Of a stretch of DNA of 64,000 nt, positions 1-64,000 are shown one piece after another. The stretch is from Candidatus Latescibacterota bacterium (GTDB lineage: Bacteria > Latescibacterota > UBA2968 > UBA8231): positions 1,088,001-1,152,000 of the forward strand of contig CBDETY010000003.1 in NCBI GenBank assembly GCA_965243025.1, in the 5' to 3' direction. The notes under the pieces were generated by a model that worked only from the letters and a program-made list of their open reading frames with translations, did not search any database and was not told the origin of the DNA. Positions within the stretch are counted from its first letter, which is position 1; each line of letters opens with the position of its first letter. A program made the position numbers and the translations under genes.

Positions 1-530
1 ATGCCGTGCTGCGCCCATTCGCTCGCCAGCACCTCGTTGAGCACGATGACCCCGGCCTTGGCGGCGTTGTAGGCCGCCCGCATCGGCCATCCGCCCATGC
101 CGCCGATCGAGGCGACGGTGACGACGTTGCCCGACTGCTGCGGGATCATCGCCCGGCCGACCACCTCCTGAGTGGTGAAGAAGACGCCGTTCAGCAGGAC
201 GTCGATCTGGCGGCGCCAGTCCTCCTCGGGAAACTCCTCGGACCGGTGGGCGGTGAAGATGCCGGCGCTGTTGACGAGGATGTCGATGCGCCCGTGTTCG
301 TCCAGCACGGCATCGACCAGGGCGGAGCAGGACTCCGGCCGGCTGACGTCGAGCTGTATCGCCCGGGCGCGGTACCCCTCCGCCCGCAGGCCCGCGGCCG
401 CCTCTTCCCCGCGGTCCGGGACCAGCTCGCCGATGACCACCCGCGCCCCCTCGCCGGCCAGGGCGCGGGCGACTCCGAGTCCTATCCCCTGGCCGGCGCC
501 GGTGACGACCGCTGTCCGGTCCTCGAGCAT
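1..530 (-). CDS. SDR family NAD(P)-dependent oxidoreductase (3' end runs off the window)
   Basis: Manual translation from ATG at 530: MLEDRTAVVTGAGQGIG (TGxxxGIG), VNNAG, catalytic AYNAAK (YxxxK). Not in the ORF track because it is truncated by the window edge. Confidence 0.9.
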   Translation of the reverse strand, partial: MLEDRTAVVTGAGQGIGLGVARALAGEGARVVIGELVPDRGEEAAAGLRAEGYRARAIQLDVSRPESCSALVDAVLDEHGRIDILVNSAGIFTAHRSEEFPEEDWRRQIDVLLNGVFFTTQEVVGRAMIPQQSGNVVTVASIGGMGGWPMRAAYNAAKAGVIVLNEVLASEWAQHG

Positions 531-540
531 GACGCGGCGC

Positions 541-819
541 TCAGGGGCCCTTAACGGTCCGGTCTCCGAGGTGTTCCTTCATTCTGGAGATCAGCTCGTC
601 GTCGTCGGCGCTCGCCAGCACCATCTCCGAGAACTCCTCCGACTTCAGCTCCGCTTCCTCCAGGAAGCGCTGGTCGGCCGGTCACGGGAAGATGTAGTCG
701 CCGATGCGCCCGGCCTGCCAGGCGCGCGCCTTGTCCGCTATGCGGGCGAGCCAGGGAATGCCGCCGATAACGAGTCCCCGGGCCCGGGGTTTGAAGTCGA
801 GGTTGTCCGATTCGCTCAT
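541..819 (-). CDS. DUF5069-like small protein, putative selenoprotein (UGA at codon 46), 92 aa
   Basis: AGGAG RBS then ATG 819: MSESDNLDFKPRARGLVIGGIPWLARIADKARAWQAGRIGDYIFP-UGA-PADQRFLEEAELKSEEFSEMVLASADDDELISRMKEHLGDRTVKGP*. The family-like pattern (LxRxxDKARA...G..GDY.[YF]PCP.D..FL) continues across the UGA at 684-682, and a hairpin follows it. Confidence 0.8.
639..677 (-). promoter_or_regulatory. Putative bacterial SECIS element
   Basis: mRNA after UGA: CCGG-CCGAC-CAG-CGCUUCC-[UGGA]-GGAAGCG-GAG-CUG-AA-GUCGG. Perfect 7-bp apical stem, G at loop position 2, and the loop starts 19 nt after the UGA. Confidence 0.7.
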
Positions 820-876
820 GGTTGTTGCTCCTGAATCAGGGGTCGGGTGGGTGAAACAGGCTGTAAATCCGTGAAT

Positions 877-1926
877 TCACTTGCTTCCGGCATCGACCCG
901 GCCGGGTTCCGAATCCCGCATCCTCACAATCCATTCAGGGGAGAGGAGACGGGCGAACTGCCTCCTCAAGCCCGTGGTCATGGTATCGTCCCCGAGGGGG
1001 GCGGCGACCGCGGCGCAGAGCTGGCGCAGCCGCAGGTCCGGCTGCCGCCATGCCTTCAGAAGCGCCCGGTGCGGCTCGTGCCCGGGGCGGTCGAGGGCTC
1101 CGCAGAGCCTGGCCGCGGCGTTCAGGTGGAAGAGGATGTGGTGGCCATCGAGGGCGAACGCCCTGCGGGCCCGGCCACCCGGGGCCGAGCGCGCGTACCG
1201 GCGGGCGGCGGTGCGGTCGAGGAGGCCGGCGAAGCCGCCTTCGGCGCCCGCTCCCAGGCCGGTGGCGTACTGCACCAGCCTCCGCTCCGGCCAGTCCCAG
1301 CCGATCTTGGCGAACTCGATGAAGCTGACGGCGCCGCTGCCGGGGTCGACGACGACGTTGCGGGCGTTGTAGTCGGTGCTGCCGAGGCTCGGCTCCTCAC
1401 CGGCGAGCCGGGAGCAGAGCTCGTCGATCAGTTCCTCGAGCTTCCGGAGAGCCGGCCCGTCCCCCTGCCCGAAGCGGCGCAGAAGTCCGTGCAAGCCGTC
1501 CAGGGCGCCGCCGCGAACCTGGTCGAGGACGGCCGGGAGCCGGTCGCGGGAAGCAGCGGGAGAGACGTGGGGCTCCAGCTCCGGCCGGCAGTCGGCGAAG
1601 GCCTGCTCGAGCCGCAGGAACCCGCTGACGAGCCGCTCCCGCAACCGCTGGCGGCTCTCCGGGCCGGAGCTGCGGGCCGCGTCGTCCAGGGTCTCGTCTC
1701 CCACGTGCTCGAAGAAGATGATGCCCGCCGACGGATCGGAGCCCAGAACCCGGGGCACCGGGCATTTCCGTTCCCCCAGCAGGGCGAGAACCCGCTGTTC
1801 CACGGCGAGCAGGTCGTCGGCCCGGCCCCGGGTGAGGCCGGCGAAGGGCTGGCGCTTGGCGACGGCGCGGCGGCCGCCGTCGAGGTCGAGCCTCCAGACC
1901 CCGGCTGCCAGTTCGGTCGCGGTCAC
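877..1926 (-). CDS. Aminoglycoside phosphotransferase/choline kinase-like protein
   Basis: VAKR lysine, VPRVLG, STDYNARNV (HxDxxxxN variant) and FIEFAKIG (DFG variant). The GTG start at 1926 overlaps the upstream stop (GTGA). Confidence 0.7.
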   Translation of the reverse strand: MTATELAAGVWRLDLDGGRRAVAKRQPFAGLTRGRADDLLAVEQRVLALLGERKCPVPRVLGSDPSAGIIFFEHVGDETLDDAARSSGPESRQRLRERLVSGFLRLEQAFADCRPELEPHVSPAASRDRLPAVLDQVRGGALDGLHGLLRRFGQGDGPALRKLEELIDELCSRLAGEEPSLGSTDYNARNVVVDPGSGAVSFIEFAKIGWDWPERRLVQYATGLGAGAEGGFAGLLDRTAARRYARSAPGGRARRAFALDGHHILFHLNAAARLCGALDRPGHEPHRALLKAWRQPDLRLRQLCAAVAAPLGDDTMTTGLRRQFARLLSPEWIVRMRDSEPGRVDAGSK

Positions 1927-2300
1927 TCTTCCCCGAACAGGATGATCTGGGAGGAGAGCTTGCCGGCCTGGTTGTTGTGTTCGGGATTCTCGTTCATCGC
2001 CAGGTGGAGCAGTCCGTCGCGGTCGCAGAGGAAGTCGTGGCGGCTGCCGACGGCGAAGGGCGGGCCGTCGTCGCCGACGCGGGCGATCAGCATGCCGACG
2101 TTGGCCCCGGGCAGCAGGTATCCCTCCTCCGCCGGGAGGTTGTACACCCCGTCGGCCCCGCACCAGGCGATCTGGTTGCGCATGTCCGGCGACCAGACCT
2201 CCTCGGTGTCGATGACCACCCGCTGTCCCCGGCGCAGGCGGATCAGGGTATCCTGCCACTCGGGGCTGGGGCGGACGGTGCGGATGACGGTCAGTGCCAT
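1923..2300 (-). CDS. Hypothetical protein, LecA/PA-IL-like beta-sandwich
   Basis: RBS AGGAAGG then ATG 2300. WQDTxIxL..GQ.V.I, G.LIARVG..G.PF.VG and G.L.LAMN...NN.G pattern recalls PA-IL-like domains. Confidence 0.55.
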   Translation of the reverse strand: MALTVIRTVRPSPEWQDTLIRLRRGQRVVIDTEEVWSPDMRNQIAWCGADGVYNLPAEEGYLLPGANVGMLIARVGDDGPPFAVGSRHDFLCDRDGLLHLAMNENPEHNNQAGKLSSQIILFGEE

Positions 2301-2544
2301 GGTCCTTCCTGCGGGGTTCGGCCGCCTGTGGCGGCGGTGTGAGGAACGTCGATGCTCGCCGGATCCGGGGCATGCCCAAGATAGGCCGGGACCGCCGGGA
2401 GCGTCCATTGCCCACCCCGGCTCCTCCAGGGCCGTCGGCCCTCCACTCCTGTCTGGTTGTCCGGCTCGTCCTGGTCCCCTTCCCGATTGCTCAGTACAGC
2501 CCCGCCATCCGCAGGCCCGGGGACTCGGTACTGGCGCGGAGAGA

Positions 2545-2976
2545 TCAGTGCCGGATCAGGACAAGGGCCTGGAGGCCGCCGGGAACTCGTGAGGGATCGA
2601 TGTGGGAATCCAGAGTGGCGAAACGGCCGCCGCGATGTACGGCCAGGGCCAGCAGGTAGGCGTCGGTAAGCTGCTTCGAAGTGATGCCCTGAAGTGACGG
2701 CAGCGTGCGACTGTCGGCCGCGGAGATGCTGTCCTCCCAGAACAGGTGCCCCGGTACGGAACGCAGGCGCTGGAGCAGAGGCCGGACCTTTTCAGGCGAC
2801 CCGGGCCCTCCCGGGTACCCGGGGTGACCCATGACCCGCAGCAATCCGTTCTCAGTCAGTGGGCAGGTTACCCAGCCTTCAGCCCGGTATGCGCGGAACC
2901 ACTGCGCTGCCGGGCGATGGTGGACGTGATCGGCGTCGCAGAGCGCGACGAGGAGGTTCACGTCCAGCAGGTTCAC
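2545..2976 (-). CDS. vapC: PIN-domain toxin, VapC family
   Basis: LLDVNLLVAL, TENG, LTDAYLLALA and FATLD PIN motifs; overlaps the antitoxin stop. Confidence 0.92.
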   Translation of the reverse strand: MNLLDVNLLVALCDADHVHHRPAAQWFRAYRAEGWVTCPLTENGLLRVMGHPGYPGGPGSPEKVRPLLQRLRSVPGHLFWEDSISAADSRTLPSLQGITSKQLTDAYLLALAVHRGGRFATLDSHIDPSRVPGGLQALVLIRH

Positions 2977-3212
2977 CCGGTCTCCTCATCCAGAAGCCTC
3001 CCGACGATTTCCGCGGTAACGCGGGCACCCCGGGAAGGAAGGTGGGGCAAACCGTCATCGTCCACCTCGAAGAGGGCCGGCGTTGAAGCGCCGTGGTGAA
3101 CCTCTCGTTCGAGAGCGTGGGTGACTATGGCCTTCAGAGTGGTGCCGCGGCGGGCTGCCATGGCCTTCGCCGCACGCAGGAGGGCATCGGGAAGCTCGAT
3201 GGTCGTCTTCAT
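2973..3212 (-). CDS. vapB: VapB-type RHH antitoxin
   Basis: MKTTIELPDALLRAAK ribbon-helix-helix N-terminus, 79 aa, directly upstream of the PIN toxin. Confidence 0.88.
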   Translation of the reverse strand: MKTTIELPDALLRAAKAMAARRGTTLKAIVTHALEREVHHGASTPALFEVDDDGLPHLPSRGARVTAEIVGRLLDEETG

Positions 3213-3373
3213 ATGGGTGATGATATGGTTTTATGGGTCAAGGTCAATGGCAAGTTTCGGAGTCGGTTCCAGGCATCGCAGGAGGGTCTCGCCGGATCAA
3301 CCGGAGGTTCGGCCGTCCTGGAATTGATGCGATTCGGACTGGCGCAGGCAGCGCCCCCGGAACTGCGAAGCTG

Positions 3374-4408
3374 TCAGTCGGAGTCGGTGACGACGTTGTG
3401 CCTGGCCCGGCGCTTCTCCCGCATCGCCGCGTGGGCATCGGGGGAGCCGTCGTGGCTGGTGCCGAACCAGTGGTCGAACGGGAAGTCGGGCTCGCCGTAG
3501 TTGCACTCGAAGTAGCGGTGGTGGAGCTGGTGGAAGTAGGAGCCCGCGGCGACCCCGGCGTCCCCCTTCAGCAGCAGCTTCTCGAAGCCGACGTGGCCCT
3601 GGGCCGGTGTGAAGGCGGCGTGCTGCCCGTTGAGCACCATGTGTATCGGGTGGGACGGCACGACCCAGTGAACGAGCATGCAGCTGAAGTAGAGGACGTG
3701 CTCGAGCGGGTGCATTGCCAGCCCGGACCAGGGGCCGACGTTGATGTTCCTGTGGTGGAGGTAGTGGCCGGCCCTGTAGAGCGGCGGCCAGTGCAGGAGG
3801 CGGTGGACCCAGTAGAAGTGGAAGAGGCGCCAGAGCTGGATGCCGCAGAGCCAGGCGGCGAAGTACAGCGGCTGCTGCCGCGGGTCGACGTAGGGCAGCA
3901 TGCCGTTGGCGTAGGCCCAGGTCATCAGCACCTCGTACGCGGTCCAGACCGTGCAGCCGCTGGCGCAGCTCCAGAAGATGTTGTCGCGGAGCTGGCTCCC
4001 CCCGAGGAACTTGCGCTTTCCCGTCGCCATCCAGTCCGAGGTGTACTTGAAGCGGAGGCCCTGGGATTTCCGGGTCCAAAGCGGCAGGTGCCAGGCGCTG
4101 ACGACGACAATCAGCATCAGCTGGTTGCGCGCGAACATCTCGAGGATCCAGTCGGCCCGGAACTCGACGCAGCGGGAGAGCGCCGGCTGGAAGTGGAGCC
4201 AGGTGAGGGCGGCGATCCCCATGTAGAGGAGGTTCCAGGGGTAGAGGTACCCCGGGAAGCCGAACAGCCACTTGAGCGCCAGGCCCGGTTTCAGCGGCCA
4301 GGAGAACCAGGGATTGGCCGGCGCCGTGCCCCGCTCCGGCTGCCAGAACCCGCGCCCGTCGCGGCGCATGCCGTCGATCGGTTGCCGTTGCCTCGGGGTA
4401 TCCGTCAT
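3374..4408 (-). CDS. Sterol desaturase/fatty-acid hydroxylase family membrane protein
   Basis: His boxes HRLLH, HYLHH and HQLHH; NYG; hydrophobic segments. Confidence 0.9.
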   Translation of the reverse strand: MTDTPRQRQPIDGMRRDGRGFWQPERGTAPANPWFSWPLKPGLALKWLFGFPGYLYPWNLLYMGIAALTWLHFQPALSRCVEFRADWILEMFARNQLMLIVVVSAWHLPLWTRKSQGLRFKYTSDWMATGKRKFLGGSQLRDNIFWSCASGCTVWTAYEVLMTWAYANGMLPYVDPRQQPLYFAAWLCGIQLWRLFHFYWVHRLLHWPPLYRAGHYLHHRNINVGPWSGLAMHPLEHVLYFSCMLVHWVVPSHPIHMVLNGQHAAFTPAQGHVGFEKLLLKGDAGVAAGSYFHQLHHRYFECNYGEPDFPFDHWFGTSHDGSPDAHAAMREKRRARHNVVTDSD

Positions 4409-4450
4409 CGTCGCTGCCTGTGCCTTTGCGGACGCGGGGAAGGGACGGGG

Positions 4451-5242
4451 TCAGACCTTCTGCAGCGACGCCCAGCGGTCGTAGTAGAGGTGAATGGACT
4501 CGGGCAGGAACTCGCGCGCCCCCGGGTTCAGCATGAAGGCGCACCGGCCCGGCTCCGACTTTTCCTCCTCCTCGTCGAAAACCTGAAAACTGGTGGAGAT
4601 GGTCAGCCTTTCGCGCCCCGGGGTGGCGGCGGAGCGGTGCAGGCAGTCGCCGTTCCAGAAGATCGTCTGCCCCGCCTTGAGGTCGACGACCATGTCTCCT
4701 GGCAGCCTCTCGTGGCGGCTGTCCCGCATCGCCGCGTACTCCTCCCCGGTGCGGAAGCGGCGGTGGCTGCCGGGAATCAGCGAAAGCGCGATGTCGTCGA
4801 CCATCGCCATCTCCCAGCGGCAGCCGCGCCGGGGCTGGCGCAGGTACTCCATCTCCTCTTCTTCGCCGCGGTCCATCACCAGGCCGTCGTCGCGGTGCCA
4901 GCGGATGTTGAACGGCTCGTTCTCCGGATTGGTGAACATCGCCATCGGGCCGATGCGGATACCGGTGCCGATCTGCCCGTGCACGTAGTCGAGCAGGGCC
5001 CGGCAACCGTAGTATTCGGCGAAGACGGGTTCGCCGAACTCCGGGGCGTTCAACCCGACGATGTGGTAGGGCTCCCCGTCGCCGTGGAAATCGGTGTAGA
5101 GGTCGACCTCGCCGGCGCGGACCTTCTGCCTGATTCTCCGCGCCGCGGCGCGCATCTCCCCGGTCATCCCCGGTTCCTGGGCGTCGTCGACGATGAAGTA
5201 CCCGAGCTCGTCGAAATCCTTGAGGTGCTGCTCCGTCAGCAT
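4451..5242 (-). CDS. Phytanoyl-CoA dioxygenase (PhyH) family protein
   Basis: MLTEQHLKDFDELGYFIV, WHRD, IPGSH, LHRS...R; start chosen at ATG 5242. Confidence 0.88.
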   Translation of the reverse strand: MLTEQHLKDFDELGYFIVDDAQEPGMTGEMRAAARRIRQKVRAGEVDLYTDFHGDGEPYHIVGLNAPEFGEPVFAEYYGCRALLDYVHGQIGTGIRIGPMAMFTNPENEPFNIRWHRDDGLVMDRGEEEEMEYLRQPRRGCRWEMAMVDDIALSLIPGSHRRFRTGEEYAAMRDSRHERLPGDMVVDLKAGQTIFWNGDCLHRSAATPGRERLTISTSFQVFDEEEEKSEPGRCAFMLNPGAREFLPESIHLYYDRWASLQKV

Positions 5243-5438
5243 CGGTTTCCGAACCCCTCCTGTGTCCGGGGTCAACCGTTCAGGGCGAAGAACAGGCATA
5301 GCATACGGCCTGCCGGGGGGCATGTCGATTGTTCTGTCGTTGGAGGCGGGCGTCCTGTCCGTGTCCCACCGGCTCGCCCCGACCCTTTCATCCGTTCTGT
5401 TCCTGCGGGGCGGGAGCCCACGGACCGGTGGCGGGCTC

Positions 5439-7109
5439 TCATTCCAGGGGAAAGAAGATCGACTTCCTGCGCCAGACCTTGAGGCTCTCGAGCCGGGCCC
5501 GGCCCCCCAGCGCGAACAGCCCGGCCCCGAGGCTGTCCTCCCGGGCGGGGTAGAGACGGTCGCTGGCGCAGGCGCGCCGGTTGGCGAACACCTCGAGTGT
5601 GGAGCGGTCGAGGAAGAGGTGCAGCCGGAGCCGCTCTCCCGGCTCGAGGTCGAGCGGGGCGGCGCTGACCGTGCGGCCGGTGTCCGGCTCCAGGCTCGAT
5701 TTCGTCGTGTCGACTCCCAGCACCGCTTCCCCGCGGTCGTAGCGGACGACGGTTTCCTCCTCGCCGCCGGGGGAGCGCCGCAGCTGCAGCCCCACCTCCC
5801 GGGCCCCGCCCGGATCGATCTCCGCGGCCATTTCGAGGCAGTCCCCCTGGACCGGGGCCAGCGCCAGCGGGCGGTCGGGGGCCAGCTCTTCCCCGGCGAA
5901 CTCCCAGTCCGGCTCGCCGCTCGAGCAGACCTCCGGCGCCGGGTCCATGAGCAGGCGGTCCCCCTCGCCGAGCTCCAGAACCCGGGGCAGGGAGAGGACC
6001 CCGGCCCAGCCGTGCGGGTTGCCGGCGACCAGCCGCCGCTCCGCCAGCACCCCGAACAAAATGCGGCGGCCCGCCGGATCGAGCAGGGTGCGGGCGCAGT
6101 GGAAGCAGGCCATCGGGTGGGTGTCGAGGAACCCCTCGGACTCCGGGGTGAAGCGGTGGCCGCGGTACTCCCCGACCATGTAGACTGCCTTGCCGGAGCG
6201 GCCGCGCGAAGTCGCCGCGGCGAGCAGCACGTGCCTGTCCCCGAGCGGGAAGAAGTCCGGCACCAGCCAGCGGTTGTACTCCGGGTCGGAGCCGACGCAC
6301 AAGGGGTGCATGTACTCCCAGGAGATCAGGTCGGGGGAGCGGTAGAGAAGCACGGCGCCGCCGACCCCGAGGAAACCGCAACCGAGCCCCATGTACCAGG
6401 TCTCTCCCTCCCGCCACACGTGGGGGTCGTGCCAGGCGGTGAGCTGGCCGCGGGTTTCGTCCTCCTCGACGGCGTCGAGCCGGCGCCCGTCGATGGCGCG
6501 GTCCTGCCCCTCCTGTTCCAGCCACCGCCGCGGTGAGGGGAGCACCCCCTCGGTCCAGACCGGGGCTTCCGGGCGCTGCGAGGGATCGGCAAGCCCGGGC
6601 GGGGGATGGGGGATCACGGGATTGGCAGGGTGCTTGTGCCAGGTCAGCATGCCGTCGTCGCTGGTGGCGATGCACTGCGACCTGCCCAGCATCACCGGCG
6701 CGTCCTGCAGGCCGTGAAGGATGCCGGTGTAGACGAGGGTGGGGACGCCGCGGTCGATCACCGCCGAGCCGCTGAAGCAGACCTCGCGGTCGTAGAGAAT
6801 GGGAGGAATGCCCGAGCGGTCCAGGCTCCTGACCAGGTCGGAGCGGGCGAAGGCGGCGTAGTAACCGGCGCCGAACGGGGTCGGTCCGATGGCGACCGGG
6901 CGGTGCTCCCAGTGCACGAGGTCGCGGCTGACCGCATGCCCCCAGGAGGCGTTGCCCGAGGTCGAGCCCATGTAGGGGTCGAACTGGTAGAAGACGTGGT
7001 ACTGGCCGTCGTGGTGGATGGTCCCGTCCGGACCGCCGCCCCACCACCCGAGGGGGGGCGAGAAATGGTAGAGCGGGCGATGGGGGTCGATCGACCTGTC
7101 GAAGTTCAT
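5439..7109 (-). CDS. GH32 (beta-fructosidase) fold protein with altered catalytic residues
   Basis: YHVFYQ, WGHAVSRDLVHW, FSGSA, HDP and the C-terminal FLDRSTLEVFAN are present. WMNDPNG is replaced by WGGGPDG and WECPD by WLVPD. Confidence 0.85.
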   Translation of the reverse strand: MNFDRSIDPHRPLYHFSPPLGWWGGGPDGTIHHDGQYHVFYQFDPYMGSTSGNASWGHAVSRDLVHWEHRPVAIGPTPFGAGYYAAFARSDLVRSLDRSGIPPILYDREVCFSGSAVIDRGVPTLVYTGILHGLQDAPVMLGRSQCIATSDDGMLTWHKHPANPVIPHPPPGLADPSQRPEAPVWTEGVLPSPRRWLEQEGQDRAIDGRRLDAVEEDETRGQLTAWHDPHVWREGETWYMGLGCGFLGVGGAVLLYRSPDLISWEYMHPLCVGSDPEYNRWLVPDFFPLGDRHVLLAAATSRGRSGKAVYMVGEYRGHRFTPESEGFLDTHPMACFHCARTLLDPAGRRILFGVLAERRLVAGNPHGWAGVLSLPRVLELGEGDRLLMDPAPEVCSSGEPDWEFAGEELAPDRPLALAPVQGDCLEMAAEIDPGGAREVGLQLRRSPGGEEETVVRYDRGEAVLGVDTTKSSLEPDTGRTVSAAPLDLEPGERLRLHLFLDRSTLEVFANRRACASDRLYPAREDSLGAGLFALGGRARLESLKVWRRKSIFFPLE

Positions 7110-7412
7110 TTCCCGGGGAATCTACGGATTTCGGGGTCGCCGGAGACCGGGCTTGACCCGGCCCCGGCGGGGCGGCACTGTAACCGCCATGGTTGGTCAA
7201 GCAATTCCGGTACGGCAATTCCCGAGGGCCCGGGGATCCTCCCCGGGCGGGGTACCGCACGTGTCCGGGGGCTCGGGGATCCCTGCCGGAACAGGGCAAG
7301 GGGGCAGGCAGGGAACCGCCCTGGCCGGTCCTGGGCCCTCGACGAGTCCTGTCCCGGAATGGCGGGGGCAGACTGAGGGACCTTGCCCGGACCCGCGAGG
7401 GGAGCGGGGGGC

Positions 7413-8147
7413 GTGAAGGCGCTCCTGGCTGCGGCGCCGCTTGTTCTCGCCGCATCGCTGCTCCGGTGCGGGCCTTCCGAGTCGGCCGCCAGCCATTACG
7501 AGCGCGGGCAGGCCCACCTCCGCGCCGGCAGGTACCTCGAGGCGGCCGGGGAGTACCGGCGCGCCGTCGAGCTGGAGCCGGGGTTTGCGAGGGCCCACGC
7601 CAAGCTCGGCCTCAGCCACGCCCTGCGGCTGGAGCTCGGCGAGGCGCTGGAGTCGATCCGCATGGCCATTTCCCTCGAGCCGGACAACGGCTTTTTCCAC
7701 ATGTACCTGGGGAAAGTCCACATGCTGCAGGCGGACGGCGACCGCGCGGAAAGGGCCTACAAACGGGCGATAGAGCTCGGTCTTCGCAGGGCCAAGCCGT
7801 ACTTCGACCTCGGGGTGATCAGCGAGCGCCGCAACCTCCTCGACGAGGCGGAGCGCTACTACAGCCAGGCGATCGAGGTCGTTCCCGACTTCGGATCCTC
7901 GTACTACCGCCTCGGACTGATCTCGGAAAAGCGGGGGGACGTCCAGCGCGCCGCCAGGCTGTACGCCCAGGCGCTGAAGCTGTCCCCGGGAAACGACTCC
8001 GCCCACTACCGGCTGGGGCGGCTGCTGATCGCGCAGGGGAAGGCGGAGGAGGGTGCCCGGCATCTCGAGCTGTTCCGCAAACTGAAGGCGGACGGACACC
8101 CTGCGCCGGATCAGTCGAAGGCGACCAGCGTCGCCTCCTCTCCCTGA
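7413..8147 (+). CDS. TPR-repeat protein, probable lipoprotein
   Basis: GTG 7413, hydrophobic leader ending LLRC, about 6 TPR repeats. Confidence 0.8.
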   Translation: MKALLAAAPLVLAASLLRCGPSESAASHYERGQAHLRAGRYLEAAGEYRRAVELEPGFARAHAKLGLSHALRLELGEALESIRMAISLEPDNGFFHMYLGKVHMLQADGDRAERAYKRAIELGLRRAKPYFDLGVISERRNLLDEAERYYSQAIEVVPDFGSSYYRLGLISEKRGDVQRAARLYAQALKLSPGNDSAHYRLGRLLIAQGKAEEGARHLELFRKLKADGHPAPDQSKATSVASSP

Positions 8148-8188
8148 CGGACCTTGACCAGGCGGTTGGCCGGCAGGCCGCGCAGCCT

Positions 8189-9007
8189 CTAAGCCCAGGC
8201 TGCGCGGGCACGGAAGAACGCCACCTCCCGTTCGAGGGCCGCCCTGAACCCGTCCCCCGGGATCTCGAACTCGCAGTGGATGGACATCGGGCCGTCGAAC
8301 CCGAGGCGGTCCAGCTCCGCGAAGACCCCCGTCCAGTCGACCATGCCGCCCCCAGCCTCCACCCAGCGCACCTGCACGCTGCCGTGGCCGTTCCGTTCTC
8401 CCCGCTCCAGCAGGGCGTCCTTCAGACCGAGGATCGACAGGTGCTCCCCGACGATGGCGGTCGCCGTCGGGAACTCCTCCCCTTCGACCACGAGGTGGCA
8501 GGGGTCGAGGTAAACCCCTATGTGCCGCGGGTCGAAGCCGCGCACGAGATGGGCCATCATGCCGGCGTTGAGGCCCATGCAGCCGTGCGAGTGGGTGTGG
8601 TGGCAGACCTTGACCCGGTGCTTCTCCGCCAGCCGGCTCCAGCCGTCGAAGGCGGTTCTGATGCGGTCGACCTCGCTCCAGTAATCCTGCGACAGCGGAT
8701 CGAACTTGAAGTAGCCGAGTTTCAGCAGGCGGACGTTGGCGGCGTCCATCGCCCCGAGGATCGGCTCGGCGGTTTCGTCATCGGGCAGCAGCAGGTCGAA
8801 GTTGCCGGTGACCATCGGCACGGCGAGCCCGGCCCCGCCCAGGGCGCGCACCGCGCCGACAAGCACGGCGGCGGCGTTGTCCGGGTTGATCGGGTACTCC
8901 GGGCGCACGCAGAGGTCGTACCCCTCGAGGCCGAGCTCGTGGGCGAGGTCGATCAACTGCGGAACGTTGTGGTCCTTGACGCTCTTGGTGAACATCACGA
9001 CGGCCAT
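8189..9007 (-). CDS. Sugar phosphate isomerase/epimerase (xylose isomerase-like TIM barrel)
   Basis: GLEGYDL, LDPCH, LKD, G.G.VDW, GFDGPMSIHCE. Confidence 0.85.
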   Translation of the reverse strand: MAVVMFTKSVKDHNVPQLIDLAHELGLEGYDLCVRPEYPINPDNAAAVLVGAVRALGGAGLAVPMVTGNFDLLLPDDETAEPILGAMDAANVRLLKLGYFKFDPLSQDYWSEVDRIRTAFDGWSRLAEKHRVKVCHHTHSHGCMGLNAGMMAHLVRGFDPRHIGVYLDPCHLVVEGEEFPTATAIVGEHLSILGLKDALLERGERNGHGSVQVRWVEAGGGMVDWTGVFAELDRLGFDGPMSIHCEFEIPGDGFRAALEREVAFFRARAAWA

Positions 9008-9032
9008 GGGATTCCTTTCGATTCCTTTCGTG

Positions 9033-9752
9033 TCACAGCCCTGCGGGCATCAGCATGAGCTCGGGAACCCTGGCCCGCGGCGGCAGCGAGGCGACGAACA
9101 GGCAGGCCTCGGCGACGTCTTCGGGCTGCAGGGCCCTGGCCAGCACCTCGGGCGGGGTCGGCGCCGGCCGCTTGTCGACCAGCGGCGTGTCGGTCAGGCC
9201 GGGGAAGATGACGGTGGTGCGGATGCCGTTCTCCCGCTCCTCCTGGAAGGTGCCGTGCGCCAGGCCGACGAGTCCGTGCTTCGCCGCTTGGTACGAGACT
9301 CCGGACAGATCGGGGATCTGCACGCAGGCGCTGCCGACGTAGAGGATCAGTCCGGCCCCCTGCGAGCGCATGACCGGCAGCACCGCCCGGGTGCAGTGGA
9401 AGGCACCGCTGAGGTTCGTCGCCACCATCATGTCCCAGGTCTCGGGGGTGAGCACCTCGAGGCCGCGTTCGGGAATGTTGGTTCCGGCCGCGTAGACGAG
9501 GAGGTCGATGCGGCCGAAGCGCTCCACCGAGGCGGCGGCCAGGCGCTCGAGCGAGTCCGGGTCCTCGACGTCGGCCCGGAACGCCAGGGCCCCCGCCCCG
9601 ATTTCCGTGGCCAGTTCCCGAAGTTGGTCGCCGCTGCGCGCCGCCACCACCACCCTCGCCCCGGCCCCCGCCAGGGAAAGGGCGGTCTGCTTCCCCATGC
9701 CGCTGCTGGCGCCGACGACGACGGCGACCTGGTCCTTCAGTGCCTCACTCAC
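9033..9752 (-). CDS. SDR family oxidoreductase
   Basis: GASSGMG and YQAAK; AGGAGG RBS before GTG 9752. Confidence 0.9.
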   Translation of the reverse strand: MSEALKDQVAVVVGASSGMGKQTALSLAGAGARVVVAARSGDQLRELATEIGAGALAFRADVEDPDSLERLAAASVERFGRIDLLVYAAGTNIPERGLEVLTPETWDMMVATNLSGAFHCTRAVLPVMRSQGAGLILYVGSACVQIPDLSGVSYQAAKHGLVGLAHGTFQEERENGIRTTVIFPGLTDTPLVDKRPAPTPPEVLARALQPEDVAEACLFVASLPPRARVPELMLMPAGL

Positions 9753-10018
9753 GGGAAACCTCCTCATTCAGTGTTTGAGCGGTCAGTTGGAAACTACATC
9801 CGGGTTCCGCACTCCAGGCAAACGATTTCCCGCCTCGAAAATCCACTGTCACCGACGAGCCGACCCGGGAGTCCTGCCGCGGGAGTTGAGGGCCGCTGGG
9901 GGGAGGCTGTCCCGAAGTCGAAATCGGTTTTTTTTGCACTCTGCTCCGCCAGCCCTTCCTTTCTTGACGCACCTGACGATCTGCCCCGAAAACCTCCCGC
10001 ACACTGAAAACTGGTCCG

Positions 10019-11995
10019 ATGGTATTTCCCGGGTTCTGCATAGCATTCGCCGGAATGGCGATTACCCTCGGTCTGATGCAACCGGCCGGAGGGACGAAGG
10101 CCCCTGGCGCAGCCGCGGCCGGGGGAATCTCCGGGGATGCCTGGCCGCGGAGCTGGTTCGAGCCGCCGCGGACGGCATCGGAGATCGGTATCGAAAGTTT
10201 CCGGCAGTCCCCGCTGCTCGACGCCGAAGTGGCCTCCGGAGAGCTGCCCCCGGTCGAGGAGCGGCTCCCCGAGGATCCGATAGTCGCCGAGCCGTACGGC
10301 GGCATCGGCCGCTACGGGGGAACGGCCTCGATTTTCGACCCGGGCACCTGGATCCTCAACCCGACCGAGGGGCCGTACCGGGTCGGGCCGCAGCTGCGCC
10401 GCAACCTTCCGAACTTCGCCGCGAGCGCCGGGTTCAGCGACGGCGGGCGCACCGTGACCATCACCCTGCGCAAGGGGGTCAGGTGGTCGGACGGGCATCC
10501 GCTGACCGCCGCCGACTTCGCCTTCGACCTCGAGCACATAGAGCTGAACACCGACCTGACTCCCGTGGTGATGCCCAGGTTCAAGGGGGCGAGGATCGAG
10601 GTCCACGGCCCCCACAGGTTCAGCTACCACTTCCCGACGCCGCGGCCCCTGCTGCTCAAGTACATGGCCCACAGCGGCGAACGCCTGCTGGCGCCGGCGC
10701 ACTTCCTGAAGCGCTATCACCCGGCCTTCACCGACACGGCGCAGCTCGAGCGCGAGGCGGTGGAGCAGGGGCTGCAGGACTGGCGCAAGTACTTCGAGGT
10801 GGTCAACAACATCCACGACCTCAAGGTCTTCCACCGCCCCGTCTTCTCGGCCTTCGCCGTCGTCAGCAAGACCTCGACCCGCTCCCGCTACCGGCGCAAC
10901 CCCTACTACTTCAAGGTCGATCCCGAGGGCAACCAGCTTCCCTACATCGACTTCCTCGAGGTGCAGAAGGTCGACAGCAAGGAGATCATGGCGGCCAAGG
11001 CATCGACCGGACAGGTGACGGTGGCCGGGCGCCAGCTGATGACGGCCGACATCCCGCTGTTCAAGCGCTACGAGGAGGAGAACGGGTACACGACCTACAT
11101 CTGGCCGCGCTGCTACGGTTCCGACGTCGTCTTCCAGCTCAACGTCACCCACCCGGAGGAACGCCTGCGCCGGATCTTCGCCGACGCGCGCTTCCGCCGC
11201 GCCATGTCGCTGGCCATCGACCGCGGCGAGATCAACGACATCCTCTATTTCGGGCAGGCGGTGCCGCGGCAGCTGACCGTCGTCCCCTCGAGCGAGTACT
11301 TCGAGCCCGCCTTCGCCGAGGCCTGGGCGTCCCACGACCCGGAGAGGGCGGGGGCCCTGTTCGACGAGACCGGGGTGCGCGACCGCGACGGGGACGGCTA
11401 CCGCGAGGGGCCGGACGGCGAGCCGCTGCACATCACTCTCGAGTACAGCCTCGGCGAGACCCCCAAGCAGAACACCGTCGAGCTGGCGGTCGCCCACTGG
11501 CGCGAGGCCGGCATCCGCGTCGGCAGCAAGCAGATCAGCGGCGCCCTGCTGTCGATCCGGGCAACGGCCGGGCTCATGGACATGACCTTGTGGCACGCCG
11601 ACCGCCAGGCGGACATCCTGTTCCCCATCGAGCCGTTCTGGTTCGTGCCGATGCACATCGGCCAGGAGCAGGGGGTGTGGTCGAAGTGGTCGCGGTGGTA
11701 CCTGTCGCGCGGCCAGCTCGGATGGGAACCCTCCCCGGAAGGAAAGCAGCTTCTGACCTGGTGGGAGCGGCTGAGAAGGACATCCGACGAGGAGGAGCGC
11801 CGCGAGATGGCCCGCAGGATCCTCGCCAGCCAGGCGGAGAACGTCTGGGGGATCGGGGTCGCGGGGCTCGCGCCCCACCCGGTGATCGTCCACGACGACC
11901 TCAAGAACGTGCCGGACAAGGGTTACTGGGGCTGGGACTCGCGCTGGTCCTGGCCCTACTACCCCGAGACCTGGTACCTCGACCCGGAGGGTTGA
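10019..11995 (+). CDS. ABC transporter substrate-binding protein, family 5 (Opp/Dpp-like)
   Basis: LPPVEERLP, LRKGVRWSDGHPLTAAD, GNQLPYID, FRRAMSLAIDR. Confidence 0.92.
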   Translation: MVFPGFCIAFAGMAITLGLMQPAGGTKAPGAAAAGGISGDAWPRSWFEPPRTASEIGIESFRQSPLLDAEVASGELPPVEERLPEDPIVAEPYGGIGRYGGTASIFDPGTWILNPTEGPYRVGPQLRRNLPNFAASAGFSDGGRTVTITLRKGVRWSDGHPLTAADFAFDLEHIELNTDLTPVVMPRFKGARIEVHGPHRFSYHFPTPRPLLLKYMAHSGERLLAPAHFLKRYHPAFTDTAQLEREAVEQGLQDWRKYFEVVNNIHDLKVFHRPVFSAFAVVSKTSTRSRYRRNPYYFKVDPEGNQLPYIDFLEVQKVDSKEIMAAKASTGQVTVAGRQLMTADIPLFKRYEEENGYTTYIWPRCYGSDVVFQLNVTHPEERLRRIFADARFRRAMSLAIDRGEINDILYFGQAVPRQLTVVPSSEYFEPAFAEAWASHDPERAGALFDETGVRDRDGDGYREGPDGEPLHITLEYSLGETPKQNTVELAVAHWREAGIRVGSKQISGALLSIRATAGLMDMTLWHADRQADILFPIEPFWFVPMHIGQEQGVWSKWSRWYLSRGQLGWEPSPEGKQLLTWWERLRRTSDEEERREMARRILASQAENVWGIGVAGLAPHPVIVHDDLKNVPDKGYWGWDSRWSWPYYPETWYLDPEG

Positions 11996-11999
11996 CGCT

Positions 12000-12983
12000 G
12001 TGACCGGCTACATCATCAGGCGCCTGCTGCTGATGATCCCGACGCTGCTGGTGATCTCGGTGCTGGTGTTCGTCATCATCCAGCTGCCCCCGGGCGACAT
12101 CATCACCTCGCGGCTGTCCGAGCTGCAGCAGCAGGGTCAGGACGTCTCCGAAGAGGCGGTCGCCGCCCTGCGCGAGCGCTACCACCTCAACGATCCGCTG
12201 CCGGTCCAGTACTGGCGCTGGATCACCGGCTTCGTCCGCGGCGACATGGGGTACTCGGTCATGTACGGGCAGTCGGTGGGCACCCTGGTCTGGGAACGGC
12301 TCGGCTACACCCTGGTGCTGACCCTCTCGGCGACCCTGTTCACCTGGCTGGTCGCCTTTCCCGTCGGGGTGCTGTCGGCGCTGCGCCAGTACTCCGCCTT
12401 CGACTACGCCGCCACGGTGCTCGCCTTCCTCGGGCTGGCGACCCCGAACTTCCTGCTCGCCCTGGTGCTGATGTACATCGGCTACGACTGGTTCGGGATC
12501 GCCATCGGCGGGCTGTTCTCACCGGAGTACGCCTCGGCTCCCTGGAGCGGGGCCAAGCTCGCCGACCTGCTGTCGCACCTGTGGATCCCGGCGGTCGTTC
12601 TCGGCACCGCGGGCATGGCGGGCCTGATGCGCGTCATGCGCGCCAACCTCCTCGACGAGCTGGGCAAGCCCTACGTGACCACCGCCCTTGCCAAGGGGCT
12701 GAGCCCCGGGCGGCTGGTGGTGAAGTACCCGATGCGCATCGCCGTCAACCCCTTCATCAGCACGGTCGGCTGGATGCTGCCGCACCTGCTGTCCGGGGCG
12801 GCGATCACCAGCGTCGTCCTCAGCCTGCCGACCACCGGACCGCTGCTCCTCGAGTCGCTCAAGAACCAGGACATGTACCTCGCCGGCAGCTTCCTGATGA
12901 TGCTCAGCACCCTGACCGTGATCGGCACCCTGATCTCCGACATCCTGCTGGCCGCCGTCGACCCGAGGATCCGCTACGAATGA
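12000..12983 (+). CDS. ABC transporter permease (OppB/DppB-like)
   Basis: YIIRRLL N-terminus, EAA-like YVTTALAKGL, DPRIR C-terminus. Confidence 0.93.
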   Translation: MTGYIIRRLLLMIPTLLVISVLVFVIIQLPPGDIITSRLSELQQQGQDVSEEAVAALRERYHLNDPLPVQYWRWITGFVRGDMGYSVMYGQSVGTLVWERLGYTLVLTLSATLFTWLVAFPVGVLSALRQYSAFDYAATVLAFLGLATPNFLLALVLMYIGYDWFGIAIGGLFSPEYASAPWSGAKLADLLSHLWIPAVVLGTAGMAGLMRVMRANLLDELGKPYVTTALAKGLSPGRLVVKYPMRIAVNPFISTVGWMLPHLLSGAAITSVVLSLPTTGPLLLESLKNQDMYLAGSFLMMLSTLTVIGTLISDILLAAVDPRIRYE

Positions 12984-14116
12984 GCGATCCGGCGACCACT
13001 GCCGCTCCATCCCCCGGGGCTTCCGCCGGAGCGGAGCAGGATCTCTCCTTCGCCTCGCAGTGGAGGCTGATGTGGCTGCGCTTCCGCCGCCACCGGCTGG
13101 CCCTGGCCGGAAGCGCCGTCCTGCTGGCCCTGTACTTCGCCGCGGCCTTCTGCGAGTTCCTGGCGCCGCTGCCCCCGGACCGGCGCCACGCCGGCTACGT
13201 GCAGTGCCCGCCGCAGAAGATCCGCTTCTTCGATGCGGACGGATCCTTCCACCTGCGGCCGTTCGTCTACGGCCTCAGGAGCGAAGCGGTGGACGACTGG
13301 CAGCGCAGCTACGTGCCCGATACCGGGGTCGTCTACCCGCTGCGCCTGTTCGCATCGGGGCCGGAGTACGAGATGTGGGGGCTGTTCCGCGCCGACCTGC
13401 ACCTGTTCGCCGCCGCCGACGGGGCGCCGCTGTTCCTGTTCGGCACCGACGACCTCGGACGCGACCTGTTCAGCCGCATCCTCTACGGGGCCCGCATCTC
13501 CCTGACCATCGGGCTCGTCGGGGTGGCGCTGACCTTCTTCATCGGCATCCTCCTCGGCGGCCTCGCCGGGTACTTCGGGGGCTGGCCCGACATCCTCGTG
13601 CAGCGCTGCATCGAGATCCTGATGAGCATTCCGCAGCTGCCGCTGTGGATGGCCCTGAGCGCGGCGCTGCCGGCGCACTGGCCGCCGCTGGGCACCTACT
13701 TCGGCATCACCCTCATCCTCTCGCTGATGGGCTGGACCGGTCTGGCCCGGGTGGTGCGCGGCCGCTTCCTGTCGCTGCGGGACGAGGATTTCGTCGTCGC
13801 CGCCCGCCTGTCGGGGACCGGTGAGCTCGGCATCATCTTCCGGCACCTGCTGCCCTCGTTCCTCAGCCACGTCATCACCTCGGCGACCCTGGCGGTGCCG
13901 GGGATGATCCTCGGGGAGACGGCGCTGAGCTTTCTCGGGATAGGGCTGCGCTCCCCGGTGGTGAGCTGGGGGGTGCTGCTGCAGACGGCGCAGAACTTCC
14001 AGGCCGTGGCGATGGCGCCGTGGCTGCTGCTGCCGGGGCTGTTCATCGTCGTCGCCGTGCTCGCTTTCAACCTCGTCGGGGACGGCATGCGGGATGCCGC
14101 CGACCCCTACAGCTGA
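12980..14116 (+). CDS. ABC transporter permease (OppC/DppC-like)
   Basis: ATG overlapping the upstream stop; RFRRHRLA, FGTDDLGRDLFSR, GDGMRDAADP. Confidence 0.92.
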   Translation: MSDPATTAAPSPGASAGAEQDLSFASQWRLMWLRFRRHRLALAGSAVLLALYFAAAFCEFLAPLPPDRRHAGYVQCPPQKIRFFDADGSFHLRPFVYGLRSEAVDDWQRSYVPDTGVVYPLRLFASGPEYEMWGLFRADLHLFAAADGAPLFLFGTDDLGRDLFSRILYGARISLTIGLVGVALTFFIGILLGGLAGYFGGWPDILVQRCIEILMSIPQLPLWMALSAALPAHWPPLGTYFGITLILSLMGWTGLARVVRGRFLSLRDEDFVVAARLSGTGELGIIFRHLLPSFLSHVITSATLAVPGMILGETALSFLGIGLRSPVVSWGVLLQTAQNFQAVAMAPWLLLPGLFIVVAVLAFNLVGDGMRDAADPYS

Positions 14117-14120
14117 GGCG

Positions 14121-15194
14121 ATGGATTCCGACCGTTCTTCCGGCATGGCCGCCGGCCCCGGCCGCACGGCTTCCCGGGAGCCGCTGCTCGAGGTGCGCGG
14201 CCTCGAGGTCCGCATCGAGCGGGACACCGGGGTGGTGCGTCCCCTCAACGGCGTGAGCTTCCGCGTCGAGGAGGGGCAGTCGGTCGCCATCGTCGGGGAG
14301 AGCGGCTGCGGCAAGACCATGGCGGCCAACGCCCTGCTGCGCATTCTGCCGCGGTCCTCCGAGATCACCGGGGGAGAGATGCTGTTCCGCCCCGGGAAGG
14401 GAGAACCGGCCGTCGACCTGGCGCGGCTCGACCCGGGCGGCAGGCAGATGCGCGACATCCGCGGCGGCGGCATATCGATGATCTTCCAGGAGCCGATGAC
14501 GGCCTTCTCGCCCGTGCACACGGTGGGCAACCAGATCGCCGAGATGATCCGCCTGCACGACGGCGCCCTCGACGCGGAGCAGAGGGAGGAACGCGTGGTC
14601 GAGCTGCTCGACCGGGTGGGTATTCCGCAGCCCGCGGAGCGCGCCCGCGACTACCCGTTCCAGCTTTCGGGGGGGATGCGGCAGCGCGCCATGATCGCCA
14701 TGGCGCTGGCGAGCAGCCCGCGCCTGCTGATCGCCGACGAGCCGACCACCGCTCTCGACGTCACCGTGCAGGCCCGAGTGCTCAAGCTGATCGAGCGCAT
14801 GCAGCGGGAGCTCGACCTGGCGCTGATGCTGATCACCCACGACCTCGGGGTGGTCGCGCACACGGTGAGCTACGTGTACGTGATGTACCTCGGCCGCGTC
14901 GTCGAGGAGGGGCCGGTCGAGAGGATCTTCGATTCGCCGGCCCACCCGTACACCGCCGCCCTGCTGCGCTCGATACCGAACCTCGCCGCCAGGACCGAGA
15001 AGCTCGAGCCGATCGAGGGCAGCGTCCCCAGCGCCCATGCGCTGCCGCCGGGATGCCCCTTCCATCCCCGCTGCCGGGAGAAGGTGGGGGAGATCTGCGA
15101 GCGGGAAATGCCGGGGCGCGACGCGGTGCGGCCCGGCCATTTCGCCAGCTGTTTCAGGCTGTCCGGGGAGACCGGAGGAGGAGCCGGTGGCTGA
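14121..15194 (+). CDS. ABC transporter ATP-binding protein (OppD/DppD-like)
   Basis: GESGCGKT, LSGGMRQR, ADEPTTALD, C-terminal GCPFHPRC. Confidence 0.93.
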   Translation: MDSDRSSGMAAGPGRTASREPLLEVRGLEVRIERDTGVVRPLNGVSFRVEEGQSVAIVGESGCGKTMAANALLRILPRSSEITGGEMLFRPGKGEPAVDLARLDPGGRQMRDIRGGGISMIFQEPMTAFSPVHTVGNQIAEMIRLHDGALDAEQREERVVELLDRVGIPQPAERARDYPFQLSGGMRQRAMIAMALASSPRLLIADEPTTALDVTVQARVLKLIERMQRELDLALMLITHDLGVVAHTVSYVYVMYLGRVVEEGPVERIFDSPAHPYTAALLRSIPNLAARTEKLEPIEGSVPSAHALPPGCPFHPRCREKVGEICEREMPGRDAVRPGHFASCFRLSGETGGGAGG

Positions 15195-16227
15195 GCTGTC
15201 GGAGGGGACCATTCTGCAGGTCGAGGGCCTCAGCAAGCATTTCCCGGTGCGGCGGGGGCTGCTGCGCCGTGTGGCGGGAACGGTGCGCGCTGTCGACGGG
15301 GTCAGCTTCCGCCTCGACGCCGGGCACACCCTGGGGCTGGTCGGGGAGAGCGGCTGCGGCAAGACAACTACCGGGCGCCTGATCCTGCGCGCCCTCGACC
15401 CGACCGCGGGCAGTATCCTCTTCCGGCGCCGCGAGGGAGAGGTGGTGGACCTCGCCCGGCTCGAGGGGCGGCAGATCAAGGAGGCGCGCCGCGACATCCA
15501 GATGATCTTCCAGGACCCGTACTCCTCCCTGAACCCCCGCATGCCGGTGATGGACCTGATCGCCGAGCCGCTCAGGGCGCGCGGCTGGGACCGCGGCCGC
15601 TGCGAGCGCCGCGTCGCCGAGCTGATGGAGCGGGTGGGGCTCGACCCGCGCTACATCCGCCGCTATCCCCACGCCTTCAGCGGCGGCCAGCGGCAGCGCA
15701 TCGGCATCGCCCGCGCCCTGGCGGTGAGCCCGTCTCTGATCGTCGCCGACGAGCCGGTCTCCGCCCTCGACGTCAGCGTGCAGGCGCAGATACTCAACCT
15801 GCTGCGGCAGCTGCAGCGGGACCTGAAGCTCACCCTGCTGTTCATCGCCCACGACCTCAGCGTGGTCCGCTACCTGTGCGACCGCGTCGCCGTGATGTAC
15901 CGGGGCCGCCTGGTGGAACAGGGGGAGACCGAGGCGCTGTTCACCAGACCACGGCATCCCTACACCGCGACGCTGCTGCACGCGGCGCCGCCCCCGGACC
16001 CGCACGCTCCCTGGATGGTCGCCGGGGAGGAGGAGGCCGATGCCGCGGGGGAACCGGGGGCTGCGGATGAGATGGAGGGTGGCTGCGCCTTCGCGCCCCG
16101 CTGCCGGTACCGCGCCGACCTGTGCGGGCGCCTGGAGCCGGCGCTCGAAGAGACCGGCAGCGAGCGCGGGGTGCCGCACGTCGCCGCCTGCCACCGCAAG
16201 GAAGAGATCGAGCTCGAGGGTCTGTAG
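15187..16227 (+). CDS. ABC transporter ATP-binding protein (OppF/DppF-like)
   Basis: GESGCGKT, FSGGQRQR, ADEPVSALD, HPYT; GTG start after GGAGGAG. Confidence 0.93.
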   Translation: MAELSEGTILQVEGLSKHFPVRRGLLRRVAGTVRAVDGVSFRLDAGHTLGLVGESGCGKTTTGRLILRALDPTAGSILFRRREGEVVDLARLEGRQIKEARRDIQMIFQDPYSSLNPRMPVMDLIAEPLRARGWDRGRCERRVAELMERVGLDPRYIRRYPHAFSGGQRQRIGIARALAVSPSLIVADEPVSALDVSVQAQILNLLRQLQRDLKLTLLFIAHDLSVVRYLCDRVAVMYRGRLVEQGETEALFTRPRHPYTATLLHAAPPPDPHAPWMVAGEEEADAAGEPGAADEMEGGCAFAPRCRYRADLCGRLEPALEETGSERGVPHVAACHRKEEIELEGL

Positions 16228-16244
16228 CTGCAGGGGCGGTCAGG

Positions 16245-17198
16245 TCAATCGAGGTTGTAGGCGCGCGCCGCGGTGTCGTGGAACAGGGCCCTGAGCTCGT
16301 CCTCGGCCAGGTCCTCCGTCCAATCGAGGAACAGCCCGTAGAGCGCCGCCAACGAGATCCCGCGGATCTTGTCGACCGGGTAGTTGCTGGCGAACATGCA
16401 GCGCTCCGGTCCGAAGACGTCGATCACCTCGCGGACGAGGTCCCGCACCTTGGCCTGCTTTTCCGGGTCGCTGTGAAACCCGGCGCGGGCGAACCAGAGC
16501 ATCGACAGCTTGATGTCGATATTGGGCAGCGTCGCCAGGCCCTGGATGCCGTCGCGCCACAGCTCCTCGTGGGCGTCGTCCTCTCCGTCGTGGAGGAACC
16601 CTAGGTGGTTGGCGACGACCCGCAGGCCGGGGAAGTCCGCGAAGACCCGGACGGCGCCGGGGATCTGGTGGGGATTGCAGGAGAGATCGAAGGCGAGGTT
16701 GCGGTCTGAGAGAAGCCCCAGGCCTTCGCGGAACTGCGGGGAGTGCATCAGCTCCCCGCCGGCGACCTGCGGCCAGGTGAGGTCCGGGTTTTCCGGGTGG
16801 TGGTTGAGGATCATGCGGATCCCGCGCAGCCGCGAGGAAGAGGCCTCGATGTGCCGCTCGAGGGTGCGCTGTGCCGCCGCGGGGTCACCGGCGAGATTGA
16901 GGTAGGCGACCAGGTACGAGGGCCGCTCCGCCTGGGTCGGCTCGACCTGGGCGGACACCCACTCGGTTTCGGAGACCGTGTCGACCACCGGTCCCCCTTC
17001 CATCTGGCCGACCACGGTTTCGACGTGGACCCGGGAAACCAGGTTCAGCCGCGGCGGCAGGGTGGCGGCGTCGGCGTCGTAGTCGGCGGCCCGGTACGAC
17101 CGCAGCAGCTCCTCCGCCTCGGGACCGAGGTTGGGGTTGGGGCGGGCGTCGAGGTCCCACAAGTGGAAGTGGGGGTCGCACAGCGGCAGGGTGGTCAT
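16245..17198 (-). CDS. Amidohydrolase_2 family protein (sugar lactonase-like)
   Basis: DPHFHLWD, NHLG, IKLS, FGPERCMFASNYPVD. Confidence 0.88.
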   Translation of the reverse strand: MTTLPLCDPHFHLWDLDARPNPNLGPEAEELLRSYRAADYDADAATLPPRLNLVSRVHVETVVGQMEGGPVVDTVSETEWVSAQVEPTQAERPSYLVAYLNLAGDPAAAQRTLERHIEASSSRLRGIRMILNHHPENPDLTWPQVAGGELMHSPQFREGLGLLSDRNLAFDLSCNPHQIPGAVRVFADFPGLRVVANHLGFLHDGEDDAHEELWRDGIQGLATLPNIDIKLSMLWFARAGFHSDPEKQAKVRDLVREVIDVFGPERCMFASNYPVDKIRGISLAALYGLFLDWTEDLAEDELRALFHDTAARAYNLD

Positions 17199-17392
17199 GG
17201 CTCTCCTCTTCTGGCTCTCATCGGGGATTGATTCGATTAATTCAGGTCTGAAATCGGGCAAAATGCCAGGGGCGTTGTTCCGGTCTCCAGGCGTTGTTTC
17301 TGCCCGGCACGTGTGTCCGATGCGACTGCTTCAGGCGGCGACGGAGTTTGTCGCCCCGGGCTGCGGTTCCTTTCCGAGGAGATCCGGAACCC

Positions 17393-18523
17393 TCACTCGA
17401 TCACCTCGACGGTCATGTCCTCGATCGCGTCCCAGTCGAGGTCGACCCCGAGGCCGGGGGCCTCCGGCATCTCGACGTACCCCCCCGACATCCGCAGGGG
17501 GTTCCTGATCGCCGGGTTGGCGTGGGTCTCGAAGGGGGGGTGCACCTCGAGCAGGGACCCGTTCTCGATGGCGCCGTTGACGTTGAGCGAGGAGAATCCC
17601 CACATGTGGCTGTGCGCGGACATGTGCAGGGTGGCTCCGAATGCGTAGGTGAGCTGGGCGAGCTTGAGCATTTCGGTGATTCCGCCCATTTCGAGCAGCG
17701 GCTTGAGGGCGTCGACGGCGCCCATGGACAGCATCTGCGCGTAGCTGTGCAGCTGGTGGGGGAAGTACTCGCCGGCGACGACGGGTATTTCCAGGGCGTC
17801 GCGCACCCGTTTGTACCCGGAGAAGTCCTGGTCTCGGAGCGGCTCCTCGAACCAGGTGAATTCCCGCTCCTCCAGGGCCCTTCCGACCCGGATCGCCTCC
17901 TTGACGTCGTAGTAGCCGACGGCGTCGTGCATCAGGTGAAAGTCGGGCCCCACGGCGTCCCGCAGCTCTCCGGCGAGCTCGATCATGAACTTCGGGCCGG
18001 CGTAGCAGTGGTCCTTGCTTCCGAGGTAGCCCTCCTCCTTCACCTGCAGCGCGAAATCGAGGAAGTGATCCTTTCTCAGCCCCTCCGGCCCCATGGTGCC
18101 GGACTGGGTCCGGTACGCCGGCACCTTGTCGCGGCAGGCTCCGAGCAGGCGCCAGACCGGGAGGCCGTGGCGCTTGCCGGCGATGTCCCAGAGGGCGGTG
18201 TCGATGGATCCGCGCAGCTTCTTCGGAGGCCAGGTCAGGCGCTCGAGCATCAGCAGGTCGTGCCAAAGGCGCTCCCGCCCCAGGGCGTCGCGGCCGACCA
18301 GGTGCTCGGGGAAACGGGTGGTGATGACCCGCGCCGTCTCCGCGTCGATCTCGTTGCACCAGCCCTCGATGCCCTCCCCGGTGATGACCCGGAGCAGACC
18401 GTCGCGGGTGCCGGAGTGCGGATCGTCGAGCATGTGGACCTTGAGGCCGGTGATCGGAAGCGGATCGCAGCCCTCGCGATCGACCGGCCTCCAGGGGCCG
18501 GCGCTGCGGTTGTCGGTTACCAT
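17393..18523 (-). CDS. Mandelate racemase/enolase superfamily enzyme
   Basis: IDTALWDIAGK, metal ligands in LMHDA/WFEEP/AGE, PGLG. Confidence 0.92.
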   Translation of the reverse strand: MVTDNRSAGPWRPVDREGCDPLPITGLKVHMLDDPHSGTRDGLLRVITGEGIEGWCNEIDAETARVITTRFPEHLVGRDALGRERLWHDLLMLERLTWPPKKLRGSIDTALWDIAGKRHGLPVWRLLGACRDKVPAYRTQSGTMGPEGLRKDHFLDFALQVKEEGYLGSKDHCYAGPKFMIELAGELRDAVGPDFHLMHDAVGYYDVKEAIRVGRALEEREFTWFEEPLRDQDFSGYKRVRDALEIPVVAGEYFPHQLHSYAQMLSMGAVDALKPLLEMGGITEMLKLAQLTYAFGATLHMSAHSHMWGFSSLNVNGAIENGSLLEVHPPFETHANPAIRNPLRMSGGYVEMPEAPGLGVDLDWDAIEDMTVEVIE

Positions 18524-18545
18524 TGCAAGACCTCCCTCGGGTGAC

Positions 18546-18575
18546 TTGGCGGGATCGCCGCGGAAGGGATATACT
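18546..18575 (+). promoter_or_regulatory. Putative sigma70 promoter of the class II aldolase gene
   Basis: TTGGCG-18 nt-TATACT. Confidence 0.4.
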
Positions 18576-18645
18576 CAGGGAATCACCCATCGGCCGCGCC
18601 CGGTAGGGGCGTCCGGCCGCGGACCCCGGAACAAGAGAGACGACC

Positions 18646-19419
18646 ATGACCACGACGCTGCCGGCGACCTTCGAGACCGACGAAGCCTGCGCCGCCGAGC
18701 GGGACCTGCGCGTCCAGCTCGCCGCCGCGTACCGGATTTTCGACCACCTCGGCTGGTGCGAGCTGATCTACGGCCACATCTCCATGCGGGTGCCGGGTCC
18801 GGAGCACCACTTCCTCATCAACCCGTACGGCCTGCGCTACGACGAGATCACCGCCTCCAGCCTGGTGAAGATCGATCTCGACGGCAACCTCGTCGAGCCT
18901 TCCGAGTACTCCTTCAATCCGGCCGGCTTCGTCATCCACAGCGCCATCCACGAGCACCGGGGGGACGCGCACTGCGTCATGCACACCCACACCCGCGCAG
19001 GAATGGCCATCGCCGCTCTCGAATGCGGGCTGCTGCCGGTCAGCATGAACGGAATGAGCTTTCACGGGAACCTCGCCTACCACGATTTCGAGGGCTCCAC
19101 GCTCCTGCTCGAGGAGCGGGAGAAGCTGGCCGCCGACCTCGGCAGCGCCGACGCCCTGATCCTGCGCAACCACGGCCTGCTGTCGGTCGGCCGCACGATT
19201 GCCGAAGCCTTCCTCTATCTGTATCGCCTCGAAAGCGCCTGCCGGGTCCAGCTCGACGCCATGGCCTGCGGCCGGCTGCAGTACCCGCCGCAGGAAGCCG
19301 TCGAGCGCTCGGCGCGGCAGATGCGGGAGTTCGCGCGCTGCGCCGCCGACACCGGCCAGTTGGAGTTCGACGCCCTGGTCCGCCTGGTCGAAGAGAAGGA
19401 CCCCTCGTTCCGCAGCTAG
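18646..19419 (+). CDS. Class II aldolase/adducin family protein
   Basis: GHIS.R, GFVIHSAIH, HTHT, LRNHG. Confidence 0.93.
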   Translation: MTTTLPATFETDEACAAERDLRVQLAAAYRIFDHLGWCELIYGHISMRVPGPEHHFLINPYGLRYDEITASSLVKIDLDGNLVEPSEYSFNPAGFVIHSAIHEHRGDAHCVMHTHTRAGMAIAALECGLLPVSMNGMSFHGNLAYHDFEGSTLLLEEREKLAADLGSADALILRNHGLLSVGRTIAEAFLYLYRLESACRVQLDAMACGRLQYPPQEAVERSARQMREFARCAADTGQLEFDALVRLVEEKDPSFRS

Positions 19420-19563
19420 TCCCCGGGCCGTTACGCGAGCGTGCCAAGGAGGGCCGCCCGGCTCGCGCGGCGCCTTGGCGGGTGATACGGATTGATCAGG
19501 GAGAGTGAAGGCAACGGACCGGGACGGGAGCAGTGGATCGGCGCCTGAAGGCGCTCGCGCCCG

Positions 19564-20226
19564 CTACCGTTTGCGCGCCAGCGTCAGGCCGTCCCCGATC
19601 GACAGCAGCGACACGTCGATCCGCTCGTCCCGGTGGAGGGCGGCGTTGAGCTCGCGGATCGCGACAGTGTCCTCGTCCACCTCCTCCGGGCGCGCCGGGC
19701 GCCCGTTCCAGAGCACGTTGTCGATCAGGATCAGTCCTCCCGGGCGCAGCAGCTCGAGGCAGCTCTCGTAATACGAACCGTAGTTGACCTTGTCGGCATC
19801 GATGAAGGCGAGATCGTAGGTGCCGGCGGCGCCTTCCGCGAGCAGGGCGGAAAGGGTGCCGGCCGCCGGGCCGAGGCGCAGGTCGATCCTGCCGGCGACC
19901 CCGGCTTCCTCCCAGTAGCGGCGCGCCGTCGCCGTGAATTCCTCGCTGAGGTCGCAGGCGGTGATGCTGCCGGATTCGGGAAGGGCCTGCGCCATGACCA
20001 GGGCGCTGTACCCGGTGAAGGAACCGACTTCCAGGATTCGCGCGGCCCCGGTCAGCTTGACGAGCAGGGCCATGAACTGCCCCTGGTCGGGCGAGATCTG
20101 CATCCCGCCGCCCGGCATCGCCCCGGTCTCCTCGCGGAGGCGGGCGAGCAGGGGGGTGTCCCGCAGGGAGTTGGCGAGGATGTAATCGTAGAGCGCGGCG
20201 TCTATGTAGTTGTTGCGGCTGCTCAT
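19564..20226 (-). CDS. SAM-dependent O-methyltransferase (caffeoyl-CoA OMT-like)
   Basis: LEVGSFTGYS, FIDADK, LIDNVLW, GDGLTLARK. Confidence 0.93.
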   Translation of the reverse strand: MSSRNNYIDAALYDYILANSLRDTPLLARLREETGAMPGGGMQISPDQGQFMALLVKLTGAARILEVGSFTGYSALVMAQALPESGSITACDLSEEFTATARRYWEEAGVAGRIDLRLGPAAGTLSALLAEGAAGTYDLAFIDADKVNYGSYYESCLELLRPGGLILIDNVLWNGRPARPEEVDEDTVAIRELNAALHRDERIDVSLLSIGDGLTLARKR

Positions 20227-20342
20227 GAACCGGTGCTCCGCGGCCTCGGGAGGAGGGTGGATTGCAGGGTGCGGTGTTGAAAGGGCCGCGGGGGCGGCCG
20301 AGCTCCAAAGACCCGCCGCGGAGATGGCGGCCCCTGGCCCGA

Positions 20343-21335
20343 TCACTCCTCCGCGGTGATCTGGTCGTAGAACTTGATGATGTCCCCCCTGTCCTCCGAC
20401 TGGTTGAAGGCCATGCCGGACCGCGGGTGCTGGTTGAGCAGACCGGTCAGCATGTAGGGGTAGTCGTATCCCCACAGCAGCTCCGAGCGCAGCGGCTCGA
20501 TGTGTTCCTGGATGCACTTGAGGATGGGGCGGAGGCGGTACTTGGGGTTGTGCAGAAAGCCGAGCAGCAGCTCGATCTGGCAGTTGCCGGCGCCGCGCCC
20601 GAGGCCGGCGACGCTGGCGTCGAGCATGTTGGCCCCCTTGACGATCGCCTGCACGGTGTTGGCGAAGGCGAGCTGCTGGTTGTTGTGGCAGTGGATGCCG
20701 ATCTCCTTGCCCGAGCCCCGGGTGAAGCCGAGGAACTTGTCCATCAGGAATTCGATCTGTTCCCCGTACATCGACCCGAAGCTGTCGACGACGTAGACAC
20801 TGCCGACAGGTGATTCCATCAACAGGGCAAGCGCCTCGTCCATTTCGTTTTCCTGGACCGTCGAGGCCGCCATCAGGTTCAGGGTGGTCTCGTATCCCTT
20901 GCCGTGGGCGTCGTCGATCATGTCGAGCGCCAGCGGTATCTGGTGGATGTAGGTGGCGATGCGGATCATGTCGAGGACGCTCTGGTCGCAGGGGAGGATG
21001 TCCTCCCTGTAATCGCTCTTCTCCGCGTCGGCCATGGCGCACAGCTTGAGGTCGGTGTCGTTGTCGCCGACGATGCGGCGGATGTCCTCTTCGCGGCTGT
21101 GGCGCCAGGGTCCGAACTCCCCCGGCGGAAACTGTTCCCGGGAGTTGATGTAGCCGACCTCCATGTAGTCGACTCCCCCCTCGACGCAGGCGCTGTACAC
21201 GCCGCGGACGACCTCGTCATCGAACTTGCTGTCGTTCATCAGGCCCCCGTCCCGGATCGTGCAGTCCAGGACGCGGATCTCCTCCCGGTAGGAGATCCAC
21301 TCGGCCACGGGCTGGTGCTGTTCGTTTTCGCTCAT
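20343..21335 (-). CDS. HMGL-like (DRE-TIM) aldolase, 4-hydroxy-2-oxovalerate aldolase-like
   Basis: LDCTIRDGG, VDSFG, GIHCHNN, GLGRGAGN. Confidence 0.88.
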   Translation of the reverse strand: MSENEQHQPVAEWISYREEIRVLDCTIRDGGLMNDSKFDDEVVRGVYSACVEGGVDYMEVGYINSREQFPPGEFGPWRHSREEDIRRIVGDNDTDLKLCAMADAEKSDYREDILPCDQSVLDMIRIATYIHQIPLALDMIDDAHGKGYETTLNLMAASTVQENEMDEALALLMESPVGSVYVVDSFGSMYGEQIEFLMDKFLGFTRGSGKEIGIHCHNNQQLAFANTVQAIVKGANMLDASVAGLGRGAGNCQIELLLGFLHNPKYRLRPILKCIQEHIEPLRSELLWGYDYPYMLTGLLNQHPRSGMAFNQSEDRGDIIKFYDQITAEE

Positions 21336-21440
21336 ATCTCTTCTCTGAGGGCGGTTGGAATGGAACGGGTGCGCCGGGAAAGGCCGACGCGCATTGAAAA
21401 ACGCAAGACATCAAACATAAGGCAGATTGCGGCAGGTGAT

Positions 21441-21950
21441 TTAGCCAGCAGAGTAGGTCGGGTCAACGGGAATTCGGCAGGGAGCCGCTCCTGCCGGTCG
21501 GCCGGAGCGGCCGGATGCGAGCAGCTCCATCGCCCTGCGGGCGCAGCCGGGGTTGACGATCTGGCGGTAGTACGCGCCGAGAAGGCGCCGCCTCTGGATC
21601 TTGCCGGAGGAGAGCGGCAGGGGCTGGTCCTCGTAGAGGCCGATGAGGTGCAGCAGGCCGCCGACGGCGAGCATGTCGAGGCCCTGGTCGAATGCCTTCG
21701 GTCCCGCGGGGCCTCCGACGGCGTAGACGACGACGTCCGCCCCGACCGCGTCGACGACTCCGGCGAGGGAATACCCCATGCGCTCCGGATCTATGGCGTG
21801 CTCGCGGGTGTAGCGGGCGCCGATTTCGGAGCCGCGGCTGAGGAGGCTGCGGACCGCCCGGACGCGGATCTCATCCGCTTGCGGCTCAGGGAAGGGAGCC
21901 TCTTCGATGACGACGTTGAACCGGCCCGCTGGTTTGGCTACTCGTTTCAT
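21441..21950 (-). pseudogene. Decayed duplicate of the zinc-binding/MDR dehydrogenase at 24119-25099
   Basis: Near-identical to the intact copy but has an in-frame 414-bp deletion that removes the GxGxxG motif (junction at 21732-21743), and it lacks the native C-terminus. Confidence 0.85.
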
Positions 21951-22027
21951 GTCACGCTGCTTCCTGTGTTGTTTCCCGCTTCGAAAACCACCCCCATTTT
22001 TTAAACTTAGGCCGAGAGAGCCCGCGG

Positions 22028-24043
22028 ATGAAGCCTGTTCCTGCACTACTTTTCGGCATTGCCGCCATGTCGGTTCAGGGGCCGGCCGGAAGCCAGGACC
22101 AGGTTGACCACTGGACTTTCGGCGGCCGGGGAGGGGAGCGCTGGGCGGACTGGGTCGAGGTGAACGTCGTGGCCGACGATTTCAGCATTCCGGGGGTGCT
22201 GCAGCCCCGCGAGCTCAAACCCGGCGAGAACCTTCTTCCGAAGCTGTACCACACAGTGCCCTGGGAACGGTACCAGGAGCCGGCCAACCCCCTGTGGGAA
22301 GACGGCCTTCCCAGGCTGTGGCGCTGGACGGGGAACCGCGCCGGGAGCTACAACACCCCGTTCTCCAATTTCATCGACGGGGACCTCGAGACCTTCAGCT
22401 GGCAGTCCCCGGCCCACGTCGACGAGGAATGGTACACGATCGACGTAGGGGCCCCGGTCCCGGCCGAGCGCTTCGCAATCCGCATGCCGGACGGGGTGGA
22501 TCGCATCGGCCGGCCCTGGGCGGCGTACGTTCCCAAGGCGGGGGAACTCTCGGCAAGCCTCACTGAAACCGCAATCCTCGGAGAGGGAGACAGGCCGAAC
22601 TGGTGGGAGTACCAACCGCTGGAGACCGTGCTGGGAGGGGTGAAGCAGAACCTTGAGGCACCGATAGAAATCCCGTTCCCTCTGCAGTACCTGCGCTTTT
22701 TCAGGTGGATTACCTACCCCGAGGAGATCCTGGCTTCGGGCCGCAAGGTTATCGAGGCCCTGGCGTACGCGGAGATGGAGCTGTACGGAAGGGGTTTCGC
22801 GGCCGAGGCCCGCTATGTCACCCGCGCCGTCGACGCCGCCCGTCCGGTCTCGATCGGCCGGCTGTTCATGGGAGTCAGCCGCTGGCGGAGGCAGGACGGG
22901 GAGCTGATCCCGTATGCCGACGCCGATGCCGGAGTCGCTGTGCGGTTGAAAACCGGCCTGGACGACGACCCGCGGACCTATTTCACCTGGAACGATCAGT
23001 CGGAGTTCACCGAGATCAGCCTGGAGGAATACCAGGGCCTGAAGCCCCGGGCCCACGAGACCCACGACCCGAAATTCGTCGGCTGGCAGGGCCCTGTCGG
23101 CTTCGACAAGGAGAACTGGTCCTCCTGGACCGGGGGCGTGGCGCAGTCCGGGACCGCCCTGGAGGTTCCGAGCGGCCGTTACTTCCAGGTGATGGTGGTG
23201 ATGACCTCGTCCCTTCCGACCGATGTGGCGCGGCTGGATTCCCTGCGGATCGAACTGGTTCCCCTGCTGGTACCCGAGCTGGTCGGCGAGGTCGGACTGG
23301 CGGGGGATCCCCTGCGCCGGGAAGTGCCGACCGTGCGGTTGGGAGAGCCTGAGGAGCTGATCTTCGCAATTCGCGCTCGATTCAGGGGGGAGAGCGCAGA
23401 GGGATTCGACGCCGTCCACATAACAACCCCGGCTGAACCGTTGTTCACGAGCCTTCGAATGGGGGATCCTCCTGCCGATGTCGAGCCCGACAGCGTCGCT
23501 GTCGACCCGGAGGGTCTGACGCTGTTCCTGCCTCGCAGGGTAAGGGCGGACGAGGACCTGCGTATCGGGCTGGGAACGACCCTCTACACGGTTTCCGCTC
23601 AGTTCAGGGGCGAGGTTTTCAATCGCGGACTGTCATCGCGCCGGCAGCTGATCCGCGGCGCCGACGCTACCCCGGAAATCGGGGCCGACAAGCTTCAGGT
23701 GGTTGCAGAGGTTGAAGCGGGAAAGAGCCCGCTGGCGGATCTCGCCTTCTCTTCGGCCACCCTCACTGCAAACGGCGACGGCCGCAACGATCGTCTGCAG
23801 ATCCGCTACACCCTGTATGGGGTGATTTCCACCGACGTGGAGGTAACCTTCCACGGCCTGGATGGGCGGAAGATCCACTCCGTGAAACAGTCGGGGCAGG
23901 CGGCGGGAAGGCACACGGTGGAATGGGACGGTACCGGTTCAGACGGCCGGCTGCTGTTGCCGGGGACCTATTTGTGCAGAGTTGCCGCGGAAACCGGCAG
24001 CGGGCGATTCGAGCTCATCAGGCCTGTTGCGCTCGTTTACTGA
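22028..24043 (+). CDS. Secreted protein with discoidin-like N-region and C-terminal FlgD-Ig-like domain (paralogue A1)
   Basis: Signal peptide; IDGD..T / TIDVG / EMELYG discoidin-like motifs; TANGDGRND...WDG...G..L.PGTY...ALVY. Confidence 0.85.
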   Translation: MKPVPALLFGIAAMSVQGPAGSQDQVDHWTFGGRGGERWADWVEVNVVADDFSIPGVLQPRELKPGENLLPKLYHTVPWERYQEPANPLWEDGLPRLWRWTGNRAGSYNTPFSNFIDGDLETFSWQSPAHVDEEWYTIDVGAPVPAERFAIRMPDGVDRIGRPWAAYVPKAGELSASLTETAILGEGDRPNWWEYQPLETVLGGVKQNLEAPIEIPFPLQYLRFFRWITYPEEILASGRKVIEALAYAEMELYGRGFAAEARYVTRAVDAARPVSIGRLFMGVSRWRRQDGELIPYADADAGVAVRLKTGLDDDPRTYFTWNDQSEFTEISLEEYQGLKPRAHETHDPKFVGWQGPVGFDKENWSSWTGGVAQSGTALEVPSGRYFQVMVVMTSSLPTDVARLDSLRIELVPLLVPELVGEVGLAGDPLRREVPTVRLGEPEELIFAIRARFRGESAEGFDAVHITTPAEPLFTSLRMGDPPADVEPDSVAVDPEGLTLFLPRRVRADEDLRIGLGTTLYTVSAQFRGEVFNRGLSSRRQLIRGADATPEIGADKLQVVAEVEAGKSPLADLAFSSATLTANGDGRNDRLQIRYTLYGVISTDVEVTFHGLDGRKIHSVKQSGQAAGRHTVEWDGTGSDGRLLLPGTYLCRVAAETGSGRFELIRPVALVY

Positions 24044-24074
24044 CCCACCTGCATGCCGGAAATGAAGGGGAGCC

Positions 24075-24095
24075 GCTCCGGCAGTCGGCCGGAGC
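24075..24095. terminator. Hairpin between convergent genes
   Basis: GCTCCGGC-AGTCG-GCCGGAGC; no U-tract. Confidence 0.4.
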
Positions 24096-24118
24096 AGGGG
24101 CAGGGGGGCGGGTCGAGC

Positions 24119-25099
24119 TTACTCCTCCTCCCAGTCGAGCAGGACCCCCATCGCCTCCCCCGGGCTGTTGTAGAGCAGGTCGAAGGCCGCGGCGGCATCG
24201 CGGTACGGGAAGCGGTGGCTGGTCATGCGGTCCGTCCTGATGGCGCCGGATGCCAGCAGCTCCATCGCCCTGCGGGCGCAGCCGGGGTCGACGATCTGGC
24301 CGTAGTACCCCCCTAGAAGGCGCCGCCTCTGGATCTTGACTGAGGAGAGCGGCAGGGGCTGGTCCTCGTACAGGCCGATGAGGTGCAGCAGGCCGCCGAC
24401 GGCGAGCATGTCGAGGCCCTGGTCGAATGCCTTCGGTCCGGCGGGGCCTCCGACGGCGTAGACGACGATGTCGGCCCCGGCGCCGTTGGTGAGGCGTTGC
24501 ACCGCCTGCACCGGATCCTCGGCGGCCGCGTCGATCACGTGGTCGGCGCCGAGCTCCCCGGCGAGGGCGCACCGCTCGGGAAGGGGGTCGACGGCGATGA
24601 AACGCCCCCTTCCGTTCGCCTTGCCGACCTGCAGCATGAGGCTGCCGACCAGGCCCTGCCCGAGAATGACCACCGTGTCGAACGGCTGAATCCGTTCGAT
24701 CTCGGTCCAGGCCACGGCGCCCCCGGATAGAGGGAAGTAGGCCGCCGCTTCGAATCCGAGGTCGTCCGGCATCGGCACGACCCTCGCCTGCTCACCGGGT
24801 CTCCTCGCGCCCGCGGGCCGGATGACGTACTGGGCGTGGGGAGCGACGGCGACGACCCGGTCCCCCTCGCGAAGGTGCCGGACGTCCGCCCCGACCTCGT
24901 CGACGACCCCGGCGAGGGAATACCCCATGCGCTCCGGATCTATGGCGTGCTCCCGGGTGTAGCGGGCCCCGATTTCCGAGCCCCGGCTGATGAGGCTGCG
25001 GACCGCCCTGACGCGTACTTCATCAGCTCCCGGGTGCGGGATGGGAGCCTCTTCGATGACGACGTTGAACCTGCCCGCCGGTTTGGCTACTCGTTTCAC
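24119..25099 (-). CDS. Zinc-binding (MDR) alcohol dehydrogenase family protein
   Basis: SLISRGSE, GYSLAGVV, GQGLVG Rossmann motif, GVLLDW; GTG start at 25099 matches the ATG of the duplicate. Confidence 0.9.
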   Translation of the reverse strand: MKRVAKPAGRFNVVIEEAPIPHPGADEVRVRAVRSLISRGSEIGARYTREHAIDPERMGYSLAGVVDEVGADVRHLREGDRVVAVAPHAQYVIRPAGARRPGEQARVVPMPDDLGFEAAAYFPLSGGAVAWTEIERIQPFDTVVILGQGLVGSLMLQVGKANGRGRFIAVDPLPERCALAGELGADHVIDAAAEDPVQAVQRLTNGAGADIVVYAVGGPAGPKAFDQGLDMLAVGGLLHLIGLYEDQPLPLSSVKIQRRRLLGGYYGQIVDPGCARRAMELLASGAIRTDRMTSHRFPYRDAAAAFDLLYNSPGEAMGVLLDWEEE

Positions 25100-25187
25100 G
25101 GCGTTTCCAGTGAGTTGTTGTCCGGCGGTGAAAACCACTACCGGTTTTTTTAACTTAAGCCTGAATCAGGTCGCGAGATACCGCGGA

Positions 25188-27206
25188 ATGAAAACACCTC
25201 CTGCATTTTCCATCGCCATCGCCGCCGTGTTCGCTCAGGGTTCCGCCTGGAGCCAGGAGTATGTCGATCACTGGACTTTCGGCGGCCGGGGAGGGGAGCG
25301 CTGGGCCGACTGGGTCGAGGTGAACGTCATGGCGGACGATTTCAGCCTGCCCGGGGTGCTGCAGCCGCGCGAGCTCGTGCCCGGCGAGAACCTGCTGTCG
25401 CAGCTGTACCACACAGTTCCCTGGGAGCGCTATCAGGAGCCGGCCAACCCCCTGTGGGAAGACGGACTTCCCAGGCTGTGGCGCTGGACGGGGAACCGCG
25501 CCCGGAGCTACTACACCCCGTTTTCAAATTTCATCGACGGCGATCTCGGGACCTTCAGCTGGCAGTCCCCGGCCACCCACGTCAACGAGGAATGGTACAC
25601 GATCGACGTCGGCGCCCCGGTCCCGGCGGAGCGCTTCGTGATTCGCATGCCGGACGGGGTGGACCGCATCGGCCGGCCCTGGGCGGCGTACGTTCCCAAA
25701 GCGGGGGAGTTCTCCGCAGGTCTGACGGAAACCGCGATCCTCGGAGAGGGAGACAGGCCGAACTGGTGGGAGTACCAACCGCTCGAAACCGTGCTGGGGG
25801 GCGTGAAACAGAACCTCCGGGCGCCGATCGAGGTTTCCTTTCCGCTGCAGTATCAGCGCTTTTTCCGGTGGATTACCTACCCCGAGGAGATTCTCGCTTC
25901 GGGCCGCATGGCAATCGAGGCACTGGCGTACGCGGAGATGGAGCTGTTCGGAAGGGGGTTCGCGGCCGAGGCCCGCTACGTTACCCGCGTCGTCGACGCC
26001 GGCCGTCCAGTCTCCATCGGCCGCCTGTTCATGGGAGCAAGCCGCTGGCGGAGACAGGACGGAGAGCTGATTCCATATGCAGATGCAGAGGCCACAGTCG
26101 CGGTGCGGTTGAAAACCGGCCTGGACGGCGACCCGCGGACCTATTTCACCTGGAACGATCAGTCGGAGTACTCGGAGATCAGCGCAGAAGAATACCAGGG
26201 CCTGAAGCCCCGGGCCCACGATACCCACGACCCGAAATTCGTCGGCTGGCAGGGCCCTGTCGGCTTCGACAAGGAGAACTGGTCCTCCTGGACGGGGGGC
26301 GTAGCGCGGTCCGGGACCGCTCTGGAAGTTCCGAGCGGCCGTTATTTCCAGGTGATGGTGGTGATGACTTCGTCCCTGCCGGCCGATGTGGCGCGGCTCG
26401 ATTCCCTGCGCATCGAACTGGTTCCGCTGCTGGTGCCGAAGCTGTTCGGCGAGGTCGGGTTGGCACGGGATCCCCTGCGCGAGGAGGTTCCTGTCGTGAC
26501 GTTGGGAGAGCCTGTGGAGCTGATCTACGCAATTCGGGCTCTGTTCGGGGGTGAGAGTACGGACGGATTCGACGCTGTCCACATTCAGACGCCGGCGGAG
26601 CCTTCGTTCAGGGGCCTGCAGATGGGAGATCCTCCGGCGGATGTCGAGCCCGACAGCGTCGCTGTCGACCCGGAGGGTCTGACGCTGTTCCTGCCTCGCA
26701 GGGTAATTGCGGACGAGGAACTCCGAATCGGCCTGGAAACGACCCTCTACGCGGTTTCCGCTCAGTTCGGGGGCAAGGTTTTCAACCGCGAACTGTCTTC
26801 GCGCCGGCAGCTGATACGCGGCGCCGACGCTACCCCGGAAATCGGGGCCGACAAGCTTCACGTGGTTGCCGAGGGTGAAGCGGGAAAGAGCCTGTTGGCC
26901 GATCTCGTCTTTTCCTCGGCCACCCTCACTGCAAACGGCGACGGCCGCAACGATCGTCTGCAGATCCGCTACACCCTGTTCGGGGTGATTTCCACCGACG
27001 TGGAGGTAACCTTCCACGGCCTGGACGGGCGGAAGATCCACTCCGTGAAACAGTCGGGGCAGGCAGCGGGAAGGCACACGGTGGAATGGGACGGTACCGG
27101 AGCGGCCGGCCGGCTGCTGTCGCCGGGGACCTATTTGTGCAGAGTGGCCGCCGAAACCGGCAGCGGGCGGTTCGAGTTGATCAGACCTGTTGCGCTCGTT
27201 TACTGA
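25188..27206 (+). CDS. Secreted FlgD-Ig-domain protein (paralogue A2, close duplicate of A1)
   Basis: MKTPPAFSIAIAAVFAQGSAWS signal peptide; colinear with 22028-24043. Confidence 0.85.
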   Translation: MKTPPAFSIAIAAVFAQGSAWSQEYVDHWTFGGRGGERWADWVEVNVMADDFSLPGVLQPRELVPGENLLSQLYHTVPWERYQEPANPLWEDGLPRLWRWTGNRARSYYTPFSNFIDGDLGTFSWQSPATHVNEEWYTIDVGAPVPAERFVIRMPDGVDRIGRPWAAYVPKAGEFSAGLTETAILGEGDRPNWWEYQPLETVLGGVKQNLRAPIEVSFPLQYQRFFRWITYPEEILASGRMAIEALAYAEMELFGRGFAAEARYVTRVVDAGRPVSIGRLFMGASRWRRQDGELIPYADAEATVAVRLKTGLDGDPRTYFTWNDQSEYSEISAEEYQGLKPRAHDTHDPKFVGWQGPVGFDKENWSSWTGGVARSGTALEVPSGRYFQVMVVMTSSLPADVARLDSLRIELVPLLVPKLFGEVGLARDPLREEVPVVTLGEPVELIYAIRALFGGESTDGFDAVHIQTPAEPSFRGLQMGDPPADVEPDSVAVDPEGLTLFLPRRVIADEELRIGLETTLYAVSAQFGGKVFNRELSSRRQLIRGADATPEIGADKLHVVAEGEAGKSLLADLVFSSATLTANGDGRNDRLQIRYTLFGVISTDVEVTFHGLDGRKIHSVKQSGQAAGRHTVEWDGTGAAGRLLSPGTYLCRVAAETGSGRFELIRPVALVY

Positions 27207-27307
27207 CCCCGTCCTGCCTGCCGGAAATGAAGGGGAGCCGCATGCGCAGCTGGGGTGGAACTATTTTGTTGTTTTTTCGGTAGTTATGCAGATTTTCCCG
27301 GCCGCTG

Positions 27308-27336
27308 TTGACCCGCGCCTAATTTATTGGTAATCT
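27308..27336 (+). promoter_or_regulatory. Putative sigma70 promoter
   Basis: TTGACC-17 nt-TAATCT with extended -10 TG in an AT-rich intergenic region; TAAGGAGG RBS downstream. Confidence 0.6.
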
Positions 27337-27401
27337 ATTGCGGACAATTCGCCACTCGTACACCTGTCACGAGACAGAAAGCCTAAGGAGGAAACAACGA
27401 G

Positions 27402-28322
27402 ATGAAGCGAATACCACTGATCCTCGCACTTGGCCTCTTTTTTGCGGCCAACGCGTTCGCGCACAACGGCGCCTTGACGTTCATGCCGACCGTGCCGGAT
27501 CCGACTGCCATGACCATGGATGGCACCGAAGACGACTGGGAGTGGTATGACCGCACCTTCGCGGTCACCCCGGAAGAGATCGGATCCTGGTTCGGTGAGC
27601 ACGTCGAGCAGGGAGGCAACCCGAATCCGACCGACTGGAGCGGCAGCTACTTCATCGCCTGGAGCCCCCCGCCGGACAACCGCTTCTGGTTCTTCGCGCG
27701 CGTCTTCGACGATACTCTTCGCGCTGCCGAGGGCGAGAACAAGGGCGCCTGGTGGAACGACGACGTCGTCCAGCTGTCCATCGACGGCGATCACTCGGGC
27801 GGGGGCTACCTTGCCAACGAAGTCGCCGAAGACATCAACAACGGGTACCGCATCCAGCAGCACCCGTTGTTCTCCGACGAGTTCGGCGTCGACATCGGCG
27901 GCGGCGCCCTTCCCCCGGAAGGTGAGTGGGGCGGCGATCCCGAGTGGATCGACTTTGGCGGCACCATTCTGCCTGCCGATGCCGATCACCTCTCGACCAA
28001 CCTCGAATACACCTATGAAATGTCGCTGACGATGTTCGATTTCTACGACATCTTCGGTCCGGAAGACAGCGTCATTCACACTTTCGAGCCCGATCAGGTT
28101 ATCGGACTCACCGTCCGTTTCTGCGACGGGGACCGCGGTGAGAACGGCGAACAGGACGGTTGGGGACTGCTCACCGGCAACTACCTCGGCGACCGCGACG
28201 GCGACCAGTCCGGCGACGCCCAGGCCCTCCTGACCATCGAGAGTCTCGACGGTTACCCGGACGGCAAGGGCACGGCTGTCGAGAGCGTTACCTGGGGTCG
28301 TATCAAGAGCAACACCAAGTAA
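27402..28322 (+). CDS. Secreted acidic protein, CBM9/DOMON-like fold, C-terminal TAVESVTWGRIK motif
   Basis: Signal peptide ending AFA; MDG..DDW, ARVFDD, DVVQLSIDGD, YTYE, IGLTV..D.D pattern; strong RBS. Confidence 0.75.
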   Translation: MKRIPLILALGLFFAANAFAHNGALTFMPTVPDPTAMTMDGTEDDWEWYDRTFAVTPEEIGSWFGEHVEQGGNPNPTDWSGSYFIAWSPPPDNRFWFFARVFDDTLRAAEGENKGAWWNDDVVQLSIDGDHSGGGYLANEVAEDINNGYRIQQHPLFSDEFGVDIGGGALPPEGEWGGDPEWIDFGGTILPADADHLSTNLEYTYEMSLTMFDFYDIFGPEDSVIHTFEPDQVIGLTVRFCDGDRGENGEQDGWGLLTGNYLGDRDGDQSGDAQALLTIESLDGYPDGKGTAVESVTWGRIKSNTK

Positions 28323-28353
28323 GACCCGGGGTGCTTGACAGGTAGAGCCATTC

Positions 28354-28387
28354 GAGGGGGCGAGGGACATCTGTTCCCCGCCCCCTC
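28354..28387 (+). terminator. Stem-loop after the CBM9-like gene (terminator or mRNA stabiliser)
   Basis: GAGGGGGCG...CGCCCCCTC inverted repeat with inner GGGA/TTCCC pairing. Confidence 0.55.
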
Positions 28388-28598
28388 TTGCATGACCGGA
28401 GCGTTTCCAGCCAGACTGTCCGGCCCGGCAACCACAGTCTCGTCATTTTTTCGAAAAACTTCATCAAACCTTGCCCATGCGGGGATCTGGAACAGGGGGG
28501 ACAGGGGGTCTGTTATTCACTCCTTGTCCCCTTTTTGCTTTCGCCGACGGTTTTCTGAATCCCGAAGCAGGGCGGGCCGGGCGAACAGGAAATTGCAA

Positions 28599-30542
28599 GT
28601 GACCAAGCAGTGGAAGGCCGGCGCGGCCGGTGCTGCCCTGACGTTTTTTGCCGTGTACAACACGGTCGGCGCCGAGGTGACCTGGTGGGAGGTAAACGGC
28701 GACGGGGGCGGATGGAGCTCCCCCGATCTGAACAGGTCCTCGACCGCCATCGATTTCGGATTTGAAAGAGCCATTCAGATAGCCGGGTTCCAGCCTGGTG
28801 ACAACATCGTCGGGAGTCTGGCCTGGGAGGATGGATTTCCCCAGGGCGGTTTCGCGGTCGAGCGCCCCCGGGCGCACATCTGGAACAACTATCCGCTGAA
28901 ATCCACCGACATCCCGATGGTCGACGGCGACCCGGAGACCTCGACCGAAGACCGGTTCAAGGTGTTCGGGGCATCCCAGACCGGCAGGCAGTTCTATCTC
29001 GATCTCGGCAGCCGCTTCCCGCTGAACCGGATGACCTTCTTTCCACGGCTCACCGGCCTCAGTCCGACCGGCGATCCCTTGAGCGACGATTTCATTCGCG
29101 GTTACGAGGTCCATTTCAACGACGGCCTGCTGCTGGGCGAAGACGGGCGGCCAATCTACAATTTGCTGAAACGGGTGGACCTGACTCGCGACAGTGTCGC
29201 GGTGGTCGAGTTTCCGCTGCAGTTCGTCCGCCACCTCCGCCTTGAAGTGATCCAGCCCAACCCCTTCGAGATCGCCGAGATTCAGTTGTTCGGTGCCGGG
29301 TTCGTTCCCAGGGCGGAGTACTTGTCCAACGTCATCGATCTCGGGCGGCCGGTGAACTTCGGCAGGCTGGGGTGGAACGCAACCAGGCTGCGCCTGCTGA
29401 ACGAGGAGATCATCTTCGAGGATGGGGCGGCGGCTTCCGCGTTTCTGCAGATGAAATCCGGATCGGACGATTCCCCCCTGATCCATTTCCAGATCACCAA
29501 CAAGTTCTTCGGAGAAACCGCGGAAGTGTCCGAGAGCGACTACAATTCACTGGCCCCGGACGACCGCGGGGGGATCGAGGACGATCAGATCAACTGGAGT
29601 CCGTGGTCGGAGCCGTTCACCGAATCCGGCCAACTGATTGCCCTTCCCAGTCCGCGGCAGTTCTTCCAGTTCCGCGTCGTCATGGAGAGCGAGTCGATTC
29701 TCGACGGCATCCGGCTCGATTCCCTGGCGGTCGAGATCTCCTCTCCACCGCTGGCCAACTCCCTCATCGGAGAGATCTCGCTGCTCGACGAACCTCAACC
29801 CGAAGGACGGTTCGCCGTGGTTCCCGCCGGAGAGACCGCCACCTTCGCCTACGACATCCATGCCGACGTCAGCGGCGAAGCGATCGGGTTCGACGCCCTG
29901 ATGATTTTCACCCCTTCCACTGCCGTTTTCCGGGAATTCCACATGGGGGAGAACGATCTCTCGCTGGCCCCGGTGACTCCGGAGAAAGTAACCTCGACGG
30001 AGGAGGTGCTGACTCTGGAGTTTCCCGGCAACCGGGTGATCTCCGAAACCTCCATGCGGGTGGTGTTCGACGCCCAGGTCCTGATTCAGGCTACCTCCTT
30101 CGATGCCGAGGCGTTCGATACCCAGAGCGAGGAGTTGACCCAACCGGTGTTGCCCTCGAATGCCACCGACCTCGTCAATACCGACAAACTGCAGGTCCTG
30201 ACTTCGGCGGAAACGCGCCGGGACGTGTTGAGCTCACTCGAAATCGCACCCAGGGTCCTCACCCCCAACGGTGACGCCGTCAACGACGCGGCGGGGATCG
30301 ATTTTCAGATCCTTCAGGTGCTCGAGGAGGTACCGATCCGGATCGAGGTTTTCGACCTTTCGGGGCGGCGGGTTCGGACCCTGGTGGACACCCGGTTCGG
30401 GCGGGGTGTGTACGGAGAGTCCTGGGACGGCACCGACTCGAGCGGCAAGGTCGTACCGGTCGGACTCTACATCATCCGGGTCGCCGTCGAGAGCATCGTC
30501 GAGGATTTCTCGGAAGCAGTGGCGGTCGGTGTGGCTTATTGA
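28599..30542 (+). CDS. Secreted FlgD-Ig-domain protein (paralogue B)
   Basis: Probable GTG start; VDGDPET, LDLG, EIQLFG, WSPWS, LTPNGDAVND, WDGTDSSG, ends GVAY. Confidence 0.8.
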   Translation: MTKQWKAGAAGAALTFFAVYNTVGAEVTWWEVNGDGGGWSSPDLNRSSTAIDFGFERAIQIAGFQPGDNIVGSLAWEDGFPQGGFAVERPRAHIWNNYPLKSTDIPMVDGDPETSTEDRFKVFGASQTGRQFYLDLGSRFPLNRMTFFPRLTGLSPTGDPLSDDFIRGYEVHFNDGLLLGEDGRPIYNLLKRVDLTRDSVAVVEFPLQFVRHLRLEVIQPNPFEIAEIQLFGAGFVPRAEYLSNVIDLGRPVNFGRLGWNATRLRLLNEEIIFEDGAAASAFLQMKSGSDDSPLIHFQITNKFFGETAEVSESDYNSLAPDDRGGIEDDQINWSPWSEPFTESGQLIALPSPRQFFQFRVVMESESILDGIRLDSLAVEISSPPLANSLIGEISLLDEPQPEGRFAVVPAGETATFAYDIHADVSGEAIGFDALMIFTPSTAVFREFHMGENDLSLAPVTPEKVTSTEEVLTLEFPGNRVISETSMRVVFDAQVLIQATSFDAEAFDTQSEELTQPVLPSNATDLVNTDKLQVLTSAETRRDVLSSLEIAPRVLTPNGDAVNDAAGIDFQILQVLEEVPIRIEVFDLSGRRVRTLVDTRFGRGVYGESWDGTDSSGKVVPVGLYIIRVAVESIVEDFSEAVAVGVAY

Positions 30543-30579
30543 AGGTGCCCCGCCAATCATCAACCTGGGAGGCCTGAAG

Positions 30580-32709
30580 ATGAAAATCGCCTGCAAGGGA
30601 CTTTGCGTAGCCGTGATGCTGTGCTGCTCTACAGGAGTCCGGGCCCAGGACCAGGAAGCCTGGACCTTCGGCGGCAACGGCGGGGTTTCGTGGTCCGAGT
30701 GGATGGACCTCAACGTCATGGTCGACGATTTCTCCACCCCGGGCGCAATCCAGCCGCGGGAGCTCAGACCCGGCGTCAACCTGCTGCCCCAACTGACGGC
30801 GTTGGGTGACGCCGTTTCATTGTCCTCCCCCGAGGGATCGTTCTGGTCGCGCTGGCAGAAACCGCTCGACCCGTTCTGGGAGGACGGCCTCCCCCGCATG
30901 TGGCGCGGCTACCAGAATCTTTCCTGGGCAACGGTTTTCATGCCGATCGAAAAATACGTCGACGGGGATCCCACGACGTTCAACTGGTTTCTCAACTTCG
31001 GTCCCGGGTGCAACAAGACCGCCAGCGAGTTCTACACCATCGACGTGGGAGCGCCCGTTCCGGTAACGGGGTTCCGCCTTGTCGAACCCCCCGTGACGGA
31101 AACCGATCCTCTGGGAAACCCCTGGGCAGAGGGGTACAGCCCCACGGACCGTTTCGGAGAGCCATGGGCGAACTACATACCCAAGCACGGGGAGTTCTCA
31201 GGCGCCCTCGACCCGGCCCCCATAGCCACCGAAGGGGAAGACGAGCATATATGCAGTCTCGTATACAAGCCCCTCGAGTTCGTGCTGGGCGGGGTCGAGC
31301 AGAACCTCGTGGCTCCAATCGAGTTCACCTTTCCGCCGCAGTACCTGCGCTTCTTTCGCTGGCGGACCTTCCCGGAAAACACGCGCACCGTGGGGGGCCA
31401 GACCGCAAGTTCGGTGCTCTCGATCGCCAAGATCGCCTACGCCGAGTTCGAGCTGTACGGCGACGGTTACTCGGCCGCATCCAGGTACCGGAGCCATGTG
31501 GTGGACCTCGGACGGACCGCCACTCTGGGCGCCGTGACAATGGGGGTGAGCAAGTGGCGCCGGGAAGGGGACGTGCTCGTGGAGGCGCCTGACGCCGATG
31601 CCAGTCTCTCGATTCGGATCAAGACGGGATCTACCCCGGATCCGAGGCAGTACCACACCTACAACGACCAGTCGGAATACGTCGAAATTTCCGGCGAGGA
31701 ATTTTCCCAGCTCAAGGTGCGCGGCAATCCTCAGGACCCTCAATGGGTGGGCTGGCAAGGTCCGGTGACCGAAGACCGCACCAACTGGACGCCCTGGTCG
31801 GGCCTGATCAAGAAGTCCGGAACCCAGGTTGGACTGCGAAGCGGACAGTACTTCACGGTCGAGGTGGAATTGGAGTCGGGAACCCCGACGGATATGGTGC
31901 GGCTCGATTCCCTGTCGATCGAGGTCTCTCCCCTTCTCGCTTCCAGGCTGGTCGGGGAACTCGCTGTCGCCGATGACGCCCTGTTCCCGGCGATGCCGGA
32001 GATCCCGGTGGGTGAGGAGGTGGTGATTTCCTACGCCATCAGCGCCGGCGTCGAACCGGGTTCCGACGGATTCGACGCCCTGCACATCGCCACTCCCTCG
32101 CAACCGAGGTTCCTCAGCTTGATGGCGGGCACTCCCCTGGCCGCCCTCGAGCCGGAGGAAGTGCTCGAGGAGGAGGACGGCCTGACCCTGTTCCTTCCCG
32201 AGCGCGTCGAAAGCGACCGGGATCTGCGCATCGATTTCGGAGTGACTCTGTTCACCGTCTCGGCGCAGCTGAACGGAGCGGTGTTCAACCGCGACAAGAG
32301 CGACCGCAGGCAGTTCATCGAGGCCGGCGATGCCAGCCAGGAGATCGGCAGCGACCTGCTCCAGCTGGTGGCCGACGACAACTCGGTGCGCCGCACCCTG
32401 GGAGACATCGCCATCCGCCCGCGGGTGATCACACCGAACCAGGACGGACGCAACGACCTCCTGCAGATCGACTACACCCTTTTCGGGGTCCTCGGAACGG
32501 ACGTCGAGATCCTGGTTTACGACCTGGCAGGACGATTGGTGAGCAGGTTCCCGGCCTCCGGCCGGACCGCGGGCACCCACACGGTGCAGTGGAACGGCAT
32601 GGATGAATCGGGGCAGGTTCTTCCCCCCGGTGCCTACCTGTGCGAGATTGCAGCCGAGACCGGTGCCGGCCGTTTCCAGTCCATCAGGCCGATCGCGGTG
32701 GCGTACTGA
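30580..32709 (+). CDS. Secreted FlgD-Ig-domain protein (paralogue C)
   Basis: GGAGG RBS and signal peptide; shares WTFGG.GG, DDFS.PG..QPREL and WEDGLPR with A1/A2; TPNQDGRND, ends AVAY. Confidence 0.85.
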   Translation: MKIACKGLCVAVMLCCSTGVRAQDQEAWTFGGNGGVSWSEWMDLNVMVDDFSTPGAIQPRELRPGVNLLPQLTALGDAVSLSSPEGSFWSRWQKPLDPFWEDGLPRMWRGYQNLSWATVFMPIEKYVDGDPTTFNWFLNFGPGCNKTASEFYTIDVGAPVPVTGFRLVEPPVTETDPLGNPWAEGYSPTDRFGEPWANYIPKHGEFSGALDPAPIATEGEDEHICSLVYKPLEFVLGGVEQNLVAPIEFTFPPQYLRFFRWRTFPENTRTVGGQTASSVLSIAKIAYAEFELYGDGYSAASRYRSHVVDLGRTATLGAVTMGVSKWRREGDVLVEAPDADASLSIRIKTGSTPDPRQYHTYNDQSEYVEISGEEFSQLKVRGNPQDPQWVGWQGPVTEDRTNWTPWSGLIKKSGTQVGLRSGQYFTVEVELESGTPTDMVRLDSLSIEVSPLLASRLVGELAVADDALFPAMPEIPVGEEVVISYAISAGVEPGSDGFDALHIATPSQPRFLSLMAGTPLAALEPEEVLEEEDGLTLFLPERVESDRDLRIDFGVTLFTVSAQLNGAVFNRDKSDRRQFIEAGDASQEIGSDLLQLVADDNSVRRTLGDIAIRPRVITPNQDGRNDLLQIDYTLFGVLGTDVEILVYDLAGRLVSRFPASGRTAGTHTVQWNGMDESGQVLPPGAYLCEIAAETGAGRFQSIRPIAVAY

Positions 32710-32720
32710 AAACAAGGCAG

Positions 32721-35045
32721 ATGGCCATGAAATCGATACGCTGGTGTTCAGCTTTCCTGCTCCTGACCAGTTTCGCCCCTGTCGATACGGGGGGCGATAC
32801 CTACCGGGTAAACAGGCAGTCGCAGTGGGAGGAATGGAAGTTCCCCAAGGGGGTCCTGGAATTCGTTCCGGAAGGGCTTACGCTGACCAGGTACGGCCGA
32901 AACATCAATGCCGCACTCAACGCTGCCGAATTCACCCACGCCCTGGCTGGAAACAACGAGACGAATGGGGGAGTGTGGGCGGTGGGCTCGAATGCCCGCA
33001 CCGCCGACCGGGTGATCGACGGGGACGCGACCACCTGGTGGCAACCGAGCCAGGGCGACGATCTCGAAGACTGGTGGATCCAGGTCGATCTCGGCCGCGC
33101 CGTGCCGGTAACGAATATCCGTGTCGTTTTTCCCGATGAGGAAGGGGCCAGGCCTCCGCGTCAGTTCCGCCTCTTCGCCAGCGATGGCGAGCGCGTTTCC
33201 CAGGGCGCCGACCTGTTCAGTTTCGAAATGCTCGGGGGTACGTCCCGCTACAACGAAGAGACCGTGGTCGAGTTCGTGCCGGCAACGCTTTCGGCAACCG
33301 CCAACCGCTTTCTCCGCGATGCCACGGTTCCTCCGGACACCACTTTCGGGACGAGCTATCGCTCCCTCCAGTACATCCGCCTGCGCATCGATGAAATGAC
33401 CGAAGACGCCTCCGTCGCCGAGATCGAAGTCTACACTTTCGGCAGCAACATCTCCCTGCAGACAATCGAGCGCGGCGGCAGCGTAGTGGAGGCCTCGGGA
33501 CGCGGAGAGGTGCTGGTCGACGGCGACTTCAACACGGCCTGGTCCCAGTCGATCCGCGGGCAGGACATCATTTTCGTATGGGATCTCGGCGCCACCTTCT
33601 GGATGGAACGCCTGCTCATGCTCGGGGCCTCCGCCGCCGGAACCCTTCACGGCAGCCAGACCCACGTCACGAGGATCAACGATCACTCGCTGCGGGTCTC
33701 CACGGGAGAACGCACCTTTTCGGGGGAATTGAACTGGGAGCTGGTGCGGGATGTCGTCCCCCGCGGTTCATCCTTTCGCGACATTCAGTACCTCTTCGAC
33801 CCCCCCAGGGCGGTCCGGTATTTTGCCGCGGTCTGGCCCAACCGGCCCAACGGCAACATGGCTGACATGGTCGCCATTCCCGCCGGCCACGTCGCCTCGG
33901 TCGAGATGGAATCCAACTTCATCGACCTGGGTGAATTCGCCGGGGACAACCGTTCGAAGCAGATCGAAGGCATCTCCTGGGAGGGAGATATTCCCCCGGG
34001 CTCGAACGTGCAGCTGCGCACCAGGACCGGTCACAAGCTGACCAACGTGGTAACCTACTATCACAAGAACGGCGATCTGCTTTCCGGGGCCGAGGAGTAC
34101 TACGCCCTCAACAAGTTCGTACGCGGCGACACCGTTGCCTTCCTCGACGCCGGTGAGGACTGGAGCCCGTGGAGCTCGCTCTATCAGGAACAGGGACAGT
34201 CGCTGTCTCCCAGCCCGCGGCGGTTTCTGCAGATGAAGCTCGTGGTCAACTCGGAGGAGCCGGATGTCGCGCCCGTGCTCGGCAGTCTCGACGTCGAGTT
34301 CACCGACGCCATCCTGCGCGGCGCCCAGGCGGAGATACACCCGAAAGAGGCGGAACCGGTGGTGCCGGAGGAGTTTACCCTGAAGCTTTGGGGCGATTAC
34401 GGCGAGGGGGGCAGCTTCGACCAGATCCTGATAGAAACCCCCTCTCAGGTCGATCCGGTCGACCTCGAAGTTTCAGTGCGCGGGGTTGAGGTCGAACCCT
34501 CTGCGGTGAGGGCGACACCGGACTCGCTGTTGATTCAGCTGCAGGATGCGGTCAGCGACAACGCCGATACGGTTTCGGTCGACTTCGTCGCGGCAATCGA
34601 CAGGAATCCGACGATTTTCAACTCGTTCATCGGCAGCTCCGAAAGAGGGGAGTTGTGGCAGTTCGTCAACCAGGCCGAAGGGGTTCCTCACGCGACCGAG
34701 GTGTTTTTTCCATCGGTTCCGAAGAGCGGGGAACTGCTCGGCGGTTTCGCCATTGAGCCACCGGTTGCGACGCCGAATGGCGACGGCATTGGAGAAGAAG
34801 CCCGCATCAGCTTTGCGCTCCTGAACGTCGAAGTGGTTCCCGAGGTGACGATTTTCACGATGGGCGGAAACCCGGTCCGGGAGTTGGAAGGCAGCCGCGG
34901 TTCTGCCGGCCGCTACGAGTTCACCTGGTCCGGCCGGGACGGGTCGGGAAAGGTCGTTCCCCCGGGTATATACCTGGTGCGCGTGCGCGTCGCGACCCAG
35001 GCCGAGGAGCAGCAGCTGACCAGGATTGTCGGATTGGCCTACTGA
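32721..35045 (+). CDS. Secreted protein with two discoidin (F5/8 type C)-like domains and FlgD-Ig domain (paralogue D)
   Basis: VIDGDATTWW, WIQVDLGR, AEIEVY, second VDGDFNTAW..WDLG; WSPWS; TPNGDG; ends GLAY. Confidence 0.82.
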   Translation: MAMKSIRWCSAFLLLTSFAPVDTGGDTYRVNRQSQWEEWKFPKGVLEFVPEGLTLTRYGRNINAALNAAEFTHALAGNNETNGGVWAVGSNARTADRVIDGDATTWWQPSQGDDLEDWWIQVDLGRAVPVTNIRVVFPDEEGARPPRQFRLFASDGERVSQGADLFSFEMLGGTSRYNEETVVEFVPATLSATANRFLRDATVPPDTTFGTSYRSLQYIRLRIDEMTEDASVAEIEVYTFGSNISLQTIERGGSVVEASGRGEVLVDGDFNTAWSQSIRGQDIIFVWDLGATFWMERLLMLGASAAGTLHGSQTHVTRINDHSLRVSTGERTFSGELNWELVRDVVPRGSSFRDIQYLFDPPRAVRYFAAVWPNRPNGNMADMVAIPAGHVASVEMESNFIDLGEFAGDNRSKQIEGISWEGDIPPGSNVQLRTRTGHKLTNVVTYYHKNGDLLSGAEEYYALNKFVRGDTVAFLDAGEDWSPWSSLYQEQGQSLSPSPRRFLQMKLVVNSEEPDVAPVLGSLDVEFTDAILRGAQAEIHPKEAEPVVPEEFTLKLWGDYGEGGSFDQILIETPSQVDPVDLEVSVRGVEVEPSAVRATPDSLLIQLQDAVSDNADTVSVDFVAAIDRNPTIFNSFIGSSERGELWQFVNQAEGVPHATEVFFPSVPKSGELLGGFAIEPPVATPNGDGIGEEARISFALLNVEVVPEVTIFTMGGNPVRELEGSRGSAGRYEFTWSGRDGSGKVVPPGIYLVRVRVATQAEEQQLTRIVGLAY

Positions 35046-35070
35046 CGGTAACCGGAGGAGGGGAGAAACC

Positions 35071-37707
35071 ATGCACAGAGGGGTCCGGGACACCCTTGTA
35101 TCGGCACAGTGTGCTGTTCTGCTGTTCCTTTCGGCAGCGCAAGGACAGCTGCCCACGGGACACCGGGAAGTATCCGAGCCCGGCATCGAAGGGGTGCGCA
35201 TCCATACCGGGGCGCTCGCTCCTTCCCTGAGGAAGTGGTACCTCCCTCAGAATCTCTACTACGAATACCGCTGGCGGGGTTGGGAGTACAGCAACTACGC
35301 CAAGGATCCTTACCAGAGGTACGTCGGCATCCTTCTGAACGGAACGCGTCAGTACGACCCCCTGGGGAACTACATCTCCAAGGGGTGGCGCATCTACGAC
35401 TGGACCGAGAACAATCCCCAGGCATTCGGAAGCAGCATCTTCAAGGCCCCGCAATACGGGAGCTGGTTCAGCAGCCTGATCGTTTCCTCGGCCCACAAGG
35501 GCCAGTTCCACACCGCGGTGACGATCGGCGACGGAATCCGCACCACCCTGACTCCCCTGACTTTCTCCAAGCCGGCCTTCAACGGCATGCAGTGGGACTT
35601 TCTCACCGACAGCTACGGTCTGACCCTGATCGCATCGCGGGTCAGCTCTCCCGGAATCCCGGTGCAGGCCATCACCCAGCCGCCGACGACCGCGGTGAAC
35701 TCGACGCGGGCGGTGGGCGGCCGGGGATTCGCCCAGCTCGGCGACTTCGCACAGGTCGGGGCGACCTGGGTGTCGGCCCATCACGCCGACAACGAGCTCG
35801 GGTTGGGCAAGAACTCGTTGAAGGGCATTCTGACGCGGCCCCAGAACCTCGGCAACGTCGAGCAGGTCCTGATCCGGGTCTCCGACGATTCTCCCGAGTC
35901 CCCGGAGACCGGGGCGGTGCTGTTCCTCGAACGGATCCGCATCGATGGGGAACTGCAGCAGATCACCCCCCTGGTTACCGGAGGGGTGCGCGAGGACGGC
36001 GTCCTCAAGGCCCGGGGCACCGACGCCATTCTGCTGACCTACGACATCCGCAACGACTTCATTCCCACCGACGAGACCGAGAGTTTCCGCGACGTCCGCA
36101 AGATCGAGTTCGAGCTGATCGTCGCCAACGACTACCTCGTCGAGGTGTCATCCAACAAGCAGCTCAACCGGCTGGGTGGCGAGGTGTTCCTGCCGGTGTT
36201 CCAGGCGGGGGACAACATAACCGACGGTTCCAACCAGCGATTCCTGCGCTTCGAGTACGGCCTGCCGACCGCAAACGAAGTGGCCGGCATCGATTTCGAG
36301 CTGACAAACATCCACAGCGTCGAGCTCAAGGCGGAATACGTGGTCAACAGCCGCCATCGGCGCTTCCCGAACCAGAACTTCCGCAAGCTTTCTCCCAGCA
36401 CCGACAGGGCGGAAGCGAGCTACGTGACCGCTTCCTGGACCGGATATCCCTGGTACGCCTACGGCGAGGCGTTCTCGATCGACGCCGACTACACGACCTC
36501 GGCGTTCACGGCCAACGCCAGGGGCGACATCGACTACGGCAACGAGCTGCGCCATCTGTTCGAGTTCGTCGAGGACAACGACGACCAGGATCGATTCCCG
36601 GACTGGCTGAGGCAGGGGCAGACCGGACAGATCATCTTCTTCGGAGAACTGGGAGCCATTACGGGCCAGGACTTCGAGATTTTTCCCGGCCTCGACGAGA
36701 ACAACGACTTCGTCTCCGACTTCAACCAGAACCGCAACTCCCAGCCGGACTACGCCGAGCCCTTCCTTCGCTACGCGGTCGATGCCCCCGAGTTCCTGTT
36801 CGGGATGGACATGAACAACAACACCATCATCGACCGCTTCGAGGACGACGTCCTTCCCGATTATCCCTACGAGCGCGACCGGCGGGGGTACAACGCATAC
36901 GGCGGAGTCGCCCTGCAGGAGAACGTCCATCTGACCGCCGGCCGCCTGAATCAGCGGCAGCCCAGCAGCGGGAGAGAGAACCACTCCACCTACGGTCTGC
37001 TGGCCGCACGCTGGAATTACCCCGGGCTGAGGCTCTCGTTCTTCGAACACCCGAAGCGGGTCAGGGACAACATCGCCGAGGACCGCATCCGCTGGATCGA
37101 CCCGCAGGGACTCGTAAGTTTCCGGGACCCTCTCGAGAACCAGGACACCTTCGTAAACACCCTCTACTTCGACGCCCGATACTTCCGCATTCCCAAGCTC
37201 AATCTTTCGACCAAACTCAAGTGGGAGATCTTTCGCCAGCAGGGTGAGGAAGCGGACCTGAAACGAGACCGCTCCTTTTTCGGCTGGATTCACAAGGCGG
37301 ACTACCAGCTCGGCCTGGGTGAATCCTGGACGTTCTGGCCCAAGTGGAAGAGCATCTTCCGACGCGAAGTGCCAACGGAAAAAAGCCTGCGCTCCCAGCG
37401 AGAGATCGAGGAGACCTTCTTCCTGATTACGCGGTACGCATTCCTTCCGGATACCTTTCTCGACCTGGGTTTCGAGTACAGCATCTTCGAAAACCTCAAG
37501 AAAAGCCCGGAGGTTGCCCAGGCAGGCTTCATCGATGACAACCGCAGCCTGATTCTGGCGGCCCTGTTCTCCAACTCGTCCGCATATCTCGGTTACAAGC
37601 TGACGCTTAACGTCGGCCTGCAGTGGGAGCGGCAGAAGTTCAAGGAAGCTACCCTGAAGGAAACGACCGCATTGGTGCGTGTCTTCGCCGCCACGGGAGA
37701 GCTGTAG
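35071..37707 (+). CDS. Large secreted protein, putative outer-membrane beta-barrel with Ca-binding loops
   Basis: Signal-like N-terminus; many amphipathic aromatic-ended strands in the C-terminal third; EF-hand-like DENNDFVSD and DMNNNTIID. The ORF is secure; the function is inferred. Confidence 0.55.
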   Translation: MHRGVRDTLVSAQCAVLLFLSAAQGQLPTGHREVSEPGIEGVRIHTGALAPSLRKWYLPQNLYYEYRWRGWEYSNYAKDPYQRYVGILLNGTRQYDPLGNYISKGWRIYDWTENNPQAFGSSIFKAPQYGSWFSSLIVSSAHKGQFHTAVTIGDGIRTTLTPLTFSKPAFNGMQWDFLTDSYGLTLIASRVSSPGIPVQAITQPPTTAVNSTRAVGGRGFAQLGDFAQVGATWVSAHHADNELGLGKNSLKGILTRPQNLGNVEQVLIRVSDDSPESPETGAVLFLERIRIDGELQQITPLVTGGVREDGVLKARGTDAILLTYDIRNDFIPTDETESFRDVRKIEFELIVANDYLVEVSSNKQLNRLGGEVFLPVFQAGDNITDGSNQRFLRFEYGLPTANEVAGIDFELTNIHSVELKAEYVVNSRHRRFPNQNFRKLSPSTDRAEASYVTASWTGYPWYAYGEAFSIDADYTTSAFTANARGDIDYGNELRHLFEFVEDNDDQDRFPDWLRQGQTGQIIFFGELGAITGQDFEIFPGLDENNDFVSDFNQNRNSQPDYAEPFLRYAVDAPEFLFGMDMNNNTIIDRFEDDVLPDYPYERDRRGYNAYGGVALQENVHLTAGRLNQRQPSSGRENHSTYGLLAARWNYPGLRLSFFEHPKRVRDNIAEDRIRWIDPQGLVSFRDPLENQDTFVNTLYFDARYFRIPKLNLSTKLKWEIFRQQGEEADLKRDRSFFGWIHKADYQLGLGESWTFWPKWKSIFRREVPTEKSLRSQREIEETFFLITRYAFLPDTFLDLGFEYSIFENLKKSPEVAQAGFIDDNRSLILAALFSNSSAYLGYKLTLNVGLQWERQKFKEATLKETTALVRVFAATGEL

Positions 37708-37713
37708 CGGTAC

Positions 37714-39420
37714 GTGAGGGGACAGGAACCGAACTCGTGGAGAGGCCGGGCCTTTGGGTCCGGCCTTGTCCGTCATGGCCTGATTGCAGGTGCTGCGCTG
37801 GCGTTGCATCCGGGATGCTCGGATGACAATCCCGAGATACTGGCGACCATAGGGGAGGAGGAGGTCACCCTGTCGCAGCTTCTCGAATTCGTCGAACGGA
37901 CCCCCGAGCGTCTGCGCTCGCAAAAGCCGGGCGCCGAGGCGATGCGGGACCACCTTCAGAGCCTCATCGACATGCAGCTGATGGAGCTCGAAGCGCGGGG
38001 TCGGGATTTGCACGAGGATCCCGGTTTTCAGGAGGAGTTCGGAAAGCTTCGCCGCAAACGGCTGATCGCCGAGCTGTTGCGGCGGCATCTGGAAGACCAG
38101 GGGCAGCTCGGTACCGAGGAGTTGAGGAGGCGGTACGTCGAGAGCAAGTGGAGCCGTCAGCTGCAGCTGGCGCACATCGAGCTGGCCGGCGAGGCCGAGG
38201 CGCAGAAAGCTCTCGCCGAGATCCGCGGGGGGCGGTCTTTCGAGGAGGTCGCCCTGGAGATGTCCCGGGACGAAGCGACCTCGGGGAAAGGCGGGGTCAT
38301 CGAGCGGTTTCTGGGCCGGGAGCACATCGAGGACATCGGGCTGCCCCTGAAAGTGGCCGAAGAGCTCTTCGACCTTCCGGTCGGCGAGGTCAGCAGGGCC
38401 TACGAGCTCGGAGACGGGTACGAGATCTTCAAAATCGTCGGGGAGACGGCTTCTCCGAACTGGTACGGGGACGTTTTCGCCAGGAAGGAGCAGCAGGAAC
38501 AGTCCCGGCGCCTGAAGAATCAGCTCGTGCGCGAACTGGCGGAGAAATACCGCTTCCGTCTCGATTCGGAAGGGCTCGCATTTCTCCTTGAAAAGGCGGC
38601 GCACTCCGATGCCGGTTTCCTGCGCATTCCCGACGATGAGCGCGATGTCGTTCTCTGCCGCTTCGACGGCGGCCAGGTGACACTGCAGGACTTTTCCGAC
38701 GCCTACCGGCAGGTATGGTTCTACCGCGAGGTAAGGTTCGACAGCACGGGTATCGCCGAGTTCGTCGACAAGCACATGCTGGAAGAGGCCATCCTTGTCC
38801 ACGAAGCCGAGATGCGGGGACTCGACAGGGACGAGCAGGTAGTCTCCTGGCTTGCCGGGAAAGAGGAGTCGATGCTCGTACACGCCCTCAAGGAAGCCGA
38901 GGTCGACGCCGGAGTCGATACCAGCGAAGCGGAGATACGGCGCTATTTCGAGTCCCATACCGGGCGTTTCATGCTTCCCGAAGAAGCCTGCGTGGTCGAG
39001 GTGCTTGTCGGGACGGAAGAGGAGGCGAACACAATCCTCGAGAGGGCGCGCCGGGGGGAAAGCCTGAAAGAACTGGCCGTGGCTTACAGCATACGCCAGG
39101 GTCTGGAGAGACACGGCGGCCAGTTCTGCCTGCACCCCTACGAGCGCCTGGTCTACGGGCGGATGCTCGAGATCGCCATGAGGGCCGACTACGGGGAGCT
39201 GCAGGGCCCGGTGAAGGTGCGCCACGGGTACTCAGTGTTCACCGTTACGGAGCGTCTGGACGCGCGTCCCGAGACCTTCGAAGAGGCGCGCACGAAGGCG
39301 CGTTGGTGGCTGCGCAAGTCGCAGGAAAAACGGCTCTTCGAGGAGCTGATGGACAGGCTCAGGTCGAAATTCAAGTCGCGGGTGATCGTCTACGAAGACC
39401 GGCTGGCCCCGATATCGTAG
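37714..39420 (+). CDS. Peptidyl-prolyl isomerase/chaperone with two parvulin domains (SurA/PrsA-like), probable lipoprotein
   Basis: LHPGC lipobox-like; AHI...G.SFEEVALEMS.D..SGKGG and a second G.SLKELAVAYS...GG...GPVKV..GYSVF. Confidence 0.85.
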   Translation: MRGQEPNSWRGRAFGSGLVRHGLIAGAALALHPGCSDDNPEILATIGEEEVTLSQLLEFVERTPERLRSQKPGAEAMRDHLQSLIDMQLMELEARGRDLHEDPGFQEEFGKLRRKRLIAELLRRHLEDQGQLGTEELRRRYVESKWSRQLQLAHIELAGEAEAQKALAEIRGGRSFEEVALEMSRDEATSGKGGVIERFLGREHIEDIGLPLKVAEELFDLPVGEVSRAYELGDGYEIFKIVGETASPNWYGDVFARKEQQEQSRRLKNQLVRELAEKYRFRLDSEGLAFLLEKAAHSDAGFLRIPDDERDVVLCRFDGGQVTLQDFSDAYRQVWFYREVRFDSTGIAEFVDKHMLEEAILVHEAEMRGLDRDEQVVSWLAGKEESMLVHALKEAEVDAGVDTSEAEIRRYFESHTGRFMLPEEACVVEVLVGTEEEANTILERARRGESLKELAVAYSIRQGLERHGGQFCLHPYERLVYGRMLEIAMRADYGELQGPVKVRHGYSVFTVTERLDARPETFEEARTKARWWLRKSQEKRLFEELMDRLRSKFKSRVIVYEDRLAPIS

Positions 39421-40568
39421 TGCGGTGGAGCTGTGCGATCCTGTTGGCCGCGGCGATTTCCGGATGCGGCGGCGACACTCCCGGATCCCGCCGGTCCGGT
39501 GAGGCGGAAAAGGCGTTTGCGCAGGCGAAGGTTCACGCGAAGGCCGGCAGGTACGGCCCCGCTGTCGCCGCCGCGCGTCGGACCTTGCGAGCCGACAGCA
39601 CCCATGTCGATGCGTGGGTACTTCAGGGGATGGTTCTCATGAGGCAGGGGAAGCTGCACGAAGCGGCTCGATCCTTCGAGGAGGTGATCCGGCGGGAACC
39701 CGGTCACTCCGAAGGGTACTCCGCCCTGGGTGACGTCCGCCTGCGGCAGAACCAGCTCGACGAGGCGATCGAGGCCTTCAGCAGTGCGATACGGAACACT
39801 CCGCAGCGCGTCCCCCTCTACAGGAAACTGGCCCAGTCCTATGCCAACCAGAGCCGCTACGTCGAAGCGGCCGATGCCCTGAACAAGGCGCTGGAGCGCG
39901 ACCCGGATGCCGTTGCCACTCATTACAGCCTGGGAATGATCTACGAGCGTCAGACCGAGTACGAGGACGCACTTTCCGCGTTCCGGCGCGCCACCGAGCT
40001 GGATTCGACCTACGCCGACGCTCACTGTCAACTGGGGCGGATTCTTCTGCTTCAAGGGCTGCCCGAACAGGCTGACGCAAGCTTCCGCACCGCCCTCCGG
40101 CAGCGCCCGGGGCATGCCAAGGCAGCCACAGGCAGGGCAAGGGTATTGATCCAGCAGGGCAAATATGCGGAAGGGGAGGCCCTGTTGCGCGGCGTGCTCG
40201 AAGCAGACCCGTTCGAAGCCGAAGCCCGCCACCGGCTGGGGAACCTCTATCTCAGGCAGGGGCGTTCCGAGGAGGGCAAGCAAATCCTCGATGCGTTCGA
40301 GAGATTGCGCGTCGTCAGCCACGAGGTGAACCGCTTCCGACGGATTCTCAATTCCCATCCACGGGATGCCGACGCCCACTACAACCTCGGGGTACTCTAC
40401 GCGGGGCAGGGGCTGTTCCGGGAGGCGGCGGCGTCGTATCGCAGGGCACTGGCGGTCAACCCCGGGGACACGAGCGCCAGGAAAAACCTGGCCAATCTGC
40501 TCCGCAAACACCCCGAGCAGTTCGAAAACAGGAAAACAGCAACAGGTCCGGAAAAGGAGCGACCCTGA
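39420..40568 (+). CDS. TPR-repeat lipoprotein
   Basis: GTG overlapping the upstream TAG; ISGC lipobox; about 9 TPRs. Confidence 0.85.
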   Translation: MRWSCAILLAAAISGCGGDTPGSRRSGEAEKAFAQAKVHAKAGRYGPAVAAARRTLRADSTHVDAWVLQGMVLMRQGKLHEAARSFEEVIRREPGHSEGYSALGDVRLRQNQLDEAIEAFSSAIRNTPQRVPLYRKLAQSYANQSRYVEAADALNKALERDPDAVATHYSLGMIYERQTEYEDALSAFRRATELDSTYADAHCQLGRILLLQGLPEQADASFRTALRQRPGHAKAATGRARVLIQQGKYAEGEALLRGVLEADPFEAEARHRLGNLYLRQGRSEEGKQILDAFERLRVVSHEVNRFRRILNSHPRDADAHYNLGVLYAGQGLFREAAASYRRALAVNPGDTSARKNLANLLRKHPEQFENRKTATGPEKERP

Positions 40569-40570
40569 TC

Positions 40571-41377
40571 ATGAAATGGTGCTGCAGAAGAACCGTGCTG
40601 ACCCGCCCGAGTCGGACGATCACCCTGCTGTGCGTCGTCGCGGGGTCCTTTTCACTGGCTGGCTGCGGGCTGAAGTTCGGCCACCGCCACTTCGCCGGGC
40701 CGATACTCCCGGTATCGGCGCAGGAGAACGAGTCGTTTACCGTGGGCGATGACCGCAGCATAACCTTCGTCCTCGACCGGCTCGAGATCTCGCTGCGCTC
40801 GGTGACCGCGGAGATGCTCAACCGCCAGTTTGCCCGCAACTCCGAGGTCGACGATGGCTCCGCCTACCGGAACCCCACCCAGATGCAGACCAACCCGTTC
40901 ACTTTCGGCGACTGGGTCCCGCCCGAAGCGGAGCGCGCCCCGACCCGGTTTACGGTTTTCTTCCTGAACGTGAAGAACTACGCCTTCCCCAAGGTCCGGG
41001 TCGATCCGGAAAAGGTCGTGCTGACCGCGGCCAACGGACGCCGCTACCCGGCGCTCAGCCTGCACGCCCTGCTCGAATACTACTGGCCCTATGCGGTAGC
41101 CTACGCCGGCAACACCTACAAGAGCTACGAGGAGCGGCGCGACCTGCTCCGCAAGTCGATGTTCCGGAACGAGAACATCTTCAGCGGCCAGGAGTACGGA
41201 GGCTACGTGGTGTTTCCCGCCCTCGACTACGACGTCGAGGATTTCGAGGTGATGGTCCACGACGCCATCCTCCGGTTCGACTACCGCAACGAGCCGACCG
41301 AGACGGTGAACATTCCGTACCAGTTCAGCCGCGAGGTGTACCAGGCCAAGGCCCCGCGCACCGAAGAGTACTATTAG
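40571..41377 (+). CDS. Hypothetical lipoprotein
   Basis: LAGC lipobox; beta-rich body with GYVVFP; strong GC3 bias. Confidence 0.75.
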   Translation: MKWCCRRTVLTRPSRTITLLCVVAGSFSLAGCGLKFGHRHFAGPILPVSAQENESFTVGDDRSITFVLDRLEISLRSVTAEMLNRQFARNSEVDDGSAYRNPTQMQTNPFTFGDWVPPEAERAPTRFTVFFLNVKNYAFPKVRVDPEKVVLTAANGRRYPALSLHALLEYYWPYAVAYAGNTYKSYEERRDLLRKSMFRNENIFSGQEYGGYVVFPALDYDVEDFEVMVHDAILRFDYRNEPTETVNIPYQFSREVYQAKAPRTEEYY

Positions 41378-41582
41378 CCCCTTTCCCTCCGTCAGGGGCG
41401 CTGGCGCGGCGGTCTGGGGGGGCTGGTTCCCCCGGCGGGCCCTGCTTCTGGCTGTCTCCGGTTTCTTCGCGCCGGACCCGGCAACCCCCGCCCCGGCGGT
41501 TTTCACCGATGTCGCCGGGGCCGCCGGCATCTCCTTCCACCACCGCAACGGCGCCGCCGGCGACAAGCACCCTTTCGAAACG

Positions 41583-43037
41583 ATGGGCTCGGGGGCCGTC
41601 TTCTTCGACTACGACGAAGACGGCCTGATCGACCTGTATTTCGTCAACAGCGACGGACCGGCCGCCCTCTACCGCAACGAGGGGAACGGAACCTTCCGCG
41701 ACCGCGCCGAAGCGTCCGGTGTTTCCGACTCGGGGTTCGGACTCGGGTGCGCCGCGGCCGATTACGACGGCGACGGGGCGATCGACCTGTACGTGACGGG
41801 GAACGGTCCCAACATACTGTATCGCGGCGGGGAAACCGGAGGTTTTTCCGCGGTCACCGAAGCCGCCGGGGTCACCGCCCCCGGCCTCAGCACCGGTGCG
41901 GCGTTCGGCGACCACGACCGGGACGGGGACCTCGACCTCTACGTGGCGACCTACGTCGAGTACGACGCGGCAGGTGATTTCCCGGAGTGTTTCCAGGCGA
42001 GGTACAGGGTGTACTGCGGTCCCCAGATGTACCAACCCGGGGCCGACCTGTTCTTTCGCAACGACGGCGACGGGACTTTTACCGACGCCACCGGCGAGGT
42101 CGGGCTGCTGCCGAAAGCCGCCAAGGAGCTCGGCGCCTTTTTCAGCGACTACGACGACGACGGCGACCTCGACCTCTACGTCGCCGGAGACCGCACCCCC
42201 AACCTGCTCTACCGGAACGACAACGGGCGCTTTGTGGAAGTCGGAATCCTGGCCGGAGCGGCGTACAACGACGCCGGAAAACCCCTTGCCGGCATGGGGG
42301 TGACCTCGGGAGATTACGACAACGACGGCCGCTTCGACCTGTTCGTCACCAACTACCAGCGCGAGACCAACAGCCTGTACCACAACCTCGGTTCAGGTTT
42401 TTTTGCCGACGTGACCTTTCAGCAGGGATTGGGTGTTCCCAGCCTCGGTTTCATGGGCTGGGGGACCATGTTCCTCGACTACGACAACGACGGCGACCGG
42501 GACCTCTTCGTCGCCAACGGCCACCTCGACCCGAACATCAGCCTGTTCGACGACGTCGACTACCCGCAGCAGAACCAGCTGTTCAGGAACGACGGGGAGG
42601 ACCGCTTCTCGGACGTATCGGACGAATCCGGGCCGGGGATGAAGCCGGCTCATGTGAGCCGGGGCGCGGCCAGGGGGGATTACGACAACGACGGGGACCT
42701 CGACATTGCGGTGGCCAACAACGGAGAGCCGGCCAACCTGTTGCGCAACGACGGCGGCAACCGCGGCAACTGGCTGCAACTGCACCTGAAAGGGGGAGGG
42801 GCCAACAGCAGCGCCATAGGGGCCAAGGTGACCGTCAAGTCCGGAAGCCTCGTCCAGGTGGACGAGGTGCGTTCCGGCTCGAGCTACCTGTGCCAGAACG
42901 ACTTGCGGCTCTTCTTCGGACTGGGGGACCGCGAGCTCGTCGACCGGGTGGAGATCCGGTGGCCCCTGGGGCGGAAGCAGACCCTGACAGGACTCGCCGC
43001 CAACCAGATCCTCGCCGTCGAAGAGCCGGCTGACTGA
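41583..43037 (+). CDS. CRTAC1/ASPIC-UnbV family FG-GAP repeat protein (true start probably further upstream)
   Basis: Seven D[YH]DxDGxxD[LI] repeats and ASPIC/UnbV C-terminus (AIGAKV, GSSYLCQ, FGLG, EIRWP). The frame is open upstream through FTDVAGAAGI. Confidence 0.9.
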   Translation: MGSGAVFFDYDEDGLIDLYFVNSDGPAALYRNEGNGTFRDRAEASGVSDSGFGLGCAAADYDGDGAIDLYVTGNGPNILYRGGETGGFSAVTEAAGVTAPGLSTGAAFGDHDRDGDLDLYVATYVEYDAAGDFPECFQARYRVYCGPQMYQPGADLFFRNDGDGTFTDATGEVGLLPKAAKELGAFFSDYDDDGDLDLYVAGDRTPNLLYRNDNGRFVEVGILAGAAYNDAGKPLAGMGVTSGDYDNDGRFDLFVTNYQRETNSLYHNLGSGFFADVTFQQGLGVPSLGFMGWGTMFLDYDNDGDRDLFVANGHLDPNISLFDDVDYPQQNQLFRNDGEDRFSDVSDESGPGMKPAHVSRGAARGDYDNDGDLDIAVANNGEPANLLRNDGGNRGNWLQLHLKGGGANSSAIGAKVTVKSGSLVQVDEVRSGSSYLCQNDLRLFFGLGDRELVDRVEIRWPLGRKQTLTGLAANQILAVEEPAD

Positions 43038-43124
43038 CAGTGTCCCGGCCTGCCTCCGGCGGGGGATTCCCTCCGCCTCGGCTGGGAATTTGCGGAAACC
43101 CTCGGGGCGGGTCGGGAAAGGAGC

Positions 43125-44357
43125 TCAGGTTTTTTTCAGGGCGGCGTCGATTTCGTCCTGGTAGGTGCTGAGCTCGCCGCTCTCCACCTCGCTCATCTTC
43201 ACAGTGCGGCCCGCGACGGAGGACTCGAAGACCGCGTAGAGCGCGGCGACGTCCTTCATCCCCTCGACGCCGTCGACCTCGAGCTCGCGCCCGTTGAGGA
43301 TCGCTTCTCCGAGTTCGTAGTACTCCAGGGCCAGCAGCCTGAAGTCGATGTTCCCCCCGGCCAGCTTGTCGGGGAAGAAGTGGGCGGCCAGGGGCTCGAG
43401 CTCCAGCCCCGTGGCCGAGGCCATGAGCTCTTCGTAGGCGACTTCCTCCTCGCCGGTCCTGACCAGGCTGGTGCTTCCCCCCCGGGTTCCGAAGCCGCGC
43501 AGGGCCCCCTCGTCGCCGAAGATCATCTCGCCGCCGCAGCCCCCGTGCCCGCCGATGCCGACCATCCAGCTGACGAAAGCCCGGCTTTCCAGGCGCATGC
43601 TGGCGATGGAGACGTCCTCGGCAGTGGCCGGGTACTGGTCCGCCATTTCCTCGAGGCGCTTGCGGTAGAACTCGTTGTCGACCCCGATCCCCTCCGGTTT
43701 CCTTCTGACAGGTTCGACGAGGCGCACGTCCCCGTAGACCTCGTCGATGTCGCCGAGCTGGTAGCGGATCAGGTCGGTGAAGTGCACGCCGACGTCGAGA
43801 ACCATGCCGCCGCGGTCTTTCAGGTGGCGCCACGGGGTGATGAACACCCTGTCCCCTCCGCTCAGGTGGTGGAAGGTGGCCATGTACGGAGTGCCGATCC
43901 TGCCCTGCCGCAGCAGGTGGTTGACCAGGCGCGCCGAGGGGTCGCGGCGGAAGTTCTCGGCGACCGACAGCAGGCGGCCGTTGCGTTCGGCCGCTTCCAT
44001 CATCGCCAGGCAGCCTTTGACGGTGATCGCCATCGGCTTTTCCACCATGACGTGGAGGCCGAGGTCGAGGGCCTGGCACACCACCTCTTCGTGAAAGCAG
44101 GGATCGACGACGACGTCGACCGCCCGCAGGCCGGGCAGTGCCGCGGCCATCTCTTCGACCGCGGTGAAGACGGGAGGCCTTGACCCCGTCATCCGTTCGA
44201 CCTGGGCGGCCGCCATCTCGGCGTTTTCCCGGTTGACGTCGCACAACCCCGCCAGCTCGATGTTGGCGAAAGGTGTGCCCAACAGCTCGTTCAACCCGCT
44301 CAGGTGGCGGCCGCCCATGCCGCCGCACCCGATCACCGCCAGCTCGACTTTTTCCAC
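43125..44357 (-). CDS. Gfo/Idh/MocA family oxidoreductase
   Basis: IGCGGMG, HVMVEKP, LDVGVH. Confidence 0.92.
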   Translation of the reverse strand: MEKVELAVIGCGGMGGRHLSGLNELLGTPFANIELAGLCDVNRENAEMAAAQVERMTGSRPPVFTAVEEMAAALPGLRAVDVVVDPCFHEEVVCQALDLGLHVMVEKPMAITVKGCLAMMEAAERNGRLLSVAENFRRDPSARLVNHLLRQGRIGTPYMATFHHLSGGDRVFITPWRHLKDRGGMVLDVGVHFTDLIRYQLGDIDEVYGDVRLVEPVRRKPEGIGVDNEFYRKRLEEMADQYPATAEDVSIASMRLESRAFVSWMVGIGGHGGCGGEMIFGDEGALRGFGTRGGSTSLVRTGEEEVAYEELMASATGLELEPLAAHFFPDKLAGGNIDFRLLALEYYELGEAILNGRELEVDGVEGMKDVAALYAVFESSVAGRTVKMSEVESGELSTYQDEIDAALKKT

Positions 44358-44509
44358 CGCGAATGCCTCCTGTAATCCCTGTCCTGGATCAGTCCGGCTC
44401 GAAGATCAAGGCTCCCGCCGGCAGTAAGCCTGCATTTTCAGGTCCGGAACCGGACCGCGAACTCCCTCAGGCGTGAGAGGTTCGGCCGCCGCCCTGGCGA
44501 CCTTCAGCA

Positions 44510-45376
44510 CTACACGAGCTCCCTTACTCCGACTCCCTGCTCGAGCTCGGCGACGCTGGCGAAGGCCACCAGGACGCTGGAGACCGCCCGGTTGTCGAGG
44601 ACCCACGAGATCGCCCTCTCGGTCGGGGGCACGACTTCCCCGGGCCCGGCCAGCTCGTGCCAGGGTCCCGAGACGATGGGATATACCAGGGGCAGCTCCT
44701 CGCGGATCCCCTCGCCCCGGGGCGACAGCTCGATCACCCTGGACTCGTCGGCATTCTCCCAGTCGGTGGCCGCCTTGTCCTCCCAGCTGATCCACTGGCC
44801 CCCGAGGGACTTCATGATCAGCACCCCCGTCCCGGCCTCCAAGGACTTCCTCAGCCCCGGCTCCTGCCAGCGGCAGACGTAGTTGTAGACCACCAGGTCG
44901 GCGTCGGCATCCGGGTCGGGGCCGCTGGCGGCGTACTCCTGCTGGGCTTTCAGGTAATGCCGGATCAGGCACAGGGAACGCACCTTACCAGCCTGTTTCA
45001 GCTTCTGTATGCACTCGGCCAGTCCGGGAACCTCCCGGTAGTCGGGATGGTGGACGCGCAGGACGTCGATCCGGTCCCGCCGGATGTTTGCCAGGTGCCT
45101 GTCGACGATGATTTCGAGCTGGTCGGCCGGGGGCCCCCCCACCTTCAGCGAGAAGTGGTGGTCTCCGCCCGGTCCCTTCAACTCGTCCGGGATGTGCACC
45201 TCGTCGCCGTACCCCATGTCGAACAGGTTGACGCCGAGCTCCCTGGCGCGGAGGTAGATGGCCCGCTTCTCTCCGGGGGGCGGATGCCCGGAGAACCCCT
45301 CGTAGTGCGCCAGCAACCCGCCGAGGGCGATGGTGCTCAGCTCCATGTCGGTCTTCCCGAACCGGCGGTATTCCAT
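44510..45376 (-). CDS. Aldo/keto reductase family protein
   Basis: MEYRRFGKTDMELSTIALG, GVNLFD, IDVLRVH, GKVR. Confidence 0.82.
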   Translation of the reverse strand: MEYRRFGKTDMELSTIALGGLLAHYEGFSGHPPPGEKRAIYLRARELGVNLFDMGYGDEVHIPDELKGPGGDHHFSLKVGGPPADQLEIIVDRHLANIRRDRIDVLRVHHPDYREVPGLAECIQKLKQAGKVRSLCLIRHYLKAQQEYAASGPDPDADADLVVYNYVCRWQEPGLRKSLEAGTGVLIMKSLGGQWISWEDKAATDWENADESRVIELSPRGEGIREELPLVYPIVSGPWHELAGPGEVVPPTERAISWVLDNRAVSSVLVAFASVAELEQGVGVRELV

Positions 45377-45430
45377 CCTGCCTGCCTTTTTCGTAACGGT
45401 GGTCGAACCGGCGTCAAATGTAGCCACCGG

Positions 45431-47062
45431 TCAATGCCGCGCCAGCCGGTCGCGGGCCCGTCGTACGGCTTCGAGCTCCTGGTCGGCGCCGTTCCAGCGC
45501 TCGAGGAACGCGCGGTAGGCCCGGGCTGCCCGCTCCTGGTCCTCGCCCCGGTCCAGGGCCTGCGCGAGTCCGTAAAGCGCAAACCCGCTGTGCGGCCGTT
45601 TTGTCAGCACCGCCTCGAACAGCTCGGCTGCCTGTTCCCGGTTCCCGGCCTCGAGGTGCGCCTGCGCGAGACTCTCGAGAACCGGCCGCGCGTACAGGGG
45701 CGGCTCGTCGTAGCCAAGGGCTTCCAGGCTGTCGGCGGCCGCCCCCAGAGTCCGGAAGGAGAGATCGTACTCCCCCCGGGCCCGTTGGATGTTCCCCTTC
45801 AGGTCCAGCCTGGCGACGTTGAGCAGGCGCCGGCGGCGGGGAGTGTCGTAGGCGTCATTCCCGGCGCCCGGTCCCGGTTCGTCCGGCGCGGGAAACTGAC
45901 TGAGCCGCTTCTCGGCCGCGGCGACGTCCCCCTCGCCGAGGTGGGCCATCCCGAGGGAGAATGCCTCCATGGCGCGCGCGTACTCCCCGGCGAACGTATC
46001 CCTCACGGTGTCGTTGGCGGCAATCGCGGCCAGCTCGCTCGCCGCCCGCGGCCAGGAACCGAAGCGCATGTGCAGCCGCGGAAGGGCCATTCTGCCCTGG
46101 TAGAAGAAGAAGGGGCGCCGCGGCACCAGGGGAACCTCCTCGAAGCGCCGGGCCCATTCCAGGCCCTCGCGGTAGCGGCCCTCCTCGGCGCAGTTCGCCA
46201 GCAGGTAGTTGAGGTTGTGGACGTAGTTCCAGACCCTGGATACGTGCACCCGCTGGTCGGCCATGTAGGTCGAGTCGACCCGCATCGAAGCGATGAAGGA
46301 CCGGCGCGCCTTTTCGTACTCCCCCAGCCGGTAGTAGACGTGGCCGGGCATGTGGACCAGGTGCCCGGCCGCCCACACCAGCTTCTCCAGCACGGGCACG
46401 CTGGCGAGGCCCCGCTCCGGGTATTCCGCCTCGACGAGGTGGACGTAGTAGTGGTGGGGGGCGAAGTGCTCCGGGTGGGATTCCATCAGGCGGAGAAGCA
46501 TCTGCTCCAGGTCGGGCTCGCCGGGGAACCGCGGGCGCTCGAAGTCGAAACCCGGCATGAGGAAGCGGGCGAGAAACAGGACCGCTTCCACGTCGTCCGG
46601 GAATTCCCAGGCAAGCCTCTGCATCTCGCGCACGAAACCTGCACGGCGCCGCTCGGGCGGCTCGGTTTCCAGCAGGGTCGCGGCCCGGATATACCCCCGC
46701 TCGCGGGGCGTGACGGTCGCGATCAGGTCCTGGGCGCGGCGCAGGGCGCGGTGGCGCGCGGGCCGGTCGCTGTTGTGGCGCACCAGCGACTGGTACATCC
46801 CCCAGTACGCCATGGCGCAGGTGCTGTCGAGCCTGGCGGCCTCGCGGAACGAGCGCCAGGCCTCGTAGTACCAGAATCCGTGGATCATGCAGATCCCCTG
46901 GTTGACGAAGGCCTGGGCGCGCTCGGAAGTGGTGGTCACCGGGAAGGAGCAGTCCCCCACTCCCTCGAGCAGCAGGGGGCGCCCCTCGGGGGGCTCGTCC
47001 TCCGCAGATTCACCCCCGCAGCCGGCCCAGGAGAGCAGGAGGGCCAGCAACCCGGGGATCAT
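45431..47062 (-). CDS. TPR-repeat lipoprotein with His-rich motifs
   Basis: WAGC lipobox; AQAFVNQG..GF...EA.RSF, CAMAYWG, HHYYVH, GHLVHMPGHVY. Confidence 0.82.
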   Translation of the reverse strand: MIPGLLALLLSWAGCGGESAEDEPPEGRPLLLEGVGDCSFPVTTTSERAQAFVNQGICMIHGFWYYEAWRSFREAARLDSTCAMAYWGMYQSLVRHNSDRPARHRALRRAQDLIATVTPRERGYIRAATLLETEPPERRRAGFVREMQRLAWEFPDDVEAVLFLARFLMPGFDFERPRFPGEPDLEQMLLRLMESHPEHFAPHHYYVHLVEAEYPERGLASVPVLEKLVWAAGHLVHMPGHVYYRLGEYEKARRSFIASMRVDSTYMADQRVHVSRVWNYVHNLNYLLANCAEEGRYREGLEWARRFEEVPLVPRRPFFFYQGRMALPRLHMRFGSWPRAASELAAIAANDTVRDTFAGEYARAMEAFSLGMAHLGEGDVAAAEKRLSQFPAPDEPGPGAGNDAYDTPRRRRLLNVARLDLKGNIQRARGEYDLSFRTLGAAADSLEALGYDEPPLYARPVLESLAQAHLEAGNREQAAELFEAVLTKRPHSGFALYGLAQALDRGEDQERAARAYRAFLERWNGADQELEAVRRARDRLARH

Positions 47063-47082
47063 GAGGACAGGGGGTGGCGGCC

Positions 47083-48999
47083 TCACAGTTCGGGGGGAAC
47101 CTCCCAGGCGCCGTCGAAGCCGCCGGCGCCCTCGATGCGGAAGCGGTTCCCGGCGAAATCGAATTCGGCCTCGATGCCGTTGGCGAACCCGGTGCGCTGC
47201 CGGGAGCCCTCCCTGTCGAGGAACTGGTGCGACACCATCTCCGCAAAGGCGACGGTCCGGTGAAATGCGCTCCAGCGGACGAGCCACTGCTGCTTGGCGC
47301 GCTGCTGTTCGCTTCCCCAGTTGACCATCGGCACGACGGGGTAGGGGAGCCAGTTGTACGACGGGGCGGAGGCGAACAACAGCTCGTAGAGACGCGGGGT
47401 GCGGTCCTTCCACCAGTCGTAGCCGCTGGCGTAGGCGCTGTACCCGCCCCCGGAAAAGCCGGCCATGAAGCAGTCGTTGAAGACGAGCTGAAACAGCGGC
47501 ACCGGCAGGCCGGCGGGGGCGGCGCAGCCCCGGGTGGGCTCGTTCGACAGCCGGTCGCTCGCCCAGTCGGTGAAGAAGAAGAAATCGCACTCTCCGACCG
47601 CCCAGAAACGGGCGAGCTCGGCGCCGGGAACGAGACCGCGGCGCCGGGTCTCGGCGAAACAGGCGGTTTCCGCCTCGAGGTTGTCTCGCCTCGTCATCCG
47701 GTGCGAGGGAGAGTAGTCCTCGGGCAGACCACCATGAGCGGCGAAGCCGTCGTAGTACATCGCGTCCAGCCCGAGGCCGTGGTGCTCCAGGGAGTCGAAG
47801 ATCATTCCCATGCGCTCGGCCGCGTCCCAGCCGCTCAGCAGCCGGCCCTGTCCGCCCTCGCGGTCGAGGGGGTACCGTTCGGGGTCGTACGCGAACCCTT
47901 CCGGAACCTGCATTCCCGGATTCACGAACCCCTGTATCAGGCAGCCGAGGTCGTGAAGCCGGCGCTCCAGCCGCACCAGGGTGCCCCAGCCGCCCGGGAC
48001 CGGATCGGGATGCAGGTAGGCCTGCCAGCCGGCGGTGCAGGTGGTCGGAGTTCCCTCCTCGGGGGAGTACCCGGCGGGCGACCACTTGGGAAAGAAGAAG
48101 TTGATGCCGATTCCGTCGCCGCGGAGGCGCTGCACGTCCCCGAGAACGGCCTTTCCGTCGTCGGGGTTCCAGGCAGGCCAGCGGTAGAGGACGTTGCCGG
48201 CGTAGCCGCGAACCGCCGGGGTCTGTTCCGCCTTTTCCGCGAGCGGGTGCACCAGACCGCCGGCGGAAGCGCGGCTGCGGTACCACTTCGCCATGCCGAC
48301 GTAGTCCGTATCCTCGGCGAACCGAAGCAGCAGCCGGCGCGGGTACGCGAGCCGGCCGAGGCTGGCCTCCCAGTTGAAGCTGAGCGCCGAGAATTCACCC
48401 GGAGCGTGATCGGCGGTTGCGTCGCAGTCCCACCAGGTCTCGACGAGGGCGCAGAGCGACCGGTCGCCGGCGGCGAGCGCGAACAGCGGCAGGGCCCAGC
48501 GGGCCCCCACGAAACCGCCCGGTGGAGCCGCCCCAGGCAGCTCGTCCGGGCAGTCGGCCGGTATCAGGTACCCCGATCCGTGGGGCAGCAGCATCCAGCC
48601 GCCGAGCCCGACCGGCTTCTCGATCCGGTAGAGGTCGCGCACGGCGCTGACCGTGTCCGACCCGCCGAGCTGCTCCACCTGCACCAGGAGCTCGCCGGCG
48701 TCCCCGTCGATGCCGAGGAACAGGCCGACGGCCACGTCGGCTCCTTCGTACCCCCCCAGGCGCAGCCGCTGTCCCCGGAAGCGCCCTTCTTCCCATGGTT
48801 CGGCGGAAACGTGTGCAGCAGCGGCGAGGGGGGACTCGGAGGGGCCGCTACCGGTCCCGGCAATCAGTCGGGGTGGCCGCCGGTGGGAGCTCTCCCACAG
48901 CCGCCGTCCGTCGGCCCCGTGGACCGTGATCCGCAACTCGTCGTCGAGGCCGACGCGAATGCGGCTTCCTGTCAGGGTGATTTCAACCGACATGGGCAT
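47083..48999 (-). CDS. Putative glycoside hydrolase (DUF5696/GH129/GH101-like)
   Basis: DYVGMAKWYR, GG...L..L...LHDLG, YYDGF, GAE, VPLFQLVFND, F.NG...FDF. Confidence 0.6.
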   Translation of the reverse strand: MPMSVEITLTGSRIRVGLDDELRITVHGADGRRLWESSHRRPPRLIAGTGSGPSESPLAAAAHVSAEPWEEGRFRGQRLRLGGYEGADVAVGLFLGIDGDAGELLVQVEQLGGSDTVSAVRDLYRIEKPVGLGGWMLLPHGSGYLIPADCPDELPGAAPPGGFVGARWALPLFALAAGDRSLCALVETWWDCDATADHAPGEFSALSFNWEASLGRLAYPRRLLLRFAEDTDYVGMAKWYRSRASAGGLVHPLAEKAEQTPAVRGYAGNVLYRWPAWNPDDGKAVLGDVQRLRGDGIGINFFFPKWSPAGYSPEEGTPTTCTAGWQAYLHPDPVPGGWGTLVRLERRLHDLGCLIQGFVNPGMQVPEGFAYDPERYPLDREGGQGRLLSGWDAAERMGMIFDSLEHHGLGLDAMYYDGFAAHGGLPEDYSPSHRMTRRDNLEAETACFAETRRRGLVPGAELARFWAVGECDFFFFTDWASDRLSNEPTRGCAAPAGLPVPLFQLVFNDCFMAGFSGGGYSAYASGYDWWKDRTPRLYELLFASAPSYNWLPYPVVPMVNWGSEQQRAKQQWLVRWSAFHRTVAFAEMVSHQFLDREGSRQRTGFANGIEAEFDFAGNRFRIEGAGGFDGAWEVPPEL

Positions 49000-49091
49000 G
49001 ATCTCGAAAGTCGGGGCTTTCGCCCGGATCCTGCTCCGGGCAGTCCCCTGCAGGCAAGTTGCGGTTTCATCATCAAGACTGCGCCCCCTAA

Positions 49092-49250
49092 CAGCCCGTT
49101 GAAAAAGTCCATCCGGGCTGCGGCCGGCCCTGGCGGTCGAATCCGGCGTTGCGCTCCTTCCCCGAATCCCTCGATTCGACTCGGTCGCGCGCCTTGTCTT
49201 CGACCGCCATGACTCGGCCTCCCCTGCAGAGCAACTTTATCAACGGGCTG
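49092..49250. mobile_element. MITE/REP-like non-autonomous element (159 bp)
   Basis: Terminal inverted repeats CAGCCCGTTGAAAAAGT / ACTTTATCAACGGGCTG (16/17 match); inner inverted repeat GGCGGTCGAA / TTCGACCGCC. Confidence 0.7.
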
Positions 49251-49375
49251 CCAAGGGCTTTTCGCCGTTTTTTTCTTCCGGATCATTTTCCTGTCTTGAT
49301 TCCGCGTCGAATATCCGGCCTGTGTCGACGTGATCTGCCCTTGGCCGGCGGGAGAGAACCACATCGGGCAAAGTG

Positions 49376-50632
49376 TCATGGTCTCAGGGAGGCGACAGGT
49401 ATGACGGATACTCCGTCGTCGCGAAGGTATCCAATTCCGGAACTCACGATAACCCCGAGGGTTTTCGGCGCCCCGGTTTTTTCCGGGTCAACACGGTCTC
49501 TGAATTTCACGAGGGTCGAAGCCGCCGCGTCGATCTGCCCTCCCCCCAATTTGATTTCGAAGGCGCACCAGTCTCCCTGGCGGTTTTCCACTACCGCATC
49601 CACTTCGAGACCTGTGCTGTCCCGGTAGTGATACACCGCCGCGTCACATGCCCGGGCATACACGGAGAGTTCGCGGTGGGCCAGCGACTCGAACAGCAGA
49701 CCGAAGACCTCCAGATCGGCAAACAGCCGCTCGGGAGTCGCGCCGAGAGCGGCCGCGGCCAGGGACGGGTCGACGAAATGTCGCTTGGGCGCGCGACGGA
49801 GCAGCGACCTGGAGCGCAGATGGGGCGACCAGGCCGGCTGCTCCTCGTAGACCATCAACCGGCGCAAGGCGTCGAGGTACCCGCGCACTGTGTCGGCGTC
49901 GAGGGGGCCGCCGTCGCCGCCGGCATCCGCGGCGATGGTTCGGGCGCTGACCGGGGTCGCCAGGTTTCGGGCAAGCGAGCGCAGCACCCTGCCGACGTTC
50001 TCCGGGTCGCGCCGGACTCCATCGGGGCGGGAGATGTCGACGCGCCGGATCTCTTCGAGGTAGTCGATGCGGGCCCCCCGGCATGCGGCATCCGAAAGCC
50101 CCAGGTCACCAGGCCAGCCGCCTCGGCAGAGATGTACCGCAACCTCCTGCAGAGTCAGGCCGGGGTCCAGGCAGCTATCGAAATGGCCGGACAGCAGGTT
50201 CCGCAGGGAGACCTCGCCGGTCGATATTCCGGTCTCCAGCAGAGTCATTGTGCGCAACCGGAGCCGGGAGATGCGTCCCGCCCCGGTATGGCGGGTGATG
50301 TCGTCGGCCGGAGCTGCCGAACCGGTCAGGATGAACTGCCCGCGGTCCGTTCTCCTGTCGACGGCCCGTCGAACGTGGTTCCACAGCAGCGGCTCGACCT
50401 GCCATTCGTCGATCAGCCGCGGCCTTTCTCCCGCCAATACCAGGGAGGGGTCAACCGCCGCGGCGTGGCGGGCGTTCTCGTCGACGTCAAGCAACACCTC
50501 GCTTGCCGCTACCTGGCGGGCCATGGCGGTCTTGCCGCAGGCCCTGGGACCCTCGATCAGAACCGCTCCGGCGGACTCCAGTCGACTAACCAACTCCCGG
50601 TCGCCGATGCGTGGGATATAAGCGTCCACCAC
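49376..50632 (-). CDS. AAA_14 ATPase with C-terminal DUF4143 (PD-(D/E)xK-like) domain
   Basis: GPRACGKT, LIDEWQ, FILTGS, GGWP, K.HFVDP, EVDAVV...AFEIKL. Confidence 0.9.
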   Translation of the reverse strand: MVDAYIPRIGDRELVSRLESAGAVLIEGPRACGKTAMARQVAASEVLLDVDENARHAAAVDPSLVLAGERPRLIDEWQVEPLLWNHVRRAVDRRTDRGQFILTGSAAPADDITRHTGAGRISRLRLRTMTLLETGISTGEVSLRNLLSGHFDSCLDPGLTLQEVAVHLCRGGWPGDLGLSDAACRGARIDYLEEIRRVDISRPDGVRRDPENVGRVLRSLARNLATPVSARTIAADAGGDGGPLDADTVRGYLDALRRLMVYEEQPAWSPHLRSRSLLRRAPKRHFVDPSLAAAALGATPERLFADLEVFGLLFESLAHRELSVYARACDAAVYHYRDSTGLEVDAVVENRQGDWCAFEIKLGGGQIDAAASTLVKFRDRVDPEKTGAPKTLGVIVSSGIGYLRDDGVSVIPVASLRP

Positions 50633-50661
50633 GGTCGCGCAGCCCTCCATTTGCAAGGGTC

Positions 50662-50753
50662 AACCGGCCAAATGCAAGAAATAAAACCGGCCAAATATAA
50701 GAAATACAACCGGCCAAATGAAAGAAATACAACCTGTCGAATGAAACCCATTT
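50662..50753. repeat. 23-bp tandem direct repeat array (3 copies plus 1 degenerate)
   Basis: AACCGGCCAAATGCAAGAAATAA, AACCGGCCAAATATAAGAAATAC, AACCGGCCAAATGAAAGAAATAC, AACCTGTCGAATGAAACCCATTT. Confidence 0.9.
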
Positions 50754-51091
50754 CGGCCGGTTTCGACCGGTAACAACCAAAATCCCGGCTATGTGAAGAA
50801 TAACCCCAGGCATCCCGGCACAGCACTTTCCCGGCGCAGACCAACCTCTCGGATCGAAGGCACCATTTCCTGCAAACCGAACCGTTGCGCGCGGTTTCAA
50901 GGGTGGCGGGAATGCAGCTTATCCAGCAGTCCGGCCCTGGCGGTCGCACCTGGGATATGGATGACTGGCGGCCCCGGGCCGCCTCTGTAATCCGGAATTC
51001 CGCGAAAATTCCGGGTCGATGGCCGCAACCGATCTTCCTACATTCCCTGCCGGACCCCGCAAGGAAGCAGGACAGACTCACCGGAGAAAGC

Positions 51092-52354
51092 ATGAACCAG
51101 CTCGCCGACCAGCTGTTCGAGGAAATCAGCCGCATCCCGTGCATCAACTCGCACTCCCACCTGATGCCGGAAGCGAACCGCCTCGAGGCGAACCCCGACA
51201 TCCTCGAGTTCTTCAGCCACGCCTACCCCGGCGCCGACCTGCGCTCGGCAGGCATGCCCGAGGAGGAGATGGAGGCCGCCCTGAAGCCGGGCAGGCCGAT
51301 GGGGGAGCGCTGGCATATCTTCGAACCCTGGTGGAGTTCGATCCGGCTGACCGGGTACTCGCAGGCCATTTGCGAGGGGATCGGCGACCTGCTCGGCTTC
51401 GACGAGCTCTCCGCCGGCACGGTGGAGGGGATCTCGAGCGAGCTCGCGCGGCGCAACAGGCCGGGGCTGTACCGCGAGGTGCTGAAAACGCGGGCGAACA
51501 TCGAACGCTCGATCGTCAACATGAACGACCTGGTCGAGGTCGACCGCGAGTTCTTCCTCGGACTGCCGCGCCTGAACCGGTTCAGCATGCTCAACTCGGC
51601 CGCCGACGTCGAGGCCATCGAGGGCGACTACGGGGCCGCCGTCGGCAGTCTCGACGACCACGTCTCCCTCATCCGCAAGGTGTGCGGCGACTGGAAGGCC
51701 GCGGTGGTTGCCGGGATCAAGCTGTCGCAGTCTTATCACCGGCCGATGGATTTCACCGAGCGCAACCGGGAGGAGGCCGCCGCCGTGTACGACGGACTGC
51801 TGCGGGGGGAGTACCCGGGACTCGATTCCCCGGCGGGCCGGGTGCTCGAGGATTACCTCGTTTTCGAGTGCTGCCGCGCCGCCGGCGAGGCCGGCCTGAC
51901 AATCCAGTTTCACATGGGGATGCGGGCCGGCAACTACGGCGGCATGGAGGGCTGCAGCCCGGCCGGGCTCACCGAGCTGATGCGCAGCTTTCCCGAGGCC
52001 CGCTTCGACCTCTCGCACGCAGGCTACCCATACCTGCGGGAAGGGGCGGTCCTCGGCAAGACCTTCCCAAACTGCTTCCTCAACATGTCCTGGATTCACA
52101 TCATCTCCCCCCAGGGTTCCCGGCACGACCTCAAGGAGTGGCTGCGCATGGTGCCGAGCAACAAGATCATCGCCTTCGGAGACGACGTCATGCACGCGGA
52201 GGTGGTGTACGGCCACCTCAAGATGGCGCGCCGGAACTTCGCCGCAGTCCTGGCGGAGATGATCGAAGAGGGTCTGCTGAGCGACTCGCACGCGCTCGAC
52301 GTGGCGCGCGCCGCTTTCCACGACACCCCGGCGGTCGTGTACGACGTCCAGTGA
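51092..52354 (+). CDS. Amidohydrolase family protein (uronate isomerase-like)
   Basis: NSHSH, QFHMG, SHAGYP, VPSNKIIAFGDD. Confidence 0.85.
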   Translation: MNQLADQLFEEISRIPCINSHSHLMPEANRLEANPDILEFFSHAYPGADLRSAGMPEEEMEAALKPGRPMGERWHIFEPWWSSIRLTGYSQAICEGIGDLLGFDELSAGTVEGISSELARRNRPGLYREVLKTRANIERSIVNMNDLVEVDREFFLGLPRLNRFSMLNSAADVEAIEGDYGAAVGSLDDHVSLIRKVCGDWKAAVVAGIKLSQSYHRPMDFTERNREEAAAVYDGLLRGEYPGLDSPAGRVLEDYLVFECCRAAGEAGLTIQFHMGMRAGNYGGMEGCSPAGLTELMRSFPEARFDLSHAGYPYLREGAVLGKTFPNCFLNMSWIHIISPQGSRHDLKEWLRMVPSNKIIAFGDDVMHAEVVYGHLKMARRNFAAVLAEMIEEGLLSDSHALDVARAAFHDTPAVVYDVQ

Positions 52355-52363
52355 GGTCCGGGC

Positions 52364-53146
52364 ATGCCGCGCAGCCTGACGCAGGGGCAGGTCGATTCCT
52401 TCCGGCGCGACGGCTTCCTCGTCGTCGAGGACGTGTTGTCGGCGGCGGAAATCGCCCTGCTGGCGGAACGGACCGACCTGATCGCCTCGGGGGAGGCGGC
52501 GCACATACCCGGTTCCAGCATCCAGCTCGAGCCGGTTTTCCGCGAGGGCAGGCGGGCGGTCGCCGACCGGGTGCTGGCCGTGCGCAAGCTCTACAACATC
52601 GCCGTGTACGACGACGTGCTGTGGGCTCACGTTACCGACGACAGGATCGTCGACATCGCCGCCGACCTGCTGGGAACCGAGGACATCAAGATGTACGCCG
52701 ATCAGCTGTTCATGAAGGGGCCGGAGACCGGCAGCGCCCAGGCCTGGCACCAGGACTCCGCCTCCTGGCGCGACCTCTTCCCGATGGACCTGGTGACCGC
52801 CTGGACCGCCATCGACGCGGCGACCCGGGAAAACGGCTGCCTCGAGTTCGCCGCCGGCACCCATCGCTGGGGCATGATGAGGCGGGAGCAGCTGGCCCCG
52901 CATGTGCCCCACCTCGGGAGCGAGCCCTGGCCGATCGTTCCGGCCCCTCTCGAACCGGGAAGCATCAGCTTTCACCACAGCCTCACCCTGCACCGCAGCG
53001 GGGCCAATCATTCCGAGGCGCGCCGCCGCGGTTACGCCGTGCACTACATGCGGGCGACGACGGTAAGGGACGAAACGGTCACCGACGCCCCCGAGGTGCC
53101 CCCCTATCGCCAGGTGCGGGGGCGATCGTTTCCCGGCTGCGTGTAG
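52364..53146 (+). CDS. PhyH family dioxygenase
   Basis: FRRDGFL, WHQD, ENGCL, LHRSGAN..RR. Confidence 0.92.
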   Translation: MPRSLTQGQVDSFRRDGFLVVEDVLSAAEIALLAERTDLIASGEAAHIPGSSIQLEPVFREGRRAVADRVLAVRKLYNIAVYDDVLWAHVTDDRIVDIAADLLGTEDIKMYADQLFMKGPETGSAQAWHQDSASWRDLFPMDLVTAWTAIDAATRENGCLEFAAGTHRWGMMRREQLAPHVPHLGSEPWPIVPAPLEPGSISFHHSLTLHRSGANHSEARRRGYAVHYMRATTVRDETVTDAPEVPPYRQVRGRSFPGCV

Positions 53147-53249
53147 TGTCCCGCAGCAGAGATATGTCCCCATCGCAAAGCCGATCCATTTGGATCCGGG
53201 ATTTCCTCCGGGACGCCGGCGACTATTGCGCCATTCGCTGGACACTGCA

Positions 53250-54500
53250 ATGAGCCGGGACTTCGACTGGCTGATCCGGGGCGGGCGGGTGATCGACCCG
53301 GCCAACGGTGTGGACGGCCCCCTGGATGTGGCGATCTCCAACGGCAGGATCGCCGCGGTAGGCGCCGACCTCGACAGCGGCTCCGCCCGCAACACCTGCG
53401 ATGCCGGCGGCAGGCTCGTGACTCCGGGGCTCGTCGACCTGCACACCCACACCTATCACCTGGCGACCCCCCTCGGCATCGACCCCGACCATTACTGTCT
53501 CGGACGCGGGGTCACCACGGCGGTCGACACCGGCAGCGCCGGCTGCGACACCTTCCCCGGCTTCCGGGCCTTCTCGGTGGAGCGCTTCCGCACCCGGGTC
53601 CTGGCGTTTCTCAACATATCGCGGGCCGGCCTCGCCGTCGGCGGGGCGACGGACAAGGACGCGGCCGGGGAGCTGGAGTCGGCGAAGTTCATCCATGCAG
53701 AAGATTGCGCCGCCTGCATCGAGGCGAACCGCGACGTCCTCGTCGGGGTGAAGGTGCGCCTGTCCGCCTCGATCGCCGACAAAGGCCGCAACGAGGCGCT
53801 GGCCTACCGCGAAGCGCGGGAGGCGGCCGCGGCTGCGGGCACGCCGCTGATGGTCCATCACACCTTCTCCACCGTCCCGTTGGAGGATGCTCCGGGACAG
53901 ATGCTGGGCGGCGACGTGTACACCCACTGCTACCACGGGTACGAAAGCACCATCCTCGACCCGGGAACGCGAGCGATCCACCCCTCCGTAACGGAGGCGC
54001 GCGAACGCGGAGTCCTGTTCGATATCGGGCACGGGATGGGTGCGTTCAACTGGACCGTGGCCGAGATTTGTGCCGCCATGGAATTCTGGCCGGACGCGGT
54101 CAGCACCGACATGCACACCCTCACCTGCGAGGGGCCGGGGTACGACCTGCCCACGGTAATGTCCAAGCTCCTCCATGTGGGCATGCCGCTGGAGGAGGTA
54201 ATTCGCGCCTCCACGGTGAACGCCGCGGCGGCCATAGGCTGGCAGGACCGCGTCGGAACGCTGGGAGTCGGGCGGGAAGCGGACGTTGCGGTGCTCGCTC
54301 TCAACGAAGTGGATGTCGAGCTGGAGGACTGTCAGGGGCAGACGCGGCGCCTCTCCCGGCGCCTCGAGGCCGAGGCGGTCTGGAGGGCGGGGGAGCCGGC
54401 CGCAATCACCAGGCCGGAGCAGTGGCCGAATCCCGGGAACGCCGAGAAGGCCAGGGCCGGGTGGCCGCAGCTTCTGATCCGGGACGACACTCCGCCGTAA
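53250..54500 (+). CDS. Dihydroorotase-like amidohydrolase/deacetylase
   Basis: PGLVDLHTH, GVTTAVDTGS, GVKVR, THCY, STD, G.L.VG..AD. Confidence 0.88.
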   Translation: MSRDFDWLIRGGRVIDPANGVDGPLDVAISNGRIAAVGADLDSGSARNTCDAGGRLVTPGLVDLHTHTYHLATPLGIDPDHYCLGRGVTTAVDTGSAGCDTFPGFRAFSVERFRTRVLAFLNISRAGLAVGGATDKDAAGELESAKFIHAEDCAACIEANRDVLVGVKVRLSASIADKGRNEALAYREAREAAAAAGTPLMVHHTFSTVPLEDAPGQMLGGDVYTHCYHGYESTILDPGTRAIHPSVTEARERGVLFDIGHGMGAFNWTVAEICAAMEFWPDAVSTDMHTLTCEGPGYDLPTVMSKLLHVGMPLEEVIRASTVNAAAAIGWQDRVGTLGVGREADVAVLALNEVDVELEDCQGQTRRLSRRLEAEAVWRAGEPAAITRPEQWPNPGNAEKARAGWPQLLIRDDTPP

Positions 54501-54626
54501 TGTATGCGCCCCCGCACACCCCGGGACGACCGGCCAGGGCAACCTTGCGCGCCGGGCGCATCGGGGCTCTCGTTTCGCACGCTGACTTTCACGCGCAGGC
54601 ACTGACCGCAGCGGAAGGGACCTGAA

Positions 54627-55442
54627 ATGTTCGATTTCGGCGGAAAGAATGCCGTGATAACCGGGGCCGGGGGAGCGATCGGCGGCGAGATCGCCCGCGG
54701 TCTCGCAGGTGCCGGGGCCAGGGTGGCGATCTGGGACATCTCGGAGGAGGCGGGCCGGAACAAGGCGGAGGAGATAAACGGACAGTCCCCGGCCGGAGAG
54801 GTCGCGGCCGTCCGGTGCGACGCCATGTCGAGGGAGAGCGTCGCCGCGGCCCTGGAGGAAACCCTCGACCGGTTCGGCACCGTGCACCAGCTCGTCAACG
54901 GCGCCGGCGGCAGCCATCCCACCACGACCACCTCCCCGGACCTCGAGTTCTTCGACATCGAACCGGAGAACGTCAGGAAGGTGATGGACCTCAACTACCT
55001 GACCGGGGTGATCCCCTCCCAGGCGGTCGGCCGGGTGTTCGCGGAGAACGAGGAGGGGGCGGTGGTCAACATCACCTCGATCGGGGGCGGCCTGCCCCTG
55101 GGGAGGGCGCTCGCCTATTCGAACGGCAAGGCGGCCGCCGACAGCTTCACGCGCTGGCTCGCCGTGCACATGGCCTCGACCTACTCCCCCAACATCCGCG
55201 TCAACGCCATCGCCCCCGGGTTCATGATAACCAACCAGAACCGCTTCCTGCTGCTCGACGAACGGACGCAGCAGCTGACCGAGCGGGGGGAGACGGTGGT
55301 GAAGAACGTGCCGATGGGGCGTTTCGGGGATCCTGTCGAGATAGTGGGCGCGGCCCTGTGGCTGCTGTCGGACCAGGCGACCTTCGTCACCGGGGCGGTC
55401 ATCCCGGTGGACGGCGGGTTCTCCGCCAACTGCGGGGTGTGA
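54627..55442 (+). CDS. SDR oxidoreductase (D-mannonate oxidoreductase-like)
   Basis: TGAGGAIG, NGAGG, YSNGK, RVNAIAPGF, VDGGFSA..GV. Confidence 0.88.
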   Translation: MFDFGGKNAVITGAGGAIGGEIARGLAGAGARVAIWDISEEAGRNKAEEINGQSPAGEVAAVRCDAMSRESVAAALEETLDRFGTVHQLVNGAGGSHPTTTTSPDLEFFDIEPENVRKVMDLNYLTGVIPSQAVGRVFAENEEGAVVNITSIGGGLPLGRALAYSNGKAAADSFTRWLAVHMASTYSPNIRVNAIAPGFMITNQNRFLLLDERTQQLTERGETVVKNVPMGRFGDPVEIVGAALWLLSDQATFVTGAVIPVDGGFSANCGV

Positions 55443-56461
55443 TGGCGGCGGGAGAGGCCCGGTCGGTCCCCGGATCGGTGAAGCGCGTCGGGGTGATCAT
55501 CCCGACGCGCCTGCGCCGGGATCTGTTCCGGGCCGCTGACGAGGAGCGGTTGGACCGGTTGGCCGAGGTCACCTGGACCGATTCGGCGGAAAACCTGACG
55601 GTGCCGGAAGCCGTAGCCCTGCTGTCGGGGTGTCACGTCGGGGTCGGTTCCTGGGGGACGCCCTACCCGGATGCCGGGCTGATGGCGGGATGCCCCGATC
55701 TCGAGCTCTGGGTCCACGGGGCGGGTACGGTCAAGCACATGTTCGGCCCGCACCTGGAGGGGCGGCGCCTGACCATTGCCTCGTGCGCCCCGGCGATCGC
55801 CGAAAACGTCGCCGAGATCACCCTGGCGCAGCTGATCGTCGGGCTGCGGCTCACCCTCGAGAACGGCGCGGCGAACCGCGCCGGGCCCGCGCCGCGGCCG
55901 CAGAGCAGCAGGACCCTTGCGCAGTCGACGGTCGGGGTGATCGGGGCCTCGCTGGTGGGCCGCAGGGTCGTCCGCAACCTGCGGCCGTTCTCACCGAGAA
56001 TCCTGCTGTACGACCCTTTTCTCGGCGGCGGGGAGGCGGCGGAGCTCGGGGTCGAGCCGGTCCCGGATCTCGTCGAGCTCTGCTCCCGGTCCGACGCGGT
56101 GACCCTCCATACGCCGGCCCTGCCGGCAACAGCAAAACTGATGGGGGCTTCCCAGTTCCGGGCGATGAGGGACGACGCCCTGTTCATCAACACGTCACGG
56201 GGCATGTGCGTCGATGAAGAGGCCCTCGCCGACGAGCTGGCCAAAGGGCGGCTGTTCGCCTTCCTCGACGTGTCGGATCCGGAGCCGGCCGCCCCCGACA
56301 GCCCGTTGCGGCGCCTTCCCAACGTCGTGTACAACTCCCACCTTGCCGGCGGCAGGGACTGGAAGATCGGCCGTCAGGTGGTCGACGATATCGAGGCGTA
56401 CCTGAACGGCGGCAGCCCCCTGCACCCGGTGACCGCCGACATGCTGGAGCGGATCGCCTGA
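55442..56461 (+). CDS. D-2-hydroxyacid dehydrogenase family protein
   Basis: GASLVG, LHTP, FINTSRG, LDV, SHLAG. Confidence 0.9.
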   Translation: MAAGEARSVPGSVKRVGVIIPTRLRRDLFRAADEERLDRLAEVTWTDSAENLTVPEAVALLSGCHVGVGSWGTPYPDAGLMAGCPDLELWVHGAGTVKHMFGPHLEGRRLTIASCAPAIAENVAEITLAQLIVGLRLTLENGAANRAGPAPRPQSSRTLAQSTVGVIGASLVGRRVVRNLRPFSPRILLYDPFLGGGEAAELGVEPVPDLVELCSRSDAVTLHTPALPATAKLMGASQFRAMRDDALFINTSRGMCVDEEALADELAKGRLFAFLDVSDPEPAAPDSPLRRLPNVVYNSHLAGGRDWKIGRQVVDDIEAYLNGGSPLHPVTADMLERIA

Positions 56462-56508
56462 GGCGGCCGGCTCTGGTATCCCGAGGTCCGGAAGCGAAAA
56501 CCGCGATC

Positions 56509-57276
56509 ATGATCGATATCGAACATTTCCGGGAAAAAGGGTACCTCACCGGGCTGGAGGCCTTCCGCCCCGGGGAGCGTCCGCACCTGCTCGCCGTGTA
56601 CCGGCGCCTGCGGGCGCTGCTGCCTCCGGGGGTGCCCGCCGACCGCATGGACTGGTGGCACGGGCGCGACCGGGAGTTCTGGGAGATCTGCCGCGCCCCC
56701 CGCATCCTCGACTGGGTGGAGGAGATCCTGGGACCGGACTTCTACCTCTGGGGATCCCAGTTCTTCTGCAAGGACCCCGGGGACGCCCGCACCGTGCCCT
56801 GGCACCAGGACGCCTTCTACTGGCCGCTGTCGCCGCCGCGGTCGCTGACCGTCTGGGTGGCGGTGTCGGATGTCGACGAGGGGAACGGCGCCATGCAGGT
56901 GCTGCCCCGGACCCACGGGGAAAAGCTCCCCCACGCGGCAACCGGCCGGGAAGGGGACGTCCTCGACTCCGGCATCGACCCCGGTGCCATCGACCCCTCC
57001 GGGGCGGTATCGCTGGTGCTCGAGGCCGGGCAGGCGAGCATCCACGACGACCGCATCGCCCACGGCTCCGGGCCGAACCGGTCGGGGCGGCCACGCCTGG
57101 GGCTGACGATCCGGTTTTCGGCCGGGGAAGTCAGGTGCGACACCTCCGTATGGCCTTTCTTCAAGGCTTTCTGGTGCCGCGGACGCGACCGCTGGGGCCA
57201 CAACCCGGCCGGGGCGCCGCCGACGTCCAACATGAGCGAATTCGAGAATGTGACCCCGGGAACCGCCGAGCGCTAG
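56509..57276 (+). CDS. PhyH family dioxygenase
   Basis: WHQD, NGAM..LPRTH, HGSGPN...R. Confidence 0.9.
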   Translation: MIDIEHFREKGYLTGLEAFRPGERPHLLAVYRRLRALLPPGVPADRMDWWHGRDREFWEICRAPRILDWVEEILGPDFYLWGSQFFCKDPGDARTVPWHQDAFYWPLSPPRSLTVWVAVSDVDEGNGAMQVLPRTHGEKLPHAATGREGDVLDSGIDPGAIDPSGAVSLVLEAGQASIHDDRIAHGSGPNRSGRPRLGLTIRFSAGEVRCDTSVWPFFKAFWCRGRDRWGHNPAGAPPTSNMSEFENVTPGTAER

Positions 57277-57305
57277 CAATCTCGGCCTGCAGGAGAGGAG
57301 ATACC

Positions 57306-58118
57306 GTGACTGCGAATACCAATGGCCATGCCGATGTCGTTCCGATGACGGAGGAACAGAAGTTCGTCTTCGATCTCAAGGGCTGGATCGCCATCCCCGG
57401 CGTCCTCGACGACGACGAGATAGAAGCGGTGAAGGCCCACGTCATCGCCCTGAAGGAGGACCCCGATTCGCTCGACCCGCTGGAGCGCTACGCGGTGGGC
57501 GGCCCCTCGCAGATCCTTCTCGACCACCCGGTGGTGGTCGGGGTGCTGCGGGAGATACTCGCCGGGGACCGCGGCGAGGACTGCTACGGCTTCCGCTGCG
57601 AGAACGGCTTCAACATGGTGCGCCGCAGCGATTTCAAGGGACTCGCTCCGCACGGTGGCGGGGTCGGCACCGGCATGTTCGCCTACCAGTGCGTCAACCG
57701 GGCGATCTTCAGCGGCCTGACCCGCGTCGTCTGGGAGCTGAACCCGGTCGAGGAAGGGGACGGGGGCACCCTCTTCATGTCCGGGTCGCACAAGGCGAAC
57801 TTCCCGATTCACCAAGACCACCGGAACCTGGACTCGCCGCTCTTCGAGTCGTACGTCTGCCCGCCCGGGTCGGTGGTGATTTTCTCGGAGAGCGTCTGTC
57901 ACGCCGGTCCGCTCTGGACCAACGAGGAACGGCCGCGCATCGCCGTGTTCAACTGCTACAGCCGCGCCGAGTCCCAGTACCACAAGACCAACCTGCCCCT
58001 CGAGGTCATACGGACCATGCCCCCGAAGCGGCAGACCCTGTTCCGCGGGGTCTGGGTGCACGATTTCTCGCGCGGCCAGCCGAACGACTACTTCGACCCC
58101 GAAAACCTGGCACTGTAG
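57306..58118 (+). CDS. PhyH-like protein, HxG variant
   Basis: AGGAG RBS then GTG; FDLKGW, PHGGG, SGSHK, ESVCHAG...R. Confidence 0.85.
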   Translation: MTANTNGHADVVPMTEEQKFVFDLKGWIAIPGVLDDDEIEAVKAHVIALKEDPDSLDPLERYAVGGPSQILLDHPVVVGVLREILAGDRGEDCYGFRCENGFNMVRRSDFKGLAPHGGGVGTGMFAYQCVNRAIFSGLTRVVWELNPVEEGDGGTLFMSGSHKANFPIHQDHRNLDSPLFESYVCPPGSVVIFSESVCHAGPLWTNEERPRIAVFNCYSRAESQYHKTNLPLEVIRTMPPKRQTLFRGVWVHDFSRGQPNDYFDPENLAL

Positions 58119-58127
58119 TGGCTTCCC

Positions 58128-58267
58128 GCACGAGTCCGAGCAGGTGCGAAGGCGACGATGCCCCCGGCTCGCAAGGGTCTGAGCGAGTCTTACGAGGTGA
58201 GTACGGCCGGGGAATGCAACACCGCGAGCCGGGATGCATCCGGGGGCGAATTCATCCGGACTTGCGC
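58128..58267. repeat. Structured palindromic intergenic element
   Basis: Nested inverted repeats AGTCCG/CGGACT, GATGC/GCATC and CCCGGCTCGC/GCGAGCCGGG. Confidence 0.5.
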
Positions 58268-58282
58268 ACGCAGGAACTGACA

Positions 58283-59473
58283 ATGAGCAACCCCAACGTG
58301 GAGCCGCTGGCCCAGGATTTCGTCGTCGCCGCCAGGGTCCCCGACCACACCGGCTTCTTCTTCCACGACCCCAACCTCGGCCGGCTTACCGACGGCACCC
58401 TGCTGATCGCCGCCCCCCAGTGGCCGCGCCCCGGCGTGCGGGCCCGGCGCGAGCTGCGCATTTCCCGCAGCGGCGACGGCGGCCGCAGCTGGCAGGAACT
58501 CGACACGCTGCCGTACCAGGAAGGGATCCCGTTCGAGCTCGACGGCGAGCTGCTGATGTTCGTCCAGGAGGAGAGCCACCGGGACGTCGAGATCGTCGCC
58601 AGCGGCGACCGCGGGGGCACGTGGAGCGAGCCGGTCACCGTGCTGGAAGGTCCGCTGTGGAACATCTCCACGGCGCGGGTGGTGCGCGGCGACCGCATCT
58701 TCTGGGCCGTCGACCGCGACCTGCCGGGAGTCGGGCACGGCGGCAAGACCATGCTGACCTGCGACCGAAGCCGGTCCCCTCTCGACCCGGCGGCCTGGAG
58801 CGTTTCCAACGTCGTCGAACCGCCCGAGTTGCCCGCGGCGCTGACGCGCAATCTCTACCCCCGGGGAGAGGACCCCCGGGTGTTCCCCTACTGGAGCGGC
58901 GACTTCAAATGGCTCGAGCCGAACACCGTCGACGTCGGCGGCCGCATCCGCGTCTTCGCGCGCACCGTCATCGACCAGTACGCCTCCGCCCACCTCGCCG
59001 CGGTCCTCGACTACGACGAGGAGGAGAACCGCCTGAGCTTCACGCAGCTGGCCGCCTGGCCGGGAGGGCAGTGCAAGTTCTTCATCCTTCCGGACGAGGA
59101 ACACCGGCGCTACTGGATGCTCGGCAACCTCGTCACCAACTCCCAGGACCTGCTCGGCTGGGGGCCGCGCCTGCGCGAATCCGGGTTTCACGGCGGTCCG
59201 GGGAACGAGCGGCGCTGGCTGTTCCTCCACTACAGCATCGACTGCCTGAACTGGTTTCCCGCCGGATGCGTGGCGCGCTGGCCCGGCTCGGTCCTGCGCA
59301 GCTTCATGTACCCGAGCGCGGTGATCGACGGCGACGACCTCGTCGTCCTCTCCCGCAGCACCCGCGACTCGGGAGATCAGCACGACGCCGACCTGTGCAC
59401 GATCCACCGGGTGCGCGATTTCCGCTCCCTGGCGATGGACCTCCACCGCGGCGGACTGCACGAAAGGAGCTGA
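58283..59473 (+). CDS. Sialidase-like (BNR/Asp-box) beta-propeller protein
   Basis: Asp-boxes SGDGGRSW and SGDRGGTW; S.D..NW; YP. Confidence 0.8.
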   Translation: MSNPNVEPLAQDFVVAARVPDHTGFFFHDPNLGRLTDGTLLIAAPQWPRPGVRARRELRISRSGDGGRSWQELDTLPYQEGIPFELDGELLMFVQEESHRDVEIVASGDRGGTWSEPVTVLEGPLWNISTARVVRGDRIFWAVDRDLPGVGHGGKTMLTCDRSRSPLDPAAWSVSNVVEPPELPAALTRNLYPRGEDPRVFPYWSGDFKWLEPNTVDVGGRIRVFARTVIDQYASAHLAAVLDYDEEENRLSFTQLAAWPGGQCKFFILPDEEHRRYWMLGNLVTNSQDLLGWGPRLRESGFHGGPGNERRWLFLHYSIDCLNWFPAGCVARWPGSVLRSFMYPSAVIDGDDLVVLSRSTRDSGDQHDADLCTIHRVRDFRSLAMDLHRGGLHERS

Positions 59474-59474
59474 G

Positions 59475-60755
59475 GTGTCCGCCGCGACCGGCCTGAAATG
59501 CTACACCGACGACTGGCAGCGGACCGGGCCGGACTGCGTCGTCCATCTGCCGGAGAGGCCGGGCATGTGGGAGTACGCCGACCATGTCCACGTGTTCCAC
59601 ACCCCCGGCGGCGACATGATGTGCATCTGGACCCAGGGCAGCTTCGAGAGCTCTCCCGACACCCGCATCGTCTCGTCCCGCAGCGGCGACGGCGGCCGCA
59701 CCTGGACTCCCTGCGCCCCGATCGCCGAGGCCGAGGGCCCCAACCTGACCCCGGGGCTCGCCTTCCCCCTGGTCAGCCGCTCCGGCCGCCTCTACTGCCT
59801 CTACAACAGGCACCGCGGCGTCGGCGACATGGGGATCTGGGCCGGCCCCATGCGCGTGCTGGTCTCCGACGACGACGGCCGCACCTGGGAGGACAGCGGC
59901 GTCGAGCACCCGTACCGGCGCACCGCGTACGACCACCCCGATCCCGCCGTACCCCCGGAGTGCATCGTCTGGCAGCAGCCGGTCCGCGACGCCGGGGACC
60001 GCCTGGTCACCGGCTTCAGCCGCTGGAGCAGCGTGATGGTCTATCCCAGGCCGATGGGGGGCAACCGCTTCCATTACGACACCCAGTGTGAGCTGATGCG
60101 CTTCGACAACATCGACGAGGGCCCGGACGCGGCCGACATCGAGATCACCTGGCTGCCGGACGAGGAGGGGACCCTGCGGGTATCCTGCGGCATCGAGCCG
60201 GACGCCTCGCGCGGCTACAGCCTGGCCGAGGAGCCGGCCGTCGCCCTGCTGCCGGACGGACGCCTGTGGATGAACATGCGCACCGTCACCGGGCGCATCT
60301 GGTACAGCGTCTCGGAGGACGACGGGCACTCCTGGAGGGAACCGGAGGTGCTGCGCTACCGCGACGGCGGCGCCGAGGTCCTGCACCCGAAGTCGCCCGA
60401 CCCGCTGTACCGCCTCGGGGACGGCCGCTACCTGCTTTTCTACCACAACCGCGACGGCTTCGATCAGAACGACACCGGTCCCTGGGACATGGAGGCGCGG
60501 CGGCCGCTGTGGCTGGCGGTGGGGGAGTTCCGCCCCGGCGCCCGCCAGCCGCTCTGGTTCAGCGAGCCCAGGCTGCTGATGGACACGCAGCGGGTGAAGG
60601 CCGGGGTCACGGCCCTGACCTGGCTCGCCATGTACGCCAGCCTGACCGAGCGGGAGGGCAGGCGGATCTTCTGGTACGCCGACCGCAAGCAGTTCGTGCT
60701 CGGAAAGGAGATCCCCGACGGGCTGCTCGCCGGCATGAGCGTGCCGGAGTCCTGA
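59475..60755 (+). CDS. Sialidase-like (BNR_2) protein
   Basis: Asp-boxes SGDGGRTW, SDDDGRTW and SEDDGHSW; EEP...LPDGRL...R. Confidence 0.85.
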   Translation: MSAATGLKCYTDDWQRTGPDCVVHLPERPGMWEYADHVHVFHTPGGDMMCIWTQGSFESSPDTRIVSSRSGDGGRTWTPCAPIAEAEGPNLTPGLAFPLVSRSGRLYCLYNRHRGVGDMGIWAGPMRVLVSDDDGRTWEDSGVEHPYRRTAYDHPDPAVPPECIVWQQPVRDAGDRLVTGFSRWSSVMVYPRPMGGNRFHYDTQCELMRFDNIDEGPDAADIEITWLPDEEGTLRVSCGIEPDASRGYSLAEEPAVALLPDGRLWMNMRTVTGRIWYSVSEDDGHSWREPEVLRYRDGGAEVLHPKSPDPLYRLGDGRYLLFYHNRDGFDQNDTGPWDMEARRPLWLAVGEFRPGARQPLWFSEPRLLMDTQRVKAGVTALTWLAMYASLTEREGRRIFWYADRKQFVLGKEIPDGLLAGMSVPES

Positions 60756-60758
60756 GGA

Positions 60759-61256
60759 ATGGCCGTTCCGCAAGCGCCCCGCACCCGCGTCGTCGAGACC
60801 CTGGACCGGCAGGGGATTCCCTACCGCCTGCTGCCCCACGGCAGGGAGGTGTTCACCGTGGAGGAAGCGGCCGGGCAGCGCGACGTGCTCATGGAGGAGA
60901 TGGTCAAGTCGATCCTGCTGCGCGACAGGAAGCGGCGGTTCGTCATGGCCTGCGTGCGCGGCGACATGCGCGTCGACCCGAAGGCGGTGCGCGCCGTCCT
61001 TGCGGACGGATTCGGCCGCCTGCAGTTCGCCTCGGCCGGCGAGATCAGGGAGATTACCGGCAGCGTGCAGGGAGCGGTGGCCCCGGTCGGCCTTCCCGAG
61101 GAAGTCCCGGTGGTCTTCGACGGGGTCATCGCCCGCTGCGAGCGCGTCAACCTCAGCAGCGGAGACCCGGCGATGGGCCTGGAGATGAAGGGGAGCGACC
61201 TGCTCGCGGTCAGCCGCGCGACCATCGCCGCCATCGCCGAGCCGCCGGAGGGATGA
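60759..61256 (+). CDS. YbaK/EbsC/ProX family aminoacyl-tRNA deacylase-like protein
   Basis: VKSILL, TG...GAVAPVG. Confidence 0.88.
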   Translation: MAVPQAPRTRVVETLDRQGIPYRLLPHGREVFTVEEAAGQRDVLMEEMVKSILLRDRKRRFVMACVRGDMRVDPKAVRAVLADGFGRLQFASAGEIREITGSVQGAVAPVGLPEEVPVVFDGVIARCERVNLSSGDPAMGLEMKGSDLLAVSRATIAAIAEPPEG

Positions 61257-61341
61257 ATGCGGGCTCGGCCACCGCTGCAGCAAGGCCCCGTCAGAAACCC
61301 AGGCGCGCCCGCGTCGGAAAATGCAGGAGAGGGAAGAACAG

Positions 61342-62208
61342 ATGACCAACGGATCGAAGCCCCTGCTGTTCGAGCAGAGCAAGGTGGCGTACGTCGACGT
61401 CGACGCCGTCGACCTGCCGCGCACCAACACCGGCGGAGAGCCGGTCGTCGACCTGACCCCTGAGCAGAGGTACCTGTTCGACACCCGGGGCTGGCTGCTG
61501 GTGCCCGGCCTGCTGGGCCGGGAGGATGTCGAGGAGATGCGGGAGTTCTGCTACCGGCTTCACCGCGAGCCGGAATCGCTGCCGGAGCATCAGCGCTGCG
61601 CGGTGGCCGGCCCCCTCGAGCGCCTGACCGACCACCCGTTCATCGTCGGGTTCATGAACGAGTTCCTCGCCCATCCCGACCTGTCGAGCCAGGACTGCTA
61701 CGGCTTCCGCATGGAGTCGACCTCCCTGTGCGTGCGCCGCCGGGGCGAGGGCGCGCCCATGCCGCACAACGGCAACGGCCTCTGGCGCATGCCGGGGGAT
61801 TCCCACAACTACCACTGCGTACCGGGCAAGGCGAACAGCGGCCTGACCTGCGTCGTCTGGGAACTGAACGAGGTCGAGAAGGGGGGCGGCGGCACCCTGC
61901 TGCTGTCCGGCAGCCACAAGGCGGCCTTCCTCGCTCCCGAAAGCCTGCGGGATCCGGACTGCCCCATGTGGACGACCTATTCCTGCCCCGCCGGATCGCT
62001 GCTGATCTTCGCCGAGAGCACGACCCACTCGACCTCACCCTGGCGCAGCGCCGAACGGGACCGCGTCGCCGTCTTCAGCCGCTACAACCACGTCAACAGC
62101 AAGTGGCACAAGTGGCAGCCCCATCCGCAGTACCTCGAGAACCTGCCTTCCAAGCGCCGCACCCTGTTCCGGCCGATCCACGTCGAGGCCAACCTGGTGG
62201 AACCCTGA
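61342..62208 (+). CDS. PhyH-like protein, HxG variant
   Basis: FDTRGWL, PHNG, SGSHK, ESTTH...R; paralogous to 57306-58118. Confidence 0.85.
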   Translation: MTNGSKPLLFEQSKVAYVDVDAVDLPRTNTGGEPVVDLTPEQRYLFDTRGWLLVPGLLGREDVEEMREFCYRLHREPESLPEHQRCAVAGPLERLTDHPFIVGFMNEFLAHPDLSSQDCYGFRMESTSLCVRRRGEGAPMPHNGNGLWRMPGDSHNYHCVPGKANSGLTCVVWELNEVEKGGGGTLLLSGSHKAAFLAPESLRDPDCPMWTTYSCPAGSLLIFAESTTHSTSPWRSAERDRVAVFSRYNHVNSKWHKWQPHPQYLENLPSKRRTLFRPIHVEANLVEP

Positions 62209-62502
62209 TGGCGGAGAGCGGGCCGGTGCAAGGCCCCGGAAGTCAACTCTTCGCCGCGGATTTCCCGAGCCCGCGCCCGGGCCGGGAGAGAGTCCGAACT
62301 GCGGGAGACCGCTGGCGCCCCCGGCCCGGTCCAGGCGGCGGCGACCGCAGACCGGCTTGGCGAACCTTCGGGAAAGCCTGAAGCCCCAAGGCCCGCACCG
62401 ATGCCCCTCGCGGCGGCCGTGGATCCACGCGGCGGGAAAATCCGGCAAGCCCGCAGCGGTAAACGGAAACAACCTCTCCCGGATTTGTGTGCAAACGCGG
62501 CA

Positions 62503-62531
62503 GTGACAGGGGTTCCTGTCCGGCATACTAT
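62503..62531 (+). promoter_or_regulatory. Putative sigma70 promoter
   Basis: GTGACA-17 nt-TACTAT, 50 nt upstream of ATG 62581. Confidence 0.55.
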
Positions 62532-62580
62532 TGTGCGCCGGAAGACCGCCTTCGATCGGCGGCCGCGCGGAGACCGATCC

Positions 62581-63384
62581 ATGGAACTGACCAAAGATCA
62601 GGTGCAGCAGTTCGAAGCCTTCGGGTTTCTGCGGCTGAAACAGCATTTCACCGGCCCCGAGACTGCCGAAATCGCCGCGGCGGCCAACGAGGTCTGGGCC
62701 GTCGAGCTCGGCCGCCCGCCCGGGGAAACCGACTGCATGTCGCTCCCGCGGATCGTCGAGCGCCACCCGCGCCTGACCGAGCTGCTCGTGCTCGACGACC
62801 GCCTGTACCGGCCGTTGCGGCAGCTGCTCGGCGGCGACATGATCTGGTCGGGGTCGGAGGGGAACCGGGGATTCGAGGAAGGCAGGACCTCCCACCACTG
62901 GCACGCCGACCGCCCCGGAAGGCGCGAGCTGGGGTACCTGCGCATCAAGGTGATGATCTACCTCGACCCGATGCGCCGGGAGCAGGGGGCCTTCCGCGTG
63001 ATACCCGGCTCCCACCTTCCCGGTTTCCACGAGCTGCTGCAGCCGATGCAGGAAGCCCACGTCGAGGGTTCCCCCGTTTTCTTCGGGATCGACGGGGCCG
63101 ACGTCCTCTGCCACGCAGTCGAGACCGACCCGGGGGACGCGGTCCTGTTCTCGCAGAACCTGTTCCACGCCGTGTACGGCAAGACCGGGGCGCGGCGCTA
63201 CATCGCCCTCAAGTACGCCTCCCGCCCAAGGGGCGACGCCGACCTCGCCTCGCTGAACGAGTGGTCGCCGTACGCCTTCGAACCGCACGAGGCGTACGCC
63301 GGCAGCGGCGATCGGCGCCTGCGGGAAATGGTGCGCGGCCTCGCCGAACTCGGTTCCCGGGCGGCGGCCCTTCCATACCCATAG
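62581..63384 (+). CDS. PhyH family dioxygenase
   Basis: FEAFGFL, WHAD, IPGSH, LFHA...RR. Confidence 0.9.
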   Translation: MELTKDQVQQFEAFGFLRLKQHFTGPETAEIAAAANEVWAVELGRPPGETDCMSLPRIVERHPRLTELLVLDDRLYRPLRQLLGGDMIWSGSEGNRGFEEGRTSHHWHADRPGRRELGYLRIKVMIYLDPMRREQGAFRVIPGSHLPGFHELLQPMQEAHVEGSPVFFGIDGADVLCHAVETDPGDAVLFSQNLFHAVYGKTGARRYIALKYASRPRGDADLASLNEWSPYAFEPHEAYAGSGDRRLREMVRGLAELGSRAAALPYP

Positions 63385-63392
63385 GAGCGCCG

Positions 63393-64000
63393 ATGAACGC
63401 TGCGGAGCTGTACGAATTCGACCGGCAGGGGTACCTCGTCATCGAGGGCATGCTGTCCCCCGGTGAAGCCGCCTCCCTGGCGGCGGCGGTCGACCGCCTC
63501 GAGGAGCACGCCGTCGCCCACGTCGACAGGCCGCCGCGCAAGAAGAGCCCGTGGGGGGCGGAGTACCACCGCAACCCCGAGATGGGGTACCACGTGCAGG
63601 GTTCCAACGCCGAGGGCAGGACGATCATCATCGAGGATTACTGGAACGCCGACCCGGCCTTCGACCTGCTGCTCGGCCACGAGCCGACCATGAAGTACGT
63701 GCACGCCGCGGTCCAGGGGCGGCCGACGATCAACAACTCGGAGATCCGCATCCGCTACACCGGCAACCAGAGCCGCAACCACGGCAGCGGCGCGCGCGAG
63801 GCGAACGGCAAGTACCGCTACCACTTCAACAGCCACGGCATCGACTGCATGATGGTGCGCATGGTCTACTTCGTCCACGACGTAAGCAACGAGCAGGGGG
63901 CCTTCTGCGTCGTGCCCGGCACCCACAAGGCGAACTTCCCGTGTCCGTACGACCCCGACCCCGACGTCGAGCCGGGCGTCGTCGGCCTCGAGGTCAAGGC
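63393..64000 (+). CDS. PhyH-like protein, HxS variant (runs off the window)
   Basis: AGGAG RBS then ATG 63393: MNAAELYEFDRQGYLVI...NHGSG...VPGTHKANF. Manual translation; not in the ORF track. Confidence 0.85.
   Translation, partial: MNAAELYEFDRQGYLVIEGMLSPGEAASLAAAVDRLEEHAVAHVDRPPRKKSPWGAEYHRNPEMGYHVQGSNAEGRTIIIEDYWNADPAFDLLLGHEPTMKYVHAAVQGRPTINNSEIRIRYTGNQSRNHGSGAREANGKYRYHFNSHGIDCMMVRMVYFVHDVSNEQGAFCVVPGTHKANFPCPYDPDPDVEPGVVGLEVK

Follow-up and report, generated by a model that had tools for sequence, protein, structure and literature searches.

Does the TGA that interrupts a short minus-strand reading frame in this 64,000-nt stretch of DNA (the window) end a gene, or is it read as selenocysteine (Sec)? 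The first-pass annotation had described an AGGAG-ATG frame of 45 codons, a UGA and 46 further codons that the ORF track missed, and every one of its coordinates checks out on the sequence. From ATG 819-817 the frame runs through 45 sense codons to TGA 684-682 and then through 46 sense codons to a stop TGA at 543-541. This stop lies 10 nt ahead of the ATG (530-528) of a short-chain dehydrogenase/reductase (SDR) gene, as had been annotated, and a match to adh_short (E 1e-46) confirmed the SDR assignment. The ORF listing contains just two fragments here, 682-819 (45 aa) and 551-685 in a different frame. We propose that minus-strand 819..541 is very probably a single gene whose product is a selenoprotein of 92 residues, a short-form DUF5069 protein; a hairpin would direct Sec to UGA-46, and Sec46 would be a reactive residue. 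The features of the gene are as follows.

541..819, minus strand: proposed short DUF5069 selenoprotein coding sequence, 92 codons including Sec46, plus terminal TGA 543-541 (translation with TGA read as U; Pfam PF16798)
828..832, minus strand: ribosome-binding site AGGAG, with an 8-nt spacer to ATG 819-817 (direct sequence reading)
682..684, minus strand: in-frame UGA, codon 46, very probably read as Sec (alignment column TGA or TGC/TGT; no variant letter in the contigs of four runs)

The read-through product matched Pfam PF16798 (DUF5069) at 60.2 bits (cut-off 27, E 3.1e-16) over profile positions 4-80 of 133. The N-terminal half by itself scored 28.2 bits on profile positions 4-37 and the C-terminal half 18.3 bits on positions 42-80, in the frame that it shares with the N-terminal half; because each half matches DUF5069 in one frame, both are parts of one domain. 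The product thus belongs to Pfam DUF5069 by a score above the gathering threshold and by the fold of the solved member 3omd. Against NCBIfam, including its NF-numbered selenoprotein models, the read-through protein gave no match at E ≤ 1.

TGA and Cys codons at one column among relatives

We searched 61 genomes (the genome itself and others of its genus, family and class) in six frames with stops read through, taking E ≤ 7.1e-20 as the orthologue level. An orthologue-level match was present in 51 genomes, the remaining 10 giving weaker paralogue matches or none. Exactly one in-frame TGA lay within the match in 41 of the 51 orthologues and none in the other 10. The column of the TGA was read in 30 loci, the other 21 of the 51 matches giving a stop count only; in these 30 loci it had TGA in 22 cases and TGC or TGT in 8. 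A second set, which overlaps the first, came from a scan of one genome per species that yielded 136 encoding stretches, 80 of which were kept. These 80 named loci from metagenome-assembled genomes (MAGs) are labelled Candidatus Latescibacterota, Gemmatimonadota/Gemmatimonadetes and Candidatus Poribacteria, plus a few other labels, and carried TGA in 67 cases and a Cys codon in 13 (9 TGC, 4 TGT). When the two sets are combined, the 81 nt surrounding the codon exist in 71 different TGA versions and 14 different Cys versions.

TGA and Cys codons therefore share a single column in both sets, which is the Sec/Cys pair expected of bacterial selenoprotein genes. The first-pass annotation had placed Sec where homologues carry a conserved Cys, and this was confirmed: in the 30-locus set, the 80-locus set and 3omd the homologues have Cys, never Trp, at the UGA column. 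A tree was built from 84 distinct proteins, 70 with Sec and 14 with Cys, with the Sec/Cys column masked; on it the state changed at least four times, two of these changes being forced by well-supported branches. Column 46 is the sole invariant Cys/Sec position in the alignment, in which several Arg and Lys are invariant too. The motif that had been given for this place, Y-x-x-C-P-x-D, holds for the close family (the Cys orthologues and 3omd) but is not DUF5069-wide, since the triple-domain paralogue in the same genome is without Cys there.

The genome also encodes the Sec machinery, for which a check had been proposed at the outset: selA (533.7 bits), selB (320.2), selD (361.8) and tRNA-Sec (69.7) are all present and scored above curated cut-offs, and ARAGORN called a tRNA-SeC with anticodon tca. 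Among the 61 genomes selA was found in 55. It was present in 40 of the 41 TGA-form genomes, the exception being an 81%-complete MAG in 810 contigs. Of the 10 Cys-form genomes, 7 have it; where selA is missing from an orthologue-bearing genome of ≥86% completeness (three cases), the form is always Cys. The selD gene of this genome itself encodes a selenoprotein, with an in-frame TGA at the U-x-x-K site (L016:1528; contig C3, near 31.9 kb). Its UGA is followed, 11 nt on, by a 6-bp hairpin with a GGUC loop, in the same geometry as the DUF5069 element described below.

Could a variant code or a suppressor tRNA instead place one of the standard amino acids, Trp, Cys or Gly, at the UGA? UGA has been reassigned in some uncultured lineages, and the inserted residue is not shown by sequence alone, yet the same gene terminates in TGA both here and in close relatives, and its own terminal TGA implies that UGA is a stop in this organism. 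With Cys rather than Trp or Gly at the column in homologues, a full Sec machinery including a Sec-type tRNA (tca) and a hairpin that fits the bSECIS model, we consider such a reading very unlikely.

The hairpin and the downstream half

Insertion of Sec, the reading that we prefer, would depend on a SECIS element within the coding sequence, for which the following features were delineated.

652..669, minus strand: conserved core of the predicted SECIS element, 7-bp stem CGCUUCC/GGAAGCG with loop UGGA (pairing and covariation in 71 TGA forms)
639..677, minus strand: extended hairpin, CAG/CUG and CCGAC/GUCGG flanking the core (folds in this window; not conserved family-wide)

The core stem begins 12 nt, and its loop 19 nt, past the UGA. 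As set out in the Fig. 2 legend of PMC13188914, bSECIS elements have a loop of 3-9 nt, an upper stem of 4-16 bp, a G in the first two loop positions, a UGA-loop distance of 16-37 nt and a minimum free energy of -7.5 kcal/mol or lower. The hairpin lies within each of these bounds, with a 4-nt loop UGGA, a 7-bp stem, G at position 2, the 19-nt spacing and -22.7 kcal/mol (64-nt stretch). A scan of window positions 450-950 against Rfam by E-value gave no match. As a single sequence the fold is ordinary for a GC-rich stretch (z -1.08; 29 of 200 shuffles at least as stable), so that the evidence for a SECIS element is comparative, not thermodynamic.

The first-pass annotation had drawn the hairpin with both extensions, and core and extensions alike are present in the window, but only the 7-bp core proved to be conserved: in the 71 distinct TGA forms, 96.4% of cells were paired in the core helix versus 53.3% in the outer extensions. 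The extensions thus appear to be largely specific to this genome, and we left them out of the functional element. Across the 71 TGA forms there is hardly any change in the loop or in the four inner pairs, and this extends to the third positions of the F-L-E-E codons and to the AT-rich Poribacteria genes; amino-acid constraint accounts for part of the conservation, since the sequences are related and the region is coding. The three outer core pairs change on both sides (CG 30 and AU 26; UA 29, GU 20, AU 10 and GC 10; CG 37 and GC 34), although the independent compensatory events are fewer than these cell counts suggest, because the covariation falls to a large extent between two clades, one Latescibacterota-type and the other Poribacteria. 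The covariation score of 0.267 was reached by 0 of 500 shuffles and fell to 0.018-0.090 when the partner was slid by 1-3 columns; covariation had been named in advance as a check on the hairpin, and the compensatory changes at three pairs bear it out. In the Cys forms (n = 14) the same columns were 75.5% paired, largely via G-U, and the score was reached by 143 of 500 shuffles, that is, with no excess; judged from these alignments, the hairpin decays in the Cys forms. Synonymous divergence dips behind the UGA, with a median dS of 0.64 over codons +1..+11 versus 1.19 upstream and 1.34 downstream.

Further downstream, over codons +12..+36, the median dN/dS was 0.22, and that of the upstream half was 0.12 (74 TGA forms; 989 usable pairs downstream and 1023 upstream out of 2701, the rest being saturated or too close). 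These ratios indicate that the sequence 3′ of the UGA is translated and under purifying selection, which agrees with the earlier expectation that the downstream half would be conserved among UGA-bearing relatives.

We suggest that a ribosome arriving at UGA-46 would meet the in-CDS hairpin 12 nt downstream (7 bp, loop UGGA), which would hold SelB with Sec-tRNA(Sec). Sec would then be inserted in place of termination, and 46 more codons would be translated up to the second UGA, which is without such a hairpin. This predicted recoding step is supported by the comparative evidence and by the established E. coli mechanism. In the product, Sec46 would stand in for the single invariant Cys of the orthologues, in a motif U/C-P-x-D.

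An identical 'break' column in 67 of 80 and 22 of 30 loci, from two candidate phyla, speaks against a true stop at the TGA; on that reading the locus would be a DUF5069 pseudogene in decay, or would encode a 45-residue peptide with untranslated sequence behind it. Gene callers do treat the codon as a stop, and three protein-database fragments (P0067-P0069) end exactly before it, but the downstream frame is open with a dN/dS of 0.22. Likewise, the energy of the hairpin alone is not significant, but its covariation is limited to the TGA forms, and these sit in selA-positive genomes (40 of 41). A true stop is therefore extremely unlikely, and Sec at UGA-46 remains the reading we adopt.

The stretch occurs in runs from 13 studies, several of them labelled sponge or coral-reef metagenomes. 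The contigs of four runs from four studies, including one metatranscriptomic library, have no letter other than TGA at 682-684; such contigs are evidence that the sequence is present, not that it is transcribed or where it ends. The Cys codons TGC and TGT are each one base from TGA, and Cys forms exist in relatives, but the probability that the TGA is a sequencing or assembly error is negligible, as TGA stands in these independent assemblies, a test that had been proposed with the original call, and recurs in 71 distinct sequences from different assemblies. No metagenome contig covers all of 300-1300, the contigs breaking at ~647-706. At window positions 640-707 the summed contig depth peaks 5- to 20-fold over the UGA/SECIS region (four runs), and short contigs often end at ~647, 655, 684 and 706. 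Both the depth peak and the contig ends are consistent with co-occurring strains that share the near-invariant SECIS core.

Protein fold and gene neighbourhood

The AlphaFold model of the protein (pLDDT 86.4) has four helices and two short strands, with residue 46 directly before helix 47-55. Foldseek aligned it with 3omd from Leptospirillum rubarum, the only solved DUF5069 structure, at E 1.8e-4 (TM 0.75 on the query and 0.48 on the target; rmsd 1.1 over 73 columns). 3omd matches the profile at E 4.3e-12 and has Cys at the UGA column. We found no UxxC/CxxU motif, no second invariant Cys and no thioredoxin fold that would place the protein in the thioredoxin-fold redox class; its motif is U-P-x-D. 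Thiolates and selenolates placed at the N-terminus of a helix are typically reactive, and selenocysteine is costly and found almost only at reactive sites. From the placement of Sec46/Cys46 at a helix N-terminus we infer that the protein would be a small enzyme or carrier in which this residue acts as nucleophile or redox centre; with no resolving Cys in the same chain, it would depend on a thiol from outside or on a partner protein.

The same genome encodes a triple-DUF5069 paralogue of 433 residues (L026, C3:4138490-4139740, minus strand), and similar 430-450-aa frames occur in many relatives. The loop in which the short form has Sec is without Cys in all three of its domains; the fold thus does not require position 46, whose role could be in part structural. 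In a relative, G010, the triple-DUF5069 paralogue (L141, G010:C1:2155831-2156448, minus strand) contains an in-frame TGA that we considered as a second Sec site and rejected, since the other domains have Gly there, not Cys; this TGA may reflect a pseudogene or a sequencing error.

The gene is flanked by the following neighbours.

3..530, minus strand: short-chain dehydrogenase/reductase gene, downstream, runs off the window (adh_short, E 1e-46)
877..1926, minus strand: kinase-fold gene (APH or small-molecule-kinase type), upstream, 349 aa (structure model, Foldseek)
1923..2300, minus strand: gene for a 125-aa protein, its stop overlapping the GTG start of the kinase-like gene (GTGA) (conserved neighbour)
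2545-2976, minus strand: PIN-domain toxin, its stop and start overlapping with the VapB-like gene
2973-3212, minus strand: VapB-like antitoxin (pair at window 2545-3212)

The kinase-fold protein has no family in Pfam or NCBIfam. Its AF2 model (pLDDT 93.4) gave as best Foldseek matches a putative APH, 3csv (E 3.4e-7), PsiK and corramycin phosphotransferase. Lys24, Glu43, Asp185 and Asn190 are invariant in it, and Glu204, within F-I-E-F, occupies what we take to be the site where kinases have a metal-binding Asp. Across 88 unique loci, 42 of the 53 of Latescibacterota type have the kinase-like gene directly upstream, against none of the 35 from Poribacteria; Poribacteria have one kinase orthologue elsewhere in the genome in 5 of 5 genomes searched (E 1e-46 to 6e-60). 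The adjacency, limited to one lineage, may be inherited synteny. An FNR-like NAD-binding oxidoreductase is encoded downstream in 26 of the 53 Latescibacterota-type loci, and kinase and oxidoreductase together give a contextual hint, rather than evidence, of a shared pathway. For the 125-aa protein we found no family at E ≤ 5 besides a chance-level DUF5397 match; its cluster is present in 56 of 110 loci, and in 39 of the 53 unique Latescibacterota-type loci. The VapB-like and PIN-domain genes form a type II toxin-antitoxin pair just upstream of the operon.

A further proposal, which we regard as unlikely, makes the short DUF5069 proteins a new enzyme class that uses a single selenolate or thiolate and works in a conserved module with the atypical APH-like small-molecule kinase and an NAD(P)-dependent oxidoreductase. 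In one possible scheme, a phosphorylated intermediate would be reduced or transferred via a Se-substrate adduct. Such Se-adduct chemistry has no described counterpart among the listed selenoprotein families and, if true, would be restricted to Latescibacterota-type bacteria and Poribacteria that live in association with sponges.

Significance and comparison with known selenoproteins

The first-pass annotation knew of no characterised DUF5069 selenoprotein, and we likewise found none in Table 1 of PMC13188914, in NCBIfam or in the literature searched. DUF5069/PF16798 is not among the 119 prokaryotic selenoprotein families and subfamilies in Table 1 of that May 2026 review (PMC13188914). The terms 'DUF5069' and 'PF16798' have no mention in the full text of the literature searched, and literature listings for selenoprotein with Poribacteria, Latescibacter- or sponge symbionts contained nothing relevant. 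Nor is DUF5069 named in the main texts of deep-Sep (PMC12013277), BSepDB (PMC13326102), the GOS study (PMC2398784) and the 2022 review (PMC9312934). The last-but-one of these also reported, in 2008, a 'hypothetical protein GOS_A' with 2 Sec sequences, in a text that gives no sequence to compare with DUF5069 (PMC2398784).

With the short DUF5069 form, the prokaryotic selenoproteome would gain a family that has a fold with a crystal structure and no known function. Because Sec occurs almost only at reactive sites, it would point to residue 46, together with the helix start U/C-P-x-D, as the place where DUF5069 probably has its active centre, and a domain of unknown function would become testable by site-directed and redox assays. 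Annotation is affected as well: in public protein sets the family appears only as Cys forms or as 45-residue stubs that end at the UGA, so that the gene goes uncalled in most of its host lineages, which are uncultured and largely sponge-associated. For SECIS modelling outside Proteobacteria and Firmicutes, the hairpin, 18 nt long and strictly conserved, would in addition offer a clean natural case.

The closest known proteins are the Cys-containing short DUF5069 proteins (~89-92 aa, named 'DUF5069 domain-containing protein' or 'hypothetical protein') and 3omd, which share with the present protein the family, the fold and the motif Y-x-[YF]-[PN]-C/U-P-x-D. Unlike in the Cys short forms, the Cys codon is replaced here and in most orthologues by UGA with a predicted SECIS behind it; unlike 3omd (145 residues), the short form spans about half. 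Among 69 protein-database relatives, 65 are full-length Cys forms (52-76% identity), 3 end exactly before the UGA and 1 is frameshifted, and none is named a selenoprotein. In its recoding signal the gene resembles selD of the same genome and standard bacterial selenoprotein genes such as E. coli fdhF: in each, a short stem with a small loop containing G begins 11-12 nt past the UGA, with dependence on selA/selB/selC/selD. It differs from them in host family and in its loop, UGGA rather than GGUC, and SelB binding is predicted here.

Among listed selenoprotein families, the nearest parallels are DUF166, DUF523, DUF1573, DUF1858 and DUF3179 (PMC13188914 Table 1), which likewise combine a Sec/Cys pair, TGA homologues, a bSECIS element and a single Sec with no known function. 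The DUF5069 fold is all-helical and without UxxC/CxxU, whereas the majority of the listed families are thioredoxin-like. We conclude that short DUF5069 is very probably a genuine selenoprotein family, unlisted in the sources searched, that uses the ordinary bacterial recoding mechanism.
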